From the NCBI GenBank assembly GCA_032162105.1, contig JAVRPS010000446.1: a stretch of 58,140 nucleotides of DNA; one strand, 5' to 3'. Each line of letters begins with the position of its first letter. Within the stretch, counting starts at the first letter, position 1. This document shows, in pieces, positions 1 through 58,140 of the stretch. A program made the translations under genes and the position numbers. This DNA comes from Mycobacterium sp. (GTDB lineage Bacteria > Actinomycetota > Actinomycetes > Mycobacteriales > Mycobacteriaceae). The notes below the pieces were generated by a model. That model was not told the DNA's origin, did not search any database, and saw only the letters and a program-made list of their open reading frames with translations.

Positions 1-2601
1 CCGGGCCTGACGAAGGTGGCGCAGTTCGGCGACCCGGTCGGTCCTGGGACGCTGGCGGGATTCATCACCGACAGCGGGCTGAGGCCGCGCTACCCGGCGG
101 TGGAGATCTACCACGTGGACGCCTCGGGGCCCACGTCGACACCGACCCGGCCCTATCTCACCGACACCGACGCGATGGCCCGCGTCGACGGCGGGCCCGA
201 GGCGCTGCTGCGAATCGACGAACGCCGACGCCTGCTGGGCCAACCACCGCTGGGCCCGATGCTGCTCACCGCCGACGCCGAACGCGCGGGGTTGCCCGCA
301 CCGGTCGTCACCGTCACCGATACCCCGGTCGCGCGCGAGACCGACTACGGCCGCGTCGACGACCACTCGTCGGCGATCCGCACCCCCGACGACACCAGGC
401 ACACCTTCAACCGGGTCCTCGACTACCCGGCAGGCGGCGCCGACCCCGTCTACGGGAAGTGGCCGGGCGGCCGGCTGTCGGTGTCCAGTTCGGCGGCGGA
501 CTCGACGTCGCTGCCCAACGTCGCCACCGCACTCGGTCCCGCCGCGGCCATCGACGGGGACTCGTCGACCAGTTGGGTGTCCAACGCCCTGCAGGCCGCC
601 GTTGGGCAGTGGTTGCAGGTCGACTTCGATCACCCCATCGCCAACGCGACCGTCACCATCACCCCGAGCGCCACAGCGGTCGGCGCGCAGGTCCGCCGCA
701 TCGAGGTGGCCACCGCCAACGGCACCAGCACGCTGCGGTTCGATCAACCCGGCAAGCCGCTCACCGCCGCCCTGCCATACGGCGAAACCCCGTGGGTCCG
801 GTTCACCGCGGTGGGCACCGACGACGGCTCACCCGGGGTGCAGTTCGGCATCACCGACTTCACCGTCACCCAGTACGACGCGTCCGGGTTCGCCCAGCCG
901 GTCAGCCTGCGGCACACCGTCATGGTGCCGGGGCCGCCGCCCGGTTCGGCTGTGGCGCAATGGGATCTGGGTTCGGACCTGCTCGGCCGCCCCGGCTGCG
1001 CGGACGGCCCCGTCGGTGTGCTGTGCGCCGCGTCGATGGCGTCCTCACCGGAGGAACCGGTCAACCTGAGCCGCACGCTGACCGTGCCTGCGGCCACCAA
1101 GGTGGTGCCGACGGTGTGGCTGCGCGCGCGGCAGGGACCCAACCTGTCCGACCTGATCAGACCGCCCGACACCACCTTCGCGGTGGGCGACGCCGACCCG
1201 ATCGACGTACTCGGTTCGGCATACGCCGCCACCGACGGCGACCCCCGCACCGCGTGGACCGCGCAGCAGGGCGTGGTTCAGCACCGGACGGCTCCCAGCA
1301 TCGAGGTGCGCCTGCCCGCCCCGACGGAGGTCGCCGCGCTGCGCTTGACGCCGAGTTCGTCGGCGCTGCCCGCGCACCCGACGATGGTCGCCGTCGACCT
1401 CGGCGACGGACCACAGGTCCGTCCACTCGACGCAGACGGCGGTGCTCAGACGGTGCCGTTGCACCCAAGGGTGACGGACACCATCAAGTTGTCGATCCTG
1501 GATTGGGACGACGTGATCGACCGCACCGCACTGGGTTTCGACCAGGTCAAGCCGCCCGGCCTGGCAGAGGTCACCGCACTCGACGCGCGCGGTGCACCGA
1601 TCGCGGCCGCCGATCCGACGCGCAACCGCGCCAGGGCCATCGCGCTGCCGTGCGGCCGCGGCCCGATCATCGCCGTCGCGGGCCAGTTCGTGCAGACGTC
1701 CGTCGCCACCACCGTCGGCGCCCTGCTCGACGGCGAACCCATCGCCGCACGGCCATGCCAGGCCGCACCGACCACCTTGCCCGCGGGCGAGCAGGAATTG
1801 CTGATCAGCCCCGGCCCGGCGTTCGTCGTCGACGGAGTCCAGTTGGCCGGCCCACTCGCCGCGCAGGTGCGCGGCGCCACGGCCACTGCGGCCGTCACCG
1901 GCCGCTGGACGGCCGATCACCGCGAGGTCGACGTCACCGAATCCGCCGCGTCGCGAGTGCTGGTGGTGCCCGAGAGCATCAACCCGGGATGGCGGGCGCA
2001 CGCACCCGACGGCGCCACCCTCACCCCGGTGACGGTCAACGGCTGGCAGCAGGGCTGGGTCATTCCGCCGGGCACGTCCGGCCCGATCACCCTGGAGTTC
2101 GCCTCGAACACCGCATACCGCATCGGGTTGTTCGGCGGCCTGGCGCTGCTGCCGTTGCTCGCCCTGTTGGCCTGGCTGCCCGTCCGGCGGAAGGTGCCAC
2201 CCAGCGAACCGGCGCGTCCATGGCAACCGGGCACCCTGGTGGCCGGACTCGCCGTCCTCGCAGTCGGATTCGTCGTTGCGGGCCTGGCCGGAGCCGCGGT
2301 GGTAGGCGCCTGCCTCGCGCTGCGCCGGTTGCTACCCCCCAGGTGGTCAGACCGCGTGACGATCGGCGCCACCGCAGGCGGCCTGATCCTGGCCGGCGCC
2401 GTGCTCAGCCAATACCCCTGGCGCTCGGTCGACGGATACCTCGGCCACTCCTGGGGCGTCCAGTTGCTGGCGCTCATCAGCGTGGGCGCGGTGGCCGCGT
2501 CGGCGGTGCCGTTGACGAACGAGTCCGCCGGAAACCGGCCCGAGACAGGACAATCCGGCCGTAGCATCCCGAATGGTCAGTCGACGGAAGCAGGGGCATG
2601 A
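1..2601 (+). CDS. aftD: Arabinofuranosyltransferase AftD, C-terminal part (5'-truncated by window)
   Basis: Frame is open from base 1. Two F5/8-type carbohydrate-binding modules (AAIDGDSSTSW, AATDGDPRTAW), ESINPGW and VNGWQQGW motifs, C-terminal TM helices with YPWRSVDGY. Synteny with the Rv0236c region. Confidence 0.9.
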   Translation, partial: PGLTKVAQFGDPVGPGTLAGFITDSGLRPRYPAVEIYHVDASGPTSTPTRPYLTDTDAMARVDGGPEALLRIDERRRLLGQPPLGPMLLTADAERAGLPAPVVTVTDTPVARETDYGRVDDHSSAIRTPDDTRHTFNRVLDYPAGGADPVYGKWPGGRLSVSSSAADSTSLPNVATALGPAAAIDGDSSTSWVSNALQAAVGQWLQVDFDHPIANATVTITPSATAVGAQVRRIEVATANGTSTLRFDQPGKPLTAALPYGETPWVRFTAVGTDDGSPGVQFGITDFTVTQYDASGFAQPVSLRHTVMVPGPPPGSAVAQWDLGSDLLGRPGCADGPVGVLCAASMASSPEEPVNLSRTLTVPAATKVVPTVWLRARQGPNLSDLIRPPDTTFAVGDADPIDVLGSAYAATDGDPRTAWTAQQGVVQHRTAPSIEVRLPAPTEVAALRLTPSSSALPAHPTMVAVDLGDGPQVRPLDADGGAQTVPLHPRVTDTIKLSILDWDDVIDRTALGFDQVKPPGLAEVTALDARGAPIAAADPTRNRARAIALPCGRGPIIAVAGQFVQTSVATTVGALLDGEPIAARPCQAAPTTLPAGEQELLISPGPAFVVDGVQLAGPLAAQVRGATATAAVTGRWTADHREVDVTESAASRVLVVPESINPGWRAHAPDGATLTPVTVNGWQQGWVIPPGTSGPITLEFASNTAYRIGLFGGLALLPLLALLAWLPVRRKVPPSEPARPWQPGTLVAGLAVLAVGFVVAGLAGAAVVGACLALRRLLPPRWSDRVTIGATAGGLILAGAVLSQYPWRSVDGYLGHSWGVQLLALISVGAVAASAVPLTNESAGNRPETGQSGRSIPNGQSTEAGA

Positions 2602-3581
2602 ACTCGACCACGCTGAACACGGCGCGCGGCGCCATCGACGCCGCCGACCTCGGCGTGACACTCATGCACGAACACGTCTTCATCATGACCACCGAGATCA
2701 CGCAGAACTACCCCGAGGGGTGGGGCGACGGCGCAAGGCGGGAGGCCGACGCCATCACGCGGCTGAACGAGCTCAAGTCCCGCGGGGTGGACACCATCGT
2801 CGACCTCACCGTGATCGGCCTCGGTCGCTACCTTCCGCGCATCGCCAGGATCGCGGCGGCCACCGAACTGAACATCGTGGTGGCCACCGGCCTGTACACC
2901 TACAACGACGTGCCGATGTACTTCCACTACCTGGGCCCGGGAGCCGCGCTCGGCGGCCCGGAGATCATGACCGAGATGTTCGTCCGCGACATCGAACACG
3001 GCATCGCCGACACCGGGATCAAGGCCTCGATCCTGAAGTGCGCCACCGACGAACCCGGCGTGACGCCAGGGGTGGAGCGAGTGCTGCGGGCCGTCGCGGC
3101 CGCGCACCGCCAGACCGGGGTGCCGATCTCGACGCACACCCACGCCGCGTCGCGTCGCGGGCTGGAACAGCAGCGCATCTTCGCCGAGGAGGGCGTGGAC
3201 CTGTCCCGCGTGGTCATCGGCCACTCCGGTGACACCACCGACATCGCCTACCTGGAGGAGCTCATCGCCGCGGGGTCCTACATCGGCATGGACCGGTTCG
3301 GCGTCGACGTCTTCCTGTCCACCGAGGAGCGTGTGAAGACGGTCGCGACGATGTGCGAGCGCGGCCACGCCGATCGGATGGTGTTGTCCCACGACGCCTC
3401 CTGCTACTTCGACGCACTGCCCGAGGCGACGCTGCCGATCGCTTTGCCCAACTGGCACTATCTACACATCCACAACGACGTGATCCCCGCGCTCAAACAA
3501 CGTGGCGTGACCGACGAACAACTCACCACCATGCTGGTGGACAACCCGCGCCGGATCTTCTCCACACAGGGCGGTTACTGA
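2598..3581 (+). CDS. php: Phosphotriesterase-family (PHP) metallo-lactonase
   Basis: TLMHEH metal motif, ILKCATD, STHTH, IGHSGD, LSHD. ATGA overlap with the aftD stop. Rv0230c-like. Confidence 0.9.
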   Translation: MNSTTLNTARGAIDAADLGVTLMHEHVFIMTTEITQNYPEGWGDGARREADAITRLNELKSRGVDTIVDLTVIGLGRYLPRIARIAAATELNIVVATGLYTYNDVPMYFHYLGPGAALGGPEIMTEMFVRDIEHGIADTGIKASILKCATDEPGVTPGVERVLRAVAAAHRQTGVPISTHTHAASRRGLEQQRIFAEEGVDLSRVVIGHSGDTTDIAYLEELIAAGSYIGMDRFGVDVFLSTEERVKTVATMCERGHADRMVLSHDASCYFDALPEATLPIALPNWHYLHIHNDVIPALKQRGVTDEQLTTMLVDNPRRIFSTQGGY

Positions 3582-3582
3582 C

Positions 3583-5052
3583 ATGGTCGACCGCGTCGCG
3601 CCGATGAGCACCCAGATCTCGACGCTGGCACGGGCGGCGCCCGACGCGCCTGCCGTCACCTGCGGCGGCCGCACCCTGACCCGCGCCGAACTCGACGCGT
3701 CGACGAACCGACTGGCCCGGGCGTACGCCGAACTCGGCGTCGGCGTCGGCGACTACGTGTCGATCGCCATGCCGAACTCGATCGAATGGATACAGGTGGT
3801 CATCGCCTGCTGGAAGCTCGGCGCCGTGCCGCAGCCGCTGTCGGCGCGGCTGCCGGTCGCCGAGTTCATCGGCATCCTCGATCTCAAGCCGCGGGCCTTG
3901 ATCGTCGGCCGGGCCGATCCGCGTGGCGAGGCGCCAAGCGTAGCAGCGGATTTCGCGCCCGATCCGGCCATCTCCGACGCGCCACTGCCAGAGGCGGTGT
4001 CCCCGGTGTGGAAGTCGATGACCTCTGGCGGAAGCACGGGCAGACCAAAGCTCATCGAGGCGGGCGGGGACAGCCGGATACCAGCTCTGATCGGCTTCCC
4101 GCTCGGCATGCAGGAGGACGACGTCAACCTGCTGTCCGTGCCGCTGAGCCACAACACCGGGTTCACGACCGCGGCGGCGGGCCTGCTACTCGGGCACCAC
4201 CTGGTAATCATGCCGCGGTTCGAACCCAACGAGTTCCTCCGGCTGGTCACCGAACACCGGGTGACGTTCCTGGCCACGGTGCCGACCGTCATGCAGCGCC
4301 TGCTGCCGGTGTATCGCGCCGACCCGGACTCCTACGACCTGTCGTCGATCCGGAGGTTCTGGCACCTCGGCGCGCCGTGTCCGCCCGCGATCAAGCTGGC
4401 CTGGATCGAGCTACTCGGGCCCGAGGCTATCTGGGAGTTGTACGGCGGCACCGAACTTCAGGCGTTGACCTTCATCTCGGGCGACCAGTACCTTACGCAC
4501 CCGGGGTCGGTGGGCGTCGTCGTCGCAGGCGAGATGAAGGTGCTCGACGACGACGGGGACGAGTGCCCGCCCGGTGTGGTCGGCGAGATCTACATGCGCC
4601 CCGCTCCGGGCAGCGCGCCCACCTACCGCTACGTCGGCGTCGACGCCAAGAGCCGCGACGGCTGGGATTCGCTCGGCGACCTCGGCTACTTCGACGCCGA
4701 GGGCTTCCTATATTTGTCCGACCGGCGGGTCGACATGTTCACCGTCGGCGGGCGCAACGTCTACCCGGCCGAGATCGAAGCGGCGTTGGCCGAGCATCCA
4801 GACATCTTGTCCAGCTTGGTCGTCGGCGTGCCCGACGAGGACCTCGGCCAAGTTCCCCACGCGCTGGTGCAGGCAGGTGCGCCCCTCGACGAGGCGGCGG
4901 TGCGGGAGTTCCTGGCCGGCCTGGTCGCAAGGTACAAGGTGCCGAGCACCGTGGAGTTCGTCGACCGGCCGTTGCGTGACGATGCGGGCAAGGCGCGGCG
5001 CTCGGCAGTGCGCGCCGAGGTCATCGCGCGGCGGGCCGCGCAATCCGGCTAG
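3583..5052 (+). CDS. AMP-binding acyl-CoA synthetase (FadD / bile-acid-CoA-ligase-like)
   Basis: TSGGSTGRPK AMP-binding motif, YGGTE, GDLGY, GGRNVYPAEIE, terminal GK motif. Confidence 0.88.
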   Translation: MVDRVAPMSTQISTLARAAPDAPAVTCGGRTLTRAELDASTNRLARAYAELGVGVGDYVSIAMPNSIEWIQVVIACWKLGAVPQPLSARLPVAEFIGILDLKPRALIVGRADPRGEAPSVAADFAPDPAISDAPLPEAVSPVWKSMTSGGSTGRPKLIEAGGDSRIPALIGFPLGMQEDDVNLLSVPLSHNTGFTTAAAGLLLGHHLVIMPRFEPNEFLRLVTEHRVTFLATVPTVMQRLLPVYRADPDSYDLSSIRRFWHLGAPCPPAIKLAWIELLGPEAIWELYGGTELQALTFISGDQYLTHPGSVGVVVAGEMKVLDDDGDECPPGVVGEIYMRPAPGSAPTYRYVGVDAKSRDGWDSLGDLGYFDAEGFLYLSDRRVDMFTVGGRNVYPAEIEAALAEHPDILSSLVVGVPDEDLGQVPHALVQAGAPLDEAAVREFLAGLVARYKVPSTVEFVDRPLRDDAGKARRSAVRAEVIARRAAQSG

Positions 5053-6209
5053 CGCGCGACGGCAGGCTCGGGCGAATCGCTGACCGAGCTGTCCAGCGGC
5101 GTCACGTCGTTCCTTCTTTCCCACCGCCGCAAGGCATTCCGGCACGGCGACTCGACCAGCGCGTAGCTCACCGCGGCGATCGCGAAGCCGAAGATGACCG
5201 TCAGGACCAGCACCACCGACATGTGTCCGTTGAACGGGAACTCGCCGATCACCGGGAACACCATCGCCAGCGCGGCCAGATGCCAGACGAAGAGGCCATA
5301 GGACCACCGGCCCAGCGTCACCATGGTGGTGCTGCCGAGGAATCGATGGCTGGTGTCGGGCCGGTCGAGCACCAACGGCGCCAGCAGCGCGGCCGCCACC
5401 ACCGTGCCCATCGCCACCTTCACCACGAACTGGCCGAGGTTGCCCGGAATCAGACCCTCCGGGCCAGCCAGCGGCGAGGCCGCCACCCCGAAGGCGGCGG
5501 CGGCAACCAGCGCCATCAGTACGCGGCGGCGCGCCAGCCGGTGCACCCACCCGACCGGGCTCACCGCCAACTCCGCCAGCACCATGCCTGCGGCGAACCA
5601 GGAGAAGAAGGCGGGGGGCCACGTCAGCGCATTGACACCGAACGGCACGTCGAACGGGATCAGCCCCCAGCCGAAGCTGGCGACCGCGAGCACCGCTATC
5701 GCCGTGATGCGCGCACGCACCGGCAGCCTGCGGGCCAGCAGCGCCAGGACCGGCAGCGCCAGGTAGAAGCTGACCTCGACCGACAGGCTCCACATCTGGG
5801 TCAGGCCTGCGGTCAACGTCAATGGCACGTAGATCTGGGTCAGCGACAGATTGGCCAGCCACACCACCAGGTCGGCGTTGGCGTCGGGCAAAAGACACAG
5901 GATCACCACGACGGCCACCAGATAGCCGGGCATGATGCGCACGACCCGGGACCGCAGGTAATGACCCGTCGGCGGTGTGTGTCGCAGCCCGCGGGCGGCG
6001 GCGGCGTGCCCGCGCCACAACAGGAAGCCCGACAGCGAGAAGAACACCGCGACCGCGAGATCGAACCGGCCGAGCAGCCGGCCGGTGGCCCAGGTGGTGT
6101 GCCCGGTCTGGAAGGCGACGTGGGTGATCACCACGCCCACTGCGGCGCAGGCGCGCATACCCTCGACGGCGGGGACGAATCCACGCTGCCCGCCGGTCTC
6201 ATTCCCCAC
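5049..6209 (-). CDS. tmaT: Acyltransferase-3 family membrane protein (TmaT/Rv0228-like trehalose monomycolate acetyltransferase)
   Basis: EGMRA, FFSLSGFLL, RIMPGY, WSLSVEVSFY, SYGLFVWH, SYALVESP. Position in the Rv0224c-Rv0228 cluster. Confidence 0.82.
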   Translation of the reverse strand: MGNETGGQRGFVPAVEGMRACAAVGVVITHVAFQTGHTTWATGRLLGRFDLAVAVFFSLSGFLLWRGHAAAARGLRHTPPTGHYLRSRVVRIMPGYLVAVVVILCLLPDANADLVVWLANLSLTQIYVPLTLTAGLTQMWSLSVEVSFYLALPVLALLARRLPVRARITAIAVLAVASFGWGLIPFDVPFGVNALTWPPAFFSWFAAGMVLAELAVSPVGWVHRLARRRVLMALVAAAAFGVAASPLAGPEGLIPGNLGQFVVKVAMGTVVAAALLAPLVLDRPDTSHRFLGSTTMVTLGRWSYGLFVWHLAALAMVFPVIGEFPFNGHMSVVLVLTVIFGFAIAAVSYALVESPCRNALRRWERRNDVTPLDSSVSDSPEPAVAR

Positions 6210-6360
6210 GGCGCCAGTGTGCCCGATGCGGTTGTAGTACGCGTCGAGCCCATCGCGGGGCTGTTAGGGTCGTTCGAGTTGCCTCCTCCGCCTGGTCTAG
6301 GCAGGTGGCGGCATGTGGACACCGAGTCGTGTGGTCACCCCGAAGACGAGGAGGCACGGT

Positions 6361-7569
6361 TTGAACCGCGCTGTGGCGCTGCGTATCGCAGCGTGCGGGC
6401 TCATGGGACTGGGCGCCGCCCTACTGATCGCCGCGCTTCTGCTGTCCACCTACACCGAGGGCAAGATCGCCAAGATCCCGCTCGACCTGGACACCACACT
6501 GGTCAGCGACGGCACCGGCACCTCGTTCGACCCGGCGTCGCTGATGGCCCAGAAGTTCGTCGTCAGCAAGAACGTGCCGCTCTCGCTGCAGCAGCAGCTC
6601 AGCGTGGAAGCGCCGTCGAACGCGGACGTGGTGACGCTGCAGGTTGGCAGCACGCTGAAGCGCACCGACAAGCAGCAGGACAACGGCCTGCTACTGGCGA
6701 TGGTCGACACCGTGACCCTCGACCGCAAGTCGGCCTTGGCCGTGTCCAGCGACACCAACCCGGGCGGCGCGGTGCAGAAGCCCCGCAGCATCGAAGACCA
6801 GAACCCGCCGACCAACGTCGCGCTACCGCACGAGGGCCTGTCCTACCGCTTCCCGTTCAACACCGAGAAGAAGACCTACCCCTACTTCGACCCCATCGCG
6901 CAGAAGCCGTTCGACGCGAACTACGAGGCCGAAGAGGACGTCAACGGTCTGACCACCTACCGGTTCACCCAGAACGTTGGCTACGACGGCGACAACAAGC
7001 TGGTCGACCCGGTGAAGTACGCCTCGCTCTACGACAACGACGAGGACAGCCAGGTCACCGCACGTGCCGAGTTGTGGGGCCTGCCGGGTGACCCCGCCGA
7101 GCCGGTCACCATGCAGCGCTACTACGCGGCGCAGCGCACGTTCTGGGTGGACCCGGTGTCGGGCACCATCGTCAAGGCCAAGGAACACGGCTTCCACTAC
7201 TACGCCCGCGACGCCCTCAAGCCAGAGGTGACATTCGCCGACTACAACGTCACCTCGACCGAGGAGACCGTCGAGGCGCAGGTAGCGGCTGCCCGCGACG
7301 AGCGGGACACCGTGGCACTGTGGGGCCGGATCCTGCCGATCACGTTCACCGGGCTCGGTCTTGTCTTCCTGGTCGGCGGCGTGCTGCTCGGCTCGTTCAC
7401 GCTGCGAGCCGAGTCGGCGCTGATCGATCCTGGGCTGGACGGCGCCGACCACGGGTTCTTCTCCAGACGTGGCGCCGACGACTCCGGTCCGATGCCTGCC
7501 GCCGAGGCGCAGACCGAGAAGCTGCCCACCCAGCGGCCGTCCGACCTGCCGCCGGACCGACCGGCCTGA
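6361..7569 (+). CDS. DUF3068/PorA-family membrane protein (Rv0227c-like, lipoglycan-associated)
   Basis: RBS GAGGAGG before TTG at 6361. N- and C-terminal TM helices, GLSYRFPFNTEKKTYPYFD, FWVDPVSGTIV. Synteny. Confidence 0.85.
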   Translation: MNRAVALRIAACGLMGLGAALLIAALLLSTYTEGKIAKIPLDLDTTLVSDGTGTSFDPASLMAQKFVVSKNVPLSLQQQLSVEAPSNADVVTLQVGSTLKRTDKQQDNGLLLAMVDTVTLDRKSALAVSSDTNPGGAVQKPRSIEDQNPPTNVALPHEGLSYRFPFNTEKKTYPYFDPIAQKPFDANYEAEEDVNGLTTYRFTQNVGYDGDNKLVDPVKYASLYDNDEDSQVTARAELWGLPGDPAEPVTMQRYYAAQRTFWVDPVSGTIVKAKEHGFHYYARDALKPEVTFADYNVTSTEETVEAQVAAARDERDTVALWGRILPITFTGLGLVFLVGGVLLGSFTLRAESALIDPGLDGADHGFFSRRGADDSGPMPAAEAQTEKLPTQRPSDLPPDRPA

Positions 7570-7610
7570 TACCGACCAGCCTGATTCGGCACCCCGGCAT
7601 CCGTTGGGCG

Positions 7611-9245
7611 GTGCCCGGGTACGCGCTGGCGCTGTCGCTGCTGGTGACGGCGCCGCTGCTCGCGCCGGGCTACCTGTTGGTGCGCGACGCGGTGTCGACG
7701 CCCCGCTCGTATCTCTCCGACGCGGCGCTGGGGTTGTCCGAAGCCGCGCCGCGGGCGCTGCCGCAGGACTTCGCGATCGCGCTGGCCTCGCACGTCGTCG
7801 ACGGCGGCGTGGTGGTCAAGGCACTGCTCATCGCCGGGCTGTGGCTGGCGGGGTGGGGCGCGGCCCGACTCACTGCCGTCGTGGTGCCCGACGCGGGCCT
7901 GTCCGGGCAGTTCGTCGCAGTCACGCTGGCCATCTGGAATCCCTACGTCGCCGAGCGCATGTTGCAGGGGCATTGGAGCCTGCTGGTCGGCTACGGCTGC
8001 CTGCCGTGGGTGGCGGCGGCGATTCTTCGCCTGCGCAGCGGTGACGGCGCCTGGTGGCCGGTGGTGTTCTGGATAGCGCTCGCCGGCCTGACGCCGACGG
8101 GGCTGCAGCTGGCCGCCGCCGTCGCAGTGACGTGCAGTCTGGCGCCGGGGCCTGGCAGGTCGCGCTGGGCATGTGCGGCGGTGAGCCTCGGCGCGGCGGT
8201 GCTGGCCGCGCTGCCGTGGCTGGTCGCCTCGGCGGTCGCCGGGTCGCTCTCGTCGTCGCAGGCGGCGGGGGTGGCTGCGTTCGCCGCACGCGCCGAACCG
8301 GGTCTCGGTACGTTGTTCAGCCTGGCCGGGCTCGGCGGCATCTGGAATGGTCACGCCGTACCCGACTCGCGGACAACGCTTTTCGCGGTCGTGGCCACCG
8401 TGGTACTGCTCGCCGTGGTGGCCGTCGGCCTGCCGACCGCAATGCGCCGCCCCACCGCAGTGCCTCTGCTGGCGCTGGCCGCCGTCGCCGTCGTGCTGCC
8501 CGCACTGATGGCGACGGGCCCCGGTCTGGCGTTCGTCGAGTCGACCGTGCGGACGCTGCCAGGACTGGGGGTGGTGCGGGACGCGCAGAAGTGGGTCGCC
8601 CTGGCGATGCCCGGCTACGCGGTCGCGGGCGCGGCCGCGGTCGTGACGCTGCACCGCCTGCCCGCCGTGGCCACCGCCGTCGCGTGCTGCCTGGCGCTGC
8701 TGGCCGTCCTGCCTGACCTGGCGTGGGGGGTGGGCGGCAAGGTCGTCTCGGTCCGCTACCCGCCGGGGTGGGCGGCGACGGCGGCACTGATCAACGCCGA
8801 TCCACGGCCCGTCGCGGTGCTGCCGCCGGACAGCATGCGTGACTTCGCCTGGGCCGGGCGTGCGCCGGTGCTCGATCCGCTGCCGCGCTGGGTGTCGGCA
8901 GATGTGCTGGCAACGGGTGATCTGTTGATCGGCGGCCGGACGGTGCCCGGTGAGGGCGAGCGGGCCAGGGAGGTGCAGCGCCTGCTGACCTCGGGCGCCG
9001 ACGCCGCGGAAGTAGCGCGCGCGGGTGTCGGCTGGGTGGTGGTCGAGTCGGCGGGGTCGGCGCCGCTGGCGCTGCCGGTCGCGTACCGCGACGACGACCT
9101 GACGCTGTACCGGGTCGGGGGCGAGCACCCGGCGGCGGCGCACCGCGGTGTGCTGTTCGCCGCGCACCTGATCTGGCTGGCGGCGTTGATCATCGGCGCC
9201 GTCGGGTCGGTCGTGACGTGGCGGTCGACTAGACGATGCCGCTGA
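7611..9245 (+). CDS. Polytopic membrane protein (Rv0226c-like, GT-C-like); start uncertain
   Basis: PGYLLVRDAVSTPRSY, PRALPQD, WNPYVAERMLQGHWSLL, RDAQKW. The ORF-track start at 7320 overlaps the upstream gene; alternative starts lie at 7566-7611. Confidence 0.8.
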   Translation: MPGYALALSLLVTAPLLAPGYLLVRDAVSTPRSYLSDAALGLSEAAPRALPQDFAIALASHVVDGGVVVKALLIAGLWLAGWGAARLTAVVVPDAGLSGQFVAVTLAIWNPYVAERMLQGHWSLLVGYGCLPWVAAAILRLRSGDGAWWPVVFWIALAGLTPTGLQLAAAVAVTCSLAPGPGRSRWACAAVSLGAAVLAALPWLVASAVAGSLSSSQAAGVAAFAARAEPGLGTLFSLAGLGGIWNGHAVPDSRTTLFAVVATVVLLAVVAVGLPTAMRRPTAVPLLALAAVAVVLPALMATGPGLAFVESTVRTLPGLGVVRDAQKWVALAMPGYAVAGAAAVVTLHRLPAVATAVACCLALLAVLPDLAWGVGGKVVSVRYPPGWAATAALINADPRPVAVLPPDSMRDFAWAGRAPVLDPLPRWVSADVLATGDLLIGGRTVPGEGERAREVQRLLTSGADAAEVARAGVGWVVVESAGSAPLALPVAYRDDDLTLYRVGGEHPAAAHRGVLFAAHLIWLAALIIGAVGSVVTWRSTRRCR

Positions 9246-10389
9246 CCATCCGGCCGGCGAGCACTGACTCCAGCACCTCGTGCATGGCGTCGGCGCTCTG
9301 CCGCCAGGAGAACTCGCCGCTGCGTACCTGAGCCTTCACCCCGAGTTGCTCGCGCAAGACGTCGTCGCCGAGCAGCTGCTCCAGCCGGGCGACCAGTTCG
9401 TCCTTGTCGTCGACGAGCAGACCGGTCACGCCGTCCACGATCGAATCGGTCAGCCCGCCTGAGGACCGGTAACCGATGGTGGGCACCGCGTGCTGGGCCG
9501 CCTCCGTCACGGCCAATCCCCAGCCCTCCTTGCAGGACGGCAGCAGATGTACCCAACTCCGTTGCAGGAGTTGGTGCTTCGCGAGTTCGTCGACATGGCC
9601 GTGCAACGTCACCGCGTCCGATATGCCCAGCAGCTCGGCATGGGCGACCAGACGGTCTTCCCACCATCCACCGCCGACTACGTCGAGATGGAGGCCGGGC
9701 ACGACCGGGCGCAGTCGGGCGATTGCATCCAGTGCATCCTCGATCTGCTTGTGCGGCACCAACCGCGACAACACGACCACCCGCGGAGTGGCCGACCTCG
9801 GCAGGTCGAGCGTGCCCGCGGGAGCCTCGTCGAGTCCGTTGCGCACCACCGCGATGCGATCGGGACGCACTCCGAGGTCGACCAGGTCGCGCGCCGACGG
9901 CAGTGACACCGTGACGTACTGGTTGCGCCGGTGTAGCCGCGGCGACAGCGTCGCCTCGATGAACCAGCCCACTCTGCTCAACAGCCATCCGGCCACCGGC
10001 CACAGCTCGCGGTGGCAGTGGTGCACCAGCACGACGGCCCGGCGACCGAACACCAGACGGGCCAGGAACGGCAACCCGTTCTGGGTGTCGACCACCACGT
10101 CGGGACGCACCCGGCCCAGCGGGCCGAGCCCGACCCTGGCGCCGAGCATGGCCAACCCGGCACGCAGGTAGACGGTGTACGGGCCGCCTGCGCGACTGAT
10201 CGTGACGCCGTCGACGGTCTCGCGGCCCGACGCGCCCGGGTAGCGGGCGGTCCGCAGGGTGACGTCCACGCCCTGCGCCGCCAGCTGAGCACCGATGCGC
10301 TGAAGATAGGCCTCACTGCCCCCGCCCTGCGGATGCCCGGTGTCTCGCCAGCACAGCAGCAAGACGGAACGGAAGGGACGGGCAGACAT
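9229..10389 (-). CDS. Glycosyltransferase family 4 (Rv0225-like)
   Basis: WRDTGHPQGGGSE, SRLVPHKQIE, and the EGWGLAVTEA (E-x7-E) GT4 motif. Confidence 0.9.
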   Translation of the reverse strand: MSARPFRSVLLLCWRDTGHPQGGGSEAYLQRIGAQLAAQGVDVTLRTARYPGASGRETVDGVTISRAGGPYTVYLRAGLAMLGARVGLGPLGRVRPDVVVDTQNGLPFLARLVFGRRAVVLVHHCHRELWPVAGWLLSRVGWFIEATLSPRLHRRNQYVTVSLPSARDLVDLGVRPDRIAVVRNGLDEAPAGTLDLPRSATPRVVVLSRLVPHKQIEDALDAIARLRPVVPGLHLDVVGGGWWEDRLVAHAELLGISDAVTLHGHVDELAKHQLLQRSWVHLLPSCKEGWGLAVTEAAQHAVPTIGYRSSGGLTDSIVDGVTGLLVDDKDELVARLEQLLGDDVLREQLGVKAQVRSGEFSWRQSADAMHEVLESVLAGRMVSGIV

Positions 10390-10423
10390 CCGAGTCAGAC
10401 TAGTCGCCGCCTACGCTCGATCG

Positions 10424-11200
10424 GTGCCTGCCAGCCGAACCGATCTGTTCGCCAGGCGGGCCACCTTGGCGCGATCGGTACGCCTGCTCAGCGAGTTCCG
10501 GTTCGAACAGCGCGATCCGGCCCGCTTCTACGGCGCACTGGCCGACGACACCGTCACACTCGTCACCTCGTTGTGGACCTCACTGCACGGCACCGTACCG
10601 ACCCGGCGCACCCTGCTCGACGTGGGCGGCGGGCCTGGCTACTTCGCCACCGCGTTCATCGATGCCGGGCTGAACTACGTCGGCGTCGAACCCGACCCCC
10701 GAGAGATTCATGCGATGCATACCGACCCTTGCGAAGCCGGCGCGGGCATCTTCGTCCGGGCCTCGGGGCTGGCGCTGCCGTTCGCCGACGGCAGCGTGGA
10801 CATCTGCCTGTCGTCGAACGTCGCCGAGCACGTCGCGCAGCCCTGGCGACTGGGCCGCGAGATGCTGCGGATCACCAGGCCTGGCGGGCTGGTGGTGCTG
10901 TCCTACACCGTGTGGCTCGGTCCGTTCGGTGGCCACGAGATGGGGTTGACGCACTACCTCGGCGGCGCGCGTGCCTCAGAGCGCTACACCCGCAAACACG
11001 GTCATCGGCCGAAGAACGACTACGGCTCGTCGTTGTTCGCGGTGTCGGCGGCCGACGGACTGGAATGGGCTGCGAGCACCGGGGTGCTGGTCGCCGCATT
11101 TCCGCGCTACCACCCACGATGGGCCTGGTGGATGACACGCGTGCCCGTGCTGCGGGAGTTTCTGGTCAGCAATCTGGTGCTCGTGCTGCAGCCGTGCTGA
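10424..11200 (+). CDS. mtrP: Class I SAM-dependent methyltransferase (MtrP/Rv0224c-like)
   Basis: LDVGGGPG SAM motif, LPFADGSVD, SSNVAEH. GTG at 10424 avoids overlap with the divergent GT4 gene. Synteny. Confidence 0.8.
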   Translation: MPASRTDLFARRATLARSVRLLSEFRFEQRDPARFYGALADDTVTLVTSLWTSLHGTVPTRRTLLDVGGGPGYFATAFIDAGLNYVGVEPDPREIHAMHTDPCEAGAGIFVRASGLALPFADGSVDICLSSNVAEHVAQPWRLGREMLRITRPGGLVVLSYTVWLGPFGGHEMGLTHYLGGARASERYTRKHGHRPKNDYGSSLFAVSAADGLEWAASTGVLVAAFPRYHPRWAWWMTRVPVLREFLVSNLVLVLQPC

Positions 11201-11210
11201 ACCACTGAAC

Positions 11211-11224
11211 TGCAACAGGTTCTC
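11211..11224. promoter_or_regulatory. KstR-like operator TGCAACAGGTTCTC
   Basis: Matches TnnAACnnGTTnnA except at the last base. Lies upstream of the Rv0223c-type aldehyde dehydrogenase, a known KstR regulon member. Confidence 0.7.
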
Positions 11225-11255
11225 GTTTCGCGATTCGATGGGTAATGTGACGCTC

Positions 11256-12725
11256 ATGACACAGAGCACTGCCTTCAAGACCGAGTGGGACAAGCTGTTC
11301 ATCGGCGGCAAGTGGGTCGAGCCGGCCACGTCCGACGTCATCGAAGTGCACTCACCCGCCACCGGAGAGCTCGTCGGCAAGGTGCCGCTGGCGTCGGAGG
11401 CCGACGTCAACGCCGCGTGCGCCGCGGCCCGCAAGGCCTTCGACGAAGGGCCGTGGCCGCACACCTCCCCCGAGGAGCGGGCCGCCGTTCTCGGTGCCGC
11501 CGTGAAGATCATGGAGGAGCGCGCCGACGAGCTGAAGTTCCTGCTCGCCGCCGAGACGGGTCAGCCGCCGACCATCGTCGACATGATGCAGTACGGCGCG
11601 GCGATGGCGTCGTTCAACTTCTACGTCGGTGCCGCGGACAAGTTCACGTGGCAGGACATCCGCGACGGCATCTACGGCCAGACGCTGGTGCTCAAGGAGC
11701 CGATCGGCGTCGTCGGCGCGGTCACCGCGTGGAACGTGCCGTTCTTCCTGGCCGCCAACAAGCTCGGCCCTGCGTTGTTGGCCGGCTGCACCGTCGTGCT
11801 GAAGCCCGCCGCCGAGACCCCGCTGTCGGTTTTCGCGATGGCCGAGATGTTCGCCGAGGCCGGACTTCCAGAGGGCGTGCTGTCGATCATGCCCGGCGGT
11901 GCCGAGACCGGGCGCGCGCTGACCGCGAACCCGGAGTTGGACAAGTTCACCTTCACCGGCAGCTCGGGCGTCGGCAAGGAGGTCGCCAAGATCGCGGCCG
12001 AGAAGCTGAAGGCCTGCACCCTGGAACTCGGCGGCAAGTCCGCGGCGATCATCCTCGAGGATGCCGACCTGGACTCAACGCTGCCCATGCTGGTGTTCTC
12101 CGGATTGATGAACTGCGGTCAGGCCTGCGTTGGCCAGACCCGCATCCTGGCCCCGCGGTCGCGCTACGACGAGGTCGTAGAAAAACTTGCGGAAGCTGTC
12201 TCAAATATGCCGATCGGCCTGCCAGACAACCCGGGAGCCATGATCGGCCCGCTGATTTCCGAGAAGCAGCGCGAGCGCGTCGAGGGCTACATCAAGAGGG
12301 GTGTCGAAGAGGGCGCGCGGATCGTCACCGGTGGCGGCAGGCCCGAGGGTCTGGACGGCGGCTGGTTCGTCGAGCCCACCGTTTTCGCCGACGTGGACAA
12401 CTCGATGACCATCGCCCAGGAGGAGATCTTCGGACCGGTCCTCGCGGTGATCCCCTACGAGACCGTGGAGGACGCGATCCGGATCGCCAACGACTCCGTG
12501 TACGGGCTGGCGGGCAGCGTCTACACCACGGACTTCCCGAAGGCCCTGGAGATCGCGAAGAGGATCCGCACCGGCACCTACGCGGTCAACATGTACGCGT
12601 TCGATCCCGGTGCGCCGTTCGGCGGCTACAAGAACTCCGGCATCGGCCGCGAGAACGGGTGGGAAGGCATCGAGGCGTACTGCGAGTCCAAGAGCGTGCT
12701 GCTGCCCTTCGGCTACACGCCGTAG
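11256..12725 (+). CDS. Aldehyde dehydrogenase (Rv0223c-like)
   Basis: WNVP, LKPAAETP, FTGS, LELGGKS, GQAC catalytic Cys, EEIFGPV, PFGGYKNSGIGRE. TAATGT -10 box lies 7 nt before ATG 11256, suggesting a leaderless transcript. Confidence 0.93.
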   Translation: MTQSTAFKTEWDKLFIGGKWVEPATSDVIEVHSPATGELVGKVPLASEADVNAACAAARKAFDEGPWPHTSPEERAAVLGAAVKIMEERADELKFLLAAETGQPPTIVDMMQYGAAMASFNFYVGAADKFTWQDIRDGIYGQTLVLKEPIGVVGAVTAWNVPFFLAANKLGPALLAGCTVVLKPAAETPLSVFAMAEMFAEAGLPEGVLSIMPGGAETGRALTANPELDKFTFTGSSGVGKEVAKIAAEKLKACTLELGGKSAAIILEDADLDSTLPMLVFSGLMNCGQACVGQTRILAPRSRYDEVVEKLAEAVSNMPIGLPDNPGAMIGPLISEKQRERVEGYIKRGVEEGARIVTGGGRPEGLDGGWFVEPTVFADVDNSMTIAQEEIFGPVLAVIPYETVEDAIRIANDSVYGLAGSVYTTDFPKALEIAKRIRTGTYAVNMYAFDPGAPFGGYKNSGIGRENGWEGIEAYCESKSVLLPFGYTP

Positions 12726-12745
12726 CTCAACCCCGTCCCGCTCGC

Positions 12746-12802
12746 CGAGACGTACGTTTTGCAGCGTCCCACTCGAACTTCTTCCGCAGAACGTACGTTT
12801 CG
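12746..12802. repeat. Intergenic imperfect inverted repeat (REP-like element or bidirectional terminator)
   Basis: Arms CGAGACGTACGTTTTGC and GCAGAACGTACGTTTCG (15/17 complementary) between convergent genes. Confidence 0.7.
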
Positions 12803-12817
12803 CGTCACCCACGATGG

Positions 12818-14650
12818 CTAGAAGGACGCCTCACTGAGGTCCATAGCCGTCAGGTCGACCGATTCCACGATCCTGCGCTCAGACGCAAGGCGCGGGAGGA
12901 CGTTCTTGGCGAAGAACTTCGCCGCGGTGATCTTGCCTTCGTAGAAGGCACGATCCCGTTCGGATGGCCCCGCGTCGAGCGCCTGGAGTGCGATCTCCGC
13001 GTTGCGCAACAACAGCCAGCCGATCAGCACGTCGCCGACGGCAAGCAGGAACGGAACCGACTCCAGCCCAAGGCGATACAGGTCACGCGGGTTCTGCTGC
13101 GACGCGATCAGGTAGCCGGTCATGGTGACCACCATGGCCTGCAGGTCAGCCAGCGCGGCGGCCAGCACCTCGCGGCACTCCGCGAGTTCGGGACGCGACT
13201 CGCCGTCGAGGAAGACCTGAATCTGGCCTGCCACGTGACCAAGGGCGGCGCCGTGGTCTCGGGCGATCTTGCGGAAGAAGAAGTCCTGCGCCTGGATCGC
13301 GGTGGTGCCCTCGTACAGCGAGTCGATCTTCGCGTCGCGGATGTATTGCTCGATCGGGTAGTCCTGCAGGAAGCCCGAGCCACCGAAGGTCTGCAGCGAC
13401 TCGGTGAGGCATTGGTAGGCGCGTTCGGAACCGACGCCCTTGACGATCGGCAACAGGAAGTCGTTCACGCGTTCGGCCATCCCGGCGTCCGCCCCGGACA
13501 CCAAGGCCGCAGCGGCAGCGTCCTGGTGGGCGGCGGTGTACAGGTACAGCGCGCGGAGTCCTTCGGCGTAGGACTTCTGCACCAGCAGCGCCCGCCGCAC
13601 GTCGGGGTGGTGCAGGATGGTGACCCGCGGCGCGGTCTTGTCGGTCATCTGGGTCATGTCGGCGCCCTGGATGCGGGTCTTGGCGTACCCCAGGGCGTTG
13701 AGGTAGCCGGTCGAGAGCGTGGCGATGGCCTTGGTGCCCACCATCATTCGCGCGTATTCGATGATCTTGAACATCTGCGCGATGCCGTTGTGCACGTCGC
13801 CGACCAGCCATCCAACGGCGGGCCTGCCGTGCTGGCCGAACGTCAGCTCGCAGGTCGCAGACGCCTTGAGTCCCATCTTGTGTTCGAGACCGGTGACGTA
13901 GACGCCGTTGTGCTCACCGGGGTCGCCCGTCTCGGGGTCGGGCAGGAACTTCGGGACGAGGAAGAGGCTCAGCCCCTTGCTACCTGGCCCTGCGCCCTCC
14001 GGGCGGGCCAACACCATGTGGAGGATGTTCTCGAAGAGGTCGTCGGTGTCGCCGTTGGTGATGAAGCGCTTCACGCCGTCGAGGTGCCAGGTGCCGTCGG
14101 GTTGGGGGACGGCCTTGGTGCGTCCGGCGCCGACATCCGAACCGGCGTCGGGTTCGGTGAGCACCATGGTGGCGCCCCAGTTCCGGTCGATCGCCATGGC
14201 CGCCCAGTGCTTCTGCTGCTCGTTGCCGACGTGATGGAGGATGTCGGCCAGGATCGGCCCCGCGAGGTAGATGAAGGCCGCGGGCTGGGCGCCGAGCGCA
14301 AACTCGTTTATGGCCCAGGCCACCATGGCCGGCGCGGGCACGCCGCCGATCTCGTCGGACAGCCCGATGCGGAACCACTCACCCCGTTGCCAGGTGCGCA
14401 ATGACTTCTTGAACGGCTCGGGCACGGTGACGGTGTGCGCGTCCGGGTCGAACGTCGGCGGGTTGCGGTCGGTCTCGGCGAACGACTCGGCGAGGGGGCC
14501 CTCGGCCTGCTTGGCCGCCTCGCCGAGCATCTCTCGCACCGATTCGGCGTCGAGGTCGCCGAATTCGCCGGTCGCCAGGACCTTTTCCAGGTCGAGCACC
14601 TCGAAGAGGTTGAACTCGAGATCACGCACGTTGCTCTTGTAGTGACCCAT
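12818..14650 (-). CDS. Acyl-CoA dehydrogenase, FadE5-like long type
   Basis: [64 protein letters not shown]. Confidence 0.92.
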
Positions 14651-14703
14651 GGCCGCGCCTTTCGCGATCGAACAGCGCCCCTCAGCCTAGCTTCGACTAC
14701 CGG

Positions 14704-15507
14704 TCAGTAGCCACGAAACTGGGCGGGCCGCCGCTCGACGAACGACTGCACGCCCTCCGCCGCATCCGCCGTGCCGAACAGGCGGGTGACCTCGGGCCGG
14801 AGCCGGTCGGCCGCTGCGGCGTCGCCTTGGGTGCGGGCCAGGTGGGCCGACGCCAGCGTGGCCTGGACGCCCAGTGGCGCGGCGCGGTCGGCGATGCCGT
14901 GGGCGATCTCGCGGGCCCGCGCCCTCGCCCCGTCCGCACCGTCGACGACCTCCTGGACCAGCCCGATCCGGTGCGCTTCGGTGGCGTCGAACTCGTCGCC
15001 GGTGAGCAGCCACCGCATCGCGTTTCCCCACCCGGCCTGCCGCGGCAGCCGGATCGTGGCGCCGCCGAACGGGTAGATGCCTCTGAGTACCTCCATCTGG
15101 GCGAACCGGGTGTCCGACGCAGCGATCCTGATGTCGGCCGCCAGCAGCAACTCGATGCCGAGGGTCAGGCAGCGACCCTGCGCGGCGGCCACCACCGGCT
15201 TGGTCCAGTCACCGTCGAGGCGCCACGGGTCGCGGCCGTCGTCGGGGAGCGGGTTGCGGCCCTCGGCGATGAGCGGCGCGACGTCGACCAGGTCCAGGCC
15301 CGCGGTGAAGTGGTCCCCGTGCGCGACGAGCACGCCGGCCCGCAGGGTGTCGTCGTTCTCCAGCAGGGCGTACGCCAGGGACAGGTCGACGAGCATGGCC
15401 ACGTTGAAGGCGTTGCGCTTGTCAGGTCGGTTCAGCCCCATCACCAGGACGTGCCCGTCGCGCTCGAGGGTCACGGTCTCCAACGTGGGATCGGCGGCGG
15501 TGGTCAT
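14704..15507 (-). CDS. Crotonase / enoyl-CoA hydratase family
   Basis: LNRPDKRNA, FTAGLDL, GIELLLAAD, EVLRGIYPFGGA. Confidence 0.9.
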   Translation of the reverse strand: MTTAADPTLETVTLERDGHVLVMGLNRPDKRNAFNVAMLVDLSLAYALLENDDTLRAGVLVAHGDHFTAGLDLVDVAPLIAEGRNPLPDDGRDPWRLDGDWTKPVVAAAQGRCLTLGIELLLAADIRIAASDTRFAQMEVLRGIYPFGGATIRLPRQAGWGNAMRWLLTGDEFDATEAHRIGLVQEVVDGADGARARAREIAHGIADRAAPLGVQATLASAHLARTQGDAAAADRLRPEVTRLFGTADAAEGVQSFVERRPAQFRGY

Positions 15508-15533
15508 GGGTGGAGTGAACTCCCATCTCCCAG

Positions 15534-15553
15534 ATTATGCAAGAGACCATAAT
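15534..15553. promoter_or_regulatory. Palindromic operator candidate 1, ATTATG-N8-CATAAT
   Basis: Perfect 6-bp arms upstream of the crotonase gene; a second copy lies at 15666. Confidence 0.6.
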
Positions 15554-15665
15554 CCTGGCGAGGGCGGTCGGAGGCGATGCTGGTCGTGCGCCGCCGTGCA
15601 CCTGCTGTTTACCGACAGCCACGTGTGATCCGGAATACATTCGTTGCCCCCATGTGTTGTGAGTT

Positions 15666-15683
15666 CTATGCTGAAAGCCATAG
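15666..15683. promoter_or_regulatory. Palindromic operator candidate 2, CTATG-N8-CATAG
   Basis: Same TATG-N8-CATA geometry as the site at 15534; lies just upstream of the small-ORF/TetR unit. Confidence 0.6.
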
Positions 15684-15698
15684 TCAGGAGGCGCGCCG

Positions 15699-15833
15699 AT
15701 GTGGATCGTTGAGGTCAACATCCTCGGTCGCAGATTCACGTACCGGGGACCCAACCGGACCCGGGCGTTCCGGCTCAGCCCTCGCACCGTGCAGTCGCGC
15801 CTGGCGCAGCTTCGGCACGTGCGAGCCGCTTGA
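15699..15833 (+). CDS. Small basic hypothetical protein, 44 aa (not in the ORF track)
   Basis: RBS AGGAGG, then ATG 15699 giving MWIVEVNILGRRFTYRGPNRTRAFRLSPRTVQSRLAQLRHVRAA. The stop overlaps the TetR start (TGATG). Confidence 0.6.
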   Translation: MWIVEVNILGRRFTYRGPNRTRAFRLSPRTVQSRLAQLRHVRAA

Positions 15834-16462
15834 TGTCGGCCATCGCCACGAAGGCCACGAACAAGCGCGGCAGCACCCGTCACCGGATGTTGTTGAGCGC
15901 CGCGGAGGTGTTGCGCGAGCGCGGTGCCGCCGGCGTCACGATCGACGAGGTGCTCACGCGTAGCGGCGCGCCGCGCGGGTCGGTGTACTACCACTTCCCC
16001 GAGGGCAGGAATCAGCTCCTCACCGAGGCCCTCCGGTTCGCGGGCGATTCCATTGCCGCCGACATCGACGACGCCGTCGGCCAGGGTGGAGTTGCCTTGG
16101 TACGCAACTTCGTCGAGTTCTGGGAGCGCACGCTGGTCGACAGTGACTTCAACGCCGGGTGTCCGGTGGTCGCGGCCGCGATCGGCTCTGCCGACGACGA
16201 CCCCGAGCTGAGCGCCGTTGCCGGCGAGATCTTCAACCGCTGGCGCGCTGCACTCACCCGCGCGTTCGTGACCGACGGCTTCGACGAGGCCGACGCCGGG
16301 TCACTTGCGGTGACCTGCATCGCCGCCATGGAAGGGGCGGTGGTGCTGTGCCGGTCAACCCGCAGCGCCGAGCCCCTTCGCGAGGTCGCCCAGCAGATCG
16401 AATTCCTGGTCAAGTCACGGGAGTTCGTGCGCCGCAACGGAATACCGGGCACCGAACACTAA
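15833..16462 (+). CDS. TetR/AcrR family transcriptional regulator
   Basis: HTH RERGAAGVTIDEVLTRSGAPRGSVYYHFP; GCPV motif in the ligand-binding domain. Confidence 0.92.
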   Translation: MSAIATKATNKRGSTRHRMLLSAAEVLRERGAAGVTIDEVLTRSGAPRGSVYYHFPEGRNQLLTEALRFAGDSIAADIDDAVGQGGVALVRNFVEFWERTLVDSDFNAGCPVVAAAIGSADDDPELSAVAGEIFNRWRAALTRAFVTDGFDEADAGSLAVTCIAAMEGAVVLCRSTRSAEPLREVAQQIEFLVKSREFVRRNGIPGTEH

Positions 16463-16980
16463 GCGGCGGCCCACCTGGCGCAGACGAAGTCACCGTTGAC
16501 CCCAGACTCGGCCAGCCGCCACTCCGATCGAACCGGCAGCACGGGCGCGCCCGAGCCCAGGGAGCACGGGGCATAGCTCACGATCATCTCGTCGATCAGG
16601 CCGGCAGCCACGAACTGCGCCGCGACGTGGCCGCCGCCGACCACCCAGACGTCCCTGCCCGCCGCCGCCGACACCAGTTTGGCGTGCAGTTCGGCGACGT
16701 CGCCGTCGAACGTCTGCACCGGGTGCCCGGCCTCGATGATCTCGGGGCGGCTGGTCAGCACCCACGACGGCTGCTCGTATATCCAGTCGCCGGGATGGTT
16801 CTTCACCACCCAGTCGTAGGTGGCTGATCCCATCGCAAGGGCGCCAACGGATTTCGCGAACGCCTCATAGCCGAACGGGCCATTGGCGTCGATGGCTCGA
16901 GACGTCAGCCAGTCCAGGCTGTCGGCGTCGTCGACGATGAACCCGTCCAGGCTCGACGCGGTGAAGTAGACGGTGGCCAT
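16459..16980 (-). CDS. Dihydrofolate reductase / RibD C-terminal family protein
   Basis: ASSLDGFI, MGSATY, VWVVGGG, GLIDE, LGSG. Confidence 0.88.
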   Translation of the reverse strand: MATVYFTASSLDGFIVDDADSLDWLTSRAIDANGPFGYEAFAKSVGALAMGSATYDWVVKNHPGDWIYEQPSWVLTSRPEIIEAGHPVQTFDGDVAELHAKLVSAAAGRDVWVVGGGHVAAQFVAAGLIDEMIVSYAPCSLGSGAPVLPVRSEWRLAESGVNGDFVCARWAAA

Positions 16981-16981
16981 G

Positions 16982-17902
16982 TCAGTTTCCTCTCATCCAG
17001 TCCAGTGGATCGCCGTGCTTGGTGGCGATTCCGTGGCGGGTCAGCATGGTGCGGGCGAGCTCCCGCCGGTGCGCGGAGTAGGTCAGGACGTGCGCGACGA
17101 TCCCGTACAGCTGAAACGACTCGGGTGGATCGCACAGCGCGTCGATCACCGTGTCCGTCAGCCGGCCCTGTTCGGCGTAGTCGACGACCATCGCGGTCCA
17201 CCGCGTCGCGACGTCGTCGTGATCGGCGGCGAGCCGGTCCGGCGGCCGCAGTTCCGGCCGGGTGGGCAGGTCGCGGCCCTCGATGCTGGCCAGCCACACC
17301 TCCTTGGACCACACGATCGCCCCGAGCACAGCCCCGACGCTCGGCTCCTCGCCGTCCCAGTCGAGGACGACCTGGTCCGGCGAAATCGGTTCGGCCCACT
17401 GGTCTTCCGACAAGCGGGCGGCCCGCGTGATCAGGTAGGCGGTGTCGGCGACGTCGTGCGCCATCATCAGCCGCGAGACGTCCGGTTGCTCAGCATCGCC
17501 GCCTGCGTCCAGCCACAACGACTGCGGCGGGTGAAAGTGCACGCCGTTGGGCGCGGGCAGCCGGAACCCCACGTCGGAGGCCTGCGACGGTGGAACGCCG
17601 AACGTCCGGCGGAACGCGCGGGAGAACACCTCGGGCGAGGACCAGCCCTCGTCGACGGCCACCGCCGCGACCCCCTCACCGCGCTGCAACCGCCACGCCG
17701 CGCGCTCGAGCATCACCCGCCGGCGCAACGCTGCGGGTGGCTCGCCGGTCAGCCGACTGACCTCACGGGAGAAGTGGAACTCCGAGGCGTGACTGCTCCG
17801 TGCCATCCCGGCGACGTCCGTGTTGTCTCCGCCGACGACGGCGTCGAGCAGCTCGCGCAGGCGATCGCGCCGCGGACCCGGTGAACTCGGTTGCACACTC
17901 AC
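16982..17902 (-). CDS. AraC-family regulator with an N-terminal HTH and a DinB-like C-terminal domain
   Basis: SEFHFSR and GWSSPEVFSRAFRRTFGVPPS AraC signature; C-terminal AHVLTYSAHRR. Start moved to a GTG near 17902 to avoid overlap with the divergent ACAD. Confidence 0.85.
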   Translation of the reverse strand: MSVQPSSPGPRRDRLRELLDAVVGGDNTDVAGMARSSHASEFHFSREVSRLTGEPPAALRRRVMLERAAWRLQRGEGVAAVAVDEGWSSPEVFSRAFRRTFGVPPSQASDVGFRLPAPNGVHFHPPQSLWLDAGGDAEQPDVSRLMMAHDVADTAYLITRAARLSEDQWAEPISPDQVVLDWDGEEPSVGAVLGAIVWSKEVWLASIEGRDLPTRPELRPPDRLAADHDDVATRWTAMVVDYAEQGRLTDTVIDALCDPPESFQLYGIVAHVLTYSAHRRELARTMLTRHGIATKHGDPLDWMRGN

Positions 17903-17993
17903 GGTCACCGAGTATCGTCGCGCGCCGCGTGCGGCGACATGACTTTTCCTGCTGCGTCGACGCGGGAACCTCGGCAGTAGACTCACCAATCCT

Positions 17994-20183
17994 GTGAGCG
18001 AATTCGACGCACTGTGCGCCAACGACGCCGAACTGGCCGAACTGCGGTCGGCCATCCGGGGCTTCCTCGCCGCCGATCGGGAGCGGTTCGGTTGGCTGCC
18101 CGCCGTCGACTGCTGGCTGTCGCGATGGGACGCCGACTTCAGCGTCCGCCTCGCCGACGCCGGGTTCGTCGGGCTGACCATCCCCGCCGAGTACGGCGGC
18201 CGGGCGCCGACGGTTGGCGCCGGCTATCTGCACCGCTACGTGGTCACCGAGGAATTGCTCGCCCAGGGCGCCCCGGTCGGCGCGCACTGGATCGCAGATC
18301 GACAGGTCGCCCCGGCGCTGCTGACCTACGGCACCGAGGAACAGCGCCGTCGCCTGCTGCCACGGATCGCGGCGGGCCGGCTGTACTCGGCGATCGGCAT
18401 GAGCGAGCACGGCGCGGGATCCGACCTCGCTGCAGTTCAGACCAGGGCGACCCGAACCGACGGCGGCTGGGTGCTGAACGGGACCAAGGTGTGGACCAGC
18501 GGCGCGCATCTTGCGCATCAAGTCGTGGTGCTGGCCAGGACCAGCCCGAGAGATCCCGAGCATCGCCACGCCGGGTTCAGTCAGTTCATCGTGCCGACCG
18601 ACGCGGCAGGGGTGACCGTCAGCCCGATCATCCTGATGGACGGTGAGCACCACTTCAACGAGGTGCTGTTCGACGGCGTTGCGCTGTCCGACGGCGACGT
18701 GTTGGGTGAGATCGGGGACGGTTGGCACCAGGTCACCGCGGAACTGGGTTTCGAGCGCAGTGGACCAGAGCGCATTCTGTCCACCGCCACAATGCTTTTC
18801 GCTGTCATTCGAACGCTGGCCCGGCAGGGCCGTATCGACGACAGGACCGCCGCCGAGGTCGGCGATCTGGTGGGCCGGATGATCTCGCTGCGGCAACTGT
18901 CGGTGTCCGTCGCGCGGGCGCTCACCGACGGTCAGGACGCGGCCGCCAGTGCCGCGATGGTCAAGGACCTCGGCACCCGGTTCGAGCAGGAGTCCGTCGA
19001 CGTCGCGGCCGACCTGATCGACGACGTCGAGCGCTCGTCCCCGGATGCTGCCCGCTTGCGCGCGATGCTGGCCACCGCACGCGTGCACTCGCCGCTGTTC
19101 ACGCTCCGCGGCGGCACCAACGAGGTGCTGCGCGGCGTGGTGGCCAAGAGCCGCGAGACGCTGCCTGCCGCACCGCGTGACGAGATCGACCGTCTCGTCG
19201 ACGACGTGGGGCGGCGCTCCTTCGACGCCAAGCTCGGGCGTCGCGGCCTTCCGGAGGAGTTCGACGCCGAGCTGTGGCGCACGCTCGAGGAGACCGGACT
19301 GACCCGGCTGACCAGTGCACAGGGCGCGAGTCTGCGGGAGTCGGCGGTGGTGCTCGACGGGCTCGCCCGCTGGGCGGCAGCGGTGCCGGTCGCCGAAACC
19401 GACCTACTCGCAGCATGGTTGGCGGAGCAGGCGGGCCTTCAAGTGCCCGACGCCGGGCCGATGTCCGTAGCCATCGCCGACGCGTCACCCGACGGCGGAA
19501 GGATCGCAGGCACGGCGACCGACGTACCGTGGCCCCGATCTGGTCCGGTACTGCTGGCCGTGCGTGCCGACGACGCCACCTTCGTCACCGTCCTCGACGA
19601 CGCCGAGATCGTCGACTCGCACACCTTGGCGGGCGAACCGCGCGGGGCGATCGCCTTCGACGTGCCTGCGGCCGACACCGTCGCACTGTCCCGCGCCGTC
19701 GGCGACGAGTTGGCGCGCCGCGGCGCGTGGGCGCGCTGCGTGCAGATCATCGGCGCCTTCTCGGCGGCCGCCGACCTCACGGTCAGGCACATCGGCGAGC
19801 GGAAGCAGTTCGGCCGCCCGTTGAGCAAGTTCCAGGCCGTCCAGCACGCGCTGGCCGAGATGCTCGGCCAGATCGAGCGGTCCAGGGCGGCAACGGTATT
19901 GGCTACCGCCGCGGCCGCCGACTTCGGGTTCGACAGCTCCAGGGCCGACTACGCGGTGACGGTGGCGAAGGTGGCGGTGGGTCGCGCGGTCGGCCCGGTG
20001 ACCACCATCGCCCACCAGTTGCACGGCGCGATCGGGACGACCATCGAGCATCCGCTGTGGCTGGCCACAATGCGTGCGCGCAGCTGGTCCGACGAGTACG
20101 GCACGACGGGGTGCCACGCGAGAAGGCTTGGGCGGATGGCACTGTCGGGCGACGATCCGTGGGATCTGGTGGTCGGCCCCTAA
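17994..20183 (+). CDS. Fused two-domain acyl-CoA dehydrogenase
   Basis: N-half: GMSEHGAGSDL, NGTKVWTS, FNEVLFD, RGGTNEVLR. C-half: ERKQFGRPLSKFQAVQH, AHQLHGAIG. Confidence 0.88.
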   Translation: MSEFDALCANDAELAELRSAIRGFLAADRERFGWLPAVDCWLSRWDADFSVRLADAGFVGLTIPAEYGGRAPTVGAGYLHRYVVTEELLAQGAPVGAHWIADRQVAPALLTYGTEEQRRRLLPRIAAGRLYSAIGMSEHGAGSDLAAVQTRATRTDGGWVLNGTKVWTSGAHLAHQVVVLARTSPRDPEHRHAGFSQFIVPTDAAGVTVSPIILMDGEHHFNEVLFDGVALSDGDVLGEIGDGWHQVTAELGFERSGPERILSTATMLFAVIRTLARQGRIDDRTAAEVGDLVGRMISLRQLSVSVARALTDGQDAAASAAMVKDLGTRFEQESVDVAADLIDDVERSSPDAARLRAMLATARVHSPLFTLRGGTNEVLRGVVAKSRETLPAAPRDEIDRLVDDVGRRSFDAKLGRRGLPEEFDAELWRTLEETGLTRLTSAQGASLRESAVVLDGLARWAAAVPVAETDLLAAWLAEQAGLQVPDAGPMSVAIADASPDGGRIAGTATDVPWPRSGPVLLAVRADDATFVTVLDDAEIVDSHTLAGEPRGAIAFDVPAADTVALSRAVGDELARRGAWARCVQIIGAFSAAADLTVRHIGERKQFGRPLSKFQAVQHALAEMLGQIERSRAATVLATAAAADFGFDSSRADYAVTVAKVAVGRAVGPVTTIAHQLHGAIGTTIEHPLWLATMRARSWSDEYGTTGCHARRLGRMALSGDDPWDLVVGP

Positions 20184-21034
20184 GTATCCAGCACGGCATC
20201 GACCCGAGCCTCGACGACGGCCCGGTCGCCGAGATCGTCGAGGTCGATGCCGAACCGGTCGGTCAGGGCGTCGACTACCTGTGCGGCGGTGTCGAACCGG
20301 ATCCGCTCTGTCTCGCCATCCCGATGGATCGCCAGGTTGCGGCCGCGCAGATTCCGGCGTTCGTCGTCGGTCACCAGTGCCGCCGTCAACCCGGTGACGA
20401 AATAGGACCCGGGATGTGTAGAGACATACCAACTCCCGGTCTCGAGATCGATTCGCGGCTGGGGACGGGTGTTGAACTGGTACAGCGGCTGCCATTCATC
20501 GCGGACTTGGGCCTGGAGCGTCAGCTCTGTGACATCGGAGCCATCGGCGACCAAGCGGTACGGCTCGTGCCGCGTCGATTGGACGGGTCCGGCTTCCAGT
20601 CGCACCGGCGACGACAGGGTCTGACCGCCGAATCCGACGTCGACCAGGAACGGTCCGTCCGTGCCGGGCATCGTCACCGACAGCACGTTGTGCGTCAGCG
20701 CGGGCAGCGGCGCATCCGGCTCCTTCATCCAAACCACGCGGCCGGCGAGACGCTCGACGCCGTAGCCCAACGCCTCCAGCACGAAACCCATCAGGCCGTT
20801 GTGCTCGTAGCAGTAGCCGCCGCGGCGCCGGTGCACCAACTTGTCGGTCAACGCCGCCGGGCCGAGGTCATCGACCGGTACCCCCGTCAGCGGGTCGAGG
20901 TTCTCGAATGGGATCGACCGGTTGTGCGCGGCCACCAGGCCGCGAAGCGTGTCCAGCGTCGGATCCGTCGATCCCCCGTACTCGACGCGGTCGAGGTATC
21001 CGGCCAGATCCAGTTCCGTGGCAATGCTCGTCAT
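20180..21034 (-). CDS. nat: Arylamine N-acetyltransferase
   Basis: IPFENLDP, RRGGYCYEHN (catalytic Cys), THN, FLVDVGFGG (Cys-His-Asp triad). Confidence 0.93.
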   Translation of the reverse strand: MTSIATELDLAGYLDRVEYGGSTDPTLDTLRGLVAAHNRSIPFENLDPLTGVPVDDLGPAALTDKLVHRRRGGYCYEHNGLMGFVLEALGYGVERLAGRVVWMKEPDAPLPALTHNVLSVTMPGTDGPFLVDVGFGGQTLSSPVRLEAGPVQSTRHEPYRLVADGSDVTELTLQAQVRDEWQPLYQFNTRPQPRIDLETGSWYVSTHPGSYFVTGLTAALVTDDERRNLRGRNLAIHRDGETERIRFDTAAQVVDALTDRFGIDLDDLGDRAVVEARVDAVLDT

Positions 21035-21056
21035 CGGTCCATGGTGCGACCTCAAC

Positions 21057-21101
21057 TGTGATTCAGGTCAAGAACACCCACTGGATGTGACGTGAGCTAC
21101 A
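21057..21101. promoter_or_regulatory. Two CRP-like sites in the divergent nat / secreted-protein intergenic region
   Basis: TGTGA-TTCAGG-TCAAG (21057-21072) and TGTGA-CGTGAG-CTACA (21086-21101) versus consensus TGTGA-N6-TCACA. Confidence 0.45.
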
Positions 21102-21140
21102 GCTACGGCACGACGAAGTGAAATCAAGGAAGCTGAGCTA

Positions 21141-21632
21141 ATGACACTATTGGCGCAAGCGACATTGGTCGCAGCTGCCGCGTCGCTGATGGCCATCAGC
21201 CCCGCAATCGCATCGGCCACTCCCACCGAACCCACCGGCGCCGCCGTGATGCCGATGGTCAGCAAGTTTCGCGCCTGCGACTTCACCGCGGAGATCTGGG
21301 TGAACGCCGGCGGTGACGCCCGCGGGGTTACCTACCTCAGCACGTCGGGGTCGAACGTCGTGGCCAACGTCGACCTGGCGACCGCCGAGCCCAACACCCA
21401 CTACGACGTCCGGATCATTCAGACGCCGCGGCCGTCCATGGGCTGCGCGCCCGGCGCGCCCGGCGTCATCACCGGCGGTCTGCAGACCGACGCGGGCGGC
21501 GCGGGACACACGACGCTCCAAGGCCCGATCGAATCGAACGCGACCGGCGCCTGGGTGATGATCCAACGCCCGGCGGCCAACTCCCTGACGCCTGAGGAGT
21601 TCTACACCTCGGAGTTCGTCGGCTCGATCTAA
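21141..21632 (+). CDS. Secreted hypothetical protein
   Basis: AAGGA RBS; Sec-type signal ending AIASA; two Cys; high-GC3 codon usage. Confidence 0.8.
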   Translation: MTLLAQATLVAAAASLMAISPAIASATPTEPTGAAVMPMVSKFRACDFTAEIWVNAGGDARGVTYLSTSGSNVVANVDLATAEPNTHYDVRIIQTPRPSMGCAPGAPGVITGGLQTDAGGAGHTTLQGPIESNATGAWVMIQRPAANSLTPEEFYTSEFVGSI

Positions 21633-21691
21633 ACCAGGAGCAACCTGACCGACGAGATCCGGGGGTTGACCCGACCCGGTACCATCAAAAC

Positions 21692-21705
21692 TAGAACACG
21701 TTCCA
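21692..21705. promoter_or_regulatory. KstR operator TAGAACACGTTCCA
   Basis: Perfect TnnAACnnGTTnnA upstream of the Rv1428c-fadD12-lipO-like operon, a known KstR target. Confidence 0.85.
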
Positions 21706-21722
21706 ATTCTTCAGGGGGTCCC

Positions 21723-22529
21723 GTGGACGCGACCGATATCGAGCCGCCGGAAGTCACGAAGTGGGATCCTGGCCTCACCGAACGGGTGATGGGCTGGATT
21801 CGGCCGCTGATCAAGGGTTACCACCGCGCCGAGGTGCGCGGGCTGGACGACTTCCCGCCCGGCGGTGCACTGGTGGTGGCCAACCACTCCGGCGGCATCT
21901 TCCCGATGGACGTGCCGGTCTTCGCGACGGGCTTCTACGAGAAGTTCGGCTACGACCGGCCAGTCTTCACGCTCAGCCACGACATCATCTTCACCGGGCC
22001 CACCGCCGACTTCTTCAGGAAGACCGGCTTCATCCCCGCCAACCACGAGAACGCCGACGAGGCGCTGCGCTCGGGCGGGATCGTCGTCGTCTTCCCCGGC
22101 GGCGACTACGACGTCTACCGGCCGACGACGTCGGAGAACAAGATCGACTTCGACGGTCGCACCGGCTACGTCCGGGCGGCGCTGAACGCCGGCGTGCCGA
22201 TCGTGCCGACGGTGTCGATCGGCGGGCAAGAGGCCCAGTTGTTCCTGTCGCGCGGCGAGTGGCTGGCCAAGGCGGTCCGACTGGACAAGCTCATGCGGGT
22301 CAAGATCCTTCCGATTACCTTCGGTTTCCCGTTCGGCCTGTCCGCCGTCCTTCCGGTCAACGTGCCGTTGCCGACCAAGATCGTCACCCAGGTATTGGCT
22401 CCGATCGACATCGTGGCGACGTTCGGCGAGGATCCCGACGTCGATGAGGTCGACGCCCACGTCCGGCACGTCATGCAGCGGGCCCTCGACGAGTTGGCCA
22501 GGGAACGCCGCATCCCCGTGCTTGGCTGA
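21723..22529 (+). CDS. Lysophospholipid acyltransferase (Rv1428c-like)
   Basis: VANHSGG...D, VFPGG, GVPIVP motifs. GTG 21723 follows AGGGGG. Confidence 0.88.
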   Translation: MDATDIEPPEVTKWDPGLTERVMGWIRPLIKGYHRAEVRGLDDFPPGGALVVANHSGGIFPMDVPVFATGFYEKFGYDRPVFTLSHDIIFTGPTADFFRKTGFIPANHENADEALRSGGIVVVFPGGDYDVYRPTTSENKIDFDGRTGYVRAALNAGVPIVPTVSIGGQEAQLFLSRGEWLAKAVRLDKLMRVKILPITFGFPFGLSAVLPVNVPLPTKIVTQVLAPIDIVATFGEDPDVDEVDAHVRHVMQRALDELARERRIPVLG

Positions 22530-24204
22530 AAACGTGGCGCTCACCGACACGATCGGCCTGGTGTCCACGATGGTGCGGGCCGGTGTGATCGCACCGCTTC
22601 GGCCCGACAAGTACGTCAGGATCGCCGCCGCGATGGCGCGCGAGAACATGGGCATCACTTCGGGTTTCGCCAGCGCGGCGGCGCGCTGCCCCGACCGGCC
22701 CGGGCTGATCGACGAACTCGGCACGCTGACGTGGCGGGAGATCGACCGGCGAAGTGACGCGTTGGCCGCGGCGCTACAGGCCCTGCCCGGCGGTGGACCC
22801 AAAGTGGTCGGGATCATGGCCCGCAACCACCGTGGCTTCGTCGAGGCGCTCATCGCCGCCAACCGCATCGGTGCCGACGTGCTGCTGCTGAACACGTCAT
22901 TCGCGGGCCCCGCCCTTGCGGAGGTGGTGGTGCGCGAAAAGGTCGACGCCGTCATCTACGACGAGGAGTTCACCCCCACCGTCGACCGGGCGCTGGCCGA
23001 ACACACGGGCGCCAGGCGCATCGTGGCGTGGACCGACACCACCGACGGAGGGCAGGAGCGAAGCGACCCGGGAAATGACACCGCCGACCTCACCGTCGAG
23101 AAGCTGATCGACGCATGGTCTGGAAGCCAACCCAAGCGCACCAAGGCCAAGAGCCGGGTGATCTTGTTGACGTCGGGCACCACGGGATCGCCCAAGGGCG
23201 CCAGCCACTCGGGCGGTGGACCGGAAACGCTCAAGGCGATCCTCGACCGGACCCCATGGCGGGCGGGGGAGGTGACGGTCGTCGTCGCGCCGATGTTCCA
23301 CGCCTGGGGCTTCTCGCAACTGGCCTTCGCCGCGTCGATGGCGTGCACGATCGTCACCCGGCGCAAGTTCGACCCCGAGTCCACCCTCGACCTCGTCGAC
23401 CGGCATCAGGCCACCGGATTGTGCGTCGTCCCCGTGATGTTCGACCGGATCATGGATCTGCCCGACGACGTCCGCGGGCGCTACAGCGGCCGGTCACTGC
23501 GGTTCGCGGCCGCCTCGGGATCCCGGATGCGCCCCGATGTCGTGACCAGGTTCATGGACCAGTTCGGTGACGTCGTCTACAACAACTACAACGCCACCGA
23601 GGCCGGCATGATCGCCACCGCGACGCCCGCCGACCTGCGCGCCGCCCCCGACACCGCGGGCAGGCCCGCCGAGGGCACCGACATCCGCATCCTCGACGCC
23701 GACTTCCGCGAGCGGCCGACGGGTGAGGTGGGCACCATCTACGTTCGCAACTCGACGCAGTTCGACGGCTACACCGGGGGCTCCACCGAGAAAGGCAAAG
23801 CCTTTCACGACGGTTATATGCACTCGGGCGACGTCGGTTACCTCGACGACGCGGGCCGGTTGTTCGTCGTCGGCCGCGACGACGAGATGATCGTGTCCGG
23901 CGGCGAGAACGTCTACCCGATCGAAGTGGAGAAGACGCTGGCCGCTCATCCCGAGGTCGCCGAGGCCGCGGTGGTGGGTGTGGACGACGAGCAGTACGGC
24001 CAGCGACTGGCGGCGTTCGTCGTGCTCGACGCCGGGGCAGCGGCGACGCCGGAGACACTCAAGGCGCACGTCCGGGAGAACCTGGCGAACTACAAGGTGC
24101 CGCGCCAGATCGCCGTGCTCGACGAATTGCCCCGCGGCAGCACTGGCAAGATCCTCCGTCGTGAGCTTCACGCGCTTCTCCATGCGGCTGGCGACGAGAC
24201 GTAG
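22522..24204 (+). CDS. fadD12: Acyl-CoA synthetase FadD12-like
   Basis: LTSGTTGSPKGA, YNATE, SGDVGY, SGGENVYP, TGKILR. Sits between Rv1428c-like and lipO-like genes. Start is 22522 or 22534. Confidence 0.8.
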   Translation: MAENVALTDTIGLVSTMVRAGVIAPLRPDKYVRIAAAMARENMGITSGFASAAARCPDRPGLIDELGTLTWREIDRRSDALAAALQALPGGGPKVVGIMARNHRGFVEALIAANRIGADVLLLNTSFAGPALAEVVVREKVDAVIYDEEFTPTVDRALAEHTGARRIVAWTDTTDGGQERSDPGNDTADLTVEKLIDAWSGSQPKRTKAKSRVILLTSGTTGSPKGASHSGGGPETLKAILDRTPWRAGEVTVVVAPMFHAWGFSQLAFAASMACTIVTRRKFDPESTLDLVDRHQATGLCVVPVMFDRIMDLPDDVRGRYSGRSLRFAAASGSRMRPDVVTRFMDQFGDVVYNNYNATEAGMIATATPADLRAAPDTAGRPAEGTDIRILDADFRERPTGEVGTIYVRNSTQFDGYTGGSTEKGKAFHDGYMHSGDVGYLDDAGRLFVVGRDDEMIVSGGENVYPIEVEKTLAAHPEVAEAAVVGVDDEQYGQRLAAFVVLDAGAAATPETLKAHVRENLANYKVPRQIAVLDELPRGSTGKILRRELHALLHAAGDET

Positions 24205-25414
24205 GCGGTATCCGCTGCTGCGTGCGGTCGCGGAGCTGGTCAACGCCAGCAACGCGGCGCACCCGCTGGGCCGCAAGGGCTATGTCACGCTGCCGGTGTT
24301 CGCGTTCGGCTGGCCGACCGGCGAGGCCGCCCCCGTGGTGGCCGGTGCGTCGATGCTGGACGCCGCCCGACGCGGCCTGCGGGGCGACTTCACGGGCCTC
24401 CGCGGCCGAATCGCCCTGGCGCTGACGGTGCTCAGCTGGGGCGTGCTCGGTTTCGTCTACCGCCGTTCCGCGCAGTCCCAGCACTACTTCGAGGATCCGC
24501 TGCGCGAGACGCTCGGCGAGAACTACGAGGCGGTCGCCGCGCAGGAGCGACGCCGCAGGCCGGGCGGTGTGCTCCGCACGTCGTGGAGCAGGCGGCAGTA
24601 CGTACAGAAGACGAGCACCGTCCGCTACGGACCGCACCGGGTCAACGTCGCCGACGTGTGGCGGCGCGCCGACCTCCCCCGTGACGGGCGTGCCCCAGTG
24701 CTGCTGCAGGTGCCCGGCGGCGCATGGGCGATCGGGATGCGCCGCCCGCAGGCCTACCCGCTGATGAGCCACCTGGCCGAGCGCGGCTGGGTCTGCGTGT
24801 CGATGGCGTACCGGGTGAGCCCGCGCAACAGCTGGCCCGCGCACATCGTCGACGTGAAGCGGGCGCTGGCATGGGTCAAGGAAAACATCGCCGAATACGG
24901 CGGCGACCCGGACTTCGTGGCGATCACGGGAGGCTCGGCGGGCGGACACCTGACCGCTCTAGCGGCGCTGACGCCGAACGATCCGCAATGGCAGCCCGGC
25001 TTCGAGGACGCCGACACGTCGGTGGTGGCGGCCGTCCCGGTGTACGGACGCTACGACTGGTTCAGCACCAAGGGGGCCGGCCGCCCGGAGTTCATCGCCT
25101 TTCTGCAGAAGTTCGTGATCAAGAAGCGCTTCGCCGGGAACGGGCAGGTGTACGTGGACGCGTCACCCATCGCCAAGGTCCGGTCCGACGCTCCACCGTT
25201 CTTCGTGCTGCACGGCCAGGACGACTCGATCATCCCCGTCCGGGAGGGGCGCGCGTTCGCCGCGGCGCTGGAGGAGGCGTCGGACCACCCGGTGGCGTAC
25301 GCAGAGATTCCGCACGCCCAGCACGCCTTCGACTTCTTTGGCTCGCCGCACGGCCACTACACCGCCACGGCGGTGGCCCACTTCCTGGACTGGGTGAAGG
25401 CCACCCGGGGTTGA
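24182..25414 (+). CDS. lipO: Alpha/beta hydrolase, LipO-like esterase
   Basis: VPGGAW, GGSAGGH nucleophile elbow, HGQDD, HAFD. Operon context. Confidence 0.78.
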   Translation: MRLATRRRRYPLLRAVAELVNASNAAHPLGRKGYVTLPVFAFGWPTGEAAPVVAGASMLDAARRGLRGDFTGLRGRIALALTVLSWGVLGFVYRRSAQSQHYFEDPLRETLGENYEAVAAQERRRRPGGVLRTSWSRRQYVQKTSTVRYGPHRVNVADVWRRADLPRDGRAPVLLQVPGGAWAIGMRRPQAYPLMSHLAERGWVCVSMAYRVSPRNSWPAHIVDVKRALAWVKENIAEYGGDPDFVAITGGSAGGHLTALAALTPNDPQWQPGFEDADTSVVAAVPVYGRYDWFSTKGAGRPEFIAFLQKFVIKKRFAGNGQVYVDASPIAKVRSDAPPFFVLHGQDDSIIPVREGRAFAAALEEASDHPVAYAEIPHAQHAFDFFGSPHGHYTATAVAHFLDWVKATRG

Positions 25415-25504
25415 CCGCGTAGAAGGGCCTTCTCATGGCTGGCGATACCGAACCTTCCCGGGACGAGATGGGCTCCGGCGTCGAACCGCCCGTTTTCGCC
25501 GAGG

Positions 25505-26365
25505 GTGCGTCGGGCATTCGGGCTCCTGGAACGCCTCGCTCCCGCGATCGGAGCGAGGTGGGCCGTCGAGCTGTGGTGCACACCGCCCGTCATGGAGTCG
25601 AGTTTGCGCATGCCGCCGGGTGTTTCGCCGGGCGAGCCGGTCGAGGCAGCGTGGTCCGGACACCGGATCGCCGGGGAGTCATGGGGCACTGGGCCACCGG
25701 TGTACCTCGTGCACGGCTGGGGCGGCTGCCGCGCGCATCTGGCGATCTTCGTCAAACCGCTCGTCGCGGCCGGCCACCGGGTCATCGCGTTCGACCTGCC
25801 GAGCCACAACGAGTCCGATCCAGGCGCACTCGCGCCCGGACGCACCACGATCGTCGAGTGCGCCCACGCGGTACGCGCCGTCGTGCAAGCACACGGGCCC
25901 GCGCACGCGATCGTGGCTCACTCCCTCGGTGCGAAGGCTGCCGCGTTGGCGACGGAGTGGGGCACACCGGTCGAACGTCTGGTGTTCCTGGCGCCGATGG
26001 GTGACTTCTCGATGTATCTGGACCTCTTCGCCGATCGCCACGGCTTCGGACTCCGCATCCGCACCGGGCTGCATCGCCGTCTCGATCGACGAGTTGGCAT
26101 GCCGCTGTTCGACACCGACATCTCCCACGTGGCGGCCGCAATCAACAGTCCGACGCCGCTTCTGGTCATCCACGATCCCGATGACCCCGACAGTCCCTAC
26201 GCGACGAGCGAGAAGGTCGTCGGCATTTGGCCTGACGCACGCTTGGTCACCACCCGTGGGCTCGGGCGGCTTGCGCACTACCGCATCCTGCGACATCGCC
26301 CTGCGATCAATGCCGGCATCGACTTCATCGGCCACTCAGCCGGACAATCTCAAGACGTGACATGA
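25505..26365 (+). CDS. Alpha/beta fold hydrolase
   Basis: LVHGWGG, AHSLG, IHDPDD, AHYRIL. Start uncertain. Confidence 0.85.
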   Translation: MRRAFGLLERLAPAIGARWAVELWCTPPVMESSLRMPPGVSPGEPVEAAWSGHRIAGESWGTGPPVYLVHGWGGCRAHLAIFVKPLVAAGHRVIAFDLPSHNESDPGALAPGRTTIVECAHAVRAVVQAHGPAHAIVAHSLGAKAAALATEWGTPVERLVFLAPMGDFSMYLDLFADRHGFGLRIRTGLHRRLDRRVGMPLFDTDISHVAAAINSPTPLLVIHDPDDPDSPYATSEKVVGIWPDARLVTTRGLGRLAHYRILRHRPAINAGIDFIGHSAGQSQDVT

Positions 26366-26387
26366 CGTCGTCGCGGACAGTCGAGCC

Positions 26388-26425
26388 GCATCCGCGGATG
26401 CAGAACCCCTTCTTATCCGCGGATA
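26388..26425. promoter_or_regulatory. Tandem palindromes (ATCCGCGGAT x2), candidate molybdate-regulator operator
   Basis: GCATCCGCGGATGC at 26388-26401 and TATCCGCGGATA at 26414-26425, upstream of a TAGCAT -10 box (26434-26439) and GTG 26446. Confidence 0.6.
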
Positions 26426-26445
26426 CGGTGGGATAGCATCCGTGC

Positions 26446-26853
26446 GTGCCGTCGATCCGAATCCGCGAGGCCGCCGGCCTGCTCGGGGTCAGCGACGACA
26501 CCGTCCGGCGATGGATAGACCACGGCAGTCTGTCCGCGACTGAGGACGACTCCGGGCGCATGGTGATCGCGGGTGACGTTCTCGCGGAGTTCGCCCGCGC
26601 CAATGCGGCTCCGGTGCCGCAGGATCCGCTTGGAGTCGCCAGCTCGGCACGCAACCGTTTCGTGGGCCTGGTGACCAAGGTCGTCACCGACAAGGTGATG
26701 GCTCACGTCGAGATGCAATGCGGACCGTTCGTCGTCGTATCGCTCATGAGCGCCGATGCCGTGCGCGAGCTGAAACTCGAGCCAGGCAGCGTCGCCGTCG
26801 CCGTCGTCAAGGCCACCACCGTCATCGTCGAGACACACCGAGGAGATTCGTGA
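26446..26853 (+). CDS. HTH + TOBE (molybdate-binding) regulator
   Basis: IREAAGLLGVSDDTVRRW HTH; SSARN and VKAT TOBE motifs. Confidence 0.88.
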   Translation: MPSIRIREAAGLLGVSDDTVRRWIDHGSLSATEDDSGRMVIAGDVLAEFARANAAPVPQDPLGVASSARNRFVGLVTKVVTDKVMAHVEMQCGPFVVVSLMSADAVRELKLEPGSVAVAVVKATTVIVETHRGDS

Positions 26854-27653
26854 AGCGCGCTCTTGGACTAGTCATGGCGGGCGTCGTGTCCATGGCCGTG
26901 GCGACCGGCTGCGGGTCGTCGACCGACTCGTCCTCGCCGGCCACCTCATCCGGCGGCTCCACGAGCACGGCGGCGGCAGGCGGGCAACTCGTCGTGTTCG
27001 CTGCAGCGTCACTGAAGAAGACGTTCACCGACATCGGCGAACAGTTCAAGACCGACAACCCCGGTTGGTCCGTCGACTTCACCTTCGCCGGTTCGTCGGA
27101 CCTGGTGACCCAGTTGACCCAGGGCGCCAAGGCCGACGTGTTCGCCTCCGCAGACGAGAAGAACATGGACAAGGCGACCCAGGCCGGGCTGCTCTCCGGT
27201 GCCCCCGTCGACTTCGCGTCCAACACCCTCGTCATCGTCACCGCGCCGGGCAACCCGAAGAAGGTGAGTTCGTTCGCCGATCTGGCCACGCCGGACCTGA
27301 GTGTCGTCGTGTGCGCACCGCAGGTGCCGTGCGGATCGGCGACGAAGAAGGTCGAGGACGGGACCAAGGTGACACTCAACCCGGTGAGCGAGGAATCCTC
27401 GGTCACCGACGTGCTGACGAAGGTGACCAGCGGGCAGGCCGACGCGGGAGTCGTCTACGTCACCGACGCCATCAGCGCTGGCGACAAGGTCGCCCAGGTC
27501 GACTTCGTGGAGTCATCCGTTGCGGTCAACACCTATCCGATCGCGGTGCTCAAGAGCGCAACCGACGCGGACGCGGCCAAGAAGTTCGTCGACCTGGTGA
27601 CCAGCGAGGCGGGCCAGAAGGTGCTGTCGCAAGCGGGCTTCGCCAAGCCCTGA
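26850..27653 (+). CDS. modA: Molybdate ABC transporter substrate-binding lipoprotein
   Basis: GTGA overlap with RBS GAGGAG; lipobox ATGC; VFAAASL, FAGSSDL, VPCG, ADAGVVYVTD, YPIA. Confidence 0.9.
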   Translation: MKRALGLVMAGVVSMAVATGCGSSTDSSSPATSSGGSTSTAAAGGQLVVFAAASLKKTFTDIGEQFKTDNPGWSVDFTFAGSSDLVTQLTQGAKADVFASADEKNMDKATQAGLLSGAPVDFASNTLVIVTAPGNPKKVSSFADLATPDLSVVVCAPQVPCGSATKKVEDGTKVTLNPVSEESSVTDVLTKVTSGQADAGVVYVTDAISAGDKVAQVDFVESSVAVNTYPIAVLKSATDADAAKKFVDLVTSEAGQKVLSQAGFAKP

Positions 27654-27664
27654 CTCGGTGACGG

Positions 27665-29083
27665 CTACTGGGCCATCGCGCCCTCGACGACGGTGAGCTC
27701 TTCGGAAAGCCCAGCGGCGCGCCGGATTTCGATGAACGCCTCGATCATGCCCTTGGTCAGCTCATGCGGGTCTTCGAGCGTGGCGCCGTCGGACAGCACC
27801 GAGATGTTCAGCTGGTCGACGTAGCTCCACACGGTGATGTTCAGGCCGCTGCCGGTGGTGAGCGGGCCCACCGAGTAGATCTCGGTGACCAATGCGCCGC
27901 CCACCCGGCCGTGCTCGCGGGGGCCTGGCACGTTGGAGATGGGCAGGTTGAGCACCTTGTTCTGACCGTCCTTGTTGGCCAGCCAGCGGAACAGCGCCTC
28001 GGCGGGCGCGGGCGGGAAGTATGCCGACCAACGGCTGACCAGTTCGGGCCCCATCAGGTCGTGAGCCTCCTTGGCGTCCACCGCCGCGTCGTGCACGGCC
28101 TGCACGCGCTCGAGCGGATCCTCGAGCTCCACGGGCAGCACCATCATGACGCCGGTGAAGTAGTTGCCCGAGATCCGATCGCGCGAGAAGTCGAAACTCA
28201 CTGGGACGGAAGCCAACAACGGGTGATCGGCGTTGCCGTCGTAGCGCAGCAGAAGCTTGCGCAGTGCCCCAGCCGAGATTGCGAGCACCATGTCGTTGAT
28301 GGTGGCGCCCAGGTGCTTGCCCGTCGCCTTGACGTCGGCGAGCGCCAGCGACGCGGTCGCGAACTTGCGCGTGCCGTCGACCATGTGGTTCATGAAGCTG
28401 GGTGGCGGCGTGAACGGACGGGTCAACTCCGGCGACAACTTCCGCGAACTCTTGCGCACCCGACTCAAGCCCGCGGCGGTGTAGCGCATCACGCCGGGCA
28501 GTCTGCCGATCTGGCGCAGGTGGTCGCCGAACGCGGTTCGCACCAGCTCCGGCCGGGTCGGCGCGGGATCGGTTGCGTACCCGTCCCGATCGGCCTGCGT
28601 CCCATCCGACAGATCCATCCCGCGCGCCATCAGGTTCGCCGACGCGACCCCATCGGCCAAGGCGTGGTGGATCTTCCCCAGCACGGCGATCCTGCCGTTG
28701 GCAAGCCCCTCGATGAAGTACATCTCCCACAGCGGCCTGCTGCGGTCGAGTGGTGTGCCGGCGATCTTGCCGACCGCCTCGTCGAGTTGGCGCCTGCCCC
28801 CTGGGCTGTCCACCCGGTACGGCCGCACGTGGTAGTCGATGTCGACTTCGCAGTTCTCCCGCCACATCGGGTGGTGGAACTTGAACGGGATGTCGACGAG
28901 TTCGTAGCGGAAGGGGTCGAGCTTGTAGAGCCGGCCACGGATCACCTGACGGAACTCGTCGATGCCGAACTGTCGGCCCTTGAGGTCGTCGAGCGTGATC
29001 ACGGCGAGCTTGAGGGTGTGCATGTGCACTGCCGGTGTTTCGCTGTACAGCAGCACAGCGTCCCACCCGCTGAGTCTCTTCAC
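27665..29083 (-). CDS. Wax ester synthase / diacylglycerol acyltransferase (Rv0221-like)
   Basis: RLSGWD, PLWE, HHALADG catalytic motif, ISNVPGP. Confidence 0.92.
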   Translation of the reverse strand: MKRLSGWDAVLLYSETPAVHMHTLKLAVITLDDLKGRQFGIDEFRQVIRGRLYKLDPFRYELVDIPFKFHHPMWRENCEVDIDYHVRPYRVDSPGGRRQLDEAVGKIAGTPLDRSRPLWEMYFIEGLANGRIAVLGKIHHALADGVASANLMARGMDLSDGTQADRDGYATDPAPTRPELVRTAFGDHLRQIGRLPGVMRYTAAGLSRVRKSSRKLSPELTRPFTPPPSFMNHMVDGTRKFATASLALADVKATGKHLGATINDMVLAISAGALRKLLLRYDGNADHPLLASVPVSFDFSRDRISGNYFTGVMMVLPVELEDPLERVQAVHDAAVDAKEAHDLMGPELVSRWSAYFPPAPAEALFRWLANKDGQNKVLNLPISNVPGPREHGRVGGALVTEIYSVGPLTTGSGLNITVWSYVDQLNISVLSDGATLEDPHELTKGMIEAFIEIRRAAGLSEELTVVEGAMAQ

Positions 29084-29103
29084 CCGAACCTCCTACCCGG
29101 AGG

Positions 29104-30327
29104 CTATATAACCTGCTTCTCCCGGATGATCGTCCGGTTTCGGTGTACTTCATTGAGGAACAAGCCGATTGCCGTGGCCATCGAGCCGGTGCGGGCACCG
29201 TCGGTCATGTCGAACCCGTGCCCGGCGCCCGGCAACTCGACGTAACCGACCAGGGCTCGCGACGCGGACCGCAGCTTCTCCACGAAGTCACGCGCCTGCT
29301 GCACCGGGATGACGGTGTCGCCGCTGCCATGGATGACCAGGAACGGCGGCGCGTCGGCGTGGGTGCGGGCGATCGGCGAGGCCTTGCGGAAGATCTCCGG
29401 GTGTCTGTCGATCTTGCGCTTGACCACCACGTGCTCGAGGAAGTCGACGAAGCGGGCCCGCTCGACGGTGGACCGGTCCTCCCAGTCGTAGCGGCCGTAG
29501 ATGCCGACGACGGCGGCGACGGACGTGTCGGACCCCTCGGGAAGATCGTCCTGGAGCTCGGGATCGTTGGCCGTCAGACCGGCCAGGGCTGCGAGATGCC
29601 CACCGGCCGACGTACCGGCCAAAGCGACGAAGTCGCGGTCGCCGCCGAACTTGTCCACATTGGCGCGCGCCCACGCGATGGCGGTCTTCACGTCGGTGAT
29701 GTGTTGGGGCCAGCGGTGATTCGGCGCAACCCGGTAGTCAATGGACAGGCACACCCAGCCCATCTCGGCCAGGTGCGACATCAATGCGTAGCCCTGCAGC
29801 AGCCGGCTGCCGTGCACCCATGCGCCGCCAGGAACGAACAGCAGCACCGGTGCGGGTTGGGTGGGCAATTCCTCGCGGCGCCACACGTCGAGCAGTTGCG
29901 CCGGGCTGTCGCCGTAGCGCACCGAGGACCGGTACACGTTCTTGCGATGCTCGAACGCCTTCCACACCGGTGGGGTGCGCTCGGGCGCGGGCCAGGTGAT
30001 ATCGAGATCCTTTGCAGGCACGACACCCCTCAACGCGGCTTCGGTCACGGTGTTGGTGGCGTCGCGCTCCTGCTTGCGCACCTCGCCGATGCCCGGCGTG
30101 AACCACGACTTCACCGCCGCCACGAGGAAGTCCGGCATGTGCCGGACACCCCAGATGCTCATCGCCGTGGCGCCGCCGAGCGGCTCGAGATGCCTGCCGA
30201 TTACGGGCAGCGAGGTGGATGCGACGCTCATCGCCAGCATGTAATCGGCGGGGCCTGCCTTCATCAACCAGCGCGCTCGCGTGGTCCAGGTCGGTCCGGG
30301 GTACCGGGTGTCCGGGCGAGCCGTCAT
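29104..30327 (-). CDS. lipC: Esterase LipC-like
   Basis: VPGGAW, GTSAGGH, HGSGD, HGFD. Directly upstream of the Rv0221-like gene, as in M. tuberculosis. Confidence 0.82.
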   Translation of the reverse strand: MTARPDTRYPGPTWTTRARWLMKAGPADYMLAMSVASTSLPVIGRHLEPLGGATAMSIWGVRHMPDFLVAAVKSWFTPGIGEVRKQERDATNTVTEAALRGVVPAKDLDITWPAPERTPPVWKAFEHRKNVYRSSVRYGDSPAQLLDVWRREELPTQPAPVLLFVPGGAWVHGSRLLQGYALMSHLAEMGWVCLSIDYRVAPNHRWPQHITDVKTAIAWARANVDKFGGDRDFVALAGTSAGGHLAALAGLTANDPELQDDLPEGSDTSVAAVVGIYGRYDWEDRSTVERARFVDFLEHVVVKRKIDRHPEIFRKASPIARTHADAPPFLVIHGSGDTVIPVQQARDFVEKLRSASRALVGYVELPGAGHGFDMTDGARTGSMATAIGLFLNEVHRNRTIIREKQVI

Positions 30328-30407
30328 TTCGCGACTGTACCTCGGCTACTCATTGGGACACGACAACTCTGGGATGTTGTCTACCAACGGCACATTTGCC
30401 CGATTGC

Positions 30408-30423
30408 TGTGACCTGTATCACA
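30408..30423. promoter_or_regulatory. CRP/GlxR site, perfect consensus
   Basis: TGTGA-CCTGTA-TCACA between divergent lipC and the fused ACAD gene. Confidence 0.75.
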
Positions 30424-30459
30424 GGTACGAGCTGGGCTTTTCGGTGGTTAAGTCGAGCG

Positions 30460-32637
30460 GTGGGCAACTCTGCGCTAGCGATCACCGACGACCACCGCGA
30501 CCTCGCCGACGCCGCAAACGGCCAGCTCAAACGGCTGAACAGCCTTGCTGCGGCCAGGGCCACACTCGACTCGGACACCGACGGCGCCAACCACCCGGCC
30601 GCCCTGTGGTCGGCCGCCGCCGACGTCGGGTGGCAGGGCCTTGCCGTCGCCGAGGAATACGGTGGTTCGGGCTTCGGCCTGTCCGAGCTGGCGGTGGTGC
30701 TGGAGGCACAGGGCCGTGAGCTGTGCCCCGGCCCCTTCCTGCCCACCGTGGCGGCCGCGGTGGTGATCGACCGCTGCGCGCCCGATTCGGTTCACGCGCA
30801 ACTTCTTCCGGGACTCGCCGATGGCAGTGTGGTGGGCGCGCTTGGCTTGTCGGGCAGCGTCACCGTCGGCTCGGACCTGGTGGTCGCCGGTGAGAGCCCG
30901 GCCGTGCTGGGCGCTCCGGATGCGGCCGTGCTGGCGGTCATGGCCGGAGACGACGTCGTGCTGGTCGACGCCGATGCCGACGGCGTCACGGTGACCACGC
31001 TGTCGTCGCTGGACACCACCCGCAGCATCGGATCGGTCGCACTGCGCAACGTCGCCGTCGCCGAGGAGCGCGTGCTCCGCGGCGCCGCGCGACGCGCCCG
31101 CACCGTCTTCCGCATCCTGGCCTCCGCCGAGGCCGTCGGAATCAGTTGGGCCACATTGGACATGGCCGTGGAGTACGCGAAGGTCCGCGAGCAGTTCGGC
31201 CGCACCATCGGCACCTTCCAGGCCGTCAAGCACCACGCCGCGAACATGCTCGTCAACGCCGAGCAGACCACGGCGGCTACCTGGGACGCCGCGAGGGCAG
31301 ACGACCTCGACAGCGCCTGGTTCGCAGGCGCCGTCGCGGCGTCGCACGCCATCCGAACTCAGATATTCAACGCGCAGTACAACATTCAGTTGCACGGCGG
31401 CATCGGGTTCACGTGGGAGCACGACGCGCACATGTACCTGCGGCGGGCCCGCACGCTGGCGGCGGTGATGGCTGACGGCGCCGAGCCCCTGATCGACGTC
31501 GTCGACGGCCAGCGCGGCGGCCAGGCGCACGGCGCCTCGTTCACGCTGCCCGACGAGGCCGAGGAGTACCGCAAGCCCGCCCGCGACGCCGTCACCACGT
31601 GTAAGTCCCTGCCTGCAGAGCAGCAGCGTGACTTCCTGGTCGACTCCGGGTATTTGGTGCCGCACTGGCCGAAACCGTGGGGTCGCGGTGCGGGTGTGCT
31701 GGAGCAGTTGGTGATCGAGGAGGAGTTCGAGAACGTAGAACGTGCCGACATGGGCATCACCGGCTGGGTGACGCTGACGATCGCCCAGGCCGGCAACGAC
31801 GACCAGCGCGAGCGCTGGGTCGAACCGGTGCTGCGCGGCCAGGTGATGTGGTGCCAGTTGTTCTCCGAGCCCGGTGCGGGTTCCGACGCCGCGGCGGTGC
31901 GCACGGCGGCCAAGAAGGTCGACGGCGGCTGGCGGATCACCGGGCAGAAGGTGTGGACCAGCCTGGCGCACCAGTGCCAGTGGGGGCTGGCGACGGTGCG
32001 CACCGATCCCGATGCCCCCAAGCACGCCGGGGTCACGATGATGGCGATCGACATGGCCTCGCCGGGGGTGACGGTGAATCCGCTTCGCGGCATGACGGGT
32101 CACGCCCACTTCAACGAGGTGTTCTTCGACGACGTGTTCGTGCCCGATTCCGACGTCGTCGGCGACGTCAACCGCGGCTGGCTGGTCGCCCGCGCCACGC
32201 TGGGCAACGAGCGGATCTCCATCGGTGGCGGATCCTCTGCGCCGACGGGGTTCACCGTGGACGACCTGATCAAGCTGCTCGACAGCGCACCGGCCGACAC
32301 CGCCACCAGCTACATCCGGCGAGCCGGCGAGGTGATCGCCGAGGGCCACACGCTGCGGCTGCTCAACCTGCGCCGGGTCACCCGGGCGATCTCGGGCGCC
32401 GAGCCGGGCCCTGAGGGCAACGTGACCAAGCTCCTGCTCGCCGAGCAGTCCCAACACCTCACGGAGCTGGGCATGGACCTGGCCGGGTCCGCCGCCGTCG
32501 TCGGGCTGACCCCTCAGCTGGCGACGACCTACCTCGGTAACCGCGCCATGACGATCGCGGGGGGCACCTCGGAGATCACCCGCAACACCATCGCCGAACG
32601 CATCCTCGGCCTGCCGCGGGACCCGCTGCTGAAGTAA
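30460..32637 (+). CDS. Fused two-domain acyl-CoA dehydrogenase (FadE22/FadE34/FadE6 type)
   Basis: N-half: REQFGRTIGTFQAVKH, LHGGIGFTWEH. C-half: WCQLFSEPGAGSD, GQKVWTS, FNEVFFD, IAGGTSEITRN, LGLPRDP. The long 5' extension in the ORF track overlaps lipC and is rejected. Confidence 0.9.
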   Translation: MGNSALAITDDHRDLADAANGQLKRLNSLAAARATLDSDTDGANHPAALWSAAADVGWQGLAVAEEYGGSGFGLSELAVVLEAQGRELCPGPFLPTVAAAVVIDRCAPDSVHAQLLPGLADGSVVGALGLSGSVTVGSDLVVAGESPAVLGAPDAAVLAVMAGDDVVLVDADADGVTVTTLSSLDTTRSIGSVALRNVAVAEERVLRGAARRARTVFRILASAEAVGISWATLDMAVEYAKVREQFGRTIGTFQAVKHHAANMLVNAEQTTAATWDAARADDLDSAWFAGAVAASHAIRTQIFNAQYNIQLHGGIGFTWEHDAHMYLRRARTLAAVMADGAEPLIDVVDGQRGGQAHGASFTLPDEAEEYRKPARDAVTTCKSLPAEQQRDFLVDSGYLVPHWPKPWGRGAGVLEQLVIEEEFENVERADMGITGWVTLTIAQAGNDDQRERWVEPVLRGQVMWCQLFSEPGAGSDAAAVRTAAKKVDGGWRITGQKVWTSLAHQCQWGLATVRTDPDAPKHAGVTMMAIDMASPGVTVNPLRGMTGHAHFNEVFFDDVFVPDSDVVGDVNRGWLVARATLGNERISIGGGSSAPTGFTVDDLIKLLDSAPADTATSYIRRAGEVIAEGHTLRLLNLRRVTRAISGAEPGPEGNVTKLLLAEQSQHLTELGMDLAGSAAVVGLTPQLATTYLGNRAMTIAGGTSEITRNTIAERILGLPRDPLLK

Positions 32638-32695
32638 CGGAGAAGCCACGGGTGCAGTAACGAAGGGCCACGGGCTGGGCACGACGCCGCGGATT

Positions 32696-34090
32696 GTGCC
32701 AAGCTTGACTATCGTGGCTAGCAAACTCGGCCCGGCGAGCGAGTCGCCATCGTCGAGCAACGGCGCAGAAACCGTCGACCTCGCGTCGGTGCTCGCCGCG
32801 CTCCAGCACACGCAGACACCAGCCGAGGATCAGCATCCATCCACCCGCGCGAACCGGCGTGGTCTTCTGACGTTGGCGTTGATTGGCCTGATCCTCGGGG
32901 GCGTCATCCAACTTGCCACCTCCACGCCCGAGCGCGAACGGACCGCGTCCAACGGCGCGAGCCGCGCCGAGGTGGTCTTCAGCAACGCCAAGAGCGGTAC
33001 CTGCCTGAGCTGGCCCCCCGACCAGCCCGACAAACCGTCCTTCGTCCAGTGCACGGCCGACCACATGTTCGAGGTCGCGAAGCCCGTCGCGATGAACAAT
33101 TTCGGCGAGCCGTGTCAGCTGGCGGCGCGCCAGTACCTGGGTGACCGGTACGACCCCGCCAGCAGGTTCACGATCGGCGTCATCTGGCCAGGGGACGCCG
33201 TCGGAACACCGGCCAGTGAGCGAAACCTGCTGTGCGGACTACAACTCCTTGGACCAGGAGGTCGACCGGTCCCATTCACGGGCAAGATCGCCGAAATCGA
33301 CCAGTCCAGGGTATGGCCGGTCGGCACATGCCTCGGCATCGATGAGACGACACATGGATCGACGGACGTGCCGGTGGACTGTTCGTCATCGCACGCTCTG
33401 GAGGTGACCGGAGCGGTGAACCTGGCGGAGCGGTTCCCCGGGGCCTTCCCCGCCGAGCCCGAACAGCAGGCATTCCTCGCCGAGTCGTGCACGCGGGCGG
33501 CAGACGCCTACCTCGCGCCGAAAACGCCGCAAGCAAGGGGTTTGGCAAGCAACTACGACACCGTGTCACCGGGGAGCTGGGCAGCAGGCAGCCGACAGGT
33601 GTCGTGCACCGTCGGTGACAGGCGGGAGAACGGTTGGGCACCACTGGCCGGCAGCGTAAGGGGTCCGTTGCCTGCCGACCTCCCTCCAGCGTCATCCCCT
33701 GAACCCGCACCGCCGCCGCCGAGCCCGTCCGATCAACCGCCACCGCCCGTGTACGAGGAGCCCCTGGTCCCGCTGCCTCCGGTCACCGCAGCGCCTCCGA
33801 CGACGACAGCCGCTCCGGCACCAACGACCACGACCACGACGACGGCCGCCACGTCGCCGCCACCGCCGGGAGTGCCGGGAGCGCCAGGCCCGCTGCCGGG
33901 TCCGCCGCCGGGAGCGCCAGGCCCGCTGCCGGGTCCGCCGCCGGGAGCCGAGCCTTCAACCGAACAGAGCCAAGGCCCCCAGCCGGGCGTCATAGAGGTA
34001 CCCGGCATGGCGCCGATCACGCTGCCGTGGTTGGTGCCACCGCCACCACCGCCACCACCGCCACCACCGCCACCAGCATCCGGGGTGTGA
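32696..34090 (+). CDS. Septum-formation-family membrane protein with a Pro/Thr-rich tail
   Basis: One TM helix, two Cys-rich repeats (GTCL..C...H..E ... W..G.R...C) and a poly-Pro C-terminus. Start is 32696 or 32714. Confidence 0.75.
   Translation: MPSLTIVASKLGPASESPSSSNGAETVDLASVLAALQHTQTPAEDQHPSTRANRRGLLTLALIGLILGGVIQLATSTPERERTASNGASRAEVVFSNAKSGTCLSWPPDQPDKPSFVQCTADHMFEVAKPVAMNNFGEPCQLAARQYLGDRYDPASRFTIGVIWPGDAVGTPASERNLLCGLQLLGPGGRPVPFTGKIAEIDQSRVWPVGTCLGIDETTHGSTDVPVDCSSSHALEVTGAVNLAERFPGAFPAEPEQQAFLAESCTRAADAYLAPKTPQARGLASNYDTVSPGSWAAGSRQVSCTVGDRRENGWAPLAGSVRGPLPADLPPASSPEPAPPPPSPSDQPPPPVYEEPLVPLPPVTAAPPTTTAAPAPTTTTTTTAATSPPPPGVPGAPGPLPGPPPGAPGPLPGPPPGAEPSTEQSQGPQPGVIEVPGMAPITLPWLVPPPPPPPPPPPPPASGV
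33875..33948 (+). repeat. 33-bp in-frame tandem repeat (2 copies plus partial) encoding PGAPGPLPGPP
   Basis: CCGGGAGCGCCAGGCCCGCTGCCGGGTCCGCCG at 33875 and 33908. Confidence 0.9.
34037..34075 (+). repeat. (CCACCGCCA)n microsatellite encoding poly-Pro
   Basis: About four 9-nt units near the 3' end of the gene. Confidence 0.85.
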
Positions 34091-34113
34091 CCGTCCGCCG
34101 TTCCTGATTAGCG

Positions 34114-34177
34114 CGCCCAACGTGCGGTTGTTCACGGCGCCACTCGGGCGATGTGTACGACAACCGTACGTTGGGCG
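34114..34177. repeat. Intergenic imperfect inverted repeat (REP-like)
   Basis: Arms CGCCCAACGTGCGGTTGT and ACAACCGTACGTTGGGCG between convergent reading frames. Confidence 0.7.
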
Positions 34178-34197
34178 TTGACTTCGCACACGGACCC

Positions 34198-34432
34198 CTA
34201 ACGCAGGGCGGCGCGGCCGCGGATGCGACCCAGCAGCACCAGCGCCAGCAGCGTGACCAGCAGCAGGATCGTCGTGCACGCGGCGGCCTGGAACGCCTGG
34301 CCGCGGTCGGTCAGCGCGAAGATGGTCACCGGCAACGTCTTCCACGTCGCGGGGTAGACCATCACCGTGGCCCCCAGCTCGCCCATCGACAACGCCACGG
34401 CCAGGCCCGCCGCCGCGCCGAGGGCCGGCCTG
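34198..34432 (-). pseudogene. 3' fragment of an ABC transporter permease (PhnV/FbpB/PotC-like)
   Basis: RPALGAAAGLAVALSMGELGATVMVYP...TLPVTIF...final TM-stop. No N-terminal part or EAA loop. Confidence 0.8.
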
Positions 34433-34573
34433 CTCGAGTCGACGACGGCCATGCCGATGCTGCGCCTGCACCGGCGGTCGCTCGACACCGAGGACCGGCC
34501 CATCGAAGTGGTGCGCTCGTTGTACCGCGGTGACCGCGTAGCGTTCGAGGCCATGCCCAACGACCGCGGCTGA
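34424..34573 (+). pseudogene. 3' fragment of a GntR/HutC (UTRA-domain) regulator, PhnF/PhnR-like
   Basis: AGLLESTTAMPMLRLHRRSLDTEDRPIEVVRSLYRGDRVAFE is a typical UTRA C-terminus. No HTH upstream. Confidence 0.78.
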
Positions 34574-34599
34574 CGACGGCGGCGCAATCGGTACGCCCT

Positions 34600-34971
34600 T
34601 CAGTAGCCCGGCTTGTTGGCCACGATGATGAGGCGACTGATCTTGTCGTCGTCCAACGAGAAGTAGAAGGTGAGCACCAACGGGTCGGGTACGCCGGTCT
34701 TGTCGTAATCGCCATCGATTTCAGCGCCGACGATGTAGTCGCCGTGATGCTCGCGTACGTCAACGAACTTGGTGGTGACGACCTTGTCGCCGACGCTTTC
34801 CCGATCGGCCCAGCGTTGGATCGACTTGGGTCCCCAGAACTCCCGCTGGATGTCGTTCACCACGGCGTCGTCGGCGAACGCCGAGACCATGCCCGCGCTG
34901 TCGAAGGCGTTCATCGCGGTGAAGTACTGGCGGATTGGGTTGGGCATTGCGTCGGTCATGATTGCGGTCAT
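34600..34971 (-). CDS. SnoaL/NTF2-like small protein
   Basis: RBS GAAAGGGAG; YFTAMNAFD..FADDAVVND, GDYDKTGVPDPL, KISRLII. Confidence 0.82.
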   Translation of the reverse strand: MTAIMTDAMPNPIRQYFTAMNAFDSAGMVSAFADDAVVNDIQREFWGPKSIQRWADRESVGDKVVTTKFVDVREHHGDYIVGAEIDGDYDKTGVPDPLVLTFYFSLDDDKISRLIIVANKPGY

Positions 34972-35103
34972 GCGGTTTCTCCCTTTCGTTGCATCGGGCT
35001 GACTGGACCCACAACCCACCTTGTTGCCTCCCCCTGGGGGAGGGTCAACCCTGCGGGGGCACCACCCACGCCGGTGCTCGCTCAAGAACGTAAGGTCGGT
35101 TGG

Positions 35104-36009
35104 GTGGCCGACTTTCATCCAGAGCTGGAGCGCACCGCCCGGTTCATTCCCCGCACGATCATCACCCGCTACACGCTGCCCCTCATGCGCGCGGCGGGGC
35201 GACTGGTGGGCCGCAACACGCCTGCCGACATCGAGACCCTGACACTCGCCTCGGGTGTCGGCGTGCGCCTGCACCGACCACCGGGCGCGACGGGCACCGG
35301 GCCAGGCATGGTGTGGATTCACGGTGGCGGCTACGTGATCGGCAGCGCGGCGCAAGACGACGCCATCTGCCGCCGGTTCGCGCGCGACCTCGGCATCACG
35401 ATCGCCGCGGTCGAATACCGGCTGGCACCGGAGTACCCCTACCCGATTCCGGTCGAGGACTGCTACTCGGCGCTGACCTGGCTGGCCGGGCTGCCCGCGG
35501 TCGATCCCGCACGGGTGGTCATCGGCGGCGCCAGCGGGGGCGGAGGCCTTGCGGCCGCCCTGGCGCTGCTGGCTCGGGACCGCGGCGACGTCGACGTCGC
35601 GGCGCAGATGTTGGTCTACCCGATGCTCGACGACCGGTCGGCGACCGCAGAGGGAATCGACGGCCGCAACCATCGGTTGTGGTCGCAGTCCTCCAACCGA
35701 TACGGCTGGTCGAGTTACCTCGGCGACGCTGACCCGAAGGTCGCCGTGCCCGCCCGACGCGACGACCTTCGCGGGCTACCGCCCACGTGGCTCGGTGTCG
35801 GCACCCTGGACCTGTTCCACGACGAGGACCTCGCCTACGTCGAGCGACTGCGGGCGGCAGGGGTGCCGTGCGACCTCGAGGTGGTCCAGGGCGCATTCCA
35901 CGGCTTCGACGGCGTCGTCCCGAAAGCCTCGGTGTCACAGTCGTTCTTCAACAGCCAGGTCGAGTTCCTGCGTCAGACGCTCAGGCGGACGGAACCGGCG
36001 GACGCCTGA
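35104..36009 (+). CDS. lipW: HSL-family esterase, LipW-like
   Basis: IHGGGY, YRLAPE, GASGGG, YPMLDDR, HGFD. Synteny with Rv0217c. Confidence 0.78.
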   Translation: MADFHPELERTARFIPRTIITRYTLPLMRAAGRLVGRNTPADIETLTLASGVGVRLHRPPGATGTGPGMVWIHGGGYVIGSAAQDDAICRRFARDLGITIAAVEYRLAPEYPYPIPVEDCYSALTWLAGLPAVDPARVVIGGASGGGGLAAALALLARDRGDVDVAAQMLVYPMLDDRSATAEGIDGRNHRLWSQSSNRYGWSSYLGDADPKVAVPARRDDLRGLPPTWLGVGTLDLFHDEDLAYVERLRAAGVPCDLEVVQGAFHGFDGVVPKASVSQSFFNSQVEFLRQTLRRTEPADA

Positions 36010-36060
36010 AGTCGTCGCCGCTGCGGTACTTGCCCGCCGCTGGGCGTTCGCGCGGGCAGA

Positions 36061-37305
36061 TCATGACCGTCTCAGATCGAATTCGACGGGCAGCGTGGCC
36101 GGTCCGGTGACTCCGACCATCGACGGCCACGGGGCCGGTCCGGTGCGGCGCAGATTGGGCATGCGCTGGGCCATCATGGTCAGCGCTTTGGCGAGTTCGA
36201 GCCGGGCCAGATGTGAACCCAAGCAGTAGTGCGCACCGCTGCCAAAGCTCAGCGTGCCGACCGTGTTGTCGCGGGTGATGTCGAATCGGTCGGGATCGTT
36301 GAAGGCTGCCGGGTCGCGGTTGGCGGCCGCGGTGTTGGCCAACACGATCGTTCCCGCCGGGATGCGGAGGCCCGCCAGCTCGACGTCTTCGGTGGCGATG
36401 CGGGGCAGGGCGAAGCCGATCGGTCGGTAGCGCATGAGTTCCTCCACCGCGCGAGGAACGAGTTCGGGCCGTTCGCCGAGCAGCGCCCATTGGTCGGGAT
36501 GATCGCAGAGAAGGTCTACGGAAGCGGCCAGTTGGTGGCGTGTGGTGTCGGTGCCTGCGCCGAGCAGGGCCACGGCAAGCGCCAGCAGTTCGTCGTGGTC
36601 GAGTTTTTGCCCATCGTCTTCAGCGCGGATCAGCTCTGAGATCAGGTCGTCGGTCAACGTCTGACGCCGGCAAGCGATCATGTCCTCGAGATAGTCGTCG
36701 AGGGCCTGCCAGGCGTTGAGGATGCTGGCTTCGTCGGCAGCGAGATTCCAGTCGAAGATCTTCTTGATGTCATTGGACCAGTCGGAGAACAGCTTCCAGT
36801 CATCGCGTGGTGTGCCGAGAAGTGCGCAGATCACCGGGGTCGGGAACCGTTCGGCGACATCGCACACGACGTCGCACCGTCCCCGTGCCAGGTGCGGCTC
36901 GAGCAATTCGGTGATGATGTCGACGATCAGCTGTTGGAGGCGCGCGGTGGCTCGGGGGGTGAACGCCTTGGCCACCAGGCGGCGCTGCCGGTGATGGCGC
37001 TCGCCGTCGATGGACAAGATCAAGGTGGTGATCCGATGCCACAGTGGCCCTGCGGTGATGCCCTGCGCTTCGGCGCCGGGCCGGTGCGCGGTGGCGAACC
37101 GCGGGTCGCGCAGCACCGCGCGGACCAGCTCGTAGGTCAGAACCTCGGGCCCGAGCGCGCCGAGGGCGATCGGCGCATCCCGGCGTGCCTCGGCGATGGC
37201 GCGGTGGGCGTCTTCGGGGTCCTGTAACTGCAGGTATTCCAGGGACGGCAACCCGGCCTCGAAGACGGTCGGGCAACTGCTGATGGATTTGGTGTCGGTG
37301 GTCAT
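36061..37305 (-). CDS. Cytochrome P450
   Basis: RBS GAGGAG; AGTDTT I-helix, EELMR (ExxR), FGSGAHYCLG heme motif. Confidence 0.93.
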   Translation of the reverse strand: MTTDTKSISSCPTVFEAGLPSLEYLQLQDPEDAHRAIAEARRDAPIALGALGPEVLTYELVRAVLRDPRFATAHRPGAEAQGITAGPLWHRITTLILSIDGERHHRQRRLVAKAFTPRATARLQQLIVDIITELLEPHLARGRCDVVCDVAERFPTPVICALLGTPRDDWKLFSDWSNDIKKIFDWNLAADEASILNAWQALDDYLEDMIACRRQTLTDDLISELIRAEDDGQKLDHDELLALAVALLGAGTDTTRHQLAASVDLLCDHPDQWALLGERPELVPRAVEELMRYRPIGFALPRIATEDVELAGLRIPAGTIVLANTAAANRDPAAFNDPDRFDITRDNTVGTLSFGSGAHYCLGSHLARLELAKALTMMAQRMPNLRRTGPAPWPSMVGVTGPATLPVEFDLRRS

Positions 37306-37475
37306 GGTGGTCTCCTCGGGTCGGTTGACTCGAGAATCCGATCCCGCGGGCCCAAGTCCATCGGTCGCACCGCGTAGAAAACGCCAGCAAGGGGTCGTAG
37401 ATACGACGGGTTCCTGGCGCGATCTACGCATCAGCGCCGATGTTTGCGGGTCACGTACGCCGCAGTGTGGCTAGC

Positions 37476-40400
37476 ATGAGCGAAATCGACGCGGTGTCGT
37501 TGGTCTGGAGCGACCTGGGCGTGAGCGAGCTGGTACCGACCGGAACGGTGACGTTGCTGCTGGCCGACGTCGAGGGCTCGACTCGGCTGTGGGAGACCCA
37601 GCCCGAGGAGATGACCGCGGCGTTCGCAAACCTCGACCGTGCCCTGGCGCAGGTGGTGGACGCCCATCACGGGGTCCGCCCGATCGAACAGGGCGAGGGC
37701 GACAGCTTCGTCATCGCCTTCGGACGGGCCAGCGACGCGGTCGCCTGCGCGCTCGAGTTGCAGCGGGCTCCGCTGGCTCCGATCCGTCTGCGGATTGGGC
37801 TGCACACCGGTGAGGTCCAGCTTCGCGACGAAGCCAACTACATCGGGCCCACCATCAACCGCACCGGCCGGCTGCGGGATCTAGCACACGGCGGACAAAC
37901 CGTGCTGTCCAATACGACAAGTGGTTTGGTCGATGAACGGTTGCCCGCCGATGCGTGGCTGACCGATCTCGGTGCTCATCCGATTCGGGATCTGCCCCGC
38001 CCCGATCGCGTGATGCAACTCTGCCATCCCGAGATCCGCAACGAGTTCCCACCACTTCGAACCTCCAAAACCACCCGCTCGCACAATCTTCCGGCCCAGC
38101 TCACCAGCTTCGTCGGGCGCCAAGCCGAAATGGACGAGCTAGGGCGAAGCCTTAGTGACAATCGCTTCGTCACCCTGACCGGAGCCGGCGGCGCAGGCAA
38201 AACGCGACTCGCCATCGAGGTCGCGAGCCGGCTCACCACCGAGTTCGACGACGGCGTGTGCTACGTCGAACTGGCACCCATCACCGATCCCGCGCTCGTA
38301 CAAGTAGCGGTCGCCCGTGCACTCGGTCTTCGAGACGAACCGGGCCGGTCTGCCCTCGACTCGGTGGCGCGGTTCGTCGACGATCGACGAATTCTGATGG
38401 TGCTGGACAACTGCGAGCACGTCCTCGACGCCGTCGCCGACTTGACCACGACCCTGTTGAGTGCGTGCGCGCAACTATCCCTGTTGACCACCAGCCGTGA
38501 ACCCATCGGATTGGCCGGCGAGGTCATCTACCGCGTGCCATCACTGTCGCTGGACGACGAGGCTATCGAACTGTTCGCCGATCGCGCACGCCGAGCTCGA
38601 CCGGCGCTGACTCTCACCGACGAAAACGCAAGAGCCATTGCAGAAATCTGTCACCGCCTTGATGGCGTCCCGCTGGCGATCGAACTCGCGGCGGCGCGCG
38701 TACGGGCCTTGTCCCTGGAAGAGATCCTCGACGGTTTACACGATCGATTCCGGCTGCTGACCGGCGGATCGCGCGGTGCGGTGCGACGCCAACAGACACT
38801 TCGGGCATCGGTGGACTGGTCACACGCACTGCTGACGGAACCCGAACGCGTGCTGCTCCGTCAGCTGGCGGTATTCATGGGTGGGTTTGACATCGTCGCG
38901 GCTGAGGCAATCGCGGGCGGCGACGTCGAGCGCCATCAGGTGATCGACTTGATCACCCTGCTCGTCGACAAGTCTCTGGTCAATGCGGAATACACCAGCG
39001 GCCCAACACGATACCGTCTGCTCGAAACGGTGCGCCAGTACGCCCTGGAGAAGCTCGGGGAGTCCGGCGAAGCTGATGTGGTCCGCACACGTCACCGCGA
39101 CCATTACAACGCCGCGGCCGCGAAGCTTGACGCCCCGAGAGTGACTGACATAGATCGGCGCGTTGACTGGGCCGACGGCGAGATCGACAACCTACGTGGG
39201 GCGTTCACGTGGAGCCTTGAACTCTCGCAGATTGATCGAGCGCTGGAGCTGGCGTCGGCGCTGCATCCGCTGTGGGTGACGAAGGGCCGCTTCACGGAAG
39301 GACTGAGCTGGTTCGACACTGTGCTCAATGGAACGGGCCACACCCTGCAACCCGCGTTGCGAGGGCTGGCAATGGCCGACCAGGCCGCGCTCGACGCATA
39401 CGCCGGCGCGGTCAGCCTGGAGCTTGCCCAGCAGGCATTGGCGATCGCCCGCGATATCGGCGATCAGAAGCTGACGGTCAGGGCACTGACGGCGTGCGCG
39501 GGGCAGGCCGTCTATCGAACGGACATCGTCCAGCGGTACCTGGATGAGGGCATCGACCTCGCGCGGAAATCCGGCGAGGGGTGGTGGTTGCGCCAGCTGC
39601 TCGGTTGGCGGGCATTCAATGGGAACGCAACCGGTGACCTGGGTGTGCCGCTCATGGCGGCCGAAGAGGGTTGCGCCCTCGCTGATGCGGCCGGGGATGG
39701 GTTCCACGGTCGCATCTTTCGATTGTGGCTTGCCTTGGCGAAGACCTGCCTCGGCGATCTGGCAGAAGGAAATCCCGGGTTACGCCGTGTGCTCGAGGAC
39801 GCTGACGCGGCTCACGACCCCGTTACGCGGGCACTCTGCCTGATCACCTTGTCTTTCGGACTCACTTACCAGGGTGAGTTCGACGCCGCTCGGGTCACTG
39901 CCGAAGAGTCCATCGCAGCTGGGGCAGCGATCGGGGGTTACAACCTCGATAACGCCTACGCGGTGTTGGGGCTGGCAGCCTTTGCCGCAGGAGATCTGGC
40001 GGAGGCAAGGATCGCATGCGAAAAGGCGTTGCACCACCAGGTTCCTGAGCGGGAGCCGCTGACGCTGAGCCTCGCCCCCCTGGCAGAGGTGGCCACCGCC
40101 TGCGGCGACCCCACCGAAGCGCGCCGCTGGGCCGACACTGTGGTGTCAAAGACCAGTTACTGGCATTTGATGCGAGCGCTGGGCACGCGTGCCCGGGTGG
40201 CACTCGCGCAGGGAGAACCACAACAGGCTGAACGGGATGTCTATGACGCACTGGCGATGGTCACCGACATGCAGGCGCACTTGATGACGCCGGACCTGCT
40301 CGAAACCCGCGCGGTGCTGACCGCACGAACCGGAGGTCACAGCGAGGCCGCACGGCTGTTCGGCGCCGCGCACGCGATGCGGCTGCGCATCGGCGTTGTT

Positions 40401-40760
40401 CGATTCAAGATCGATGAGGGCGACTATGTCCACGATGTCGAGGACGTTCGTACCGCCCTGGGGGACAGTGACTTCGAGGCAGCCTGGGATCAGGGCGCCG
40501 CGTTGTCGACGGAGGAGGCGCTCGCTTATGCACAGCGTGGGCGTGGGGAACGTAAGCGGCCTGACAGCGGTTGGGAGTCGCTCACGCCAACCGAGCGCGA
40601 CGTCGTGAAGCTGGTCAGCGAAGGCCTGGCCAATGCCGATGTCGCCAAGCGCCTGTTCATCTCGCCGCGAACGGTGCAAACCCATCTCACGCACGTGTAT
40701 GCAAAGCTCGGGTTGACCTCACGCGTGCAACTCGTCCAAGAAGCAGCACGCCACACCTGA
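37476..40760 (+). CDS. Class III cyclase / NB-ARC-type NTPase / TPR / LuxR-HTH regulator (Rv0386-like)
   Basis: LADVEGST, GEGDS, NRTGRL; Walker A GAGGAGKT; VLDNCEH; GVPLAIELAA; C-terminal LTPTERDV...SPRTVQTHL LuxR HTH. Confidence 0.92.
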   Translation: MSEIDAVSLVWSDLGVSELVPTGTVTLLLADVEGSTRLWETQPEEMTAAFANLDRALAQVVDAHHGVRPIEQGEGDSFVIAFGRASDAVACALELQRAPLAPIRLRIGLHTGEVQLRDEANYIGPTINRTGRLRDLAHGGQTVLSNTTSGLVDERLPADAWLTDLGAHPIRDLPRPDRVMQLCHPEIRNEFPPLRTSKTTRSHNLPAQLTSFVGRQAEMDELGRSLSDNRFVTLTGAGGAGKTRLAIEVASRLTTEFDDGVCYVELAPITDPALVQVAVARALGLRDEPGRSALDSVARFVDDRRILMVLDNCEHVLDAVADLTTTLLSACAQLSLLTTSREPIGLAGEVIYRVPSLSLDDEAIELFADRARRARPALTLTDENARAIAEICHRLDGVPLAIELAAARVRALSLEEILDGLHDRFRLLTGGSRGAVRRQQTLRASVDWSHALLTEPERVLLRQLAVFMGGFDIVAAEAIAGGDVERHQVIDLITLLVDKSLVNAEYTSGPTRYRLLETVRQYALEKLGESGEADVVRTRHRDHYNAAAAKLDAPRVTDIDRRVDWADGEIDNLRGAFTWSLELSQIDRALELASALHPLWVTKGRFTEGLSWFDTVLNGTGHTLQPALRGLAMADQAALDAYAGAVSLELAQQALAIARDIGDQKLTVRALTACAGQAVYRTDIVQRYLDEGIDLARKSGEGWWLRQLLGWRAFNGNATGDLGVPLMAAEEGCALADAAGDGFHGRIFRLWLALAKTCLGDLAEGNPGLRRVLEDADAAHDPVTRALCLITLSFGLTYQGEFDAARVTAEESIAAGAAIGGYNLDNAYAVLGLAAFAAGDLAEARIACEKALHHQVPEREPLTLSLAPLAEVATACGDPTEARRWADTVVSKTSYWHLMRALGTRARVALAQGEPQQAERDVYDALAMVTDMQAHLMTPDLLETRAVLTARTGGHSEAARLFGAAHAMRLRIGVVRFKIDEGDYVHDVEDVRTALGDSDFEAAWDQGAALSTEEALAYAQRGRGERKRPDSGWESLTPTERDVVKLVSEGLANADVAKRLFISPRTVQTHLTHVYAKLGLTSRVQLVQEAARHT

Positions 40761-40794
40761 ACCCCGCCGACGGGTCGAATGCTTCACCGCACCA

Positions 40795-42099
40795 TCAGGC
40801 TCGCTCGAAAACCACGCTTCCCTCGACGATCGTGGCGGCGACCAGGTCCGCGTCCAGCTCGCGCAGGAGTTCGTCGGGCGGCGCGGCGATCACGCACAGG
40901 TTCCCCGGTTGGCCGGGCGCGACGGTGCGCGGCCTGGCCGGCTGGTGGGGCTCACCGAGGAACATCTCCAGCGCGGTGCGTGCGTCGATGCGTTCGGCCG
41001 GTCCGAGAACCGCACCCGACGCGGTGGTGCGGTGCACGGCGGCCCGCATCGCCGCCCACGGGTCGGCGTCACCGAACGGAAGATCGGTCGACATCACGAC
41101 CTTGACGCCGGCCAGAAACAGCGACGCGACGCGCCACAGTTGGTGGTGCTCATCGGCGGGTACGTCGGCGAGGTACTGGTCGCCGCGCTCGGCGACGAAG
41201 TTCGGCTGCGTTGCGACGGTCACGCCGAGCCGGGCCAGGTCGGACAGGCAGTCGTCGGGCACCACAGCGGCGTGCTCGATGCGGTCCCCCGGTCGGGTAC
41301 CCGCCGAGTCGAGCGCGGCGATGGTGACGACGAGTTGGGCGGCGGTGACGCAATGCAGCGCGACCGGGCCGCCTGCGTCGTGTCGGGCGCCGATCCAGCG
41401 GGTCAACTGGTCCAGGTCGAGGCCGTCGTCGTGCAGGATCCGCTTGCCTGGCGACAGGCACGCCACCTGTTGCAGGAGGTCACCGTGGCGGTGGGCCTCG
41501 GCGAACTTCACCGTGTCCTCGATGCCGAGGTCCGGGGTGGCCTCGGTGACGCCGGTGATGCCGTAGGACGCCAGCCGTCGACTGACCTCCGCCAGCCCCG
41601 TTTCGCGGCGCTGCAGGGAGTTGGACCAGTTCTGGTCGGCGCTGCGGAGCCGTCCGTCGGGGTGGTCCGGCAGCCCGACGCAGGCCAGCCCAGCCGAGTT
41701 CAGCGTCCACAGGACCCCGCTGCGGTGCTGCACGCGCACCGGTACGGCAGGCGCCACGTCGTCCAGCGTCTCGCGGTTCAGCGGCCCGGCGACGGCTTCG
41801 TGGTAACCCACCGCCCTGATCCAGCCGTCCTCGCCGATCACGGCCTCGGCCAGCACGCGGGCGAGGTCATTTCGACCGTGCACCTCCCGCGGCCCGACCG
41901 GTACCGACGTCAAGGCCGCTGCGGCCGAATGCAGGTGGACGTGGTGATCGTGCAAGCCGGGGATGACGGTGTGCTGGCCGGCGTCGAACACCGACTCCCC
42001 CGCGGACGGCGCGAGGTGCTCGGCCACGTCGACGATGCCTTGTTCGGCACGGATGTCGACGACCGCGCCGTCGAGCAGGCGGGCGCGCTGAATCAGCAT
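40795..42099 (-). CDS. Amidohydrolase-3 family metallohydrolase
   Basis: PGLHDHHVH, ALHC, RIEHA, TQPNF, STD. Confidence 0.87.
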   Translation of the reverse strand: MLIQRARLLDGAVVDIRAEQGIVDVAEHLAPSAGESVFDAGQHTVIPGLHDHHVHLHSAAAALTSVPVGPREVHGRNDLARVLAEAVIGEDGWIRAVGYHEAVAGPLNRETLDDVAPAVPVRVQHRSGVLWTLNSAGLACVGLPDHPDGRLRSADQNWSNSLQRRETGLAEVSRRLASYGITGVTEATPDLGIEDTVKFAEAHRHGDLLQQVACLSPGKRILHDDGLDLDQLTRWIGARHDAGGPVALHCVTAAQLVVTIAALDSAGTRPGDRIEHAAVVPDDCLSDLARLGVTVATQPNFVAERGDQYLADVPADEHHQLWRVASLFLAGVKVVMSTDLPFGDADPWAAMRAAVHRTTASGAVLGPAERIDARTALEMFLGEPHQPARPRTVAPGQPGNLCVIAAPPDELLRELDADLVAATIVEGSVVFERA

Positions 42100-43286
42100 G
42101 CGGCGTACCGTCTTTCGGTGACCAGTCGGTCCACGCGGGCGGTGTCGGCCCCCAGTTCGGCTGCAGGCGATGCCACCGTCGGCGCAGCGGGTGCTGCGGC
42201 GGCACAATCGCTTTCACTGGGCATCTCGGATTCGGCAGCGTAGTTCGCGGCGACGGCGGCCATGGCGACGTCGATGAGTTCGCCGCCGCCGCGGGCCAGG
42301 CTCTCGGCAACGGCGAGCGCGGCCTGCAATCCGGTGAGGGGGTCGGCGACGGCATCGGCGCAGAACACCGGACCGTCGGCGCTGCGGCCGACCAGCCCGC
42401 CCGCCACCGCGGCGTCGTCGCCGAAGGCCACCAGGTCTCCGCGGTCGCCGTCCGCGCCGTAGCCGGTGATCCGCAGCCAGACCCGCCCGTCGCGGGCGGG
42501 CACGTCGTCGGGCCCGAGGCCGCGGCGGGCCAGCGCCGCCGCGCGCGACGAGGTGATCACCACGTCGGCCGCGGCGAGCAGTGCGCGCAGGCCCGACGGA
42601 TCGCCGAAATCCGCTGCATAGGAAAGCTTTCCGCCGTTCATCCAGTCGAGGAATGGCTTCGGGCCGAGACGGGTTCCGTCGGGCCGCGCCGTGCTCTCGA
42701 CCTTCACCACCGTGGCACCCGCCCACGCCAGAATCCGCGCACACAGCGGCCCGGCCCACATCGACGACATGTCGACCACCAACAGGCCCGACGGTCGACG
42801 GGGCGACGCCGCGGCACCGATCCGCCGCACGACGGGCTGCCCGGGAGACGCCTCACCGAGCACCGCCGCGGGCAAGCCAAGCAATCGGGCCCGTCCGACG
42901 ACCTCGTCGGCCGACCGGCCTGCGGCCCAGCGTTCGACGGCGGACCACGTGTCATCGGGGGCGATCTGGTGTTCCAACAGGGCTGGCACGGCGTCGACGT
43001 CGTCGGGTCGCGACAGCGTGATGGCGCCCCAGCCGTGACGGGTGGGCAGCAGTCGGGTGGCCCCGCCAGGGGAGACGCGGCCGCCGCGGGACAAGCCGAG
43101 CTGAGCGGCCCGCCCGGACAGCAACACGGCCGCATCCAACTCGACGCCGATCCGGCCGCCGAGGTCGGCGGCGACGGCGCGGGCCCTGGTCAGTACGGCG
43201 GCGCGGGAGAAGTCGGGGGGACCGTCGGGCAGGCCGGTCAGGTAGGCCAGCCCGCTGGCACCCCAGTCCCGCGCCACTGCGTCCAC
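42093..43286 (-). CDS. CoA-transferase family III (CaiB/BaiF-like)
   Basis: VVDMSSMWAGPLC, GATVVKVES, NGGKLS, ITGYG, AFGDDAA. Confidence 0.85.
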   Translation of the reverse strand: MDAVARDWGASGLAYLTGLPDGPPDFSRAAVLTRARAVAADLGGRIGVELDAAVLLSGRAAQLGLSRGGRVSPGGATRLLPTRHGWGAITLSRPDDVDAVPALLEHQIAPDDTWSAVERWAAGRSADEVVGRARLLGLPAAVLGEASPGQPVVRRIGAAASPRRPSGLLVVDMSSMWAGPLCARILAWAGATVVKVESTARPDGTRLGPKPFLDWMNGGKLSYAADFGDPSGLRALLAAADVVITSSRAAALARRGLGPDDVPARDGRVWLRITGYGADGDRGDLVAFGDDAAVAGGLVGRSADGPVFCADAVADPLTGLQAALAVAESLARGGGELIDVAMAAVAANYAAESEMPSESDCAAAAPAAPTVASPAAELGADTARVDRLVTERRYAAC

Positions 43287-43336
43287 GGCACCATTGTGGC
43301 CGGAGCCCGCCCCGGCGGCGACATCGAATCGGGCGC

Positions 43337-44329
43337 TTAGAAATGTAGGGCGGTGAATCTCCAGTCCAGCACCTGCCGATCGGTCTCGTCGACCGCGAAC
43401 ACCAGCGACCGCAACGTCAGCACCGCGCCGCGGCCGCCGGGCAGGGCCGCCGCCTCCTCGACGTGGATCTCGCTGTAGAGCGTGTCACCCTCTTGCACCG
43501 GTCCGGTGTGGTCGCACGATGCCCACCCGAGCACCGTGACGAGGTTCGGCAGCACCCGGGTCACCTGAGCCAATGCCAGCCCGATGGTGTGTCCGCCGTA
43601 CACCAGTCGCTGGCCGCCGACACGCGAATCATGGTGTGTCGCCGCGATGTTGAGTGTCAGGCGGGCCAGTTCGGGCGCGCTGCTGACCACGTCGGCGGTG
43701 CCGTGCAGCACCGAACCGACGATGCCGGGGTCGAAGTGCGGGCCCGGCACCCGGGTACGGAAGGCGTCGGCATCCCAGGCTTCGGTCGGATCCGGCGCCG
43801 TGGGCGCATCGGCGCCGATCGCCGACAGGTCGTCGTCGTGGCCCGTGTCGGCACCATCACGCAAGGGCAGCATCGCGCAACGGTGGAAGTCGAGTACCAG
43901 GCGGTCGGCCTGGTCGATGGTCGTCATCCGCAGCGCAGCCAGGCCGGTTGGCGCGCGTCCCGGTTTGGCCGAGTTCTGCTTCAGGCCAACGACCTCCGTC
44001 CGGGTGTACAGGGTGTCGCCGAGTACCGGGAACCGGTGAAATTGCAGGCCGCGGTAGAACAGGTTGGCCTTGACGCGCCGGGTGGCCAGCGTGCTCTGAC
44101 CGATCGCGACATCACACACCAGGGCGGGGTGCGCCAGCGCGGCAGGCGCTCCGGTGACGGCGTGGGTCAGGGTCTGGTCGAGGGGCAGGCGCATGCGGTC
44201 GCCGAGGATCGACTGGTGCACCGCAGCGGCACCGTCGCTCAGCGTCATCGACGGCGCCCAGCCGAATACCTGGCCGACGTGCAATTCGTCGAAGTGGGGG
44301 CCACCCGAAATATGGCCGGACAAAGTCAC
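43337..44329 (-). CDS. Double-hotdog MaoC-family hydratase (Rv0216-like)
   Basis: GGPHFDEL, DVAIGQST, NIAATHHD, VYGGHTIG. Divergent from fadE3. Start estimated. Confidence 0.85.
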   Translation of the reverse strand: MTLSGHISGGPHFDELHVGQVFGWAPSMTLSDGAAAVHQSILGDRMRLPLDQTLTHAVTGAPAALAHPALVCDVAIGQSTLATRRVKANLFYRGLQFHRFPVLGDTLYTRTEVVGLKQNSAKPGRAPTGLAALRMTTIDQADRLVLDFHRCAMLPLRDGADTGHDDDLSAIGADAPTAPDPTEAWDADAFRTRVPGPHFDPGIVGSVLHGTADVVSSAPELARLTLNIAATHHDSRVGGQRLVYGGHTIGLALAQVTRVLPNLVTVLGWASCDHTGPVQEGDTLYSEIHVEEAAALPGGRGAVLTLRSLVFAVDETDRQVLDWRFTALHF

Positions 44330-44389
44330 AGCATCACATGCTGGCAGCCTCTTGATCTGTGTGTCAATATGGCCGTACATTTGGGACCA

Positions 44390-45541
44390 ATGAACACAAT
44401 CAGCGACGAAGAAGCCATGCTGGTGGAGACCGTGCGGGCGTTCGTCGACCGCGACGTGCGCCCGACGGTGCGCGAGGTCGAGCACGCCAACGAATACCCC
44501 GAGGCGTGGATCGAGCAGATGAAGCGGATCGGGATCTTCGGTCTGGCGGTCGGTGAGGAGTACGGCGGGGCGCCGGTGTCCACCCGCTGCTACGTGCTGG
44601 TCACCCAGGAGTTGGCCCGCGGCTGGATGAGCCTGGCAGGCGCGATGGGCGGGCACACCGTCGTCGCCAAGCTGATCGGTCTGTTCGGCACCGAGGAGCA
44701 GAAGCTGCGCTACCTGCCGGGGATGGCCTCCGGCGAGATCCGCGCAACGATGGCGCTCACCGAACCCGGCGGCGGGTCGGACCTGCAGAACATGACGACG
44801 ACCGCCCGACGCGACGGCGAGGATCTGATCGTCAACGGCGCCAAGACGTGGATCTCCAACGCCAGGCGCTCGGGCCTGATCGCCCTGCTGTGCAAGACCG
44901 ACCCCGACGCCGTGCCCAAGCACAAGGGCATCTCGGTGGTACTAGTCGAGCACGGCGACGGGTTGACCGTCTCACGGGATCTGCCCAAGCTCGGCTACAA
45001 GGGCGTGGAGAGCTGTGAGCTGTCATTCGACGACTACCGCGTCCCCGCTGCCGCGATTCTCGGCGGCTCAGCCGGCACGGGCTTCGCCCAGATGATGAAG
45101 GGCCTCGAGACCGGCCGCATCCAGGTGGCATCGCGCGCGCTCGGGGTGGCGACGGCGGCCCTGGACGATGCCCTGGCCTACGCCCAGCAGCGGGAGAGCT
45201 TCGGCCAGCCGATCTGGAAGCACCAGGCCATCGGCCACTACCTGGCCGACATGGCCACCAAGCTCACCGCTGCCCGTCAGCTGACGCTGTACGCGGCCGA
45301 CCGCTACGACAGCGGCGAGCGCGCCGACATGGAGGCCGGGATGGCCAAGCTGTTCGCCTCCGAGACCGCTATGGAGATTGCACTCAACGCCGTCCGCATC
45401 CACGGCGGGTACGGCTACTCCACCGAGTACGACGTGGAACGGTACTTCCGTGACGCGCCGCTGATGATCGTCGGCGAGGGCACCAACGAGATCCAGCGCA
45501 ACGTCATCGCCGCGCAGCTGGTATCCCGTGGCGGGATCTGA
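44390..45541 (+). CDS. fadE3: Acyl-CoA dehydrogenase FadE3-like
   Basis: MALTEPGGGSD, NGAKTWISN, KLGYKG, GEGTNEIQR. Synteny with Rv0215c. Confidence 0.85.
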   Translation: MNTISDEEAMLVETVRAFVDRDVRPTVREVEHANEYPEAWIEQMKRIGIFGLAVGEEYGGAPVSTRCYVLVTQELARGWMSLAGAMGGHTVVAKLIGLFGTEEQKLRYLPGMASGEIRATMALTEPGGGSDLQNMTTTARRDGEDLIVNGAKTWISNARRSGLIALLCKTDPDAVPKHKGISVVLVEHGDGLTVSRDLPKLGYKGVESCELSFDDYRVPAAAILGGSAGTGFAQMMKGLETGRIQVASRALGVATAALDDALAYAQQRESFGQPIWKHQAIGHYLADMATKLTAARQLTLYAADRYDSGERADMEAGMAKLFASETAMEIALNAVRIHGGYGYSTEYDVERYFRDAPLMIVGEGTNEIQRNVIAAQLVSRGGI

Positions 45542-45545
45542 GGCC

Positions 45546-46274
45546 ATGCGATCTGCTCCGGCGTATCAGACACTGCGCCAACAGCTTCGGGACGAGATCG
45601 CCGCCGGACTGTATCGCGACGGGGCGCGGTTGCCCACCGAGTCCGAACTCGTCGCCCGCCACGGCCTGTCCCGGCAAACGGTCCGCCGCGCCTTTCAGGA
45701 CCTGGTCGCCGAGGGCGTGGTGTACCGGGTGCCAGGGCGCGGCACGTACGCCAGTGAGTCGAGTAGCCGCTACCTACGCCAGCTCGGCTCGATCGAGGAC
45801 CTGATGAGCCTGTCCGACGACACCACCATGGAGGTGCTGTCGGGTCTGGGCCGCCGGGTCGACGTCGACGCAGCGAGCCGGTTGCGCCTGGTCGATGACG
45901 TCGTCTACACGGTGGTGTTCCGGCGGTGTCACGATGGGGTGCCGTTCGTGCTGACCCGGGTGCACCTGCCGGAGTCGGTGGCCAGGCGTGTCCTCGACGC
46001 TCCCGAGATGGCCGACGGCGCAGTCAGCACCACCACCGTCATCGGTCTGACGGAACCACATTTGAGCGCGCCGATCGTCGAAGCGGCACAGTCGATCACG
46101 GTCGGGGAGGCCGATGGCGAGGTGGCCGACGCGGTGGGTTGCGCGCCGGGTCATCCGATGTTGCGGGTCGACCGGCTGTACGCGGACGCGACGGGCACCC
46201 CGGTCGAGTTGGCGGTCAGCCACTTCCTGCCCGAGCAGTACACCTACCGGGTGACGCTGCGCCGCTCCAGTTAG
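45546..46274 (+). CDS. GntR-family (HutC/UTRA) regulator
   Basis: RLPTESEL..SRQTVRRA..GRGTY winged HTH plus a UTRA domain. Confidence 0.92.
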   Translation: MRSAPAYQTLRQQLRDEIAAGLYRDGARLPTESELVARHGLSRQTVRRAFQDLVAEGVVYRVPGRGTYASESSSRYLRQLGSIEDLMSLSDDTTMEVLSGLGRRVDVDAASRLRLVDDVVYTVVFRRCHDGVPFVLTRVHLPESVARRVLDAPEMADGAVSTTTVIGLTEPHLSAPIVEAAQSITVGEADGEVADAVGCAPGHPMLRVDRLYADATGTPVELAVSHFLPEQYTYRVTLRRSS

Positions 46275-46569
46275 TCCGGGTACGAGGACCAGGTGCGCAC
46301 CGAGGGCTCCAGACCGAGCGCGGTCAGCCAACGGGACTCCCCCGCCTCGACGATTTCCTCGGCCCTGGCGCACAGCACCTCACCGAGATCTGCTGCGGCG
46401 TCGACGCCCAGCGCCGCCCGCAGATCGGCGACCTCCACCGACACCGAGTACTCGTACTCCGAGGTGCCGGACCAGCCGCCGGGTCCACACCGTTGAAGGT
46501 CAGTCCCTCGTCATCGAACTCCAGCCGGACACTGAGGGTGTCGGTCTTCCAGAACGGTCGGCTGTGCAC
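46271..46569 (-). pseudogene. Frameshifted small hypothetical gene (about 99 aa if repaired)
   Basis: MHSRPFWKTDTLSVRLEFDDEGLTFNGVD, a frame break at 46481-46482, then GGWSGTSEYEYSVSV...GESRWLTALGLEPSVRTWSSYPD-TAA with strongly GC3-biased codons. Confidence 0.65.
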
Positions 46570-46703
46570 CCCACGATGATGACAGGACCGGTGTCGATCT
46601 CGCGCGCCACAGAACTCGACGGCGGGTCATCGACTGCAGTGAGGGTCGTGAAATTCGCGCGATCACGACCCTGTGCGCAGTCTCAACGCCCAAGAAGCGG
46701 CGG

Positions 46704-47594
46704 CTAGGTCACCTCGTCCACCAGTCCCCAATCCAGCGCAGTGGCGGCGTCGATGGTCTGCCCTGACAGAACGAGATACGCGGTGCGCCAGCGGCCGATC
46801 CGCCGAGTAATGCTCACCGTTCCGCCCGCGCCAGGGATCAGGCCGAGCGCCAGTTCGGGCAGCCCCAGTGTGGCGCCGGGCCGGCATGTCACGTGTCCGC
46901 AGAACGCCGCCATCTCCAGTCCGCTGCCCAGCACCTGACCGTGGACCTCGGCGCGGCAAGCAGGCCCGAGCCGGGCGGTGATCTCGTCGAGAACCAATGC
47001 CGGGCTGTGCCGGGTGCGGGCAAGGTGTGCGGTGGCCGGGTCGGCGAAAGTGCCGAACTCCGCGAGATCGCCTCCGCTGCAGAAGGACTCGCCGTTGCCG
47101 GTGAGCACCATCCGGGTCACGGACGGGTCGAGCCGGGCGACCTCGAGCGCCTCGAGCAATGCCGCCCGCGCGTCAGTGGAGAACGCGTTGTGGCGTCTCG
47201 GTCGATTGAACCGCACCCGCAGCACGTCGCCGTCCCGTTCGGCCTGAACGGGATCGGGGATCTCGGGCATGGTCGCAGGACCCCGTTCGGCCAGCCACCG
47301 GGCGAATTCCGGTCCGGACTGCAACGTCGAGTAGGCCAACGACTCGGTGACGACCCCGGCGAAGGCAGGCGCCGCGACGTCCACGGAGCGCAGCACGTCG
47401 TCGCACACCGCTGCCGCCTGCGGCCACCGCTCGCATCGACCGGTGAGCTCGGCCAGTGCGTGCAGAATCGATGGGACGGTCACGGAGCGGCGGTCGTCGC
47501 ACTCCCGCTCGGTCAACGTGAAAGTCGCTTCGTCGAAGGGCGATTCGACGGCGACGACGATACCGCCCGCGAGCTCGACGGCGTGCGGGGTCAT
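46704..47594 (-). CDS. Enoyl-CoA hydratase/isomerase family
   Basis: FNRPRRHNA, FCSGGDL, GSGLE, LPELALGLIPGAGGT. Confidence 0.88.
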   Translation of the reverse strand: MTPHAVELAGGIVVAVESPFDEATFTLTERECDDRRSVTVPSILHALAELTGRCERWPQAAAVCDDVLRSVDVAAPAFAGVVTESLAYSTLQSGPEFARWLAERGPATMPEIPDPVQAERDGDVLRVRFNRPRRHNAFSTDARAALLEALEVARLDPSVTRMVLTGNGESFCSGGDLAEFGTFADPATAHLARTRHSPALVLDEITARLGPACRAEVHGQVLGSGLEMAAFCGHVTCRPGATLGLPELALGLIPGAGGTVSITRRIGRWRTAYLVLSGQTIDAATALDWGLVDEVT

Positions 47595-47597
47595 CGG

Positions 47598-49124
47598 TCA
47601 GCCGACCGGTTGGGAGTACTTCTCGATCAGGGTCTGCTTGAAGAGCTTGCCGGTGTCGGTGCGCGGAAGTTCCGCCTCGAACGAGATCGATCGCGGACAC
47701 TTGTAGTGCGCCAGCCGATCCCGCAGCCACACCAGTAGCTCGTCGGCGAACGCATCGGTGGCGTCGGCGGGGTCGACGGTCTGCACCACGCCCTTCACGC
47801 TCTGACCCATCTCGTCATGGGGGACGCCGAACACCGCTGCGTCCATCACCTTCGGGTGGGTGACGAGGATGTTCTCCGCCTCCTGCGGATAGATGTTCAC
47901 CCCGCCTGAGATGATCATGTGATGGCGCCGGTCGGTGAGGTAGAGGTAGCCGTCCTCGTCGAGATATCCGATGTCGCCCACCGTCTTCCAGCCCTTGGGA
48001 TGCGTTGACGATGCGGTCTTCTCCGGGTCGTTGAGGTACTCGAACGACTGACCACCCTCGAAGTAGATCTCACCCGCCTGTCCCGGTGGCAGATCGTTGC
48101 CGTCCTCGTCGACGATGTGCAGCGCACCCATCATGGGCTTGCCCACCGATCCTGGGTGGGTCAGCCAGTCCTCAGCCGTGATCAGCGTCGACCCATGAGC
48201 TTCGGAGGACGCGTAATACTCGTCGATGATCGGACCCCACCAGTCGATCATCTGCTTCTTGATCTCGACCGGACACGGGGCGGCGGCATGCATGACGCGC
48301 TCCAGGCTGGAGACGTCGTACGAGTTCCGCACGGCCTCCGGCAGTTTCAGCATTCGGGTGAACATCACCGGGACGAACTGACCGTGGGTGACGCGGTACT
48401 TCTGAATGGCCTCCAAGGCGCCTTCGGCGTCGAACTTCTCCAGGATGACGGTGGTGAGGCCACCGGCCTGCGTCTGCATCGACCACACAGAAGGCGCGGT
48501 GTGATAAAGCGGTGCGGGGCTCAGGTAGACGGTCCCCGGCCGCATCCAGAACCCGACCAGCGCGGCCATCATGCCTGGCACCTCGGAGGGCGGCAGGTGC
48601 GACAGCTCGCGCTTGATGCCCTTCGGCCGTCCGGTGGTACCTGACGAATACTGCAGCAGGTCACCCTCGATCTCGTCGGCGATCGGGGTATCAGGCTGAT
48701 CGGCAACGCATTCCGGGTGACGCTGCCAACCTTCCAGGTCGCCGTCGGCGATGAGGAGCACCCCGGGCAGCCCGTTGGGCAGTTCGGCTCCGAGGCCGGC
48801 CAGCGTCTCCCGCAGGGCGACCGAGCCGATGACGGCCTTCGCATTGCTGTTGTCGATGATGTACGCGGCCTCGGCGGAGGTGAGGTGCGTGTTGATCGGG
48901 ACGTAGTAGAGCCCGCTGCGCCGCGCCGCCCACATGACGGCGTGGATGTGCTCGTTGTTCTCCATCAGGATCGCGACGGCGTCGCCCTCCCGCAGGCCGT
49001 GCGCACGGAAGTAATGAGCCAGTCGGTTGGCCCTGGCCTCCAGGTCATCGAACGTGACGACGGTGCCCGTCGGGTGCAAGATGACAGCTGGCTTCCCGGT
49101 ACCCACGTGCTCGCGAATCTGCAT
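47598..49124 (-). CDS. fadD4: Fatty-acid-CoA ligase FadD4-like
   Basis: YSSGTTGRPKG, YYASSE, GDIGY, SGGVNIYP, TGKL. Synteny with Rv0214. Confidence 0.85.
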   Translation of the reverse strand: MQIREHVGTGKPAVILHPTGTVVTFDDLEARANRLAHYFRAHGLREGDAVAILMENNEHIHAVMWAARRSGLYYVPINTHLTSAEAAYIIDNSNAKAVIGSVALRETLAGLGAELPNGLPGVLLIADGDLEGWQRHPECVADQPDTPIADEIEGDLLQYSSGTTGRPKGIKRELSHLPPSEVPGMMAALVGFWMRPGTVYLSPAPLYHTAPSVWSMQTQAGGLTTVILEKFDAEGALEAIQKYRVTHGQFVPVMFTRMLKLPEAVRNSYDVSSLERVMHAAAPCPVEIKKQMIDWWGPIIDEYYASSEAHGSTLITAEDWLTHPGSVGKPMMGALHIVDEDGNDLPPGQAGEIYFEGGQSFEYLNDPEKTASSTHPKGWKTVGDIGYLDEDGYLYLTDRRHHMIISGGVNIYPQEAENILVTHPKVMDAAVFGVPHDEMGQSVKGVVQTVDPADATDAFADELLVWLRDRLAHYKCPRSISFEAELPRTDTGKLFKQTLIEKYSQPVG

Positions 49125-49149
49125 GTGGAGCACTTTACGACGGCCCAAG

Positions 49150-49163
49150 TTGACAGGTGTCAA
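49150..49163. promoter_or_regulatory. Palindrome TTGACA-GG-TGTCAA, operator candidate
   Basis: Perfect 6-bp arms in the divergent fadD4 / P450 intergenic region. Confidence 0.6.
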
Positions 49164-49273
49164 GTGGGTCCGATCAGCGGCCAGGCGAACTCAGGTAGCC
49201 GACTACTCTAGGCCCCTCATCGCGGTCGCTCGATGCTGATCTGGATAGTTGATCGCCCTGCGAGGAGCCCCCG

Positions 49274-50524
49274 ATGACCATCGAAATCGACCGACCGGGC
49301 GCGCCGAGCGTGTTCGACGCCGGCCTGCCTTCCATCGACTACTCGTTCGTCCAAGATCCCGAAGAGGCGCACGAAATCATCGGGCAGGCGCGGGAACGAG
49401 CGCCGATCGCGCTCGGGCCACACGGTCCCGAGTTGCTTACCTACGATCTGGTCCACGCCGTGCTGCGCGATCCGCGATTCTGTCCGCCGCAGGGGTTCAG
49501 CCTTGCCGCACAGGGCATCACCTCCGGTCCGCTGTGGGATCGGGTGGTCAACAGTCTGCTGTGCATCGACGGCGCCGAACACCACCGGCTGCGCCGACTC
49601 GTATCCAAGGCGTTCGCCCCCCGCGCCGCCGCACGACTGCGCACCACCATCGCAGAGGTCATCGACGAACTGGTGACACCGCTCACCGCCATCGGGAGCT
49701 GCGACATCGTCGACGACGTCGCGCGGCAGTACCCGATCCCGATCATCTGTGCTCTCCTCGGCACGGACCGCCGGGATTGGAAGCTGTTCTCCGACTGGAC
49801 CGACGACATGATGAAGACGTTCAGCTGGACTGCAGCCGAGGACCAGGCCGACATCCTGCGCTCGTGGAACGCGGTCGACGCATACCTCGACGACATGATC
49901 GCCGAGCGGCGCGACACCCTCACCGACGACCTGATATCCGACTTGATCCGCGCCGAGGACGACGGTGACCGCTTGACGCATGACGAACTGCTCATGCTCG
50001 CCGCCGGGCTCCTGATGGCAGGCACCGACACCACGCGAAACCAGCTGGCTGCCGCGGTCCACACCCTGTGCGACCACCCCGACCAATGGCTGCTGCTGGC
50101 TGAGCATCCAGAGCTGGCACCGAACGCAGTCGAGGAGATCATGCGCCATTCACCGGTGGCTGCTTCAACGTTCCGGACCGCGGCGGTCGACGTCGAACTG
50201 GGTGGGGTCACCATCCCGGCGGGCACGCTCACCATCGTCAACGCGGCCGCCGCCAACCGCGACCCCGCCGTCTACGACGATCCGGGCCGCCTCGACATCA
50301 CCCGCGATGCCCCGGCTGCGATGCTGACCTTCGGCGGCGGCATGCACTACTGTCTCGGATCGCACCTCGCCAGAGCCGAACTCGTCGAAGCGTTGACCGT
50401 GATCACACGGCGCATGCCCAATGCGCGCCGCACTGGACCCGCCCCATGGAAACCACTGACCGGGATGAGCGGCCCGGTCACGCTGCCCATCGAATTCGAC
50501 AAGTACGCGCCAGCTCGAGTGTGA
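49274..50524 (+). CDS. Cytochrome P450 (paralog of 36061-37305)
   Basis: RBS GAGGAG; AGTDTT, EEIMR, FGGGMHYCLG. Confidence 0.93.
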   Translation: MTIEIDRPGAPSVFDAGLPSIDYSFVQDPEEAHEIIGQARERAPIALGPHGPELLTYDLVHAVLRDPRFCPPQGFSLAAQGITSGPLWDRVVNSLLCIDGAEHHRLRRLVSKAFAPRAAARLRTTIAEVIDELVTPLTAIGSCDIVDDVARQYPIPIICALLGTDRRDWKLFSDWTDDMMKTFSWTAAEDQADILRSWNAVDAYLDDMIAERRDTLTDDLISDLIRAEDDGDRLTHDELLMLAAGLLMAGTDTTRNQLAAAVHTLCDHPDQWLLLAEHPELAPNAVEEIMRHSPVAASTFRTAAVDVELGGVTIPAGTLTIVNAAAANRDPAVYDDPGRLDITRDAPAAMLTFGGGMHYCLGSHLARAELVEALTVITRRMPNARRTGPAPWKPLTGMSGPVTLPIEFDKYAPARV

Positions 50525-50593
50525 AACTGACGACGAAATCGGCCGCGCAACGTCGTGACAGTCACACTCGCGGAGGAGACGCCGGCGCCGCGC

Positions 50594-52423
50594 CTAGTCG
50601 GCCTCAGCCAAGCGGGTCTTCAGCGCGTCGAACTCGTCCTTGATACCGGTCGGCAGCTTCTCGCCGACGAACTCGAACCACTCCTCGATCAGCGGCAGTT
50701 CCTTGCGCCACTCCTCGGCGTTGACGGCCAGCGCCAGGTCGACATCGGCGGCGTCTACGCCGAGGCCGTCCAGATCCAGATCGGTGGCCGTCGGCACGAT
50801 GCCGATCGGGGTGGTCTTGCCGTCGGCGCGGTGCTCGATCCTGTCGATCGCCCACTTCAGCACGCGGCTGTTCTCGCCGAATCCGGGCCACAGGAAGCGG
50901 CCGTCGTCGCCGCGGCGGAACCAATTCACGAAGAACACCGCGGGCATCTTGGACTCGTCCGCGTTCTTGCCGAGGTTGATCCAGTGCTGGAAGTAGTCGC
51001 CGACGTTGTAGCCGAGGAACGGCAGCATGGCCATCGGGTCGCGGCGGATCGTACCGACCTTGCCCTCGGCGGCGGCGGTCTGCTCGGAGCCCAGCGTCGC
51101 GCCGATGAAGACACCGTGCTGCCAATCGCGGGCCTGCGTGATCAGTGGAACGGTCGTCTTGCGGCGGCCGCCGAACAGGATCGCCGAGATCGGCACGCCT
51201 TGCGGGTCATCCCACTCGGGCGCCAGCGTCGGGCACTGCGAGATCGGGGTGCAGTAGCGCGAGTTCGGGTGCGCTGCTTTGGTTTCCGTCTCCCGCAGGA
51301 TCCAGTCGTTGCCCTTCCAGTCGATCAGGTGGTCGGGTTCGCCCTCCAGGCCCTCCCACCACACGTCGCCGTCGTCGGTCTTGGCGACGTTGGTGAAGAC
51401 GGTGTTACCCGCGGCGATGGTCTTCATCGCGTTGGGGTTGGAGTCCCAGTTGGTGCCCGGCGCGACGCCGAAGAAGCCGAACTCGGGGTTGACGGCGTAG
51501 AGCCTGCCGTCCTTGCCGAACCGCATCCAGGCGATGTCATCGCCGACGGTCTCGGCGCGCCAACCGGGGATGGTGGGCTGCAGCATCGCGAGGTTGGTCT
51601 TACCGCACGCCGACGGGAACGCCGCGGCAATGAAGTACGCCTTGTTCTCGGGCGAGATCAGCTTCAGGATCAGCATGTGCTCGGCGAGCCAGCCCTCGTC
51701 GTGGGCCATGGCCGACGCGATGCGCAGCGAGTAGCACTTCTTGCCAAGCAGAGCGTTGCCGCCGTAGCCCGAACCGTAGCTCCAGATCTCGCGGGTCTCG
51801 GGGAAGTGGGTGATGTACTTCGTGTCGTTGCAGGGCCACGGCACGTCCTTCTCGCCGGGCTCGAGCGGTGCGCCGAGCGAGTGCAGGGCCTTCACGAAGA
51901 AGCCGTCGTCACCGATCTTGTCCAGCGCGGCCTTGCCCATCCGGGTCATGGTGCGCATCGACACCACGACGTACTCGGAGTCGGTGATCTCGACACCCAG
52001 CTTGGGGTCCTCGGCACCGAGCGGCCCCATACAGAAGGGCACCACCCACAGCGTGCGGCCCCGCATGCACCCGCGGTACAGGTCGGTCATGAGGACCCGC
52101 ATCTCGGCGGGGTCCATCCAGTTGTTGGTCGGGCCTGCGTCGATCTCGCGCTGCGAACAGATGTAGGTGCGCGACTCGACGCGCGCCACGTCGGACGGAT
52201 CGGACAGCGCGAGGTACGAGTTCGGCTGCTTCTCGGGGTTGAGGCGCTGGAAGGTCCCGGCCTCGACGAGCTGAGCCGTGAGCCGGTCGTATTCTTCGTC
52301 GGTGCCGTCGGCGAACATCACCCGGTCGGGCTGCGTCAGCTCGGCAATCTCTTGCACCCAGGCAAGGAGGCCCGCGTGTTTGGTCGGCGCCGTATCCAGG
52401 CCCGGAATGGTCGCTGAGGTCAT
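50594..52423 (-). CDS. pckA: Phosphoenolpyruvate carboxykinase (GTP)
   Basis: [64 protein letters not shown]. Confidence 0.97.
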
Positions 52424-52577
52424 CGAATTCTCCTGCTGGCGGTCACGGTCATCGCTTACTAGAGGTTAACGCGGGTGACATACCCGCGGAGAATCGAGCC
52501 TATGTCCGATCGCTCACAGGAACGATTCAGATGCCGAATTTCGCCATTTCCCGTCATTCGGCCTCAATCAGGGCGGT

Positions 52578-53723
52578 CTATTGTGCCGACGGTCGAATTT
52601 CCGATCGGGCCGCGGCGGCCGGGTCACGGGCGGCGAGCTCGCTGGTGAATGCGATCTCGGTGTCCAGTAGCCGGCGGGCGACCGTCTCCTCCGCACAGGT
52701 CCGCAGTGTGGAGGTGACCTCGCCGACCCACCTGTCCATCAGCGCCCTGTCGTGCAGGACACCACGGATGCCGACCACCCAGATCGTCAGCAGCAGTCCG
52801 ACGACGCCACCGACGAGAAGCCCGATCAGGTCCGAGCCGGGCCCCAGCTGAACCGTCAGACGGCTCAGCGTCAGCGCCACCCCAAGGCCGAAGCCGCCAC
52901 CGAGCACCAACATCAGCCGGGTCTCCAGCCGACGCGACGACGGTCGTGGCAGGGGCAGTCCGTGCGACGGTGGTGCAGCCGACGGCGGTGGCGGCGTCAG
53001 CGCGAGCGCGCCTGCGACCTGACGGATCGTGGCGTCGATGGCTTCATCTATCGCCAAGTCCAACTCCGCATCGAAGTCGGCCACGGCGTCGCGCACTCGG
53101 TCGGCGAACCGGGCCGTCGCGCCACGCGGCAGTTCGACCGCCTCCGCGCGCAGGTCGGCACCGATCGCCGCGCACCGTCGGCGCACGAAGTAGACCAGCG
53201 TCAGGCGGGCCTTCTGGATTCCGCCCCGCACGGCTAGGGCATCCGCGGATCTCGACGACCGGTGTCCGCGGAACACGCTGGCCCGCAGCCGGTTTCGCTG
53301 GTTCAGATCCGGACGGGCGAGGCAGGCTCGCAGCGTGTCGACGAGTTCGTCAACATCGGGTTCGCCGAGATCGGGAGCCGCGGCGACCCCCACCCACGGC
53401 ACCTGCCGGTAGCGCTCGTCCCGTCGGGCCACCAGTGCGCGGTCGGCGGTCAGCACCTCACGCCACCCGCGGTGGGCGTCGATCTTGGAAACCGCCGCGA
53501 TCACCAGGTCGGTGCCTGCCGCGGCCCGTTCGATCAGATCGACGTCGGAGTCGGCCAGCGGTGCGACGGCCGAAGCGACGATCACCACCGCATCGGGTGT
53601 GGTCGGCCCGAGCGCCTCGACGACCGTGTGGTCGGGCAGGCGCTCCGCGACCGCCGCGGCGAGGCTGGAGGCGCCGGCCGACGGCGGCCCGACCACCGCG
53701 ATGACACGGCTGGGCGCGGTCAC
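52578..53723 (-). CDS. Rv0210-like membrane protein with a degenerate GTPase (dynamin/Ini-like) N-terminal domain
   Basis: VVGPPSAGASS, SKID, helical region, C-terminal TM hairpin. Synteny. Confidence 0.75.
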   Translation of the reverse strand: MTAPSRVIAVVGPPSAGASSLAAAVAERLPDHTVVEALGPTTPDAVVIVASAVAPLADSDVDLIERAAAGTDLVIAAVSKIDAHRGWREVLTADRALVARRDERYRQVPWVGVAAAPDLGEPDVDELVDTLRACLARPDLNQRNRLRASVFRGHRSSRSADALAVRGGIQKARLTLVYFVRRRCAAIGADLRAEAVELPRGATARFADRVRDAVADFDAELDLAIDEAIDATIRQVAGALALTPPPPSAAPPSHGLPLPRPSSRRLETRLMLVLGGGFGLGVALTLSRLTVQLGPGSDLIGLLVGGVVGLLLTIWVVGIRGVLHDRALMDRWVGEVTSTLRTCAEETVARRLLDTEIAFTSELAARDPAAAARSEIRPSAQ

Positions 53724-54721
53724 CAGAAGCCGTCAAGCAGTCGCAGCGATCCGCGGGTGATGTCCGCGCCGCATCGGCGGTGCAGCGCATCGACGGGCCC
53801 TCGGCTATACCGCCGCCACTGCGCAGCGCGGCGCCGGTGCGCGTCGGGGTCATCACCGGGGTCGACCCGGATGCCGTCGGCTTCCACGACGTCGACGGCC
53901 GCCGTCATCGTGGCGAGCACCGCGGCGTCGGAGTTGAGCAGCCCGAGCAAGGCTTGGTCATCCAATTGAACTGCCAGCGAATGCATCTCGGCCAACGCCG
54001 CCCGAAGTCGCCGATAGCGGACTGGGGCGGAGGACGCGTCGAGCCTGGCCAGTACGGCGTCGACGTTGCTCAGCCGTTGCAGGAGCGTCGGCAGCGTGGC
54101 CGGGTCGGCGCCGCGGGCCAACGCGAGCACGGCGTGTGCGATGCCGAACCGGTCGAGGCGTTCGAGCAGACGCGTCCGGATCTCGCGGCCGACGGGGTGA
54201 TCACCACTGGTGAAGGCGTCGACGGAACGGAGGTCGGCGGCCGTGTGCACCAGCGAGCGCAGCGCGTCGACGAGGTCATCGTCGAGCGCCGTTGTCTTCC
54301 CCAATAGACCGACCATGGCGACGGTCGGCGTTCCGGTGCGCCGTTGCACGTCGGCCGCCGTGCGGTGCGCGTTCGGCAGTGCGCCGCCGGATCGCGATCC
54401 GGTCAGATCGGCCTTGTTCAGCACGATGAGCGTCGGCCTGTCGGTCGCCGCCATCGCCCGCTCCTCCGGCTTGAGCGCTTCGGCGATCACCAGCACCTGG
54501 ACGTCTGCGGCGGCGGTGTCGGCGGTGACGGCGACGCCGTGGTCGCGCAGTGCGGCGGCCACCGTATCGCGGCCCACCCCGGCCCGGCCCACCACCGCAA
54601 CCCCGACCCGACGCGTGAGACGGGCGATGATCTGCGAAAATTGCGGCATCGGCGCGGTCTCAGCGAATCGCGTCAGATGCTCGCTGAAAGTCGTAGCAAC
54701 GTCGGCTGATGGATTCGGCAT
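53720..54721 (-). CDS. Rv0209-like protein with a degenerate GTPase (IniC-like) domain; start uncertain
   Basis: VVGRAGVGRDT, VLNKADL, RLLERLDRFGI. The stop overlaps the next gene's start. Confidence 0.75.
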   Translation of the reverse strand: MPNPSADVATTFSEHLTRFAETAPMPQFSQIIARLTRRVGVAVVGRAGVGRDTVAAALRDHGVAVTADTAAADVQVLVIAEALKPEERAMAATDRPTLIVLNKADLTGSRSGGALPNAHRTAADVQRRTGTPTVAMVGLLGKTTALDDDLVDALRSLVHTAADLRSVDAFTSGDHPVGREIRTRLLERLDRFGIAHAVLALARGADPATLPTLLQRLSNVDAVLARLDASSAPVRYRRLRAALAEMHSLAVQLDDQALLGLLNSDAAVLATMTAAVDVVEADGIRVDPGDDPDAHRRRAAQWRRYSRGPVDALHRRCGADITRGSLRLLDGFW

Positions 54722-54858
54722 AACTCGGTAAACCCCCAGGCCATCGTCGCATCTCGGCGACGCCATCATGAGCGGAGATTTTGCGGTACCCGGCCCACGC
54801 GGACGGAAGGCAACTGTTGGGTATCAATCTGTACCACGATGCGGGTCCACCGGCCTCG

Positions 54859-55623
54859 ATGAGCGACGATGGACGGATGTATGCCCAGCGCGAGGAGGCC
54901 GCCCTCGAAGCGGCCGGGATCCCTGCGCACCCCTACCCCCGCATCACCAGTTTCCGGTCAAGACGTTCGGCGCTCTCGGGTGGTCAGCAGGAAACCTGGG
55001 AACGTCGCTGGCCCGAGCTCGGCATGCAGGCCAGAGACTCCGACGGCCTGCCAACCGGCTCGTTGGACACCGAGTCGTGGTTCGGCCGGTCGGCACCCTT
55101 GGTTCTGGAGATCGGCTGCGGCGCAGGAATCTCGACCCTGGCGATGGCAGCAGCCGAACCCGACCTCGACGTCATGGCCGTCGAGGTCTACCGGCGCGGG
55201 CTCGCCCAACTGCTCAGCGGTGTCGATCGGGCAGGCCTGACCAACGTCCGGCTGATCCGTGGCGACGGCGTCGACGTGCTTGAGCACATGCTGGCTCCGG
55301 GGTCGCTGACCGGCGTGCGGGTGTTCTTCCCCGATCCGTGGCCCAAGGCGCGCCACCACAAGCGCCGGCTGTTGCAGCCGTCGACGGTGGCGCTGATCGC
55401 CGACCGACTCGAACCCGGCGGTGTACTGCACGCCGCCACCGATCACGCCGGGTACGCCGAACAGATCGCCGAGGTCGGCGACGCCGAGCCGCTGCTGCAC
55501 CGGGTGGCCGTCGATGCCGTGGGCTTGCCGATCTCGGTGAGTCGCCCCGTCACGAAGTACGAGGCGAAGGCCCGGCACGCCGGGAGTGCCATCAGCGAAT
55601 TCCTCTGGGAGAAGACCCGATGA
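54859..55623 (+). CDS. trmB: tRNA (guanine-N7)-methyltransferase
   Basis: LEIGCGAG, FFPDPWPKARHHKRR, ATDHAGY, TKYE. Confidence 0.95.
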   Translation: MSDDGRMYAQREEAALEAAGIPAHPYPRITSFRSRRSALSGGQQETWERRWPELGMQARDSDGLPTGSLDTESWFGRSAPLVLEIGCGAGISTLAMAAAEPDLDVMAVEVYRRGLAQLLSGVDRAGLTNVRLIRGDGVDVLEHMLAPGSLTGVRVFFPDPWPKARHHKRRLLQPSTVALIADRLEPGGVLHAATDHAGYAEQIAEVGDAEPLLHRVAVDAVGLPISVSRPVTKYEAKARHAGSAISEFLWEKTR

Positions 55624-56321
55624 GCATTACCGAAGAAATCCAGGATCTGGGGCAGAATCCCGAGTCGCCCGCAGCGCCGGTCGCCGTGCCGGAGCGGGTG
55701 CTTCTGGTCTGGGACGCCCCGAATCTCGACATGGGTCTCGGCTCCATCCTCGGCGGCAGGCCGACCGCGGCGCACCGCCCTCGGTTCGACGCGCTAGGCC
55801 GCTGGCTTCTGGCCCGCACCGCCGAACTGTCCGCCGCCCGCGCCCACGAGGACCCGCAAGTCTCGCTTGAGCCGGAGGCCACGGTCTTCACCAACATCGC
55901 GTCCGGAAGCGCCGACGTCGTGCGCCCGTGGGTGGAGGCGCTGCGCAACGTCGGCTTCGCGGTGTTCGCCAAACCCAAGATCGACGACGACAGCGATGTC
56001 GACAGCGACATGCTCAACCACATCGCGCTGCGCCGCAGCGAAGGTCTTGCCAGCGTATTCGTGGCGTCCGCCGACGGGCAGGCGTTCCGGTTGCCGCTCG
56101 AGGAGCTGGCTCGCGATGGCATCGAAGTACACGTTCTCGGATTTCGCGAACATGCGAGTTGGGCACTAGCGTCGGATACCTTGGAGTTCGTCGACCTCGA
56201 AGACATTCCTGGTGTCTTCAGGGAGCCGTTACCGCGAATCGGCCTTGATTCGCTGCCCGAGCAGGGCGCTTGGCTGCAGCCGTTCCGACCGCTGTCTTCG
56301 CTACTGACGTCGCGCGTCTGA
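55620..56321 (+). CDS. NYN-domain protein (Rv0207c-like)
   Basis: WDAPNLDMG, DVDSDM, ASADGQAF, DLEDI. ATGA overlap with trmB. Confidence 0.88.
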   Translation: MSITEEIQDLGQNPESPAAPVAVPERVLLVWDAPNLDMGLGSILGGRPTAAHRPRFDALGRWLLARTAELSAARAHEDPQVSLEPEATVFTNIASGSADVVRPWVEALRNVGFAVFAKPKIDDDSDVDSDMLNHIALRRSEGLASVFVASADGQAFRLPLEELARDGIEVHVLGFREHASWALASDTLEFVDLEDIPGVFREPLPRIGLDSLPEQGAWLQPFRPLSSLLTSRV

Positions 56322-56371
56322 CAACTTAAGCAGCTCGGGCCGAAAGACTTGAAGATCAGTTAGGAGCTCAC

Positions 56372-58140
56372 GTGTTCGCCTGGTGGGGTCGAACGGTGTA
56401 CCGATTCCGATACGCGGTGATCGGAGTCATGGTCGCACTGTGCGTTGGCGGCGGCATCTACGGCATCAGCCTGGGCCAGCACGTCACGCAGAGTGGCTTC
56501 TACGACGACGGCAGCCAGTCGGTGCACGCGTCGGTGATCAGCGACGAGGCCTACGGACGTGACACGTCGGGCCACATCGTTGCCATCTACACCGCGCCCG
56601 ACGGCAAGACGGTCGACGATCCGGCGTTCCAGAAGAAGGTCCTGGACAACCTCGCCCAGGTCGAAAAGGACCACCCCGACCAGATTCTGCGCTCGATCGG
56701 TTACTTCAAGAGCCCCGAGCTGCTGAAGAACATGGCAGACGCCGACAAGAAGCAAGCCTTCATGTCCGTGCAGCTGAAGGGCGACAACGACGACCAGATC
56801 CTGAACAACTACAACAAGAACGTCGGCGAGGACGGCAAGACCGTCAAAGAGGCACTGAACATCGACGGCGTCAGCGTTCAACAGGCCGGCCTGCAACCGC
56901 TGGCCAGTGAGTTGACCGGCACCATCGGCGAGGACCAGAAGCGCGCCGAGGTGGCCGCCATCCCGCTGGTCTGCGTGGTGCTGTTCTTCGTGTTCGGCAC
57001 CGTGATTGCGGCCGCACTCCCAGGGCTCATCGGCGGCCTGACCATCGCGGGCGCCCTCGGCGTCATGCGCCTGATCGCCGAGTTCATCCCCGTGCACTTC
57101 TTCGCCCAGCCGGTGGTGACCCTGATGGGACTCGGCATCGCGGTCGACTACGGCCTATTCATGGTGAGCCGATTCCGGGAGGAGCTCGCCGAGGGCTACG
57201 ACACCGAGGCAGCGGTGCGTCGCACGGTGATGACCTCGGGCCGGACCATCATGTTCTCCGCGGTGATCCTGGTTGCGTCCTCAGTACCGCTGCTGTTGTT
57301 CCCACAGGGCTTCCTCAAGTCGATCACCTACGCGATCATCGCCTCGGTCATGTTGGCGGCGATCCTGTCGATCACCGTGCTGGCCGCCGCCCTGGCCATC
57401 CTCGGGCCCCGCGTCGATTCCGTTGGCGTGAAGATGCTGGTGCGGTTCGCCCAGCCCGATCCCATCACCTCCGACCGCTCCAATCCACGCTCCAATCCCC
57501 TCGCACTGGCATCGATCCCGGTCGGGATCTTGCTTCCGCCGCTGGGCATCGCGTTCGGACACATCGCCCGATCCCGCATCAGGACGACCGGTGAACGCGG
57601 CGCAGGGCTCGCCCTCATCGGTTTGGTCCTCGGCTATGTCAGCCTGATGTGCGCGCTCGGATACGGAGTGGTCGCCCTTCGCGACGCAGGCATCGTCGAA
57701 AGTGCGCTCTACTGGATCCTGCTGGGCATCGTGATCTTCGTCTCGGTGGTCATCGCCGGACTCGCCCTGGCGCGGGCCGTGCCGCTCCTACGCGGCCCGA
57801 TCGTCTGGTGGCTGAACTGGCTGGCCGAGAAGACCCAGAAGACCAAGACGCGCGCCGAGGTCGAGAAGGGCTTCTGGGGCAAGCTCGTCAACGTCGTGAT
57901 GAGGCGCCCCGGCGCATTCGCGCTGCCGATCGTCATCGTGATGATCATCCTCATCATTCCGCTGGGCCAGCTCGCCCTCGGCGGCATCAGCGAGAAGTAC
58001 CTGCCGCCCGACAATGCGGTCCGGGTGGCGCAGGAAGAGTTCGACAAGACCTTTCCCGGATTCCGCACCGAACCACTGACGCTGGTGATCGAGAGCGACA
58101 ACGGCCAGCCGGTCAGCGACCAGCAGATCGCCGAGGTCCG
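56372..58140 (+). CDS. mmpL3: Trehalose monomycolate transporter MmpL3 (3'-truncated; missing from the ORF track), carrying a large internal insertion
   Basis: RBS AGGAG, GTG 56372: MFAWWGRTVYRFRY...HVTQSGFYD...GLGIAVDYGLFMVSRFREE (Asp-Tyr pair)...GGISEKYLPPDN. Open to the window end. Confidence 0.96.
   Translation, partial: MFAWWGRTVYRFRYAVIGVMVALCVGGGIYGISLGQHVTQSGFYDDGSQSVHASVISDEAYGRDTSGHIVAIYTAPDGKTVDDPAFQKKVLDNLAQVEKDHPDQILRSIGYFKSPELLKNMADADKKQAFMSVQLKGDNDDQILNNYNKNVGEDGKTVKEALNIDGVSVQQAGLQPLASELTGTIGEDQKRAEVAAIPLVCVVLFFVFGTVIAAALPGLIGGLTIAGALGVMRLIAEFIPVHFFAQPVVTLMGLGIAVDYGLFMVSRFREELAEGYDTEAAVRRTVMTSGRTIMFSAVILVASSVPLLLFPQGFLKSITYAIIASVMLAAILSITVLAAALAILGPRVDSVGVKMLVRFAQPDPITSDRSNPRSNPLALASIPVGILLPPLGIAFGHIARSRIRTTGERGAGLALIGLVLGYVSLMCALGYGVVALRDAGIVESALYWILLGIVIFVSVVIAGLALARAVPLLRGPIVWWLNWLAEKTQKTKTRAEVEKGFWGKLVNVVMRRPGAFALPIVIVMIILIIPLGQLALGGISEKYLPPDNAVRVAQEEFDKTFPGFRTEPLTLVIESDNGQPVSDQQIAEV

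Follow-up and report, generated by a model that had tools for sequence, protein, structure and literature searches.

A DUF4190 membrane module in the TM6–TM7 linker of a mycobacterial MmpL3 and the likely exchange of its allele among fast growers

The canonical MmpL3 of this Mycobacterium sp. carries an in-frame insertion of 111 residues, including a DUF4190 domain, between TM6 and the helix that precedes TM7. By prediction, the insert supplements an otherwise conserved 12-helix core with a re-entrant hairpin and two transmembrane helices, and the allele encoding it likely passes from one fast-growing mycobacterium to another through homologous recombination. Public databases already label such proteins automatically as MMPL plus DUF4190; what is new here is, in all likelihood, the horizontal history of the mmpL3 insert as read from sequence comparisons. 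No paper treating DUF4190 and MmpL3 together was found in a literature search that had subscription journals and bioRxiv supplements outside its scope, and DUF4190 alone returned an unrelated co-expression list. Within the portions of the literature available, nothing was found on the insert, on mmpL3 allele exchange, or on inhibitor data for carriers. The insert-bearing form is apparently common in fast-growing mycobacteria and unremarked in the literature.

The window is the whole of contig C446 (58,140 nucleotides) from a 6.9-Mb genome of 735 contigs (90.6% complete, 3.9% contamination), and the same stretch is also present in soil metagenomes. All coordinates refer to the plus strand. The mmpL3 reading frame (56372..58140) encodes the N-terminal 589 residues, is open at the contig end, and resumes on contig C82, whose 127-nt overlap with the window is exact, for a total of 1102 residues. 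Its upstream neighbors are pckG, two genes that we label iniX and iniY, trmB, and an NYN-domain gene identified by domain search (55620..56321), of which pckG, trmB, and the Rv0207c-like NYN gene are canonical neighbors of mmpL3. The reference proteins are MSMEG_0250 (PDB 7N6B/7K8B) and Rv0206c (PDB 7NVH), with the NCBIfam model NF052608. The solved M. smegmatis and M. tuberculosis proteins match the reading frame at residues 1–358 and 481–588, and the gap between is unmatched. The NCBIfam score, taken from P0001, a close relative of full length (96% in the insert region), in place of the partial window protein, is 1597.8 against a cut-off of 1400. The TM4 Asp-Tyr pair of the proton relay (D259 and Y260; 57146..57151) lies in the window and the TM10 pair is encoded on C82; both pairs are also intact in each of 48 insert carriers from genomes other than this one. 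The protein shares with MmpL3, the exporter of trehalose monomycolate (TMM), its locus, the 12-TM RND core, two periplasmic domains, the Asp-Tyr pairs, and a long C-terminal tail. The gene with the insert is the organism's canonical MmpL3. A second, insert-free MmpL3 of 864 residues is encoded on another contig (C276; 1482.7 bits against the cut-off of 1400) and clusters with dispersed second mmpL3 copies of three other genomes. Given this copy, and a tandem insert-free copy in the two closest cultured relatives, the insert form in this lineage need not be self-sufficient.

Comparison with insert-free orthologues places the added segment at residues 359–469 (57446..57778). Two residues are missing immediately after it, for a net gain of 109, and the TM6–TM7 spacing is 186 residues against 77 in one comparison and 156 against 47 in another. 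Pfam finds two domains in the reading frame, MMPL and DUF4190 (PF13828), the latter at residues 379–428 (57506..57655) with 49.8 bits and an E value of 2.8e-13 in the whole protein; the excised segment scores 53 bits, and the gathering score is 35. A further hydrophobic helix follows the DUF4190 part, with a mean hydropathy of 2.6 over 46 inserts. The alignment with solved MmpL3 and the Pfam match, together with hydropathy and the structure models described below, bear out the preliminary description, which had proposed an in-frame DUF4190 insertion that brings additional membrane helices between TM6 and TM7. The available text of PMC10171966 gives 12 transmembrane helices for the solved MmpL3s. 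A standard MmpL3 has exactly 12 such helices and a short cytoplasmic TM6–TM7 linker, and the present protein has neither; because of its net gain of 109 residues with three hydrophobic helices, it is a variant rather than a standard MmpL3.

A 12-bp near-repeat close to the start of the insert (57476..57499), previously described as a duplication, is not a trace of the insertion. Eight close relatives have the same length at this position, without the perfect first copy; the perfect repeat is a private C-to-G substitution of this strain in a repeated codon run, and the C is seen in runs X11 and X15. In this comparison L248 was left out as frameshifted, and the upstream comparison for L196 is unreliable, probably owing to an indel.

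The predicted topology of the insert draws on AlphaFold models of close relatives, which share the residue numbering of the present gene, and on charge counts. Both models place insert helices at residues 376–387, 389–406, 411–438, and 444/445–469, followed by the native helix at 471–488. Helix A (residues 376–387 and 389–406; 57497..57589) is broken at a Pro-Pro pair and has a basic end; in the prediction it folds into a re-entrant hairpin that opens on the cytoplasmic side. Helix B (residues 411–438; 57602..57685) is predicted to cross the membrane from inside to outside and helix C (residues 445–469; 57704..57778) to return. The amphipathic helix before TM7 (residues 471–488; 57782..57835) is retained, its assignment following the lateral helices of MmpL3 described in the available text of PMC8752444. 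Over 46 inserts, Lys and Arg residues average 3.8 after helix A, 1.0 in the B–C loop, and 2.5 after helix C, and the B–C loop has an average of 1.6 Asp and Glu residues. As the end of TM6 and the start of TM7 are both cytoplasmic, the number of membrane crossings in the insert must be even. The likely arrangement, and the simplest, is a hairpin going back to the cytoplasm, with helix B running out and helix C running in, for a predicted total of 14 transmembrane helices plus the hairpin; it would keep TM7 onward in the normal orientation.

The core of the model for the G340 allele (90% identical over residues 1–589; 139-row alignment) has a pLDDT of 88.5 and a pTM of 0.87, with the insert blocks at 76–89. 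It superposes on 7N6B over 751 of 757 residues at 1.8 Å (Z 59.1), and the 12-helix core is kept. Superposition of the solved MmpL3s is at 1.5–1.8 Å overall, and the two six-helix bundles and both periplasmic domains are preserved, with the 111 additional residues of the TM6–TM7 linker as the difference. With a shallow alignment the core was modelled poorly (pTM 0.45), and the deeper alignment brought the pTM to 0.87. Fold searches with the model returned lists filled by the RND core and are uninformative for the insert. The broken helix A, the basic loop after it, and the superposition of the core agree with the re-entrant plus two-helix topology that had been suggested at the outset, as a prediction.

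Free actinobacterial DUF4190 proteins are about 45–57% identical to the insert over the domain and match helices A and B only, with a best coverage of 63% and one weak match at 80%. In these free members the domain is a terminal anchor with its C terminus outside, whereas here it is internal and is followed by an extra helix. In one of this genome's free DUF4190 proteins, helix B is directly followed by an extracellular PknH-like domain; this partner and the charge pattern are consistent with a predicted N-in, loop-in, C-out topology for DUF4190. The CD225/dispanin (IFITM-like) proteins have a related layout, in which an intramembrane hairpin is followed by a basic loop and one transmembrane helix. 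The likeness is an analogy of topology only: the insert gives no CD225 match in Pfam at E 0.1 and no PDB sequence match, and Atlas matches under 0.9 are DUF4190-like clusters only. The PDB sequence search found no solved relative of the insert, the one chance match having an E value of 6.7.

The preliminary description had implied that such an insert is rare, which the genus survey contradicts. At least 64 of 399 other genomes of the genus, about one in six, match through the insert with E values of 2e-257 or better, counted among the 150 matches listed (271 further ones; 400 of 401 genomes scored), and the next matches end at residue 359. All 47 carriers extracted from these 64 have the long linker, with a spacing of 187–197, and none has a shortened or half-lost insert. 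A protein search with the insert region, confined to proteins of 1032–2945 residues, gave 129 clusters; of the 120 listed, 119 bear the label MMPL plus DUF4190. Carriers whose insert was verified in stored proteins include M. aurum, M. vaccae, M. gilvum, M. parafortuitum, M. diernhoferi, M. bacteremicum, M. iranicum, M. monacense, M. litorale, M. doricum, M. tusciae, M. gadium, M. hodleri, M. madagascariense, M. celeriflavum, and M. novocastrense; M. tuberculosis, M. avium, M. abscessus, and M. smegmatis are not seen among these named carriers. Among cultured carriers, L191 (97%) and L192 (96%) are the closest. In all 72 distant MmpL representatives, the TM6–TM7 segment has at most 47 residues, compared with 153–163 in carriers. 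The offset of one protein, P0403, that could have signified a second insertion at this site is an N-terminal extension.

The insert form is the single MmpL3-grade match in 21 of 23 distinct carrier genomes, including M. aurum (24 genomes were taken, one of them a duplicate, and all candidates were scored), and the remaining matches in these sole-copy carriers are 32–36% identical. MmpL3 is essential in most mycobacteria tested, according to the available text of PMC10171966. Because the insert form is usually the only MmpL3-grade copy of a protein with this essentiality, it very likely works, and sequence evidence of this kind makes it highly probable that the insert-bearing protein is a functioning transporter, one that likely still flips TMM.

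The distribution of the insert conflicts with the history of the genomes that carry it. In an rpoB tree of 58 genomes (27 with the insert and 31 without, the latter mostly picked for similarity to this gene rather than at random), the insert state changes nine times, seven of the changes being forced by well-supported branches, and none of 200 bootstrap trees gives a single change. Grouping all carriers as one clade is rejected by rpoB (p 5e-47), by the N-terminal half of mmpL3 (p 3e-4), and by its C-terminal half (p 6e-7). The insert of G421 groups with those of G149, G005, and G320 (support 100/99), a grouping that rpoB rejects (p 1e-51); the N-terminal half of its mmpL3 lies with the present genome and its rpoB with G314. 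The insert of G273 groups with those of G291, G354, and G406 (97/81), and yet the TM blocks of G273 differ from those of the insert-free G261 by 0.01–0.03 (97–99% identical).

An insert-free and an insert-bearing allele stand in tandem at the canonical locus in five genomes (L191, L192, L216, G320, and G109). In L191 and L192, about 300 bp comprising the 3' end of the NYN gene, the spacer, and the start of mmpL3 are repeated before both mmpL3 copies, near-exactly in L191 and with indels in L192, and the repeat is decaying between copies. The upstream copy in these two genomes is 65–70% identical to the allele in the window and 83–84% identical to that of G022, from another lineage. The repeat looks like a scar of integration, such as a single crossover with foreign DNA would leave. 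The scattered carriers, the canonical linkers of insert-free alleles, the tandem alleles, and the repeat together indicate that alleles were likely swapped by recombination. A single capture of a DUF4190 anchor followed by allele swapping is quite probably the history: a donor piece would cross over once in the conserved upstream stretch to give a tandem pair, and later loss of one copy would switch the allele cleanly. Distributive conjugal transfer, which produces mosaic mycobacterial genomes, is a known route of chromosomal allele exchange in the genus (PMC3706393, available text); the tandem pairs with a repeated flank look instead like single-crossover integration.

Supported splits conflict with rpoB, a single marker that may itself recombine, in 12 of 18 cases for the N-terminal half of mmpL3, 3 of 10 for the C-terminal half, 3 of 7 for pckG, 3 of 5 for the NYN gene, 1 of 13 for trmB, and 3 of 15 for iniY. 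Exchange at mmpL3 is clear, and a special hot spot there is only suggested. Among the blocks of the protein, the periplasmic domain PD1 tracks rpoB worst (rho 0.10 versus 0.31–0.65 for the others); its distances are two-peaked, at about 0.12–0.17 or 0.46–0.50, and every combination of PD1 type and insert state is found. The insert has no match in 72,556 plasmids or 50,697 phages, no free protein with all three helices is found among 113 matches of 69–238 residues, and a helix-C profile search returned no matches that would point to an origin for that helix.

What the insert does may be approached through its position. The TM6–TM7 linker, which connects the two RND repeats, has no resolved structure in the M. 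tuberculosis map; the inhibitor pocket lies away from it in TM4/5/10/11, and 3 of 112 catalogued resistance variants fall in the linker (PMC8752444, available text). A simulated dimer has a face formed by TM1a, TM6, residues 344–353, and the PD1 loops, opposite the substrate site (PMC11352979, available text). The insert directly adjoins residues 344–353 on their C-terminal side, and from this adjacency and the simulated dimer the extra helices likely lie on the TM1/TM6 face. Since PD1 and the linker, the most reshuffled parts of the protein, both lie on the proposed dimer face, we tentatively prefer a reading in which the module reshapes this face and with it contacts to the oligomer, to a partner, or to lipid. 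The selected effect might then concern oligomer state, partner docking, or local lipid packing, rather than the proton relay or the inhibitor pocket. Ahead of the alternatives, this reading still has slightly less than an even chance; it is followed by a neutral passenger, a shield against an antagonist, and a fusion with an accessory factor, in that order.

The insert may instead be a nearly neutral passenger, a DUF4190 anchor that landed once in a tolerant linker, drifts with regional gene flow, and is kept only from misfolding. The linker between the repeats, unresolved in the M. tuberculosis map, would suit such an event, close relatives can hold either allele (G077 and G406, at an rpoB distance of 0.059), the genes next to mmpL3 also conflict with rpoB, and the insert is the fastest-changing block of mmpL3 among carriers (mean distance 0.43). 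Against mere tolerance stand 15 columns that are invariant across 46 inserts, including Gly-His and Arg at the end of the hairpin, a dN/dS of 0.10–0.31 relative to the eight relatives, the intactness of every extracted insert, and its persistence across many lineages. We consider a passenger unlikely, at roughly one chance in four, and contact reshaping remains the preferred reading.

Less probable again is an arms race, in which a soil phage protein, a rival toxin, or a natural inhibitor attacks MmpL3 and the PD1 types and the insert serve as alternative shields, hence the exchange and the extra copies. The two-peaked and poorly tracking PD1, its free combination with the insert state, and the tandem and dispersed second mmpL3 copies are what such a conflict might leave behind. 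However, no antagonist has been identified, the dN/dS values against the eight relatives give no sign of positive selection on the insert, and mmpL3 appears only among the depleted hits in the available part of a phage CRISPRi screen (10.64898/2026.10.08.757660). The inhibitor pocket is also distant from the linker, the few resistance variants there notwithstanding. In its fullest form, this improbable scheme would make mmpL3 a horizontally exchanged, modular gene of soil mycobacteria, with PD1 types and a DUF4190 shield over the dimer or partner face reshuffled by way of tandem intermediates with two alleles; the pressure would come from a natural antagonist (phage protein, rival toxin, or antibiotic) aimed at the very flippase, itself essential, that tuberculosis drug leads address. 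Were it true, DUF4190 would serve generally as a re-entrant docking module, its topology settled by this fusion.

Slightly more doubtful is a Rosetta-stone relationship, in which free DUF4190 proteins are accessory factors of MmpL3 or of the divisome and the fusion hard-wires a link, for example to CrgA. CrgA-like–DUF4190 fusions do occur in Nocardia (P0197, P0199, and P0215, both domains over cut-off), and CrgA binds MmpL3 by two-hybrid, SPR, and co-IP, the C-terminal tail not being needed (PMC6656915, available text). DUF4190, however, also occurs in fusions with PknH-like, cyclophilin, RDD, and DUF1707 domains, and with so many unrelated partners it looks like a general anchor; six free DUF4190 reading frames are kept in this genome; and TtfA and CrgA are present alike in carriers and non-carriers (30 of 30 and 31 of 31 genomes checked, respectively). 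A complex prediction of the insert with CrgA scored 0.00 and, its controls not having been folded, speaks neither for nor against the link. Substitution of TtfA or CrgA by the insert was considered separately and rejected, both partners being retained in all carriers checked.

With respect to its history, one ancient gain inherited vertically and lost repeatedly, with no transfer, is largely refuted and very improbable. All carriers share one insertion site and one architecture, some rpoB clades consist entirely of carriers (9 of 9), and the data neither reject nor establish a single origin for the DUF4190 part (p 0.33, 59 columns), which would accord with such a gain. Each loss, though, would have to restore the canonical linker, which has two more residues at its 3' side. 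In every one of the 59 insert-free rows of the tree, those nested among carriers included, the spacing is identical and the linker canonical, and the insert-free alleles are therefore not deletions of the insert. The insert groupings that contradict rpoB and the tandem pairs of divergent alleles with a repeated flank are likewise at odds with vertical descent, and recombination of alleles after a single capture is the history that we retain.

That the insert is an assembly chimera or a pseudogene is scarcely credible: the genome is fragmented and slightly contaminated, the gene is broken at a contig end, and a second mmpL3 is present, but a 480-nt contig from soil run X2, possibly not independent of the source sample, covers 57407–57886 and both junctions with 0 differences, and the same architecture recurs in single-contig genomes and in the 129 protein clusters. 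The junction check called for earlier is further answered by RNA-library contigs of related strains, which bridge the 5' junction (X15 and X18) and the 3' junction (X15 and X17); mmpL3 is covered by these contigs and iniX and iniY barely so, although contigs taken at a 90% threshold give no ranking of expression.

MmpL3 is a leading target for tuberculosis drugs and is regarded as a conserved, essential protein of 12 helices with a single gene copy, and in many fast growers the sole MmpL3 copy is a form with a predicted 14 helices plus a hairpin. M. aurum and M. vaccae serve as stand-ins in drug screening, and their MmpL3s differ from the solved ones right beside the proposed dimer face. The natural pairs of insert and insert-free alleles with near-identical backbones are tools for the question of monomer versus dimer and for locating the docking sites of TtfA and CrgA. 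Second mmpL3 copies, whether tandem or dispersed, could account in a testable way for the tolerance of an mmpL3 knockout by one mycobacterium, the reason for which is called unclear in the available text of PMC10171966. For the uncharacterized actinobacterial domain DUF4190, the fusion constrains the topology, as predicted here.

The first periplasmic domain of MmpL3 (PD1, about residues 37–175, encoded at window 56480–56900) was compared with its homologues, and it falls into distinct types whose distribution is independent of both the insert and the species-tree marker rpoB. Divergent mmpL3 alleles also stand in tandem at the canonical locus, as in the locus stretches L191 (138–6741), L192 (21–6690), L216 (387–6258), L045 (3006–9318), and L039 (3038–9246); in L191 and L192, a 3' fragment of the upstream NYN-domain gene is repeated between the two copies. 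In the pckG–trmB interval, two adjacent minus-strand ORFs (window 52578–54769) diverge fast, with 35–59% identity across relatives, and when this pair was sought beside mmpL3 in the relatives, it was unmatched there in several genomes.

Three proteins, P0197, P0199, and P0215, fuse DUF4190, the membrane-anchor domain found within the insert, to a domain resembling the MmpL3 partner protein CrgA; P0197 and P0215 carry the label Nocardia. In all three, the CrgA match begins only at profile position 23–30, and thus the N-terminal part is missing in these fusions. The genome of the window contains two crgA matches (contig C226, 20748–21029, and contig C222, 480–761) versus one in each of 30 other genomes, reflecting either duplication or bin contamination. 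Another of its contigs, C499 (L268 and L269), bears four DUF4190 genes arranged as two pairs, one of the four being fused to a PknH-like extracellular domain.

Outside the window, the same genome encodes a second, insert-free MmpL3 of 864 residues (contig C276, 1708–4302; L273), which scores over the cut-off of the NCBIfam MmpL3 family NF052608 and clusters with second copies from genomes G146, G363, and G415. The GC content of C276 is lower (0.648 versus 0.683), and an ORF termed cutinase-like from its appearance adjoins the gene. A separate family of second mmpL3 copies is observed in seven further genomes. According to PMC5440992, mmpL3 of M. neoaurum, a 2871-bp gene at the canonical locus, can be deleted. 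This length is that of an insert-free gene, unlike the MmpL3 proteins of M. bacteremicum and M. diernhoferi, which are insert forms of 1068 residues. The viability of the M. neoaurum knockout could be explained by a hypothetical second copy elsewhere in its genome.
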